Counted from the stretch's first letter, positions 1 to 33,854 are shown. The stretch: 33,854 nt of DNA from Candidatus Hecatellales archaeon B24 (GCA_001593855.1 LUCC01000002.1:1-33854); one strand, 5' to 3'. Notes: generated by a model from the sequence alone, not told the origin. Program-made: numbers and translations.

Positions 1-167
1 GATTTAGGCTGAGGATTCAGGCTTAAAACTTCGGCAGCCTTAACTATTTCCTGGAGACGGGGTGAACGGAAGCAGATGTTTCGAGGAAGCCTCCTACCTT
101 CCCTCCTAGTTTTGGAAGCGTCAAAATATGCAAGCCAGAGAATAACCTTGCCCTTAAGCTTCCTCAA
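1..167 (-). CDS. srp19: Signal recognition particle 19 kDa protein, 5' part (runs off window start)
   Basis: Not in the ORF track. Manual translation from TTG at 167 gives MRKLKGKVILWLAYFDASKTRREGRRLPRNICFRSPRLQEIVKAAEVLSLNP, matching the SRP19 W.AYFD..K.R.EGRR motif. Lies directly downstream of rps8e. Confidence 0.88.
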   Translation of the reverse strand, partial: MRKLKGKVILWLAYFDASKTRREGRRLPRNICFRSPRLQEIVKAAEVLSLNPQPK

Positions 168-187
168 CCCGATAACCCTGAAAACTT

Positions 188-580
188 TTAGCTGGACCCG
201 CTTGATTCTAGGAGAACCGCGTTGAGAACTCCGTTCTGACTTGGCCTTGAGGTAACCCTTACCAGGCCTAGGTCGGTTTCTAGAATCGTTCCTCGAGTTA
301 TTACACCGCGCCTGCTATACTCGATGTTCGCCGGATTTCTTACCACTCTTAGAATAGAAGCCTTAACTGTTTTACCTGTTTTAGGATCTGAAACCTGAAC
401 TGTTTCAGAAGCCTTCAGGCGTACCTTGAAGTTTCCTCCTCTAACCCGTTCAAGCCTTCTCTCTTCAGGTCCCTGCATGGTTTCAACGGGGAAACCACCC
501 CTCTCGAATTTTCTGCGTCCACGGGAGGGTTTACGTTTCCCGCCGGTAGGCTTACGCTTGTGGAGGTCTGAATGCCACAA
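188..580 (-). CDS. rps8e: 30S ribosomal protein S8e
   Basis: KRKPTGGKR...RRKFERG, RVRGGN.KVRL, NPAN.EY.RRGVITRG, VTSRP.QNG.LNAVL. Confidence 0.96.
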   Translation of the reverse strand: MWHSDLHKRKPTGGKRKPSRGRRKFERGGFPVETMQGPEERRLERVRGGNFKVRLKASETVQVSDPKTGKTVKASILRVVRNPANIEYSRRGVITRGTILETDLGLVRVTSRPSQNGVLNAVLLESSGSS

Positions 581-669
581 GACTTCTCTTCCACCACCCT
601 CACAACATGGTTTTCAGGGTTAATCCCTAGTGGAGAGCTTGAAGCCATGTAAAAAGGTTTCTGAAGGTT

Positions 670-1902
670 TTACTTCAAGATTCCGTAGCCTACAAGCCTC
701 CACCGGCCTGCTATCCTACGGCTTAAGGCAACCCTTGAACCCTCCCCGGCGCACACAGGCTTCCTAAGGGAGATCTCAACGTAGCCATCCCGGCTGGAAG
801 TTATAACGCCAGCGGTTACAGAGGTGCCGGAGTTCACGACAACAGGCTCATTGGTTTTCAAAGGTTCAACCTCAACAAGTTCAGGCGTTCCAATAGCATA
901 CTTGAAAAGGCTGACTTCCACTCCAATCCGCTCTAAGGTTTCAGGCAGAGTTCCAGGCTTGCCCAGCAGGTTTCCTATAAGCCCGTCGGCTTTGGTGAAG
1001 GCCGGGTCCAACAGGGTTCCAACGCCTACTAGGCCTCCGCAGCCAGCCTCCTCAACGCTTCTCCCCCCAGCCCTTAAACTCACAACCTCGGTGTGAAGAG
1101 GCTCGTAGCCTCCTTCCTTTTCAACTCTAACCCCGGGCTTTATCTCTATTTCCTCTCCAACTTTGAGCTTTCCTTCGACGATGGTTCCGCCGAGAACTCC
1201 TCCTGTCAAATCTTCAATCTTGGTTCCAGGCTTGTTAATGTCGAAGGAGCGGACGATGTGCATGAGCGGAGGCTTAGAGGGATCTCTCCTAGGCGTAGGG
1301 ATGAAGTTTTCAACAGCCTCTATTAGGAGGTCTAGGTTTACCGCGTGTTGGGCTGAAACCGGGATTATAGGTGCGTCCTGTGCAACTGTCCCCTCAAGGA
1401 ACTTTTTGATGGCTTTAAAGTTTTCTTCAGCCTGCTCCCGGCTTACTAGGTCAACCTTGTTCTGAACTACCACGATGTTTTTCACGCCTATTATTTCGAG
1501 GGCTGCCATGTGCTCTCTGGTTTGAGGTTTGGGAACAGGCTCGTTGGCTGCTATTACGAGAATGGCGCCGTCCATTACAGAAGCCCCGGAAAGCATCGTG
1601 GTCATAAGGATTTCATGGCCTGGACAGTCTACAAAGCTTACAGCCCTCAGAAACTCGGTTTCACCACCGCAGAGAGGGCACACAGGCTTGGTGGTGTAGC
1701 ATTCGGGAGGAGGATGATTTGGACAGCGGTAGAAGCCGCAGTCAGCATAGCCAAGCCTAATCGTAATCCCCCTGCGAAGCTCCTCTGAGTGCCTAGCAGC
1801 CCAAACGCCTGTGAGTCCTTGGATAAGCGTGGTCTTACCATGGTCTACATGGCCTGCAGTTCCAATATTGCATTCAGGCTGCCTCGGCAGCGGCTCAGAC
1901 AA
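670..1902 (-). CDS. eif2g: Translation initiation factor aIF2 subunit gamma
   Basis: QPECNIGTAGHVDHGKTT, HSEELRRGITIRLGY, Zn knuckle, DCPGHE, QNKVD, C-terminal RWRLVGYG. Start moved from 1926 to TTG at 1902, which has GGTGG upstream. Confidence 0.97.
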   Translation of the reverse strand: MSEPLPRQPECNIGTAGHVDHGKTTLIQGLTGVWAARHSEELRRGITIRLGYADCGFYRCPNHPPPECYTTKPVCPLCGGETEFLRAVSFVDCPGHEILMTTMLSGASVMDGAILVIAANEPVPKPQTREHMAALEIIGVKNIVVVQNKVDLVSREQAEENFKAIKKFLEGTVAQDAPIIPVSAQHAVNLDLLIEAVENFIPTPRRDPSKPPLMHIVRSFDINKPGTKIEDLTGGVLGGTIVEGKLKVGEEIEIKPGVRVEKEGGYEPLHTEVVSLRAGGRSVEEAGCGGLVGVGTLLDPAFTKADGLIGNLLGKPGTLPETLERIGVEVSLFKYAIGTPELVEVEPLKTNEPVVVNSGTSVTAGVITSSRDGYVEISLRKPVCAGEGSRVALSRRIAGRWRLVGYGILK

Positions 1903-1954
1903 ACCCGGCCACCAACACACAAACACAAACTAAACATTTATCCATTATGCTACC

Positions 1955-2956
1955 TCACGGTTTCCTCCAGGGAATCGGCACCGTGTCCAGCCTCCATCTA
2001 GGCTTAACAAAGCTGCGTTCCACTGGTACGCTTACGCCAGCTTGGCGGGCGAGGATCCCCGTCCAGGCGATCTGAGCCCCGCAGTCGCCGCTGTATTCTT
2101 TCGGCACAACGAGGAAGCAGGCTTCATGCTCCTCCGCCACGATTCGAAGCATTTCCTGAAGCCTCCGGTTTGCTGCTACGCCTCCTGTTAGCAGGAGCTC
2201 CCTCTTCTCTAGGAAGGCAAGAGCTCTCTCAGAGGCTTCAGCTAAGGCTGAGAAAGCAACTTCCTGGAGAGAGAAGCATAGGTCTTCAAGCCTGCAGCCC
2301 TCCCCCAGCTTTTTGACGGCTTGGGTTAGCAGGCCTGAATAGGATACGTCGTTTCCCTTAACCGTTAGAGGAAGCGGGATAAGATGTCTGCCCTCCCGGG
2401 CAAGTCTTTCAACGTTTGGCCCTCCAGGCGATGGAAGCTTAGCCTCCCGTGCGAAGCCGTCTAGCAGGTTTCCCAGCGTGATGTCTTCAGTTTCCCCGAA
2501 AACCCTCCACTTCCCAGCTGAGAAGGCCACTATGGAAGTGTGTCCTCCTGAAACCAGAACCACTAGGGGGTCTTCAGCCCCAGTTTTCAAGGCTGCAAGC
2601 TCAATATGACCTATAGCATGGTGGACGGGTATCAGGGGGACTTTAAGATACTTGGCTAGGGCCCTCGCCACCGTGGCTCCGGTTCTTAGGCATGGGCCTA
2701 AGCCTGGCCCCTGCGAGAAGGCTACAGCATCCACATCTTTCAGGCTTACCTCAGCCTTTCTGAGGGCTTCCATTAAAACTGCTGAGGAAACCTGGGAGTG
2801 ATGCTGCGCGCTCTCTCGGGGGTGGATGCCTCTGCCTGGGGGAGGCTTATAAACGCTTCGCTCATCGGAGAGGATTTCACCTTTACCAGTGGCCAAACTA
2901 ACTCCGAAGGTGTGAGCTGTGCTTTCTATGCCGAGACATAGGATTTCACGTGGCAA
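1955..2956 (-). CDS. kae1: KEOPS t6A tRNA threonylcarbamoyltransferase Kae1
   Basis: LGIESTAHTFG, GIHPRE, SQGPGLGPCLR, HHAIGHIE metal motif, VSGGHT, GGVAAN, GDCGAQIAW. Confidence 0.96.
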   Translation of the reverse strand: MPREILCLGIESTAHTFGVSLATGKGEILSDERSVYKPPPGRGIHPRESAQHHSQVSSAVLMEALRKAEVSLKDVDAVAFSQGPGLGPCLRTGATVARALAKYLKVPLIPVHHAIGHIELAALKTGAEDPLVVLVSGGHTSIVAFSAGKWRVFGETEDITLGNLLDGFAREAKLPSPGGPNVERLAREGRHLIPLPLTVKGNDVSYSGLLTQAVKKLGEGCRLEDLCFSLQEVAFSALAEASERALAFLEKRELLLTGGVAANRRLQEMLRIVAEEHEACFLVVPKEYSGDCGAQIAWTGILARQAGVSVPVERSFVKPRWRLDTVPIPWRKP

Positions 2957-3038
2957 GCCCTTCCAGCCCTTAAGGCTAGCCTCTCCGGAAGCAGTTAAAC
3001 TTTAATTTACGACGGGTTGAAAAGCTTAGCGGGGGAGG

Positions 3039-3689
3039 TTGAAGCTTCTAAGGAAGGGTGCTGAGGCAAATCTTTACTCAGCAAGGTTTCTAGGCCTAAA
3101 ATCCATAGTTAAGCTTAGGGTTAGGAAAGCCTACAGGGTGCCTGAACTTGACAGGAGAATCCGAGGGTACCGGACGGTCCACGAAGCAACCCTCCTCCAC
3201 GAAGCCAGAAAAGCTGGAGTGCCAACCCCGCTGGTATACTTCCTTGACAGGAAGAGCTGTAAGCTGATCCTTCAGCATGTGGAGGGGGTTAGACTTAAGG
3301 AAGCTCTGAACGGCAGGCTGGAACCTGGGAAAGTTAAAGGTTTGGCTTTAAGGCTTGGAGAGCTCGTAGGCAGGCTGCACAGCCACGGGATAATCCACGG
3401 CGACCTGACAACCTCCAATGTTATCCTCACACCTGAAGGCGGAATGGTGCTGATAGACTTCGGCTTAGGCTTCCACTCTGAAAGCTTGGAGGACAGGGGA
3501 ATGGACCTACACCTTCTAAGGCAGACCCTTGAAAGCCACCATACAAGGCTGGCTAAACCCTTCTTCCAAGCCGTCCTAGAAGGCTACGGGAAAATCCTTG
3601 GAAAGGAAAAACTCAGCGAAATAGAAGGCAAGCTTGGGGAAATCAAAGCAAGAGGCAGATACGTCCCCCCAGAAGACAGGAAAACCTGA
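3039..3689 (+). CDS. bud32: KEOPS kinase/ATPase Bud32
   Basis: KGAEA, K.YR.PELD, GVPTP, IIHGDLTTSN, IDFGL, EDRGMDL, C-terminal RGRY. Confidence 0.95.
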   Translation: MKLLRKGAEANLYSARFLGLKSIVKLRVRKAYRVPELDRRIRGYRTVHEATLLHEARKAGVPTPLVYFLDRKSCKLILQHVEGVRLKEALNGRLEPGKVKGLALRLGELVGRLHSHGIIHGDLTTSNVILTPEGGMVLIDFGLGFHSESLEDRGMDLHLLRQTLESHHTRLAKPFFQAVLEGYGKILGKEKLSEIEGKLGEIKARGRYVPPEDRKT

Positions 3690-3706
3690 AACCTGCATTA
3701 AACCGG

Positions 3707-3922
3707 TTATAAACATTTAAGGTAATCTTCACGTGGGATACCACAATCCCTCAGTATTCTGCTAAGCAGCCCTACACCTATCTCCTTTACAGGAACGGTG
3801 ACGAAAACACCATCACGTTCAAGGGTAACATGACTGCCCTTACGGCGAACCACCTTAAAGCCAAAATTACGGCAAAGTATCTTTATAAGCTCACCTCCCC
3901 GTATAGGTTTTAAACGCATCAA
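3707..3922 (-). CDS. HicA-family toxin (mRNA interferase)
   Basis: 71 aa basic protein: ELIKIL...GF.VVRRKGSH (catalytic His), VTVP..EIGVGLLSRILRD.GI. Confidence 0.88.
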   Translation of the reverse strand: MMRLKPIRGGELIKILCRNFGFKVVRRKGSHVTLERDGVFVTVPVKEIGVGLLSRILRDCGIPREDYLKCL

Positions 3923-3995
3923 TAATCCATCTTCCTGGTATTCTTCTAAACTTTAATCAAGAAAGCTGCCAACAACAGAAGAAAAGTTTGGAAAA

Positions 3996-4193
3996 TCAGC
4001 CTACTTTAATCTGATTTTCAACCAGTTTTATGGCTTTTTCTTTTAATAAGGAAAGATGTAATTCAAGTGCTTCTTTAAAATTTTTTTTAGCTTCCTCCAA
4101 AGTTTTTCCTACACTATATACTTTCAGCGATGAGCAGGCAATGGCGTAGCTACCATCTTTCTCCCGGATAATTTCTATGCTGACCTCTTCCAA
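3996..4193 (-). CDS. HicB-family antitoxin (short, no DNA-binding domain)
   Basis: IIREKDGSY.IACSSL..YSVGKTLEEAKKNFKEALELHL is the HicB partial RNase H fold; adjacent to hicA. Confidence 0.85.
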   Translation of the reverse strand: MEEVSIEIIREKDGSYAIACSSLKVYSVGKTLEEAKKNFKEALELHLSLLKEKAIKLVENQIKVG

Positions 4194-4268
4194 TCTTGTA
4201 AACCTTCCAGGCTTTCTATTAAAAAGTAACCAAAACTATTACAATTAAGGTTTACTGTACGGACGGTT

Positions 4269-4634
4269 TTATAGGAGTTTAAGCCGTCCTGTAACCTTGT
4301 TTATCAGGCTTACTGGGGCTGGTCCTATTCCAAGGCAGGTTACCGTTCCTGGTGGAACCTCTGTTAGGCCACGGTCTTCTATGAGGGCTGTGGGAAGCCC
4401 GAGGCTTTCAGCTTCAGCCTTAAGCTTTTCCAGCTCTTGGAAGCTTTCAACTTTCAGCACTACTTTACGCTGGCCTTCGCCAATCCACTGCCTCCACCAT
4501 TCAGGCCTGGCTTTTCTTGCTTTTTCAGCGGCTGAGACGGCTGCGTGGGCTATTTGGCTGCAGAGCTTCCCCTTGGAGAGTTTTAGGTCTTCTCTGACTA
4601 TGATGTTCTGGGTGTACTGGAATTCTTCAGCCAC
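4269..4634 (-). CDS. pth2: Peptidyl-tRNA hydrolase Pth2
   Basis: [22 protein letters not shown]...[40 protein letters not shown] at 4634 preferred over 4661, which abuts the TATA element. Confidence 0.95.
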
Positions 4635-4660
4635 CTCTGGAAGCGGCCTCCTAGAAGGCA

Positions 4661-4671
4661 ATTTATATATA
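4661..4671. promoter_or_regulatory. Probable TATA box (ATTTATATATA) in the divergent pth2 / Zn-finger gap
   Basis: Archaeal TATA-like element between two divergent genes, about 27 nt upstream of the pth2 GTG. Confidence 0.55.
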
Positions 4672-4722
4672 GGAGTTTTAGGCTTCCCCTCTCATTTAAG
4701 GCTTGCAGGGGAAGGTTGAGGA

Positions 4723-4923
4723 GTGGGTTTAGAAGCCTCCACTGGAGTAAGCGAAGTTAAAGTTCCTATATGCACCTCCTGTGGCAGAACCATTATCCCG
4801 CTTGAATACTACGTGAGGTTCCCATGTCCAAACTGCGGCCAGATAACCATAGTCAGATGTGAGAAGTGCAGGAAGTTCGGCAGGTCCTATAAATGCCCTA
4901 AATGCGGCTTTCAAGGCCCCTAG
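4723..4923 (+). CDS. Small Zn-finger protein (DUF1610 / HVO_2753-like)
   Basis: Four CxxC motifs (CTSC, CPNC, CEKC, CPKC) ending GFQGP; typical position upstream of aEF-1beta. Confidence 0.9.
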
Positions 4924-4944
4924 GAGGCTTAAAAAGGTGAAAGC

Positions 4945-5217
4945 GTGATGGGTGAAGTGGTAGCATCCTTGAAGCTGCTTCCAGCTGAAGCCGACACGGA
5001 CTTGGAAGCCTTAAAGAAGAAGCTGGCTGAAACGCTTCCAAGCGAAGTTAGGATTTACAAGTTTGAGGAGGAACCCATAGCCTTCGGGCTGAAAGCTCTA
5101 ATAGCCCATCTGGTTCTCCCAGAAGACCAGACGGGTAAAATGGAGGAAGTGGAGGAAGCTGTTAAGAAAGTTGAAGGTGTGGGTGAAGTAGAAGTATTAA
5201 TGGTGAGAAGGTTTTAA
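4945..5217 (+). CDS. ef1b: Elongation factor 1-beta
   Basis: MGEVVASLKLLP, EEEPIAFGLKAL, VEEAVKKVEGVGEVEV. Confidence 0.95.
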   Translation: MMGEVVASLKLLPAEADTDLEALKKKLAETLPSEVRIYKFEEEPIAFGLKALIAHLVLPEDQTGKMEEVEEAVKKVEGVGEVEVLMVRRF

Positions 5218-5342
5218 ATGGAAAAGTAAAGGCTTCACATGGCGAAAGCCGTGGAAAAAGGGTTTATTTTATGTCGAAAACGAATTAAAGCTTAAGTCTT
5301 ATGAGGGTTTAACCATTAGTGCGAGGGGGTGAGCCCAGAGTT

Positions 5343-7526
5343 ATGACAAGTGAAATACAGCTTAGGGTTGCTGAAGCAAAGCAGAGGGATGTAGGCAGAG
5401 GAAAGGCGAGAATAGACCAGAGGGCTATGGAAGTCCTAGACGTAATGGCAGGCGACATCTTAGAAATTCGAGGTAAAAAAGTTACAGCCGCCATAGCGTG
5501 GCCTGCCTACCCTGAAGACCAGGGCGTGGACATCATACGTATAGACGGGCTCACCCGGAGGAACGCCCAAATATCGCTGAATGAGTACGTAACCGTTAGG
5601 AAAGCCATGGTTCATAACGCTTCCAGCGTAACCCTGGCCCCGGTGGACGTTCGAATAGAATTTGACCCTGACTTCACAAACTTTGTTAAGTCACGCCTTT
5701 TGGAGATGCCCTTAGTTGAGGGTGACATTGTTCTTCTATCCGTCTTCGGGAATGCCATGCCCTTCACCGTCGCCAAAACTAGGCCTTCAGGCATAGTTAG
5801 AGTTACCTCCGGCACCATATTCCAGGTTCTAAGCGAGCCAGCCCCTGAGAAGAAGGGTATTCCAAGGATAACCTACGAGGACATTGGAGGCCTCCACGAG
5901 GAGGTTCAGCGGATAAGGGAGATGGTTGAGCTTCCGCTTAGACATCCTGAACTGTTCCAGAGGCTTGGCATAGAGCCTCCGAAGGGCGTTCTGCTTCACG
6001 GGCCTCCGGGATGCGGGAAAACGCTGCTGGCGAAAGCAGTGGCCAACGAGGCTAACGCCTACTTCATCAATATTAATGGTCCTGAAATCATGAGCAAGTT
6101 CTACGGTGAATCGGAGGCAAGGCTTAGAGAAATCTTCCAGAAGGCCCAGGAGAACGCTCCCAGCATCATCTTCATAGACGAAATAGACGCTATAGCACCT
6201 AAGAGGGAGGAAGTTGTCGGGGAAGTGGAGAAGAGGGTTGTAGCCCAGCTGCTGGCCCTCATGGACGGGCTTCAAACTCGGGGGAACGTCATAGTTATTG
6301 GAGCTACAAACGTCCCTAACATGCTTGACCCTGCACTTAGAAGGCCGGGACGCTTCGACAGAGAAATAGAAATAGGAGTGCCTGACAAGGATGGACGCTT
6401 CGAAATCCTGCTTATTCACACCCGAGGCATGCCTATGGCTAAAGATGTAAACTTGAAGATGCTGGCGGATATAACTCATGGATATACGGGGGCGGACATA
6501 GCAGCCCTCTGCAGGGAAGCTGCCATGAAGGCTTTAAGGCGTTACCTTCCCAACATAGACCTAGAGCAGGAGCGAATTCCACCCCAAATCTTGGAGAGCA
6601 TGGAAATCAGGATGGACGATTTTATGGCAGCCTACCGGGAGATAACTCCAACAGCCATGAGAGAGGTCTTCATAGAAATTCCTAACATCCGCTGGGATGA
6701 CATTGGAGGGCTGGAGAAGGTTAAAAAGGAGTTGAGGGAAGCCGTTGAGTGGCCTCTAAAGTATCCTCAAGCCTTCGAGAGGGTTGGCATAGAGCCTCCG
6801 AAGGGCATCCTCCTCTACGGGCCTCCGGGATGCGGGAAAACGCTGCTGGCGAAAGCAGTGGCCAGTGAAAGCGAATCCAATTTCATAACGATTAAAGGGC
6901 CTGAAGTCTTCAGCAAGTGGGTTGGAGAGTCTGAAAGGGCGGTTAGAGAAGTCTTCAGGAAGGCTCGAATGGCTTCCCCAGCCATAATATTCTTCGACGA
7001 GTTTGACGCTTTGGTTCCGAGGAGAGGTATGGGCTATGCTGACCAAGGCGTGTCTGAACGTGTTATAAGCCAGCTTCTAACAGAGATGGATGGAATAATA
7101 GGTTTGGAGAACATAGTTGTGATTGGAGCTACAAACCGGCCTGACATTTTAGATCCGGCTGTACTCCGTCCAGGACGCTTCGACAAGCTAATATACGTTC
7201 CAGCCCCCGATGAGAAAGCCCGCAAGGAAATCTTCAAGGTCTACACCAAGAACATGCCTTTAACCGAGGATGTAAGCATTGAAGCCTTGGCTTCTCTGAC
7301 CAAGGGCTATAGTGGAGCTGACATTGAAGCCGTATGCAGAGAAGCAGGGCTTAACGCGTTGAGGAAGAACATCAACACCAAGGAGGTTTCCATGGAAGAC
7401 TTTAGGGAAGCCTTAGCCCGCATAGGCCCCAGCATCACACCTGAAATGGAGAAGTTTTATGAGAGCTTTGGAGCCACCTACAGGAAGCAGATGGAGAAAA
7501 CCCTCGTACCCCCGCCTATAGCTTAA
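5343..7526 (+). CDS. cdc48: CDC48/VAT AAA+ ATPase
   Basis: N-domain ([18 protein letters not shown]) plus two AAA modules, each with GPPGCGKT, a Walker B (IDEID / FDEFD) and RPGRFD. ATG at 5343 preferred. Confidence 0.97.
5965..6864 (+). repeat. Intragenic direct repeats between cdc48 D1 and D2: 23 nt (5965-5987 / 6784-6806) and 48 nt (5998-6045 / 6817-6864), both perfect
   Basis: TTGGCATAGAGCCTCCGAAGGGC and ACGGGCCTCCGGGATGCGGGAAAACGCTGCTGGCGAAAGCAGTGGCCA each occur twice at an 819-nt offset. Confidence 0.95.
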
Positions 7527-7565
7527 ACTTCAGCAGCTGGGGAGAGGGTGGACGGCTTGTCAACC

Positions 7566-7796
7566 ATGAAAATTTGGAGGCTAATCCCCCTACAGCAGAG
7601 GATAATGGAAGCCCTAAGGCAGCTTGGCTCATGCACAGACGACGAGCTTCTAAAGGCGTTGGACAGGGAGGGAGAAAACGTTACACCTGAAATTCTAAGT
7701 AAGGCGCTTCTACAGCTTGAAGTCCGAGGCCTCATAAGGCTTCTAGGCGCTCCGAAAGGTAGAAGGAAAATCGAGGTTAGACAGGGGAAGCCTTAA
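7566..7796 (+). CDS. Small winged-helix protein of unknown function between cdc48 and fen1
   Basis: [20 protein letters not shown]...[21 protein letters not shown] fits a wHTH pattern and fills the gap co-directionally. ATG at 7566 (ORF track start 7548). Confidence 0.75.
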
Positions 7797-7842
7797 CATT
7801 AAATATTCTCTTCAGCCTCTAACCCTTCTGGAGGGGGCAGAA

Positions 7843-8883
7843 GTGGGCGTAAACCTCGGCGACCTTGTACCACGCAGGGAGATAAGCCTCCAAGAGCTTT
7901 CAGGCAGAAGCGTTGCCATAGACGCCTACAACGCCCTATACCAGTTTCTATCCATAATAAGGCAGCCTACAGGCGAACCTTTAATGGACAGGTCTGGCAG
8001 GGTGACAAGCCACCTAAGCGGAATCCTATACCGGACAGCAAACCTGGTGGAAAGAGGAATAAAAGTTGTATACGTCTTCGACGGAACTCCGCCTTCACTT
8101 AAGGAAGCTGAAATCCAGAGGCGAACGCAGATGAGGGAGGAAGCCTCTTTAAAGTATGAGGAAGCCGTTAGGAAAGGCGACTTGGAGGAAGCCAGAATAT
8201 ACGCTCAGGCTACAAGCCGGCTGAGAGACGAGATGGTTGAAGACGCTAAGAGACTTCTAACATTTTTAGGTGTGCCCTGGGTTCAGGCACCGTCGGAAGG
8301 CGAAGCCCAAGCCGCTTATCTGGCTGCCAGGGGGCATGTTTGGGCTTCAGCCAGCCAGGACTACGACTCCCTACTTTTCGGGGCGCCAAGGCTGGTGAGA
8401 AATCTTACCATAACCGGGAGGAGAAAGCTTCCTAGGAAAAATGTTTACGTTGAAGTTAACCCTGAACTTGTTGAGCTTGAAGAGGTTTTAAGACGTTTAG
8501 AAGTTGACAGAGGACAGCTGGTTGACATAGGCATTCTGGTTGGCACCGACTATAACCCAGATGGAGTTAAGGGGATAGGCCCTAAGACAGCTCACAAACT
8601 CGTCAAGGAAAACGGAAGCCTGGAGAAGCTTCAAGACCTCCTGAAGGCTAAAGGCAGCATGCTTCCTGAAAACTGGAGGAAGATAAGGGAAATCTTCCTC
8701 AAGCCCGACGTAACCGACAACTTCAAGGTTGAGTGGCGTAATCCTGACGTTGAAGGCGCTGTCGCGTTTCTATGCGGGGAGAGAGACTTCTCGGAGGATA
8801 GAGTTAGAAACGCCCTAGAGAAGTTTAGGGCTGGGATGAGCGAGCTTAAGGCTAAGCGTACCTTGGACGCCTGGTTCGGCTAG
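7843..8883 (+). CDS. fen: Flap endonuclease 1
   Basis: MGV start, [63 protein letters not shown]-like TLDAWF. Confidence 0.98.
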
Positions 8884-9296
8884 AGGTACCTGGAAATTCC
8901 TGGAATATCCTTCCTCCCCAGAATGCTTCTCACCCCGTAAATCATGGCGTTAGCGTACAGAAGGGTGAAGTCTGCCACGTCTTCGGCGGGGATGCTGAAG
9001 GGTGCCTCCTCAACGTCGTATAGGATTTGAAGTTCATCCTCGAATTCAGGCTCATTCCTCCTCATTAAATAGCAGATTTTAAAGTTTTTCACAGGTTCAA
9101 AGGCTACTGCCCATTCTATGGAGGAATCCTCGATTGGAGGAGGGTGTAGGAAGAAGCCTCCGAGGGCTTCAGCCAGGATTTCCGCTTCCCTGCGGTTTAC
9201 ATGCTTTAAAATGCTGGTTCTAGCCTTCATCCCGTTTCTAACAAAGCTTTCATGGGCTTGTCCTCCCTCGAAAAACCTTATGTTCACCAGTTTCAC
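8880..9296 (-). CDS. Hypothetical protein (possibly DUF3786-like)
   Basis: 138 aa ORF filling the gap. The segment FEPV...ICYL....[13 protein letters not shown]......IPAEDVA is reminiscent of DUF3786 (from memory). Confidence 0.6.
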
Positions 9297-9374
9297 AGCT
9301 GGTCTCCCCCAAGAGAATACTTCGCTCTAACAGGGCTTTCCCAGTTCAGCCTGAAAAATTTTAACCTGCCACCC

Positions 9375-10070
9375 TTAAACCCTGTGCCCGTAGGCTCCTC
9401 GGAGGGGGACAAAGGCTACTCCGAGAAGGTCTTCCCAGCTGAGTTTCCCATCCGAATGCTTCCTTGCAACTCTTAGAACCTGGTAGGAGTGGGGGTCTCC
9501 CACCGGGATTACGATTATCCCACCGGGATTAAGCTGCTGGGCTAAAGGCGGAGGAATTCCGGGTGACGCTGCTGTCACGAAGATTCTGTCGTAGGGTGCA
9601 TGCTCTGGAAGCCCCAGTGAGCCGTCCCCATGGATAACTGTGACCCTGCCTGTGTAGGACGCTGCTTCAAGGTTTCTCCTTGCCAGGTCAGCTAGCTCCT
9701 TGACTATTTCAATCGTGTAGACATGCCCCGGGTTTTCCGCTTCCTTTGGCGCAACTATTTCGGCTACGACGGCTGCATGGTAGCCGCAGCCTGCCCCAAC
9801 CTCGAAAACCTTGTGTCCGACCTCCAATTCTAGGAACTCGCACATGAGGGCTACCATGTGGAGGGCTGAAACCGTTTGACCCCACCCTATGGGCAGAGGC
9901 GTGTCAAGATATGCTTGTCCTCTAAACTTTTCCGGGACAAATTTTTCCCTTGGAACCTTGAGCATAGCCTCTTCAACCTTCCTGCTCTTGATAACCCCCT
10001 GGGCTTTAAGGCCTTCCACAGCCTTCCTCCTCTGCTCTTCGAAGCTTTCCCTCATGGAGGCGGACACCAT
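9375..10070 (-). CDS. pcm: Protein-L-isoaspartate O-methyltransferase
   Basis: VPREKFVP, AY.DTPLPIG.GQTVSA.HM, EVGAGCGYHAA, GDGSLG.PEHAPYDRI.VTAA, VAFVPL.G. Confidence 0.96.
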   Translation of the reverse strand: MVSASMRESFEEQRRKAVEGLKAQGVIKSRKVEEAMLKVPREKFVPEKFRGQAYLDTPLPIGWGQTVSALHMVALMCEFLELEVGHKVFEVGAGCGYHAAVVAEIVAPKEAENPGHVYTIEIVKELADLARRNLEAASYTGRVTVIHGDGSLGLPEHAPYDRIFVTAASPGIPPPLAQQLNPGGIIVIPVGDPHSYQVLRVARKHSDGKLSWEDLLGVAFVPLRGAYGHRV

Positions 10071-10110
10071 TTAGAAGGATAGGCTTCAAACGGCTTAAAC
10101 TTAAAGAAGC

Positions 10111-11469
10111 TCAGCTTCCGATAACCCTGACCTCCTCCACTCTAACCCAGGGTGCAACCAGCGAGCCGAAAAACCTGACGTTGGAAGCTAAACCTGAAAG
10201 GTTTTCCAGCATCCCGTACACGGTTCCGGCCAGCATTATGCTTCTAACAGGCCTAGACAGGCTTCCATCCTCTACCAGCCACACGGGAGCTGCTACCACG
10301 GAGAACTCTCCGCTTTCAGGATTACTGCTGTGGGCGCCCTGAACATAGGGAACATAGAATCCGCGGCCTGTTTCAGCTAGGAGGTCTTCAGGCCTTAAGC
10401 CTGAAGGCTTCACCACCAGGTTTGAAGGCTCTATTATGGGGGTTGACGCGTAGGAGGCAGGCCTCACAGCGTTCCCGGTGCTTTCAACCCCCTCCTTTGA
10501 AGCCCTGTAATGGTCGTAGAGAAACCCTTTCAAGACTCCACGCTCGATAAGCGGCGTACGCTGGCTTGGCACCCCCTCATCGTCGAAGCTTGAAGTGTTA
10601 AGTCCTCCTTCCAGCAGTCCATCGTCCACCAAGGTTAAAAGGGGTGAGAAAACCTTTTCACCTATCCTGCCTTTAAGCGGAGACCTTCCACGCTGAACGT
10701 TATCCGCCTTCAAGGCTGGAACCAGCGTATAGGACAGGATGGAGAGCAGTGCAGGCTGGCCTAGGATAATGGTAGCTCTGCCGCTTTCAGCTTTCTCTGC
10801 TCCAAGCGCTGAGAGAGCAAGCTCTGCAGCCTTCCTTCCAACTTCAGCCACGTTAAGCCTAAGCATCCTAGAAAAATCGAACTCGAAGCAGGCTGGAGTC
10901 GTATCCAGGCCTTCCTTGGCTAGGGCTTCAAGGTAGCATCCAGCCCAGGTTCCCTCATCTTCCACCTCAACGCCTAAGCTGTTGGCTAAAACCCTCTTGG
11001 TATAGGTCAGGTTTACAGCTCCCTCTGAGGCTTTAACCCTCCCGTCCAAGCTTAAAGACGCCTCCAGCATTTCCGATGCTAAATCTACGGCCGCTTCAAC
11101 CTCGGCTTCAGCTACCCTGCCATCACAGGTTTTCAGGGTTTTCCTGCAGGCTTTAGAGGGTGGGAAGCCTTTCCACTGCTTGTCAGGCTGCGAAGCCCCT
11201 GCCAGCTTCAAGGCTTTCCTAACGGTTTCCCTCAGGCTTTCCATGTTAAGCCTGTTAGTGTAGGAAAAACCTATTCGCCCTTGAAGCGAAACCCTCAGAC
11301 CTAAACCTTCCTCCCAGACGGTTTTAGCCTTGACAATCTGGTCGTTTTCTATGGCTGCTGAAACCGTTCTAGTTCTGCTTAGGTAGGCTTCGCCTTCAGC
11401 TCCCCCTGCTTCACAGAGTTTAACAGCCTTTAAGGCTGCGTCTAGGAGGCTTAGACTGCTGTCAGCCAT
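10111..11469 (-). CDS. tldE: PmbA/TldE family protein
   Basis: GLGLRV...GRIGFSYT, FDDEGVP, LIERGVLKGFL.D, STGNA, NPESGEFS; lacks HExxxH; follows tldD. Confidence 0.92.
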   Translation of the reverse strand: MADSSLSLLDAALKAVKLCEAGGAEGEAYLSRTRTVSAAIENDQIVKAKTVWEEGLGLRVSLQGRIGFSYTNRLNMESLRETVRKALKLAGASQPDKQWKGFPPSKACRKTLKTCDGRVAEAEVEAAVDLASEMLEASLSLDGRVKASEGAVNLTYTKRVLANSLGVEVEDEGTWAGCYLEALAKEGLDTTPACFEFDFSRMLRLNVAEVGRKAAELALSALGAEKAESGRATIILGQPALLSILSYTLVPALKADNVQRGRSPLKGRIGEKVFSPLLTLVDDGLLEGGLNTSSFDDEGVPSQRTPLIERGVLKGFLYDHYRASKEGVESTGNAVRPASYASTPIIEPSNLVVKPSGLRPEDLLAETGRGFYVPYVQGAHSSNPESGEFSVVAAPVWLVEDGSLSRPVRSIMLAGTVYGMLENLSGLASNVRFFGSLVAPWVRVEEVRVIGS

Positions 11470-11472
11470 GCT

Positions 11473-12855
11473 TCATCCTCTCCCTCCTATTCTAACAGAT
11501 TTAACCCTCATGGTAGGTCCTCCATCGCATATGAAGGCTGTCTGACCTTTCCCGCAGCGTCCAGGCCAGAGTTCAAAGTCTTTCCCCACGGCTTCAACCC
11601 CCGTCAGGGTTTCAAGAGTGTTTCCTCCTATGGAGAGGTTTCTCACAGGCCTCCCAATTTCCCCTTTAACTATTTCGTAGGCTTCCTGAACGCCAACCTG
11701 GAAGGTTCCGTCCATGTTAACCTGGCCTCCCCTCAGAGACTTCAAGTAGTATCCGAACTTCACCGGCTCCAACAGCTCTTCGAGGCTCTGGTCTCCCGGA
11801 GCCATGAAGGTGTTCCTCATCCTCACCAGAGGTGCATGTCTGAAGCTTTCAGCCCTAGCGTTTCCTGTAGGCTGGGCTTCAAGTCTTCCAGCGGTTTCAC
11901 GGCTGTGAAGTAAACCTTTAACAACGCCTTTCTCTAAGATTACGGTTCTGCCAGCCTTAACTCCCTCATCATCGTAGGCGAGAAAGCCGAAGGAGCCTTC
12001 CAGCCCTCCATCATCGAAGATGGTTACATGCTCGGATGCAACCTGCAAGCCCATACGCTCCAAGAGAATGGAGCCGGAGAGGGCTAGGTCAGCCTCAGCC
12101 ATGTGGCCCAGCGACTCATGGGCGAAAACCCCTACGACGCTGGGGCCTAGAACAGCCCGGTAAACGCCGCCCTTAGGCAGCACAGCTTCCAGCTGGCTTT
12201 TAACCCTCCCCGCAAGCCTGTCCTTCAAGGCTTCAAGTCTTTCATCGTTCAAATATTCGAAGCCCTGGCTTGCCCCTGCCTCTTCACCGGCTGAAGCGTA
12301 AACTCCAGCTTCAAAGGCTGAAAGGTTAGCCCTAAGCCAGACGTAAACCTTCTCCTGGAAGACTCTTGCCCCCTCACTCGTGTAGATGTGCTGGCGTATG
12401 GAGAGGTCCATATACTCCACGGTGCAGCTTCTAACCCTCTTATCGGCCTCTAGAAGGCTTCGGCTGAGGTTTAGGGCGAGTGAAACCTTCTCTTCCACGG
12501 GAACCTTTGAAGGGTGAACCTTAAACTTCCATCGGACCTTAACCCTTTCAGGCTTAGCCTCCGCCAGCTTTACAGGCTTCTTAATTTTTCTGCCCGCAGC
12601 CTTGGCAAGCTTGAAGGCTTCCTCGGCAGCCTCCTCAAGGGAGGCGGAGTCGGTCTTCGAGGTGGAAGCATAACCCCAAGCTCCTCCGGCTAGAATGCGG
12701 ATTCCAACTCCGCTGTCAAAGCCTTCCCTGGCAACTTCAACCCTCCCGTCTTTAACGGTTATCAGGGTTTTCACGGCTTCTTCTCCTCTAGCCTCTACCA
12801 GAGAAGCTTTCAGCCTTCCCCCTCGGTCTAAAGCCTTCAGCAGAGCGTCCTCCAA
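11473..12855 (-). CDS. tldD: TldD family metalloprotease
   Basis: GVGIRIL..GAWGYA, HESLGH metal motif, YDDEGV, TGNARAE, VRMRNT, C-terminal GRCGKGQ. Confidence 0.94.
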   Translation of the reverse strand: MEDALLKALDRGGRLKASLVEARGEEAVKTLITVKDGRVEVAREGFDSGVGIRILAGGAWGYASTSKTDSASLEEAAEEAFKLAKAAGRKIKKPVKLAEAKPERVKVRWKFKVHPSKVPVEEKVSLALNLSRSLLEADKRVRSCTVEYMDLSIRQHIYTSEGARVFQEKVYVWLRANLSAFEAGVYASAGEEAGASQGFEYLNDERLEALKDRLAGRVKSQLEAVLPKGGVYRAVLGPSVVGVFAHESLGHMAEADLALSGSILLERMGLQVASEHVTIFDDGGLEGSFGFLAYDDEGVKAGRTVILEKGVVKGLLHSRETAGRLEAQPTGNARAESFRHAPLVRMRNTFMAPGDQSLEELLEPVKFGYYLKSLRGGQVNMDGTFQVGVQEAYEIVKGEIGRPVRNLSIGGNTLETLTGVEAVGKDFELWPGRCGKGQTAFICDGGPTMRVKSVRIGGRG

Positions 12856-12948
12856 GCCTTAAGCCTCCGGGCTTAACCTCAGTTTAAAGTTGGAGGGGGA
12901 AGGGAAAAGTTTTTGGGCTTAGCCTGGTGGAGGGTTTAACCGGAAGCC

Positions 12949-13830
12949 TTGAAGGGTTGGGTAAGGCTTAACCATCCGCTCGTGGAGAGGCTGTGCAGGG
13001 TTAGGACAGGCTACTGGCTTCCAGGCACAGACTACGCTTCAAGGGTGGCTGAGGCTGTTGAAGGGAAAGCCTCCAGCGGCGATGTGATAGCCGTATCTGA
13101 GAAGGCTGTTTCAACCGCCATGAATCTAACCGTGGATGAAGCGGAAATCAAGCCTGGCGTGTCAGCGAGGATGCTGGCATCCCTCTGGATGAGGCTCGGC
13201 TGGGGATACCTACTCGGCCCCATCTGCAGGCTTAAACCTCAAACCTTCAGAAGGCTTAGAGGATACCCGAAGGAGGAAGGAGCCCGCCACAAGCAGCTCG
13301 CCTTGGAGAGAGCCGGAATCCTTCAAGCATTAAAGTTCGGCTCCGAAGGCGGAATAGACGCTTCAAACCTTCCAGCCTCCCATGTAAGCCTTCCCCTTCC
13401 AAACCCGGCTCATGCAGCCCGCAGAATCCATGAAGCTGTTAAGAGCAGACTTGGAGTTGAGGCCTACGTGTTAATCGTTGACTCTGACAAGACCTACTCG
13501 CTGGGCTGCCTCCACCTAGCGCCAACCCCCACAAGCCTGAAGGGCTTTAAAACCGGTGGAGGCATATTCTACTATGTTCTGGGGAGACTCTTTAAGCTTA
13601 AGCCTAGGTCCACGCCTAAGGCTTGCTATCCTCCAGGAAGGCTGACCGTGGAGGAGTGCTTAGAGCTGGCTGAGCTGGCTCATCAGGCTATGAGCAGGGG
13701 TAAGCCTAAAAACGTCTGGGAGATGGTTGAAAGCTTCGGGGTGGGGTTAACAGAGGTCACCTGGCTGATGCTCAAAAAAATGGTGCACCATCCGATAGTC
13801 GTTTTAAAGCCTAGAAAGCCGGTTTTTTAA
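12949..13830 (+). CDS. CofE-like (F420:gamma-glutamyl ligase superfamily) protein, substrate unknown
   Basis: GDVIAVSEKAVS, GGIDASNLP...VSLP..NP...A, VLIVDSD, C-terminal HHPIVV. Confidence 0.75.
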   Translation: MKGWVRLNHPLVERLCRVRTGYWLPGTDYASRVAEAVEGKASSGDVIAVSEKAVSTAMNLTVDEAEIKPGVSARMLASLWMRLGWGYLLGPICRLKPQTFRRLRGYPKEEGARHKQLALERAGILQALKFGSEGGIDASNLPASHVSLPLPNPAHAARRIHEAVKSRLGVEAYVLIVDSDKTYSLGCLHLAPTPTSLKGFKTGGGIFYYVLGRLFKLKPRSTPKACYPPGRLTVEECLELAELAHQAMSRGKPKNVWEMVESFGVGLTEVTWLMLKKMVHHPIVVLKPRKPVF

Positions 13831-13891
13831 CGTGGAAACTTTAATATGGAAACTGGGGAGACTATATTTTTAAAGGTGAAAGTGGAGAAGG

Positions 13892-14125
13892 TTGGCTAGG
13901 GCTTTCACGTTGATAACGGTTAAGCCTGGAACGGAAGACAGGGTTGTTGAAGCTATAAAAGGCATTAAAGGGGTTAAACGGGTTTACAGGATATGCGGAC
14001 CCTACGATATTATAGCGGAAATAGAAACCAGCGAGCTGTCAGCCTTAAGAGACATCGTGGAGAAAAGCATCAGGAAGATACCGGAAAACAGGTCTTCCCT
14101 AACTATGATAGTTCTTGAAAGCTGA
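13892..14125 (+). CDS. Stand-alone Lrp/AsnC ligand-binding (RAM) domain protein
   Basis: AFTLITVKPG.E..V...IK.I.GV..VY...GPYDIIAEIE...IRKIP...SSLTMIV; no HTH. Confidence 0.9.
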   Translation: MARAFTLITVKPGTEDRVVEAIKGIKGVKRVYRICGPYDIIAEIETSELSALRDIVEKSIRKIPENRSSLTMIVLES

Positions 14126-14137
14126 CCCTCTAAACGT

Positions 14138-14728
14138 TCAGCCTTCCCGCCCGCCTATTTCTGAAGACTCCTCCGAGATGGTTAACAGGGACTCGGCTAA
14201 GGCTTCCAAGTCAACTTCAGCCCTAGTCCTCCAGCCTACCGTTAAAACCTCGTTTTCATCCTCATGCAGGTATCCAAGCCTAACAAACCTGTCCAGTGCA
14301 ATATTAACTCTCCACGAGGGAAGCTTGGAGGAGAGAAGCCTTTCAACCTCACCCCTCGAAGCCTTACCCTGCCTAGAAGCCAAGTAGGCGAGGGTTGCTG
14401 CTAGGGCTGCAAGGTCGTCTATACGCCATCCTGAAGCCTGTGCGTCGGTGGCTGGGAGGCTGCCCCGCAGGGTTACTAGGAAGCGGGCTCTGTCAAGCTT
14501 TGCCTCTTCGTCTCCGCCAGCCTCCCCCGAAGCCTCCGGAACTATTTTAACTTGAAGCCCAAGCCTTTCAAGCTCGCTGTCCAGCAGCTTAACGATTTTC
14601 ATGTAGTTTTTCCCAAGGCTTTTCCGCAGTTCCCATCCTTTAACTCCAGGAGTTCTGTGCCTTTGGAAGAGGAGAAGCTGAGCAGCTCTTTTCACTCTCC
14701 TAGCGTAGGAAGCTTCTCCACCGCTCAC
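14138..14728 (-). CDS. Putative KITE subunit (tandem winged helix, Nse1/Nse3-MAGE-like) of the second SMC complex
   Basis: Two wH-like halves; C-terminal LDRFVRLGYL...VLTVGWRTRAEVD recalls the Nse1/MAGE L..FV..G(W/Y)L....G.R...E motif; GTGA start/stop overlap with the upstream kleisin-like gene. Confidence 0.65.
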   Translation of the reverse strand: MSGGEASYARRVKRAAQLLLFQRHRTPGVKGWELRKSLGKNYMKIVKLLDSELERLGLQVKIVPEASGEAGGDEEAKLDRARFLVTLRGSLPATDAQASGWRIDDLAALAATLAYLASRQGKASRGEVERLLSSKLPSWRVNIALDRFVRLGYLHEDENEVLTVGWRTRAEVDLEALAESLLTISEESSEIGGREG

Positions 14729-15525
14729 TCTTCCCCACCGCCAACCATGAATTTATCGAGCGGTATGGCTACGGAGTATTCTCCTTTAGGCTTTCCAGCG
14801 GTTTCAGGCGTCGGCTTAAGTTTAAGCTCGCCTTTAAGCCTGTCCAAGGTTAGCTGAACATAGCCGTAGGTTGCAAGAAAGCTTACCATGTAGGCTTTAA
14901 GCACGGTTTCCCTGAAGGTTTCAGCCCTGACAAAGTCCCAGTAGGATATTTCCCCTCCAGCCTTTTCGGCTTCGGCTGAAAGCTTCTGGAAGGTTTCCTC
15001 CAGCAATCTTCTGAAGTCCCCGCTGAGGGTTAAACCTAAAGCCTTAACGGTTTCAGGTGAAACCTCGGCTTCAACCATTCTGGGGGCTTCTAAGGCTTCC
15101 GGAGGGAGGCTTCTCGGTTTAAGCCTTACCCAGTAGGAGGCAGCCTCCTTAAGCCTTTCAAGAGTTAAAACCTCGATTTTAACGGTGGGCTTCCAAGCTT
15201 TGAGGAATACTTCGGCGAGCTGTGGAATGGTCAGCTCAGCAATCCTCGTCTTAACGGTTTCAGGATCTAAAATTCTAAGCTTACTCCTAACCCTAACCCA
15301 TTCGTCTTGAAGTTCCACGACCTTTGAAAGACTGCGTAAAGCTTCCCCGTCGAGGGTTAGGTCTGAAGGTTTCACCCAGGCGGGGAGGAGACTGCGTAAA
15401 GCTTCAAGCTCCTCTTTAACGTCAACTTCAAAGGGGTTGAAACCTTTAGCTTCAACCTCCCTGCACAGGTGCACTATTCTCAGAGCCCTGTCTCTGGCTT
15501 CGCTAAGGCTTGGCTTCTCCTTCAA
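14725..15525 (-). CDS. Putative divergent kleisin (ScpA/Nse4-like) of the second SMC complex
   Basis: N-terminal GFNPFEVDV...DGEALRSLSKVVELQ parallels ScpA RPWDLNI...SGTALLSSSIVLRLQ in this window. C-terminal wH EISYWDFV...TVLKAYMVSFLATYGYVQL parallels ScpA EVLFSKL...IVKIFLMLIFMASKGLVEL. Confidence 0.72.
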   Translation of the reverse strand: MKEKPSLSEARDRALRIVHLCREVEAKGFNPFEVDVKEELEALRSLLPAWVKPSDLTLDGEALRSLSKVVELQDEWVRVRSKLRILDPETVKTRIAELTIPQLAEVFLKAWKPTVKIEVLTLERLKEAASYWVRLKPRSLPPEALEAPRMVEAEVSPETVKALGLTLSGDFRRLLEETFQKLSAEAEKAGGEISYWDFVRAETFRETVLKAYMVSFLATYGYVQLTLDRLKGELKLKPTPETAGKPKGEYSVAIPLDKFMVGGGEE

Positions 15526-17440
15526 CCAGGGCTACCTCCGATTTTCCTCCAACCTTCTGGACGACTATGATTCTTGCCTCTTCGTCGAAGACTGGGTGAT
15601 GCCAGGGTGTAATCACTATATACTGGGTTTCAGGGTTGTCTCTAACGGTTTCAACTATAAGCCGTGCCACAGCCTCCCTGTTCTTAGGGTCCATGTGTAC
15701 GTCAAACTCGTCCACAGCCCTAATAGGGGAGGCAACATGCTCCTGGAGGGCTAGGAGGAAAGCCATAATGGTGGTAGACCTTTCCCCTCCACTCTGCGTG
15801 TAAGCGTCAAGCCTTACAGGAGGAACCCCATGGAAGCCCACCGTCAACTCTAAGCCAGCCTTCTCGAAGCTTTGAGAATTAACTATTCGAACCTCTCCCG
15901 TGGCTCCTATGGTTGAGAGAAGCCGCTGGTAGCCCTGGTTAATCTTGGAAACAACCTTCTCAAGCTTTCCAATCCAAACCTCTCTTCTCGCATCTATTTC
16001 CTCCAGGAGCTTCCGCTTGTTTTCTTCAAGGGCTTCTATTTTCTCCTTAAGCTCCTCGTATAGCCTTCTAAACTTCTCGTATACCTTCTCAACCCTTCTG
16101 GAGATGTCGGAGAGGGTGGAAAGGTGGATGTTCACTGTTTTAAGCTCTTCAGCTACCTCCGGCGGGCTTCTGCCAGTGTAGATTCTCGGGCCTACCTTTG
16201 CAGCTTCAGCCTTACCGATTTCAAGGTCTTCCCTAACCTTCTCCATTTCACGGTAGAGCCTTTTAAGCTGGGAATCCAGCTCTTTAAACTGGTATTCTAG
16301 GAGGGCTTCGGAAATCCCTGCCTCGACGAGTTTATCCCTAGCCCTGTCAAGCCTGTCTTCAAGGCTTGAAAGCTGCTCCTTAAGCTTCAGGGCTTCTGAA
16401 GCTAAAGCTTTAACCTCATCCTTCAAGGCTTCAGCTTTGCCCTTAAGGTTTTCAGCCGGCTGGAGCTTTGAAAGCTCTTCCGCCAGCCTTATCCAGCCTT
16501 CCCTTTCAGCCTTCTCCACTTCAACCTTTAAGAGGTTGTGATACCTGTTTTTGAGGTCAGCCTTGACCTTTTCAAATCCTTCCAACGCTTTTTTCCTAGA
16601 GGACTTAGCTTCCTCAAGCCTTGAGAAGGTTCTGTCTATCCGCTTTTTCAGTTTTTCAGCGTCTTCAACCATTCCTTCAAGCTGAGATTCAAGCTTTGAA
16701 ACGTGTGACCATGCTAGTTCGACTTCAAGGTTTTTCCGCTGCTCCATGAGCCTGAGCTTTTTAAGGTAGCGTTCATGCTGGCTTCTCCAGTAGGAAAGGT
16801 TTTCTTCAGCCTCCTTAAGCAGCTTCCCAACGGATTTCTCCTCGGAAAGGAGGGCTTCAAGCCTTGTTTGAGCTTCAAGAACCCTTTGCCTGTAGGGATG
16901 AAGCCCTATGGCTTCCTCCACCAGCTGAAGCCTCTGCTCAGGAGAAATTAAGGCGAACTCTTCAACCATGCCCTGATGCATGATTATAAGCATGTTGTCA
17001 GGGTTTATGCCGAAGCTTGAAAGCACACGCACCAGGTCGCCTTTAGCCACATGCTTATAGTCAGCTTCAAACCAGTAGGTTCCATCCTTTCTAAGGTAGC
17101 GGGTAAGCCTGAAAGTGTCGGCGGTGGAGGTTGGAACGGGACGTCTGCCCTTAACAGGCTTGTTGCTGAAGAGCAGGGTTATCCTGGCGAGGTCGGCCCC
17201 CCGCCTGATAAGGCCGCTAAGCCTCCTAGAACGTTCTGTGTGAGCCTGACCTAAAGCCACAGATAGGGCGAGGAGAATTGAGGATTTACCAGCACCGTTA
17301 GGCCCGCATACCAGATTTAACCCGGCTTTAAGGGGAATCCTCGCATACTCGTAGGACATGAAGTTCTCTAGGATAATCTCTTCTATAATGGTTTTAGGAG
17401 CCTCCACGGCTTCAACTTTTCTTAGAGCCTCTCCACTCAA
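15503..17440 (-). CDS. Short hinge-less SMC-family ATPase with Smc5/6-like motifs
   Basis: LENFMSY, Walker A GPNGAGKS, Q-loop FGINPDN..IMHQG.VEEFA.ISP, about 300 aa coiled coil, signature QSGGERS, Walker B/D-loop SPIRAVDEFDVHMDP.NR, QYIVITP; 645 aa; single Cys, so no zinc hook. Confidence 0.9.
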   Translation of the reverse strand: MSGEALRKVEAVEAPKTIIEEIILENFMSYEYARIPLKAGLNLVCGPNGAGKSSILLALSVALGQAHTERSRRLSGLIRRGADLARITLLFSNKPVKGRRPVPTSTADTFRLTRYLRKDGTYWFEADYKHVAKGDLVRVLSSFGINPDNMLIIMHQGMVEEFALISPEQRLQLVEEAIGLHPYRQRVLEAQTRLEALLSEEKSVGKLLKEAEENLSYWRSQHERYLKKLRLMEQRKNLEVELAWSHVSKLESQLEGMVEDAEKLKKRIDRTFSRLEEAKSSRKKALEGFEKVKADLKNRYHNLLKVEVEKAEREGWIRLAEELSKLQPAENLKGKAEALKDEVKALASEALKLKEQLSSLEDRLDRARDKLVEAGISEALLEYQFKELDSQLKRLYREMEKVREDLEIGKAEAAKVGPRIYTGRSPPEVAEELKTVNIHLSTLSDISRRVEKVYEKFRRLYEELKEKIEALEENKRKLLEEIDARREVWIGKLEKVVSKINQGYQRLLSTIGATGEVRIVNSQSFEKAGLELTVGFHGVPPVRLDAYTQSGGERSTTIMAFLLALQEHVASPIRAVDEFDVHMDPKNREAVARLIVETVRDNPETQYIVITPWHHPVFDEEARIIVVQKVGGKSEVALVEGEAKP

Positions 17441-17553
17441 CAGTTTTCTCCTCTACCGGGCGGGGCTGAAGAAAGGCCTCCTAGCCTTAACATGAAAGCT
17501 TAACCGGCTAAGATAAACGTTATTTCATTTTTAGGGTGCTAGCGGACGGAAAA

Positions 17554-18396
17554 CTAACCGGCCTTTTCCTCAAAAAGCTTTAAACAGTTTCTGAGAATTT
17601 CAAGCCTTGCAGCCTCCCATGAAAGCTTATCTCTGAGCCGTGCGGAAACCTCTTCATCCACGTGGAAAGGAAAGCCGTAGTCGACTTCTAACAGCATAAG
17701 CGTGGCGGCGGGAGCCGGAGGCGAGCTGAACCTGTTGAAACCCTCAGCTTTAATGCGGCTGTAGAGCACCTCTGGTTTAAGCTCTTCAGCTCCAGCTTTA
17801 AGCAGGACGGTGACTATTCTCCTTACGAGGCCGCGGATGAAGCTTTTCGCCGTGAAAACGAAGTTTATAAAGCCTTCGTGGAGGCTGACCTTCACGCCTT
17901 CGAGAGGGTTGAAGCCGAACTCAAAGGTTTTCTCCGAGGTGAAAAGCTGGGAGGCTTCAACCATGCATTTGAAGGCTTCACCCCGGTAGGGGGAGACATA
18001 AAGGTAGCGGCGCTTCAGGGCTTCCCTTCGAGGGTTGAAGGTTTTAGGAACCTTAGCCCAAGCCCAAGCCCGGATGTCTTCCGGAAGATGTGCGTTAAGC
18101 CTTTTAACCGTGAAGCTTTCAGCAGTGTTAAAGGCTATGGTTTGGCCTAGGGCGCTGACTCCACGGTCAGTTCTGGAGGCAGCCTGAAACTTGGCTTCAG
18201 CCTGCCCGCTTATAAGCTTGGAAGCCTCTAAAGCTTCAATCAGAGTTCCTCCTATGGTTGGCAGCCCTTTCTGAGGCTGGAAGCCGTAGTATCCTCTTCC
18301 ATCATAGTAAATCTTTACGGCGTAGCGTGTAGGAAGTCTGAGGGACTTCAAGAAGCTACCACCTTGAAGGTGTGCGGGCTTAGCGTTCCCTAGCAT
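17554..18396 (-). CDS. truA: tRNA pseudouridine synthase A
   Basis: YAVKIYYDG..YYGFQ.Q, ASRTDRGVSA (catalytic Asp), LPEDI, FNPR..A..RRY.Y, SFIRGLVRRIV, PAPA..L.L. Confidence 0.88.
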   Translation of the reverse strand: MLGNAKPAHLQGGSFLKSLRLPTRYAVKIYYDGRGYYGFQPQKGLPTIGGTLIEALEASKLISGQAEAKFQAASRTDRGVSALGQTIAFNTAESFTVKRLNAHLPEDIRAWAWAKVPKTFNPRREALKRRYLYVSPYRGEAFKCMVEASQLFTSEKTFEFGFNPLEGVKVSLHEGFINFVFTAKSFIRGLVRRIVTVLLKAGAEELKPEVLYSRIKAEGFNRFSSPPAPAATLMLLEVDYGFPFHVDEEVSARLRDKLSWEAARLEILRNCLKLFEEKAG

Positions 18397-18913
18397 GCTT
18401 AACTATGTGTCCGGCCTCCGGGATGATAAGCTCTCTTAAGGCGAGTTCCACCGCGTTAGGGGAGCCTGGGAGGCAGAATACAGCCTTCCCCCTGCTTACT
18501 CCTGCAAGAGCCCTGGTCAGCATGGCTGGGGAGCCTACCTTCTGAAAGCTTAAAAGGCGTAGCAGCTCTCCGAAGCCTGGAAGCCTTTTCTCCAGCAGCC
18601 TTTCCACGGACTCGATGGTTACGTCGCTTTGGGAGACTCCCGTGCCTCCCATGGTGACCACCACATCAAAGTCGTGTGAGGACAGCAAGCCTTTAACAAG
18701 CCCTACTATCTGGGCTGAATCGTCGGGGATTACCTGGCGGTAGGCGACTTTATGGCCTGCTTCCTCCACGAGTTTTGCTGCCAGGCTCCCGCTTGGGTCT
18801 TCAAGAGGTTTCCCAGCCTTAAGCTCTTTCGCCTTGGATGTGCTTACCGTTATAAGGGCGAACCTAAGCTGGCTTGGGGCTTCAGCCTTATGTTTTAAGG
18901 CGGTTTCACTCAA
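18380..18913 (-). CDS. moaB: Molybdopterin adenylyltransferase MoaB/Mog
   Basis: ITVSTS, DPSG, IPDD, TMGGTG....DVT.E, LPGFGE, LTRA.AG, FCLPGSP.AV. Confidence 0.94.
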   Translation of the reverse strand: MSETALKHKAEAPSQLRFALITVSTSKAKELKAGKPLEDPSGSLAAKLVEEAGHKVAYRQVIPDDSAQIVGLVKGLLSSHDFDVVVTMGGTGVSQSDVTIESVERLLEKRLPGFGELLRLLSFQKVGSPAMLTRALAGVSRGKAVFCLPGSPNAVELALRELIIPEAGHIVKHARER

Positions 18914-19389
18914 GACTTTTCCACCCTTCGAGGTTTAGGCTTGGCTTTCTTGATTTTCTTGACCACGCGTATGCTGGAGATTTGGGTGTGGGGGTATTGG
19001 CCTTCCTCATCTTTCTCGTAGGGTTTAGCCATATCCCATATGTTAAGTAGCGCCACGGCTGCGGCTGTTAGGGCTTCCATTTCAACTCCTGTCTGAGCGT
19101 AGGCTTTAACCTCTGCTGAAACCTTGATGGTGAAGTCGTCTGGAAACTGGTAGCTGACCTTCACGCCGGTTACCGGTATAGGATGACATAGGGCTACGAT
19201 TTTCGGGGTTTCCTTAGCCGCCAGCGTTGCCATAACCGTGGCGACGTTTAGGGGGTCCCCCTTCGCTATGAGGCCTTTTCTCACCCGCTTCACGGTTTCA
19301 GGCTTAAGCCTGATAAGACCTTCAGCCACGGCCTCCCTTAGAACAGCAGGCTTGCCTGAGATGTCCACCATAGCCGGTTTACCTGTCAT
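18910..19389 (-). CDS. moaC: Cyclic pyranopterin monophosphate synthase MoaC
   Basis: MVDISGK...REAVAEG, KGDPL, AAKETP....CHP, TGVEMEAL, IWDMAK. ATG at 19389 follows GGAGGT. Confidence 0.95.
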   Translation of the reverse strand: MTGKPAMVDISGKPAVLREAVAEGLIRLKPETVKRVRKGLIAKGDPLNVATVMATLAAKETPKIVALCHPIPVTGVKVSYQFPDDFTIKVSAEVKAYAQTGVEMEALTAAAVALLNIWDMAKPYEKDEEGQYPHTQISSIRVVKKIKKAKPKPRRVEKS

Positions 19390-19451
19390 AAGCCTGCGAC
19401 CTCCAAAAGCGAATATTCCCTGTTCACTTAAATAATAGGCTTCCAAGCTTT

Positions 19452-20402
19452 TTACGTCTGACGTACCCTCCGGGGATAGAAAGGCTCTCTTAAGGCTACC
19501 GCCTTCCGTAAAGCCTCCTCCACAGCTCCCTGAGAAAACGGGTTGTGAAGGAGAGAAGCTACATCTATAAGGTTGTCGTTACGCATGAGGCAGGGCTTAA
19601 GCTTTCCGTCGGCTGTCACGCGAAGCCTCTTGCAGTTGGCGCAGAACTCTGAATTGTGGAAGGGGCGCACAAGCTCAACCTTAACCCTGCCATCCTTCAA
19701 ATAGTAGATTTTCCTGTTGTGGAGAGGCCTAACCTCAACCCTGCAGGCTTCAGCTTCAAGCTTTTCCTCCACAGGGTTAAGGCTTGAATAGTAGCGGCTG
19801 TAGATTTCGCTTCCGGCACCTATCTTTTCCAGCTCGATAAGCTGGAGAACCAGGTCTCTTCCCTCTATAAACTTCATGGCGGACCATATGTCCTGCTCGT
19901 TTAACCCCTTCAAGACAACCATGTTAAGTTTTACAGGTGTTAACCCGGCTTTTTCAGCTTCCGCTATGCCTTCCAGAACCCTGCCTAGCAGAGGACTTCC
20001 GGTTACACTCTCGTAGACTTCTCCTCTGAGGGATGGGAGGTTCACGTTCACCCTGGCAAGGCCTGCCTCCCTAAGCTTCCACGCGGCTTCAGAAAGCAGA
20101 ATTCCGTTGGTGGTAAGCGAAACTTCAACTATACCTTTAACCCTGGAGATTCTCCCCACGATTTCGGCTAGGTCAGACCTTAAGAGGGGTTCTCCACCTG
20201 TAAGCTTAACCTTCCTCATCTCAAGTTCTGCTGCGACTTCAACAAGACTTTGAATTTGGCTTGGGCTCAGCTCCCCGGCGGGAGAACTGCCGTAGCCTTC
20301 CCTATGGCAGTATATACACTGGAGGTTGCAGCGTTCGGTTAAAGATATTCTAAGCTGGGTTACAGGCCTTCCAAACCTGTCTAGGAGAGGCAGAAAACCC
20401 AC
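19452..20402 (-). CDS. moaA: GTP 3',8-cyclase MoaA (radical SAM)
   Basis: DRFGRP...LRISLT.RCNLQCIYCH.EG, LTGGEPL, TTNG, second cluster FCANC.RLRVTADGKLKPCL. Confidence 0.96.
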   Translation of the reverse strand: MGFLPLLDRFGRPVTQLRISLTERCNLQCIYCHREGYGSSPAGELSPSQIQSLVEVAAELEMRKVKLTGGEPLLRSDLAEIVGRISRVKGIVEVSLTTNGILLSEAAWKLREAGLARVNVNLPSLRGEVYESVTGSPLLGRVLEGIAEAEKAGLTPVKLNMVVLKGLNEQDIWSAMKFIEGRDLVLQLIELEKIGAGSEIYSRYYSSLNPVEEKLEAEACRVEVRPLHNRKIYYLKDGRVKVELVRPFHNSEFCANCKRLRVTADGKLKPCLMRNDNLIDVASLLHNPFSQGAVEEALRKAVALREPFYPRRVRQT

Positions 20403-20461
20403 ACTCCGACGAGAGATACCTAAGGCTACATAGCCTAGCCCACAAAAATAATGTTTTCCTT

Positions 20462-21151
20462 TTAGGCTGGCTGAGGAGCCGTTTTAACCTCTGCTGGAAG
20501 CTTCTGTCCAGCCATGGGGGGAGTTTCCTCTTCACCCGGCTTCCAGCCTTGCTCCTCGAACAGTTTTTCCAGCTGCCTCCTCATAAGCCTTAGGTCACGG
20601 CTTAGGTTAAAGTAGTCCGCGAAAATCTTCGTGGTTCTCAGAATACTTGTCTTGCCGAGTTTCTCCCTTTCCACGAGTCCCATTTCTAGGAGGCGTGCTA
20701 TATGCTGGTAGGCTTGAGGGCCTCTGACGCCTACAACCTTCGCCTGCGGGACAGGCTGCCTGTAGGCTATGTAGGATAAAGTTTTCAGAGGACCCTCCGT
20801 CAGCAGCGGCTTCAAGGTCAGCCTTTTAATCTTCTTGACGTATCGGGACTTAAGCTGCATGACGAATCTTCCGTCTTCCAGCTCAACGATTTCGAGGGCT
20901 CCACCTTTAACCCTGTAGCTTTCAGCCAGGCCTCTCGCTATCTCCGAGACCAGACGCTTCGAGGTTATGCCTGTTATGGAGCAGAGGGTTTTAGGTTCAA
21001 GCGGGTATCCTGAAGCGTAAAGGGCAGCCTCGATAAGCCTTCTGGCCTCCCTCTCATTTACAACCTTCTTAGGCTTCTCAGCCTTTGCAGGGGCTCCAGT
21101 TTTTTCAGGCTGTCCGGCTGCCGGGTTTTCAGGTTTCAAGCCTGCTTTCAC
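20462..21151 (-). CDS. scpB: Segregation and condensation protein B (KITE)
   Basis: IEAALYASG.PL, LKTLSYIAYRQPV....V..VRG, L.EMGLV, TT..F.DYF.L. Confidence 0.94.
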   Translation of the reverse strand: MKAGLKPENPAAGQPEKTGAPAKAEKPKKVVNEREARRLIEAALYASGYPLEPKTLCSITGITSKRLVSEIARGLAESYRVKGGALEIVELEDGRFVMQLKSRYVKKIKRLTLKPLLTEGPLKTLSYIAYRQPVPQAKVVGVRGPQAYQHIARLLEMGLVEREKLGKTSILRTTKIFADYFNLSRDLRLMRRQLEKLFEEQGWKPGEEETPPMAGQKLPAEVKTAPQPA

Positions 21152-21821
21152 CCTCCACGGCTTTAGACTTCAAAACTATTTTGATGTCTGAGAACTCTTC
21201 TGCCTGGTAGAGTTCTACAAGCCCCTTGGAAGCCATGAAGATTAGCATGAGAAATATTTTAACAATCTCCTTCCATGGTAGGCCTCCAGCAAGCTTTGAG
21301 AAGAGAACCTCGCCTTCCGGGATGCTTGCCTTAAGCTTATCGTAGAAGGTTTCCAGCTGCTGCTCCCATTGGAGAACCATTTTATCGTATTCGGTGAAGA
21401 GGTCTCCGGGCGGAGGCTCCAGCCGTTTAACCTTTACCAGGGCTCCAGCCTTCTCAGCCTTCAAGACCTCATCTAAAACGGCAAGTATGTCTTCAAGCCC
21501 TGTTACGGTCAGCTCAAAGCGGAAGGGAAGCTGGAGGGGTGGAGGAACATAGTCGAAGATGCGTTCAAAGCCTTTCTTCTCCTCTTCGATTTCAGCCTCG
21601 AAAATCCTTTCGGACTGAAGCCTTAGAACTATGCTGGAGGACAGGAGGGCTGTGCCTGAAGCGTTGAAGTCTACGTAGCCCATCTGCTTCATTTCCTTGA
21701 GGAAGCTTGAAAGCAGCGTTGCTATGTTTAAGTCCCATGGTCTCACCTTGCTGAGCCTCGCCAGGTCGAAGAGAACCTGCCAAGGAGGCTTAAGCCAGAA
21801 AGGCTTTTTTTCGCTGCTCAT
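21129..21821 (-). CDS. scpA: Segregation and condensation protein A (kleisin)
   Basis: PWDLNI, DF..SG.ALL.SS...RL.S, C-terminal FL.L.FMA..G.VELYQ.EEF.DI; lies between smc and scpB. Confidence 0.9.
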   Translation of the reverse strand: MSSEKKPFWLKPPWQVLFDLARLSKVRPWDLNIATLLSSFLKEMKQMGYVDFNASGTALLSSSIVLRLQSERIFEAEIEEEKKGFERIFDYVPPPLQLPFRFELTVTGLEDILAVLDEVLKAEKAGALVKVKRLEPPPGDLFTEYDKMVLQWEQQLETFYDKLKASIPEGEVLFSKLAGGLPWKEIVKIFLMLIFMASKGLVELYQAEEFSDIKIVLKSKAVEGESRLET

Positions 21822-21840
21822 CTGCTTCCTTTAACCTCCT

Positions 21841-24800
21841 CTAACTTACCTTGCTTACCTCCGCAACCTTGGCTGGAAGGGTGTGCACGTAGGACACCCC
21901 GTTCCTGGCGTAAACTCCGAAGAGCCTGTCCGCTCGGGAGGCCATGGGCTCCTTGAAGCTGATAACTATCATCTGAGCCCTCTTAGACTCTCTTGCCAGC
22001 AGCTCAGCCAGCCTTCCAGTGTTCACAGGATCTAAATGAGCGTCCACTTCGTCGAAAATATAGAAGGGGGAAGTTCTGGTGAGGCTTTGCAGGGCGAAAA
22101 TGTAGCATACGGATACCACGGATTTTTCTCCTCCGCTTAGGGCGGTAACAGGCATTGGAGGTTTCCCTGGGAACTCGACTATGAGGTCTAGGCCTCCGCT
22201 GAAAGGGTCTTCAGGGTTTTGAAGCTGAACCCAGCCTCTTCCACCCGTTATAGCGTTAAAGGTTTCAGCAAACCTTTGGTTAAGCTTTTCTAGGGCTGCG
22301 TAGAAGGCTTCCTTCTTCTCTTTTTCCACAGCCTCTATGAAGCGTAGGATCTCGCTTTTCTCCTCTTCAAGCTTGTTTATTTTCGCTGAAAGCCCCTTAT
22401 AGTCTCTTTTCTGAGGCTCGTAAAGGGCTGGAGCGTTCATGTTAAGCTGACTGTAAAGCCTTTCCCTTTCCTCTTCAAGCCTTCCCATCAGCATGTCTGA
22501 AAGCTTAACCTCAACCGTGGAAAGCTTTAAAGGCCTCTCGAAGCCGAGTTCTTTAAGCTCCTTAAGACACTCCTCATATTCTATTTGAAGGCGGAGCCTA
22601 CGCTCCTTTAACTCGTTAAGCTTCCCCTCCATCTTCCTTATTTCTTCTATAAGCCTCCCGTAGTCTTCATCTATCTTTTTCAGGGTGTCACCGAAACGTT
22701 TGTACTCCTCTCTTCTAGAGGCCATAAGCTCTGTAAGCTTGTCCCTTTCAGCTATAAGCTCCTTGATGGAGGAGTCTATGCCTGATATTTCAGCTAGGGT
22801 GTCCTCTTCAAGTTTAAGCTGGCGTTTAAGCTCTCTTTCAAGGCCTGTTAGCTCCTTTCTAACCGTGACAAGGTTCGGGGTGTAAACGGTTTCGAAGGTG
22901 TCCTGCAGAGACCTAAGCCTGTTGTCAACCTCGTTAAGCCTCTTGGAGAACTCTACGACTTCGGCTTCCAGCTGGGCTTTTTCGCTTTCAAGCCCTGTTA
23001 CGTATTCAGGTCTAACCTTCGCCCTAAGCCTTTCAGCCTCGCTTCTAAGCTTTGAAAGCTCGGCTTCTAGGGCTGCCTTTCCACCTTCAACCTCGTTTAT
23101 GAGGGACCTTGACTTTTCAAGCCTCCTGTTCAGAGACTCAATCTTCCTGTTAGCCTCCGATATGAGCCTCCTATTCCTCGAAAGATTATTCTTCATGGTT
23201 TCCTCTTCAGCGTCAAAGAATTTGAGGCTGTCCTCATGTCGAACCCTTTCGGATTCAAGTCTGACCAGCTCCTTTCTAAGCCTCTCCAAGTCGGCTCTAC
23301 GCCTTTCAAGAAGCTTCTCGAAGGTTACAACGGTTTCACCTACGGCGTCTATGGTTTTATCGCTGGGAACCACCTCTGAAAGGTCTATGGGCTCCCTATA
23401 GAAGCCCACCGTAAGCCTGGGTCCAGGCTCGAAAACCTCGCCTTCAACCGTTACAGCCCTGAAACCGGCTTTAGAAGCCTTCAAAGCAGCTTCAGCCGTG
23501 GAAGCAAGGAAAGTGTCGCCTAAAATGAAGTTTAAGGCTGGCTTAAACTTTGAGGAGGCATCCACGAGGGAGGCCAGCGAGCCTACTAGTCCTTCAATTT
23601 TAGGTTTGGACACCGGCTTTATGTTTCTGGCTTCTGAAAGCGGGATAATCTTGATTCTCCCAATCTTGGTCCGCTTAAGACTTTCAGCACACTTCTTAAC
23701 GATGTCTAGGTTTTCAACCACTAGCGCCTGAAGCCATCCTTCCGCTGCAGCCTCAACCGCCTGCCTGTACCTGGGAGGAATCCTGATACGCTTTCTAAGC
23801 CTTCCGTGGACGCCTCTGAGAGCTCCCATAGAGGCTAGGCTTTCAATCAGGCTTAAAGCCTTCTCCTCGGAGAGAACTCTTTCGGCTAGGTCTTTCTTGG
23901 ACTTGAAGGCTGTGACGTTCAGCTTAGCCTTCTTAACCACGCCTTCAGCCTTTCTAATCTCGTCTTCAGCCCGTGCCATCTGCTCTTTAACCCGTTCTAT
24001 CGCGTTAACTGTTTCTTCAAGGCTTTTCTCTTCTTTGCGTCTGAACTCTCTAAGCTTCTCAAGCCTTTGGGCTAGGTTGCTGAAGATTTCCTCCAGCGAC
24101 CTTCTTTTGTCTTCTATGGAGGCTATCTGGCTGATTATGCTGTTCTCCCTCTCTTTTTCACCCCTGATTTTCAGGTAGAGCTTTCCCCTTTCCGACTCAA
24201 GCCCTTTAATTTTCTTCTCCAGCTCCCTTAGGGCTGAAGCGTTAGTATCGAGGTTAAGCCTGATATCGGAAATCTTCTCCTTGATACGCTCTATTTTCTT
24301 CTGTCTCTCGGAAAGGTAGGCCTCCAACTCCTCTTTTTCTCTAACCAGCCTTCTAAGCTCCTTCTTTGCTTCCGAAGCCTGGGTTTTAAGTCTTTCCAGC
24401 TGCGCCCGCTTTTCATCCCTTCTAGCTTCAAGGTTTCTGGTGGCAGACCGGATGGAGGACAGCGTTGACTTGCGGACGGCTAGCACGGCGTTCAGGTTTC
24501 CAAGCTGAGCTTGAAGGTGAACAAGCCTGTCTCCACCCTTATCTACGACTTCCCTTGCATACTCACCGTATTCATCTTGAACCCTTCGTCTTTCAGCTTC
24601 AAGCTGGCTTCTTCTCCCTTCCAGCTCGCCTATCTGGGAGGTTAGGTTTTCTACGGCTGACTGAACTTCTTCAAGGTTCTCGAAAAGCGATTTGGCTTTA
24701 ACGGAGAGCCTTACAGCCTTGAACCTGTTGATGAGGTCTGAAAGGTAGTTGTAGCTGAGAACTATGTTTCTCCCGGTTTCCAGCTCTGTAACCCTCAACT

Positions 24801-25395
24801 TTACTTCCTCGTATTTTCCGCGGGCAACCTTAATGTTAACTTCAGCCTCTCTAAGCTCTACTTCAGCTTCTTTACGCTTCCGGTCGTATTCCGCTATTCC
24901 TATGATTTGCTCTACAGCCTTCCTTCTCTCCTCCGGGGGGCTTTCAGCAATCCGGATGGTGGTTCCCTGGAAGACTATGTTCATTCCTCCGGTAAGCGAA
25001 GCCATGGAAAGCATGTCCACTAGGACGTTCCACGAATACTTCATGCCGTTAACTTTGAGGGTGCTGGAGCCGTCAGGAGATACGCTTCTGGTTATGACCA
25101 CATCGTCAGAGTCTATGGGGATCTTCCTGTCAACATTGTCTATGTGGATGGTTACCGTAGCCCTTCTCGCCTTCTGGTAGTCGCTGTTTCCGCTGAAAAG
25201 CAGGTCTGGAAAGCTTTTCACCCTCAGCGACCTTGTGCTTCTTTCGCCTAGAACAAACTGTACGGCGTCTACGATGTTGCTTTTACCTGAACCGTTAGGG
25301 CCGACGATAACGTTCAGCCCCTTATCGAAGGTTAACACTGTCTTACGTGCGAAGGTTTTGAAGCCTGAAAGCTCCAGCCTTTTGATGAGAACCAT
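21841..25395 (-). CDS. smc: Chromosome partition protein Smc (canonical, with hinge)
   Basis: GFKTF, GPNGSGKSNIVDA, FQG Q-loop, long coiled coils, central hinge (GVHGRL...GRIKIIPL...RAVTVEG), LSGGEKS, FDEVDAHLD. ATG at 25395 gives 1184 aa. Confidence 0.96.
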   Translation of the reverse strand: MVLIKRLELSGFKTFARKTVLTFDKGLNVIVGPNGSGKSNIVDAVQFVLGERSTRSLRVKSFPDLLFSGNSDYQKARRATVTIHIDNVDRKIPIDSDDVVITRSVSPDGSSTLKVNGMKYSWNVLVDMLSMASLTGGMNIVFQGTTIRIAESPPEERRKAVEQIIGIAEYDRKRKEAEVELREAEVNIKVARGKYEEVKLRVTELETGRNIVLSYNYLSDLINRFKAVRLSVKAKSLFENLEEVQSAVENLTSQIGELEGRRSQLEAERRRVQDEYGEYAREVVDKGGDRLVHLQAQLGNLNAVLAVRKSTLSSIRSATRNLEARRDEKRAQLERLKTQASEAKKELRRLVREKEELEAYLSERQKKIERIKEKISDIRLNLDTNASALRELEKKIKGLESERGKLYLKIRGEKERENSIISQIASIEDKRRSLEEIFSNLAQRLEKLREFRRKEEKSLEETVNAIERVKEQMARAEDEIRKAEGVVKKAKLNVTAFKSKKDLAERVLSEEKALSLIESLASMGALRGVHGRLRKRIRIPPRYRQAVEAAAEGWLQALVVENLDIVKKCAESLKRTKIGRIKIIPLSEARNIKPVSKPKIEGLVGSLASLVDASSKFKPALNFILGDTFLASTAEAALKASKAGFRAVTVEGEVFEPGPRLTVGFYREPIDLSEVVPSDKTIDAVGETVVTFEKLLERRRADLERLRKELVRLESERVRHEDSLKFFDAEEETMKNNLSRNRRLISEANRKIESLNRRLEKSRSLINEVEGGKAALEAELSKLRSEAERLRAKVRPEYVTGLESEKAQLEAEVVEFSKRLNEVDNRLRSLQDTFETVYTPNLVTVRKELTGLERELKRQLKLEEDTLAEISGIDSSIKELIAERDKLTELMASRREEYKRFGDTLKKIDEDYGRLIEEIRKMEGKLNELKERRLRLQIEYEECLKELKELGFERPLKLSTVEVKLSDMLMGRLEEERERLYSQLNMNAPALYEPQKRDYKGLSAKINKLEEEKSEILRFIEAVEKEKKEAFYAALEKLNQRFAETFNAITGGRGWVQLQNPEDPFSGGLDLIVEFPGKPPMPVTALSGGEKSVVSVCYIFALQSLTRTSPFYIFDEVDAHLDPVNTGRLAELLARESKRAQMIVISFKEPMASRADRLFGVYARNGVSYVHTLPAKVAEVSKVS

Positions 25396-25537
25396 GACAA
25401 AAGATAATAGCTTAATTGTTAAATTAAAGGTTAATATCCTAATTCTTGGTAAGTATACATCAATCAAACATTATATTTATGCATGAAATTCGAAAGATAG
25501 AAGGCTTATCCTGAAGCTAACTTGGAGGAAAAAGCCC

Positions 25538-26629
25538 TTGGAAAGCCGCTTCCTAGCCGAAAGACTTAGAAAACTTAAAGAAGAGCTTAAAAACCTCAAA
25601 CTTGAAGCATACCTCTGCCTGCACCCAGCAAACATACAATATTTCACCGGAAGCCCTCAAGCCGGCGAATTAGCCCTGGGACTGCTGGTAACCTTGGACA
25701 ATCCGCCCACCCTCTTCATACCTGAAATGGGAGCCTACCAAGCTCAACTACAAGCCAAAATAAAACTGGAAACGGAAGTTTTCAAGGTTGGAGATGAAGC
25801 ATTGAAAAAACTTAGAAACACTCTCAAAGGCTTCAAAGTTTTAGGCTTCGACGACGCTTCCCAGGCTAGGATTTCAAAGCTTAAGGTTAAAGGTTTAAGC
25901 CTTAAGCCTCATCCTGAAATCCCTGAGAAGCTTAGGGTGGTTAAGGATGAAAGCGAGCTGGAGGCGTTAAGGAAGGCTGCCAGAATTCTTAGAAAAGGCT
26001 TCGACGCTGTTTTCCAGGTTTTAAAGCCTGGCGTGCGTGAGCGTGAGGTTGCAGCAGCTGCTGAGTACGCTTTGAGGGTTGGAGGCTCAGACTTCTACGC
26101 CTTTCCCACCCTGGTGGCTTCCGGTTCTAGGTCTGCTCACCCTCACGGGTCTCCTACGGCGAGGAGGATTAGGGAGGGTGATGTGGTGGTTGTGGATTTG
26201 GGAGCGAAGTTTTCAGGCTACTGTGTTGACGCTACGAGAACCTTCATGGTTGGAAGGGTTAAACCGGCTGTTTCAAAAGCTTACAGGGCTGTTTTGGAAG
26301 CCTACAGGGCTGCGGTTGGAGGGGTTAAGCCTGGAATGAGAGGGTTTGAAGCCGACATGCTTGCTAGGAAGACTATTCAGACATGGGGGTTCGGCGAGTT
26401 TTTCACCCACGGTTTGGGGCATGGAGTTGGATTGGAGGTGCATGAGGCCCCACGGCTTTCCCCAGGCAGCCGAGACCTTTTGAGGGCGGGTTCAACCTTC
26501 ACCCTTGAGCCTGGAATCTATTTGCCGGGCAGGTTTGGAGTTAGAGTTGAGAACACCGTGCTGCTGACTGAAAACGGGATTAAAGTTTTAACAGGCTGGT
26601 CTGGGAAAGAATTTATTAGCTTCAACTGA
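25538..26629 (+). CDS. Xaa-Pro aminopeptidase/dipeptidase (M24B)
   Basis: Creatinase-like N-domain, DLGA...GYCVDATRT, HGLGHGVGLEVHE.P, TLEPGIY, GVRVEN. Confidence 0.93.
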   Translation: MESRFLAERLRKLKEELKNLKLEAYLCLHPANIQYFTGSPQAGELALGLLVTLDNPPTLFIPEMGAYQAQLQAKIKLETEVFKVGDEALKKLRNTLKGFKVLGFDDASQARISKLKVKGLSLKPHPEIPEKLRVVKDESELEALRKAARILRKGFDAVFQVLKPGVREREVAAAAEYALRVGGSDFYAFPTLVASGSRSAHPHGSPTARRIREGDVVVVDLGAKFSGYCVDATRTFMVGRVKPAVSKAYRAVLEAYRAAVGGVKPGMRGFEADMLARKTIQTWGFGEFFTHGLGHGVGLEVHEAPRLSPGSRDLLRAGSTFTLEPGIYLPGRFGVRVENTVLLTENGIKVLTGWSGKEFISFN

Positions 26630-26668
26630 TATTTTCCATAACTCTCAGTATTGGCGGGAGAAAAGGCG

Positions 26669-28114
26669 ATGGGTGAAAATAGAATCGTGCTGAACAGGAT
26701 ACTGGACACCACGCTTAGGGAAGGAGAGCAAGCTCCCAGCGTGTACTTTAGACCAGACGAGAAATGCACCATAGCCGAAATGCTCTACCAAGTTCTCGGG
26801 CGGAAAGGTCTGATAGAGGTAGGGCAGCCCTACAGCCCTAAGTACCGGGAAGGCGTGGAAGCCGTGGTGAAATACTTCAAGGAGAAAGGCTACGAGCTTG
26901 GAAAGCTACTGGCACACTGCAGAACGCTTAAGGAAGACGTGGAAATAGCCCACCAATGTGAAACCGGAGGCATAGTGGTCTTTATGGCTCCCTCAGACAA
27001 GCATCTCCAAGCCAAGTTTGGAGGAAAAATCTCCTATGAAAGGGCTCTGCAGATGATAGGGGAGTCCATAGAATTCGCCAAGCGTGATTTAGGCTTCCAG
27101 ATGGTTCAGTACACTCTGGAAGATGCCACCAGCGTACCCATAGAAAAACTCATAGAAGTTTCAAGAGTGGCTGAGGAGGCTGGAGTGGACGTAGTTAGAA
27201 TACCTGACACCAAAGGGCAGGCTGAGCCTAAAAGCTTTGGGGAAACCATCCGGGAATTAACCTCTAACGTGAAGGCGGCTGTGGACGTTCACTGCCATAA
27301 CGACAGGGGACTGTCCATAGCTAACAGCATAGCAGGACTTCAAAACGGTGCCACAGGAGTTCACGTCACAGTTATGGGGATAGGTGAAAGATGTGGCATA
27401 GCCGACCTGGCAACGCTGGCAGACGACCTTGAAAGCTTTTACGGGGTTGAAACAGGAGTAAACTTCAAGAGGATACCCCGCCTCTACCGTTACGTGGCCG
27501 CAGCCTCAGGAGTTGTCATACCTCCAACCTTCCCCATCCTCGGCAAGTTCGCCAGAATCCATAAGGCTGGAATCCATCAGAAAGCTGTTCTGAAGGACCC
27601 CTCAACCTATGAAACCATAGACTGGACACGGTACGGGCTTGAAAGAGAATTCGAGTTTGGAGCCATGCAGACAGGCGACCTAGTAGACCACCTGCTTCGA
27701 GGCGTAGAAGTGCCAGATGAAGTTAAAAAATCCGTCATAGAGGAGATTAGGGAAATCTCCATAACCAAGGGCAGACCTCTCAAGAGGGCTGAAGTTAAAA
27801 GGCTTATAGAAAAACGGATGGGAGTAAGCCTTGCCGACAGGATTACAGCTGGAGAGGAAGTTGACGCCTTAATCTTCCTGAAGGTTAAACCTGCCTGCGA
27901 CGAGCTTACCTTAATCAAAAACATACGCCAGAGGTTTCTGAAATACGGCTTCCCCGTTGTCATCAGGGATATAGCCGGCGGATGGGACTTCGTAATAGAC
28001 GTAAGAAACGTAACGAACCCTGCCATCTTAGACAAGATAACAGGCGAAATAAGAAAGGAAAACAGCGACATAATTGAGACAAGCACCTCGCTAGTTTTCG
28101 ACGAATACAAGTAG
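26669..28114 (+). CDS. DRE-TIM acyltransferase, homocitrate-synthase-like, with C-terminal RAM domain
   Basis: ILDTTLREGEQ, PDT.G, HCHNDRGL..AN, GIGERCGI, HKAGIH...V..DP.TYE; last ~85 aa resemble an Lrp/AsnC ligand-binding fold (IFLKVKP...IAGGWDFVIDV...IR......ETSTSLV). Confidence 0.8.
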   Translation: MGENRIVLNRILDTTLREGEQAPSVYFRPDEKCTIAEMLYQVLGRKGLIEVGQPYSPKYREGVEAVVKYFKEKGYELGKLLAHCRTLKEDVEIAHQCETGGIVVFMAPSDKHLQAKFGGKISYERALQMIGESIEFAKRDLGFQMVQYTLEDATSVPIEKLIEVSRVAEEAGVDVVRIPDTKGQAEPKSFGETIRELTSNVKAAVDVHCHNDRGLSIANSIAGLQNGATGVHVTVMGIGERCGIADLATLADDLESFYGVETGVNFKRIPRLYRYVAAASGVVIPPTFPILGKFARIHKAGIHQKAVLKDPSTYETIDWTRYGLEREFEFGAMQTGDLVDHLLRGVEVPDEVKKSVIEEIREISITKGRPLKRAEVKRLIEKRMGVSLADRITAGEEVDALIFLKVKPACDELTLIKNIRQRFLKYGFPVVIRDIAGGWDFVIDVRNVTNPAILDKITGEIRKENSDIIETSTSLVFDEYK

Positions 28115-28142
28115 ACTTATTTAAAGATGCAAAACACAAACC

Positions 28143-28150
28143 TTTTTATA
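28143..28150 (+). promoter_or_regulatory. TATA box (TTTTTATA) about 160 nt upstream of trkA
   Basis: AT-rich TATA consensus preceded by A-rich sequence; would place the TSS near 28170. Confidence 0.5.
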
Positions 28151-28168
28151 TTACTCCCTTCAACATAC

Positions 28169-28218
28169 AAGACGAAACTGAAGGTGCAGACATAAGCTAT
28201 GAGCCATAATGCCTCTGA
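28169..28218 (+). ncRNA. Candidate box C/D guide sRNA
   Basis: AAGACGA(C) - 11 nt - CAGA(D') - 4 nt - AGCTATGA(C'-like) - 12 nt - CTGA(D); 50 nt; begins at the predicted TSS; boxes C and C' are degenerate. Confidence 0.35.
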
Positions 28219-28308
28219 GGTTTCATCCCGCCGGTCGGGATGGAAGGGAGGTTGGAACTGCTTTTCTAAACAATTTACCCTGCTGGAAGGAGTGGTGGCT
28301 GAACCCCC

Positions 28309-28962
28309 TTGTATGCTGTAATTGTCGGTTTAAGCGGGGTAGGGCAAAGTCTTGCTAAAACCCTGATAGAAAGAGGCTACGATGTGGCTATAATAGATAA
28401 AAACCATGAACGCTGCGAAAAATTCTCCTCCGAATACGACGCCCTCGTAATATGTGGAGACGCTGTGGAAAAGGACACGCTTAGAGACGCTGGAATAGAG
28501 AAGGCTGACGCCCTTGTGGCTGCCACCGGAGATGACTCCGTAAACCTGATGATAGTATCCATGGCCAAAGAGTTCGGAGCTAGAAACGTGGTAGCCGTGG
28601 TTAGAAACCCCGAGCACATCGGACTTTTCAAGAAAAGCGGGGTCAGAGTTATAGTTCCAGACGAGGTTGTAGCTGAACACCTGTACCAGCACCTGTACAG
28701 GGTTAAAGACTTCCTCGTCCTCGGTGAAAACCAAGCGGAAATCTTCGTTGTCAGGGTTGAAAATGGCTCGGGGAAGCCGCTGAAGAAGATAGGAATACCT
28801 AACGGAAGCTCTATCATAGGCATCTACAGGGATGGAAAGCTTAACATAACCCTGCCATCAGACATGATTTTGAGAAGCGGAGACGAGCTACTGGTATACA
28901 CGATTAAGCCTAAACCTGAAAGCATACGGAAGGTTGTAGAAGCCTTCGCCGGGAAAATCTAA
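28309..28962 (+). CDS. trkA: TrkA/KtrA-type potassium uptake regulatory subunit (RCK_N + RCK_C)
   Basis: VIVGLSGVG..LA..L...G.DV.IID, GDA.....L.DAGIEKADALVAATGDD.VN, IIGIYRDG....P......SGDEL. Confidence 0.9.
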   Translation: MYAVIVGLSGVGQSLAKTLIERGYDVAIIDKNHERCEKFSSEYDALVICGDAVEKDTLRDAGIEKADALVAATGDDSVNLMIVSMAKEFGARNVVAVVRNPEHIGLFKKSGVRVIVPDEVVAEHLYQHLYRVKDFLVLGENQAEIFVVRVENGSGKPLKKIGIPNGSSIIGIYRDGKLNITLPSDMILRSGDELLVYTIKPKPESIRKVVEAFAGKI

Positions 28963-28967
28963 AGCCT

Positions 28968-30437
28968 TTACACGCCAGCCCTCCTCTTCCTCAAAGCCTT
29001 AAGCCTAGAAAGCTCCCTCCAAGTGTAGGGGGACAGGAGGGCTAACACCGGGAAAACTTCAAGCCTCCCAGCCCACATGCCGAAGATTAACACAACCTTA
29101 ACAGGGTCTGAAAGGCTTTTAGAAACTGGAAGCAGGCAGGGTCCAACGTTTCCCTGAGCGGAGAGGGCGCCTGAGATGGCTGTCAGAGGGTTGAAGCCTC
29201 CCAGCAGGCTTATGAGCACGCCTTCTATGATTATCAGGATGAAGTAGGCTGACACGAAGCTCATCACCCTGAAAATTTCGTCTTCCCCCACCACGTGGTC
29301 TCCAATCTTGAAGGGTTTTATAGCTCTCTCAGGCAGTGCCGACTTGAAAAGCATGTAATGCACTGCCTTCACCAAAATAATTATCCTAATTATTTTTATG
29401 GCTCCGCCAGTCGAACCTAAGCCTCCTCCGATAAACATCAGAATGGTTAAAACCCAGGTGGCCAAGTTCGGGAAGCCGGCTACGTCAGTAAGCGTGTATC
29501 CTGTGGTGGTTAAAATCGAAGCCCCATGGAAAATCCCGTAGCGGAGGGCCTCCCAGAAATCTCCTGCCACCCCGTTAAAGAAGAGGTCTACGGCTATCAG
29601 AAGAGAGGCTACGGCTACTATCAGCAGGCAAGCTTTAAATTCAACACTTTTAAGAAGCATTCTCAGGCTTCTATGGGTTATAGCTCTAATGTAAACTATA
29701 AAGTTCGTAGCTCCCACCAGCATGAAAATCACCAAGATTATTTCGGCTGTGAGGTTTCCAAGCCCTCCAACGCTGGCGTTCCTGGTTGAAAATCCTCCCG
29801 TGGACATAACCGTGAAGGCGTGGGCCACCGCGTCGAAGGGGTCCAGCTTCGCTAGGAAAATCAGTGCTAGAATGCACACAGCCGTGTAGAGGAGGTAAAG
29901 CTTCCACATGTATCTTACGGTTTCCCTGGTGGTGGCTAAAGCCTTCTCCTCTCTGGCTTCAGCCCTGTAAAGCCTCCAGACGCCTATTCCACTGGGTGAA
30001 ATAAAGAGGAGGAAGAAGAGTATTATTCCTATTCCTCCAACCCACTGGGTTAGAGCTCTCCAGAAAAGCAGGCTTCTAGGCAGCACCTCCACGTCTTCTA
30101 TAACCGTCATACCCGTGGTTGTAAAGCCTGACATAGCCTCAAAGTAGGCGTCCACCGGATGCATTTTCGCAATGTAAAGGTAGGGCACTGCCCCTACGGC
30201 TGAAACTATAAGCCAGCCTACAGAGGAAATCATGAAGGCTTCGGTTAGGGTTACCTCGCCTATACCCCCCTTACGGTAGAGCAGAAAACCTAAAAGAATG
30301 ATGGCCACAGCGTAGAAAAGGAAGAAGCTGAACTCCGACTTTTCACCGTAAATCCATGCTACAACTGCGGGGAGAAGCAGGGTTACACCTGCAGCTCTAA
30401 TAACGTTCGCCAGCCCTGCGGAAACATTTTCAGTCAC
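28968..30437 (-). CDS. trkH: TrkH potassium uptake membrane subunit
   Basis: Multi-TM protein with four pore loops: FEAMSGFTTTG, MSTGGFS, LTTTGY, QGNVGP; also GSTGGAIK and MWAGRLE. Confidence 0.95.
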   Translation of the reverse strand: MTENVSAGLANVIRAAGVTLLLPAVVAWIYGEKSEFSFFLFYAVAIILLGFLLYRKGGIGEVTLTEAFMISSVGWLIVSAVGAVPYLYIAKMHPVDAYFEAMSGFTTTGMTVIEDVEVLPRSLLFWRALTQWVGGIGIILFFLLFISPSGIGVWRLYRAEAREEKALATTRETVRYMWKLYLLYTAVCILALIFLAKLDPFDAVAHAFTVMSTGGFSTRNASVGGLGNLTAEIILVIFMLVGATNFIVYIRAITHRSLRMLLKSVEFKACLLIVAVASLLIAVDLFFNGVAGDFWEALRYGIFHGASILTTTGYTLTDVAGFPNLATWVLTILMFIGGGLGSTGGAIKIIRIIILVKAVHYMLFKSALPERAIKPFKIGDHVVGEDEIFRVMSFVSAYFILIIIEGVLISLLGGFNPLTAISGALSAQGNVGPCLLPVSKSLSDPVKVVLIFGMWAGRLEVFPVLALLSPYTWRELSRLKALRKRRAGV

Positions 30438-30464
30438 AGGTGTACACCGTTCAGGGTTACGCCT

Positions 30465-32234
30465 TTAAGCTTCCGCCTCGATCTTCTTAAGCTGGCGCAG
30501 GTACATTTCTACTATTTCCTCGACGGTGGTAGCGTCTTCAGGAGCCTTATCCGTCCGGTAGCGTCCTGTGAACCTTGGAAACCTTATGGCTAAGCCGCTT
30601 CCAGCCCTAATCCTGTTCATGGCACAGGTGTGGATAGGACTTAAAGTTATTTCGGCTCCAACTATCTCCAGTACGACAGCTGGAACAAACCATACGTCGG
30701 CTTCAAGCTGAGATTCAACCCTTGCATGCCTGTGAGGTATAACGTTATCCTTGAAGAGCTTTGGAAGTTTCGCCAGGTCCTCGTCGGTGAAGCCTGTTCC
30801 AACCTTGCAGACCGTTTTGAAGAGGTCGCTTTTCTTGTCGTAGGCTGCCATGAGGAGAGCCCCGTAGGTTCCAGCCCGTTTGCCTCTTCCGTGGAAGGCT
30901 CCAACAGCCACTAGGTCCACGGTGTCGGTTAGAACGGACTTGTAGTCACGTTTATACTTTATCCAAAGCCATCCTCTGGCACCAGCCTGATAGACGGAGT
31001 CTGAGCCCATAGACTTCACCACTACCCCCTCACAGCCGTCTTCTATGGCTTTCTCAAAGAATTTTTCAAGCTCTTCGACGCTGCTGGCCACCATGGCCTG
31101 GGAGAGCTGAACCCTCTCAGAGCGTTTGATAGCCTTTTCAAGCTTCCTACGTCTCTGAGGCAGAGGTTTAAGCGTGTAGTCCTCTCCATCAGCGTATAGG
31201 AGGTCGAAGCAGAAGAGGGCTATGGGATACTGCTCCATGGCTTCTTCGATCCCGTACTTCCGCCTGCGGTGCATGAGTTCCTGGAAGGGAAGCATCTCCC
31301 CGCTGTCAGGGTTTATGGCAACCCCTTCAGCCTCCAAGATGACTTCGTCAGCCTTAACATGCTTCCTAGCAAGCTCGCAAACGTCGGGGTAGTGGTGGGT
31401 TATGTTCTCCAGCCTCCTCGAGAAGATCATCACCTCGCCGTTGGCCAGCTTATGGATTTGGAGGCGTTCACCGTCATATTTGTATTCCGCCAGCCCCTTC
31501 CCGCCTATTTTTGCCAGTATCTCCTCGGCGGAGGGAAGCCTTTCAGCCAGCATAGGCCTAATAGGCTTGCCAACGGTTACCTGGAAGCCTTTAACACCTT
31601 CAACCCCCCTTTCAGCCACAGCCTTAGCAACTCCACCTAGGTCTGAGGATAGATTGTAGGCTCTCTCAAGCATAGGCCTCAAATCCTTGGAGCCGCAGAA
31701 GGCTATGGCTAGGGCGTCCAGAATGGTCATGTCAGCTACTCCAAGCCTAAGCCTGCCTGTAACCGTTCTAACCAGGTATTTAGCCTCGTCTGGGGAGGCG
31801 TTGGAGAGAAGCCCTGAAAGTATTTTTATTTTTAGGTCTTGAGCTCCCTCCCCTGTGGCCCTAGCTATCCTGTCCAGTCCGTCGTAAACCTTCTCCACGG
31901 TTAGGGCTTCCTGGAAGAGGGTTGCCTGAGCCCGTTTACCCATGAATTTGGCTGCGGTTTCGCCTAGGTCGCCCAGCTCTTTAACCGTCCTGTCTACTTT
32001 AGGCTCGGAGACGCCGGCTGCCATGGCAACAGCCTTCACAGCGAGTTTTTCAGCTATTCCAAGCTCTATTCCCATGTAGTCAGGGTAAAGCTTCCCCTGC
32101 GTTAAATATACTACCTTGTCTACGAGTTCCACAGGGGTTTTCTTGAAAAGGTCTACCAGGTGGTCGGTTATCTCAAGCCTCTTAGTGGTTGAATCTATAC
32201 GCTGATAGGCTTCCACGAGCAGGGAGTAGTCCAA
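30465..32234 (-). CDS. lig: ATP-dependent DNA ligase
   Basis: PMLA, EYKYDGER.QIH (adenylated Lys), FSRRLE, FDLLY, EGVVVK, WIKYKRDY, IRFPRF...R.DK. Confidence 0.98.
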   Translation of the reverse strand: MDYSLLVEAYQRIDSTTKRLEITDHLVDLFKKTPVELVDKVVYLTQGKLYPDYMGIELGIAEKLAVKAVAMAAGVSEPKVDRTVKELGDLGETAAKFMGKRAQATLFQEALTVEKVYDGLDRIARATGEGAQDLKIKILSGLLSNASPDEAKYLVRTVTGRLRLGVADMTILDALAIAFCGSKDLRPMLERAYNLSSDLGGVAKAVAERGVEGVKGFQVTVGKPIRPMLAERLPSAEEILAKIGGKGLAEYKYDGERLQIHKLANGEVMIFSRRLENITHHYPDVCELARKHVKADEVILEAEGVAINPDSGEMLPFQELMHRRRKYGIEEAMEQYPIALFCFDLLYADGEDYTLKPLPQRRRKLEKAIKRSERVQLSQAMVASSVEELEKFFEKAIEDGCEGVVVKSMGSDSVYQAGARGWLWIKYKRDYKSVLTDTVDLVAVGAFHGRGKRAGTYGALLMAAYDKKSDLFKTVCKVGTGFTDEDLAKLPKLFKDNVIPHRHARVESQLEADVWFVPAVVLEIVGAEITLSPIHTCAMNRIRAGSGLAIRFPRFTGRYRTDKAPEDATTVEEIVEMYLRQLKKIEAEA

Positions 32235-32278
32235 CTGAGCCGTCTAACCCCCAGACAGCCCTCTAGCCGCTGGAAACC

Positions 32279-32800
32279 TTAAAACTTTTCCATGTGAAGG
32301 ATGCTTCGGAGGCTTCTCCTAGGCGTTTTCCCAGGTGTTTCACCGGGGTAACCAACCGGTATAATTGCCACAGGCCTGTATCTTTCAGGAATCTCAAGAA
32401 CAGCTTTTACCGCCTCCTCGTCGAAGGCTCCAACCCAGCATGTTCCAAGACCCAGCGAGCAGGCTGCCAAAAGCATGTTCTGGACAGCTGCAGCCGTATC
32501 TTGGAGGCAATAAAGGGTTTCTCCTCTAAGCCCGTAGGACCCTCGAGCCCTATCCAAATCCGCGCAGACAACTATTACAACGGGGGCTTCAGCTATGAAA
32601 GTCTGATGGAGGGCTGCCATGGACAGGCCTTCCTTAAGCTTCTGCTCTCTGACCACGATGAACTCCCATGGTTGAACGTTTCCGGCTGAGGGAGCCCACC
32701 GTCCTGCATCTAAAATTTTCATTAAAAACTCTTCTGGAAAGGGGTTAGGCTTGAAGCTTCTGACACTTCTCCTCCCATAGATGGCTTCAAACACTTCCAA
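32279..32800 (-). CDS. Nitroreductase family flavoprotein
   Basis: RRSVRSF, APSAGN.QPWEF, QNMLLAA..LGLGTCWVG, IPVGYP. Confidence 0.93.
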   Translation of the reverse strand: MEVFEAIYGRRSVRSFKPNPFPEEFLMKILDAGRWAPSAGNVQPWEFIVVREQKLKEGLSMAALHQTFIAEAPVVIVVCADLDRARGSYGLRGETLYCLQDTAAAVQNMLLAACSLGLGTCWVGAFDEEAVKAVLEIPERYRPVAIIPVGYPGETPGKTPRRSLRSILHMEKF

Positions 32801-32864
32801 AGCTTCCGCCTACTAAGGCTTAAAACTGTTATGGCAAATAAAATTATAGCGGTGGAAACCAGGC

Positions 32865-33854
32865 ATGACCGGAAGCTACGCTGGTAAAATACTTCAAGTC
32901 GACCTTTCAACCGGGAAAATAGAAGTTGAAGAGTTAGACCTCGAACTGGCCCACCAGTATGTTGGAGGCAGAGGCTTCGGCGTCAAAATTTTATACGACA
33001 ACCTTAAGGCTGGAGTTGACCCCTTAAGCCCGGAGAACCTTTTCATCCTGGCCGCGGGACCTCTAACAGGGACAACGGCTCCAGCCTCAGGAAGGCTTTC
33101 AGCCTCCTCTAAAAGCCCTCTAACCGGAACTGTTTTTGACTCAAACTGCGGTGGAAGCATAGGCCCAGAGCTTAAAAAAGCAGGCTTCGACATGGTTATA
33201 GTTCGGGGAAGAAGCCCTCACCCCGTCTACCTGTGGATTCATGATGGTGAAGCCGAGCTTAAAAACGCTGAAAGACTTTGGGGGGTCTTGGTCGATGAAG
33301 CGGATAGGGCTTTGAAGGCTGAGCTGGGAGACGGGGAAGTTAAAACATGCATCATCGGTCCTGCCGGAGAAAACCTTGTGAAGATGGCCTCCATCATGGT
33401 TGAAGGCCACAGAGCCTTTGGGAGAGGAGGCTTAGGCGCTGTTTTAGGCTCGAAAAACCTTAAGGCTGTGGCGGTTCGAGGCAGAGGAGCGCCTCCTCAG
33501 CCTGCAAACCCCCACGCCTTCAAGAAGGAGGTTAAGCTTGTACTGGACGTTTTAAGGCGCAACCCTGTGACAGGGGACAGCCTTGGCAGGTATGGAACTC
33601 CTCTGCTGGTCACGCCCGTGAACAAGGCTGGGGTTTTCCCCGTTAGAAACTTTCAGGAGGGCTTCCTGGAGGAAGCTGAGAAGCTCAGCGGAGAGCAGCT
33701 TTCAAAGGTTCTGCAGACTAGGCGTTACGCCTGTTACGGCTGTCCTATAGGCTGTGGCAGGCTTACAAGTCTTCCAGGTGGTAGGCTTACGGGAGGGCCT
33801 GAATACGAGACCATTTGGGCCTTAGGGCCTAACTGCGGCATCCTAGACCTTGAA
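32865..33854 (+). CDS. aor: Tungsten-dependent aldehyde:ferredoxin oxidoreductase family, 5' part (runs off window end)
   Basis: Not in the ORF track. ATG at 32865 gives MTGSYAGKILQVDLS...GGRGFG...DPLSPEN...GPLTGT...KSPLTG...SNCGG..GPELKKAGFD...IGPAGEN...GRGGLGAVLGSKNLKAV...CYGCPIGC...GPEYET. Confidence 0.94.
   Translation, partial: MTGSYAGKILQVDLSTGKIEVEELDLELAHQYVGGRGFGVKILYDNLKAGVDPLSPENLFILAAGPLTGTTAPASGRLSASSKSPLTGTVFDSNCGGSIGPELKKAGFDMVIVRGRSPHPVYLWIHDGEAELKNAERLWGVLVDEADRALKAELGDGEVKTCIIGPAGENLVKMASIMVEGHRAFGRGGLGAVLGSKNLKAVAVRGRGAPPQPANPHAFKKEVKLVLDVLRRNPVTGDSLGRYGTPLLVTPVNKAGVFPVRNFQEGFLEEAEKLSGEQLSKVLQTRRYACYGCPIGCGRLTSLPGGRLTGGPEYETIWALGPNCGILDLE

Follow-up and report, generated by a model that had tools for sequence, protein, structure and literature searches.

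Does the three-gene cluster at 14138-17440 encode a second SMC complex beside the canonical Smc-ScpA-ScpB of the same genome, and if so, of which type? The window, that is, the whole stretch of DNA analysed, comprises 33,854 nucleotides of Candidatus Hecatellales archaeon B24 (GCA_001593855.1, LUCC01000002.1:1-33854). The cluster probably (at a rough probability of 0.8) encodes an archaeal Smc5/6-related complex, composed of a hinge-less SMC ATPase, an Nse4-type kleisin and a KITE subunit of the Nse1/Nse3 (MAGE) type. Its canonical paralogue, Smc-ScpA-ScpB, lies 3 kb upstream.

All three genes are located on the minus strand. The Smc5/6-related SMC ATPase is encoded at 15503..17440 (645 aa, TTG start; ORF list and translation), the Nse4-type kleisin at 14725..15525 (266 aa, TTG start; ORF list) and the candidate KITE subunit at 14138..14728 (196 aa, GTG start; ORF list). 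The SMC gene shares 23 nt (15503-15525) with the kleisin gene, which in turn shares 4 nt (14725-14728) with the KITE gene. Shine-Dalgarno-like purine runs precede the starts of all three. Homologues share their start positions with the proteins of the operon, and the KITE homologue P0131 is likewise 196 aa long. The gap upstream of the SMC gene (17441..17553, minus strand, 113 nt) is read as a putative promoter with 5' leader: one stretch is rich in A/T and TATA-like, and a Shine-Dalgarno-like GAGGAG lies 8-13 nt ahead of the TTG start. The same strand encodes, at 25467-20462, a canonical Smc of 1208 aa that has SMC_hinge, together with ScpA and ScpB; the array 25467-14138, from these genes through the KITE gene, is entirely co-directional, so that read-through into the SMC operon from upstream genes is possible. 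Neighbours of the operon are housekeeping genes. Three coupled genes with these two overlaps, in the order of smc-scpA-scpB (SMC, kleisin, small candidate winged-helix protein), had been described in the earlier note; the ORF coordinates are identical, and the ATPase motifs listed there are all present in the translation (LENFMSY, FGINPDN..IMHQGMVEEFALISP, ELAWSHV, QSGGERS, SPIRAVDEFDVHMDPKNR, QYIVITP). The three-gene observation is confirmed. Many homologues of all three proteins and a gene order kept in 93 of 109 related loci place it far beyond chance.

The SMC protein (Pfam SMC_N, 3.5e-32) consists of an N-terminal head (residues ~18-180; Walker A GPNGAGKS at 46, Q-loop HQG at 155), an antiparallel coiled-coil hairpin (~180-490; apex turn near 325-335) and a C-terminal head (~490-645; signature QSGGERS at 549, Walker B/D-loop VDEFDVHMD at 576). 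Near 410-432 the hairpin is interrupted by a conserved break that is non-helical and resembles a joint. The arm is ~140 residues long, ~20 nm by arithmetic, with an unconserved tip of variable length; some family members have 579-606 aa and a distal arm reduced to a few dozen residues. ATPase motifs are intact and invariant in 36 of 36 aligned family members. A truncated or decaying Smc copy is rejected on this invariance and on thousands of homologues of uniform length. No Pfam hinge domain is matched by the 645-aa protein, and precomputed domain annotation gives PF06470 (SMC_hinge) for none of the 120 SMC homologues listed. A hinge search of 201 genomes never met the domain in genes of the Smc5/6-related family; matches occurred at other sites only, in frames of 639-1360 aa (mostly ~1150-1360 aa), of which the shorter were probably cut by contig ends. 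A CxxC motif in the central region is absent from the SMC of the operon and from all 120 family members.

Searched with phmmer against PDB, the 645-aa SMC finds yeast Smc5 first (2.4e-31) and Pyrococcus Smc at 4.5e-30. A family profile built from 36 sequences and run against PDB separates the groups: Smc6 2.1e-66 (228 bits), Smc5 2.7e-62 (214 bits), Pyrococcus Smc 8.9e-49 (170 bits), Smc2 3.1e-43 (151 bits), Rad50 ~1e-11. As a reciprocal control, the window's other, canonical Smc was searched; it recovers Pyrococcus Smc (6.9e-95), followed by Smc4, Smc2, Smc1 and Smc3, with neither Smc5 nor Smc6 among its 53 matches at E<=1e-10. Heads of the operon SMC and the neighbouring canonical Smc are only 28% identical. 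In the alignment, TQSGGER and QY..ITP are common to the operon SMC and yeast Smc5; Pyrococcus Smc has MSGGEK. A head nearer to Smc5/Smc6 than to canonical Smc or Smc1-4 is thus supported, as judged from score ranking and published trees. The resemblance to Smc5 and Smc6 proposed earlier agrees with the profile scores and with the reciprocal control alike.

The 266-aa kleisin has an N-terminal helical domain with a conserved DPF.VDV motif and a C-terminal winged helix matching Nse4. A profile of 125 family sequences run against PDB finds yeast Nse4 first (3.8e-7) and human NSE4/EID3 at 5.7e-7, followed by the ScpA N-domain (0.0093) and C-domain (0.044). Pfam Nse4_C is matched by 71 of the 125 members (best 7.2e-9), and the Pfam ScpA family is not matched by the 266-aa protein. 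Profile alignment with archaeal ScpA (hhalign) gives 95.8-95.9% probability (E ~6e-9) over 191-194 columns; cross-controls give 0.2-0.3%. The canonical ScpA profile, used as a control, retrieves ScpA (9.3e-25), Rad21 (5.7e-6) and CAP-H2, and none of its 35 matches is Nse4. Assignment as an Nse4-type kleisin, remotely homologous to ScpA, is supported by these comparisons; the dedicated kleisin suggested for the first small ORF is consistent with the top match, the ScpA alignment and the reciprocal control. TAG codons were flagged inside the kleisin matches of one genus.

The third protein has 1970 homologues of uniform size. It contains no cysteine and therefore no Nse1-type RING. Among 62 family members, MAGE is matched by 10 (best 2.8e-4) and SMC_Nse1 by 7 (best 4.1e-4); these are the two most frequent of 24,736 Pfam families, and they are both KITE families of Smc5/6. 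The matches fall in the C-terminal half, in register with the second winged helix. All score below the Pfam gathering threshold (best 21.1 bits, cut-off 25). Against PDB, the profile reaches a MAGE chain at E=0.49 only and nothing significant. A protein-atlas feature search gives a MAGE cluster 0.88 and an MksE cluster 0.78. The hhalign comparison with ScpB (local P=0.034 and 0.022; global P=0.0004 at 14.5% probability) is taken as non-significant, and a genome search with PF04079 found the canonical ScpB alone in the assembly. The protein is a probable Nse1/MAGE-like KITE; it is called probable rather than proven because every MAGE/Nse1 match lies below the curated cut-offs. Of the identity given to this ORF in the earlier note, gene position and the recurrent MAGE/Nse1 matches speak for it, and sub-threshold scores leave it short of firm.

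Linkage is conserved. The ordered trio SMC-kleisin-KITE occurs in 93/109 related loci and also in 17/19 loci from divergent families. Among exception genomes, 4 of 4 have the kleisin and KITE genes at another place in the genome, and the KITE gene stays beside the kleisin gene even where the SMC gene is relocated. Of 201 genomes sampled from the phylum, 108 have the SMC, whose distribution follows taxonomy: the SMC tree requires 20 family-label changes, the shuffled mean is 39, and 0 of 200 shuffles is as low. The taxonomic family of the window is non-monophyletic in this tree, and the branch of the window is long (0.7). The nearest relatives belong to Candidatus Hecatellales / Bathyarchaeia MAGs. 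One SMC gene of the Smc5/6-related type is present in the assembly (genome 72% complete). In two families (f15 and f16) the SMC is present, and neither a hinge SMC nor ScpB was detected.

This distribution bears on the reading of the locus as an SMC-based immune system that would target plasmids or viruses, comparable to Wadjet, Lamassu or episome restriction by Smc5/6 in human cells, rather than mainly as chromosome maintenance. The ATPase gives generic SMC-type matches in PADLOC (mad3 108 bits; LmuB 88 bits, nearly full length; JetC 53 bits), LmuB proteins are similar to it in size, and Smc5/6 has a role in antiviral immunity (review PMC10586767). Presence in about half of the genomes sampled and agreement with taxonomy are unlike patchy defence islands, however, and no relative was found among viral contigs or plasmids. 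Kleisin and KITE candidate match no PADLOC family, the operon contains no nuclease or other effector gene, its neighbours are housekeeping genes, scores to Smc5/6 are well above those to the defence models, and the SMC of f15 and f16 stands where hinge SMC and ScpB go undetected. Dedicated immunity is considered unlikely.

The composition of the complex can also be read differently: an unrelated winged-helix DNA-binding protein, for example a regulator, would travel with the operon, and the complex would be binary (SMC + kleisin), an arrangement suggested for many Smc-ScpA pairs of archaea. Consistent with this are the sub-threshold MAGE/Nse1 matches, weak matches of the same region to families of winged-helix regulators, TrmB and Penicillinase_R among them, the non-significant ScpB alignment, and a report of homologues of ScpA and ScpB in archaea that show no mutual binding (PMC7055376). 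Against it, the KITE gene directly follows the kleisin gene, often overlapping it, in 93/109 loci and remains next to it where the SMC gene has moved off; the 1970 homologues are uniform in size; the two top Pfam families are precisely the KITE families of Smc5/6; and Nse1/3-like kites are described in such operons in a preprint (10.1101/2024.01.07.573240). A regulator in this place is judged improbable. It is judged highly improbable that the ATPase is no true SMC but an SMC-like repair protein, whether of the Rad50/SbcC type or of another kind (ASRP, arcadin-4, coalescin). The ATPase is short and hinge-less like Rad50, and NCBIfam models match it weakly: 70.7 bits for Rad50, 52.7 for ASRP and 51 for arcadin-4. 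These scores stay far under the curated cut-offs (700, 300 and 860 bits, respectively), the family profile reaches Rad50 chains at ~1e-11 versus 1e-62 to 1e-66 for Smc5/6, 0/120 family members show a central CxxC, and the operon encodes a kleisin and a KITE candidate and no Mre11.

The Smc5/6-related complex preferred here is not new in kind. An SMC5/6-related clade of archaeal SMC (aSMC) was published in 2021 by Yoshinaga & Inagaki (PMC8665677), and operons of SMC, Nse4-related kleisin and Nse1/3-like kite are described in the preprint of van Hooff et al., 2024-2025 (10.1101/2024.01.07.573240); the locus is a member of these complexes, no result speaks against that placement, and the caveat of the earlier note that the family might not be new was correct. 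As those sources describe them, the complexes have three subunits in one operon, apart from the canonical Smc operon in the genome, an SMC with affinity to Smc5/6 and a kleisin with affinity to Nse4; Bathyarchaeota, Thaumarchaeota and Verstraetearchaeota are common taxa. Found at the present locus are head affinity by scores, an adjacent Nse4-related kleisin, a separate operon and a host of the TACK/Asgard group. The missing hinge, the short variable arms and the lineages with this SMC as the sole one detected are unmentioned in the consulted sections of PMC8665677 and 10.1101/2024.01.07.573240. In its 2025 version the preprint names the archaeal SMC5/6-related complex as of particular interest to characterise.

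By analogy with established SMC mechanics, the following organisation is proposed. The single SMC gene of this type in the 72%-complete assembly suggests a homodimer. Two SMC copies would undergo ATP-driven head engagement, and a single kleisin would span them asymmetrically: its N-terminal domain may bind one SMC at the neck, where the invariant W of the ELAW motif is located, and its C-terminal winged helix the second SMC at the cap. A dimer of the KITE protein would sit on the middle of the kleisin and may aid clamping of DNA on the engaged heads. Because the arm tip is unconserved and variable in length, the kleisin/head compartment is the only ring closed by conserved elements. The role envisaged for the complex is chromosome maintenance (repair, replication-linked junctions or organisation) as a DNA clamp or tether gated by ATP, not dedicated defence. 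In a further and tentative reading, possible though doubtful, the TACK Smc5/6 lineage has been stripped to its head-neck-joint module, a hinge-free DNA clamp or tether, gated by ATP and closed by kleisin and KITE, that would be enough for a free-living cell without any other SMC machine; in some lineages no canonical Smc or ScpB is detected. If so, the core activity passed to eukaryotic Smc5/6 would be clamping, not hinge-dependent loop extrusion.

What the canonical function of Smc5/6 is remains a matter of debate. The locus encodes a much reduced form of this machine (645 + 266 + 196 residues, one SMC gene, no hinge, operon without Nse2/5/6). With its canonical paralogue close by in one genome, it lends itself to reconstitution, structural work and parallel biochemistry. 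If active, the hinge-less form bears on the SMC architecture needed for DNA clamping versus loop extrusion.

Abundant hinge-less SMC homologues are described from ocean metagenomes, a clade assigned to Actinobacteria by its authors (PMC12153180). The archaeal SMC resembles hinge-less SMC-like ATPases (Rad50/SbcC, LmuB) in its ABC head and coiled-coil hairpin without a globular hinge. It differs from Rad50/SbcC and Lamassu in the absence of a zinc hook (0/120) and of an Mre11 or LmuA partner in the operon, and its scores to Rad50 and LmuB are far under those to Smc5/6. Unlike Wadjet (JetABCD) and Lamassu (LmuABC), the operon has no nuclease or effector gene of the JetD/LmuA type. With canonical Smc-ScpA-ScpB it shares the gene order SMC, kleisin, small (here candidate) winged-helix protein, the SMC_N head family and a kleisin homologous to ScpA over nearly its full length (hhalign 96%); it differs in that SMC_hinge (PF06470), ScpA (PF02616) and ScpB (PF04079) are not matched and the kleisin reaches Nse4_C instead.

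The eukaryotic Smc5/6 holocomplex consists of Smc5 and Smc6 joined by their hinges, the kleisin Nse4 and the KITE pair Nse1-Nse3. The archaeal form differs in having one SMC gene found (72%-complete assembly), no hinge, arms of ~140 residues and one KITE gene, not two, without RING; no counterparts of Nse2, Nse5 or Nse6 are present in the three-gene operon. It agrees with the eukaryotic complex in that, among solved structures, its ATPase scores best with Smc5 and Smc6, that signature and C-terminal motifs are common to its SMC and Smc5, that the C-terminal winged helix of its kleisin resembles Nse4, and that the weak matches of its third subunit are to MAGE (Nse3 family) and Nse1.

The find is real, and its interpretation in the earlier note as a candidate minimal archaeal Smc5/6-type complex (short SMC, kleisin, Nse1/MAGE-like KITE) is essentially right in substance. 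The ORF listing gives three minus-strand genes: P0001, an SMC ATPase of 645 aa (15503–17440); P0002, a kleisin of 266 aa (14725–15525); and P0003, a candidate KITE of 196 aa (14138–14728). Both the coordinates and the overlaps of 23 nt (P0001/P0002) and 4 nt (P0002/P0003) are as claimed, and every motif quoted in that note is present in the translations. Each start is preceded by a purine-rich Shine-Dalgarno-like motif, read directly from the sequence, and coincides with the start of the homologues.

The canonical operon lies 3.0 kb upstream on the same, minus strand (25467–20462) and encodes a 1208-aa Smc with SMC_hinge, ScpA and ScpB. MoaA, MoaC, a MoaB-type protein and a pseudouridine synthase are encoded between the two operons, both of which belong to a single co-directional array of 11 genes (25467–14138). 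The remaining genes of the window are housekeeping genes: aIF2-gamma, Kae1, a small kinase, Cdc48 (5319–7526, plus strand), a FEN1-type flap endonuclease (7843–8883, plus strand), PCMT, two TldD/PmbA, CofE, an M24 peptidase, an HMGL-type synthase, TrkH and an ATP-dependent DNA ligase (30465–32234, minus strand). The 34-kb window with both SMC operons is a housekeeping neighbourhood rich in replication and repair genes. The source assembly is 0.82 Mb in size, in 71 contigs, 72% complete. Among named relatives, Candidatus Hecatellales / Bathyarchaeia MAGs are the nearest.

P0001 matches SMC_N in Pfam (3.5e-32), with no hinge family among its Pfam matches. The best NCBIfam model is archaeal SMC (219 bits, well under the cut-off of 729); the Rad50, ASRP and arcadin-4 models score 51–71 bits against cut-offs of 300–1000. 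Compared as a single sequence with all PDB sequences, P0001 places yeast Smc5 first (2.4e-31), narrowly above Pyrococcus Smc (4.5e-30). A family profile of 36 members sets Smc5/Smc6 clearly apart: human Smc6 (2.1e-66, 228 bits), yeast Smc6 (2.5e-65) and yeast Smc5 (2.7e-62) precede Pyrococcus Smc (8.9e-49, 170 bits), Smc2 (3.1e-43) and Rad50 (about 1e-11). In the reciprocal control, the canonical Smc of the window matches Pyrococcus Smc (6.9e-95), bacterial Smc, then Smc4, Smc2, Smc1 and Smc3; neither Smc5 nor Smc6 is among its 53 PDB matches at E ≤ 1e-10. Kinship of the SMC to Smc5/Smc6 is borne out by the profile ranking together with this clean control. Walker A, Q-loop, signature motif, Walker B and H-loop are invariant across the 36-sequence alignment.

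The first small ORF had been proposed as the dedicated kleisin of this SMC, and profile comparison upholds the proposal. Homologues of P0002 number 9 by word-indexed search and 242 (E ≤ 0.001) by profile search of the representative library. The profile of alignment A2 (125 near-full-length sequences) finds yeast Nse4 (3.8e-7) and human NSE4/EID3 (5.7e-7) as its best PDB matches, both on the C-terminal winged helix, followed by the ScpA N-domain (0.0093) and C-domain (0.044). Pfam Nse4_C is matched by 71 of the 125 members at E ≤ 1 (best 7.2e-9); no other Pfam family is matched by more than three. In hhalign, the kleisin aligns with canonical archaeal ScpA at 95.8–95.9% probability (E about 6e-9) over 191–194 columns, from the N-terminal DPF/W motif through the C-terminal winged helix; probability in the cross-controls is 0.3% for kleisin against ScpB and 0.2% for KITE against ScpA. 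The control profile A6, made of 24 canonical ScpA sequences, finds ScpA (9.3e-25), Rad21 (5.7e-6), CAP-H2 (1.2e-3) and Scc1, with Nse4 absent from its 35 matches at E ≤ 10. The PDB matches of the Nse4-type and ScpA profiles thus point the two kleisin paralogues of the genome to different classes of eukaryotic kleisin, in agreement with the trees of the preprint by van Hooff et al. (bioRxiv 10.1101/2024.01.07.573240).

P0003 is probably a KITE, as judged from position, size, consistent weak matches and the Nse1/3-like kites which the preprint places in these operons. Its homologues (1970 at E ≤ 0.001) are all unnamed or 'hypothetical', and P0003 alone has no match in Pfam, NCBIfam or PDB. Scanned member by member against Pfam, the first 45 KITE members give MAGE in five and SMC_Nse1 in two; with 17 members added from more distant families, MAGE is matched by 10/62 (best 2.8e-4) and SMC_Nse1 by 7/62 (best 4.1e-4), all below the curated cut-offs, and these are the two commonest Pfam families across the 62. 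In ten members taken in detail, the C-terminal half (about 100–183) corresponds to positions 118–206 of 207 in MAGE and 157–193 of 194 in Nse1, the second winged helix in both families; generic winged-helix families match the same stretch. The KITE profile places the MAGE-domain chain 7dg2_C second in PDB (E=0.49). The atlas feature search ranks clusters of MAGE (0.88) and MksE (0.78) behind the protein's own kin, as a lead only. Alignment with ScpB by hhalign is collinear, short of significance. P0003 is devoid of cysteine and hence has no RING. The proposed Nse1/MAGE-like label is accordingly probable.

The SMC is short and hinge-less. Among the 120 homologues listed, length is 579–726 aa (median 652), a hinge family is recorded for none in the precomputed domain column, and CxxC occurs in the central region of none. 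P0001 has one cysteine, at position 45. SMC_hinge in a sample of 201 phylum genomes is confined to frames of 639–1360 aa, mostly about 1150–1360, outside the short-SMC genes. A crude heptad score of P0001 is high over about residues 170–308, 323–420 and 435–490, and drops at the apex (309–336) and at a conserved proline/glycine-rich segment (407–434). The apex of the SMC alignment is not conserved and bears many insertions and deletions; some members have lost most of it. The heptad profile, the variable apex and the lack of hinge and CxxC together point to an arm that is a plain hairpin, with some 140 residues predicted in each strand, which by arithmetic is a length of roughly 20 nm. The head-proximal arm is conserved (W218 and W244 of ELAW on the ascending strand; N474, R485 and W489 on the descending strand), the distal arm is variable. 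Short-arm variants of 573–606 aa (P0103, P0112, L028:1486-3306, L142–L161) lack the bulk of the distal coiled coil, corresponding to columns 345–440 or so of the alignment, and keep conserved heads, neck and joint-like segment.

Linkage of the trio, surveyed by synteny, is conserved as had been expected. All three genes are detected by HMM in 96 of 109 related loci (29 retrieved via the SMC, 80 via the KITE), and SMC, kleisin and KITE follow in this order on one strand with gaps below 200 nt in 93. The exceptions are seven loci cut by the locus or contig end (L021, L026, L030, L031, L079, L094, L105), two with masked N runs (L044, L046), two with about 2.5 kb separating SMC from kleisin (L053, L095), four lacking an SMC in the 4 kb upstream (L047, L060, L089, L091) and one SMC without downstream partners (L028). 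The two loci with a split trio and the four that lack a nearby SMC are from Bathyarchaeia; small opposite-strand ORFs are seen within the SMC-to-kleisin interval of the former (L053:644-3180, L095:422-3172). Another 20 regions were taken from families at a greater distance: the trio is present in 17 of the 19 with an SMC gene, and the twentieth (L159), cut by a contig end, has none of the three genes. Kleisin and KITE genes were found elsewhere in 4/4 exception genomes searched; they adjoin in the three that belong to genus g25, and some 2 kb separates them in G130. In g25 (family f13), the SMC stands alone (L147, L148), apart from a kleisin and a KITE that remain neighbours (L164/L167, L165/L168, L163/L169); in each of the three genomes, 1–2 in-frame TAG codons are flagged within the kleisin match.

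In the 201 genomes, short SMC is present in 108 and SMC_hinge in 86: 53 have both types, 55 short SMC only (an upper bound), 33 hinge SMC only and 60 neither. Families f17 and f22 have ScpB in 3/3 and 4/4, and a Pfam hinge in 0/7 and 1/9, the lone f22 match being weak (22.4 bits, 1161-aa frame). Both families probably encode a canonical SMC whose hinge is divergent; hinge-based counts of 'no canonical Smc' are therefore too high. Families f15 and f16 carry the short SMC in 16/17 and 7/8 genomes (e.g. L142–L146, L014–L022), with hinge in 0/17 and 0/8 and ScpB in 0/7 and 0/4; in both families the minimal complex may serve as the sole SMC machine. Nitrososphaerales-type archaea commonly carry short SMCs of the Smc5/6 type.

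By hand count, 19 of the 53 genomes with both SMC genes have them ≤25 kb apart on a single contig (seven taxonomic families, 11/19 from one genus); in most of the other 34 they are on different contigs. Such proximity may go back to the ancient duplication of the operon, or may reflect a neighbourhood shared on the chromosome.

For 49 SMCs, with the KITE-fetched loci L032–L111 left aside, a quick ML tree has 20 family-label changes, the minimum possible (shuffled mean 39; 0/200 shuffles so low), and 11 of 13 multi-member families each make up one side of a branch. The label test shows clustering only, because kin share labels. The four SMCs of the window's own taxonomic family do not form one group (window, L030, L004/L006); P0001 has a long branch (0.7) and no well-supported sister. 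Near-identical relatives of P0001 (86% identity) are known from metagenomes. Relatives of the KITE were not found in viral contigs or plasmids. PADLOC gives generic ATPase matches for P0001 and no family for P0002 and P0003.

By analogy with other SMC systems, the heads would engage each other, the kleisin would bridge the SMCs asymmetrically and a KITE dimer may aid DNA clamping. Of chief interest is how an SMC works without a hinge and with a distal arm that looks dispensable; of second interest is whether the hinge-less complex is the sole SMC machine in some lineages.

The earlier caution that the family may not be new was justified, the kind being in print (PMC8665677; 10.1101/2024.01.07.573240). 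No functional study of the SMC5/6-related archaeal clade was found in searches of the literature, nor, in the text available, a description of its hinge-less form; the word 'hinge' appears only in the general introduction in the available text of the preprint (10.1101/2024.01.07.573240). Abundant 'hinge-less SMC' homologues are reported from ocean metagenomes and assigned to Actinobacteria (PMC12153180, 2025). The 'SMC5/6-related aSMC' was defined by Yoshinaga & Inagaki 2021 (PMC8665677) from input of 500–1500 aa; it comprises 80 of 512 archaeal SMC homologues, 66 from TACK, with Bathyarchaeota, Thaumarchaeota and Verstraetearchaeota among the hosts, and separate homodimeric complexes were proposed. 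Van Hooff et al. (10.1101/2024.01.07.573240) describe one archaeal SMC complex as condensin/cohesin-related and the other as SMC5/6-related, with Nse4-related kleisin and Nse1/3-like kite, the archaeal complex awaiting experimental study. The locus is a further example of this published kind, not a new kind. In alignment, P0001 and yeast Smc5 have the TQSGGER signature and QY..ITP in common, whereas Pyrococcus Smc has MSGGEK.
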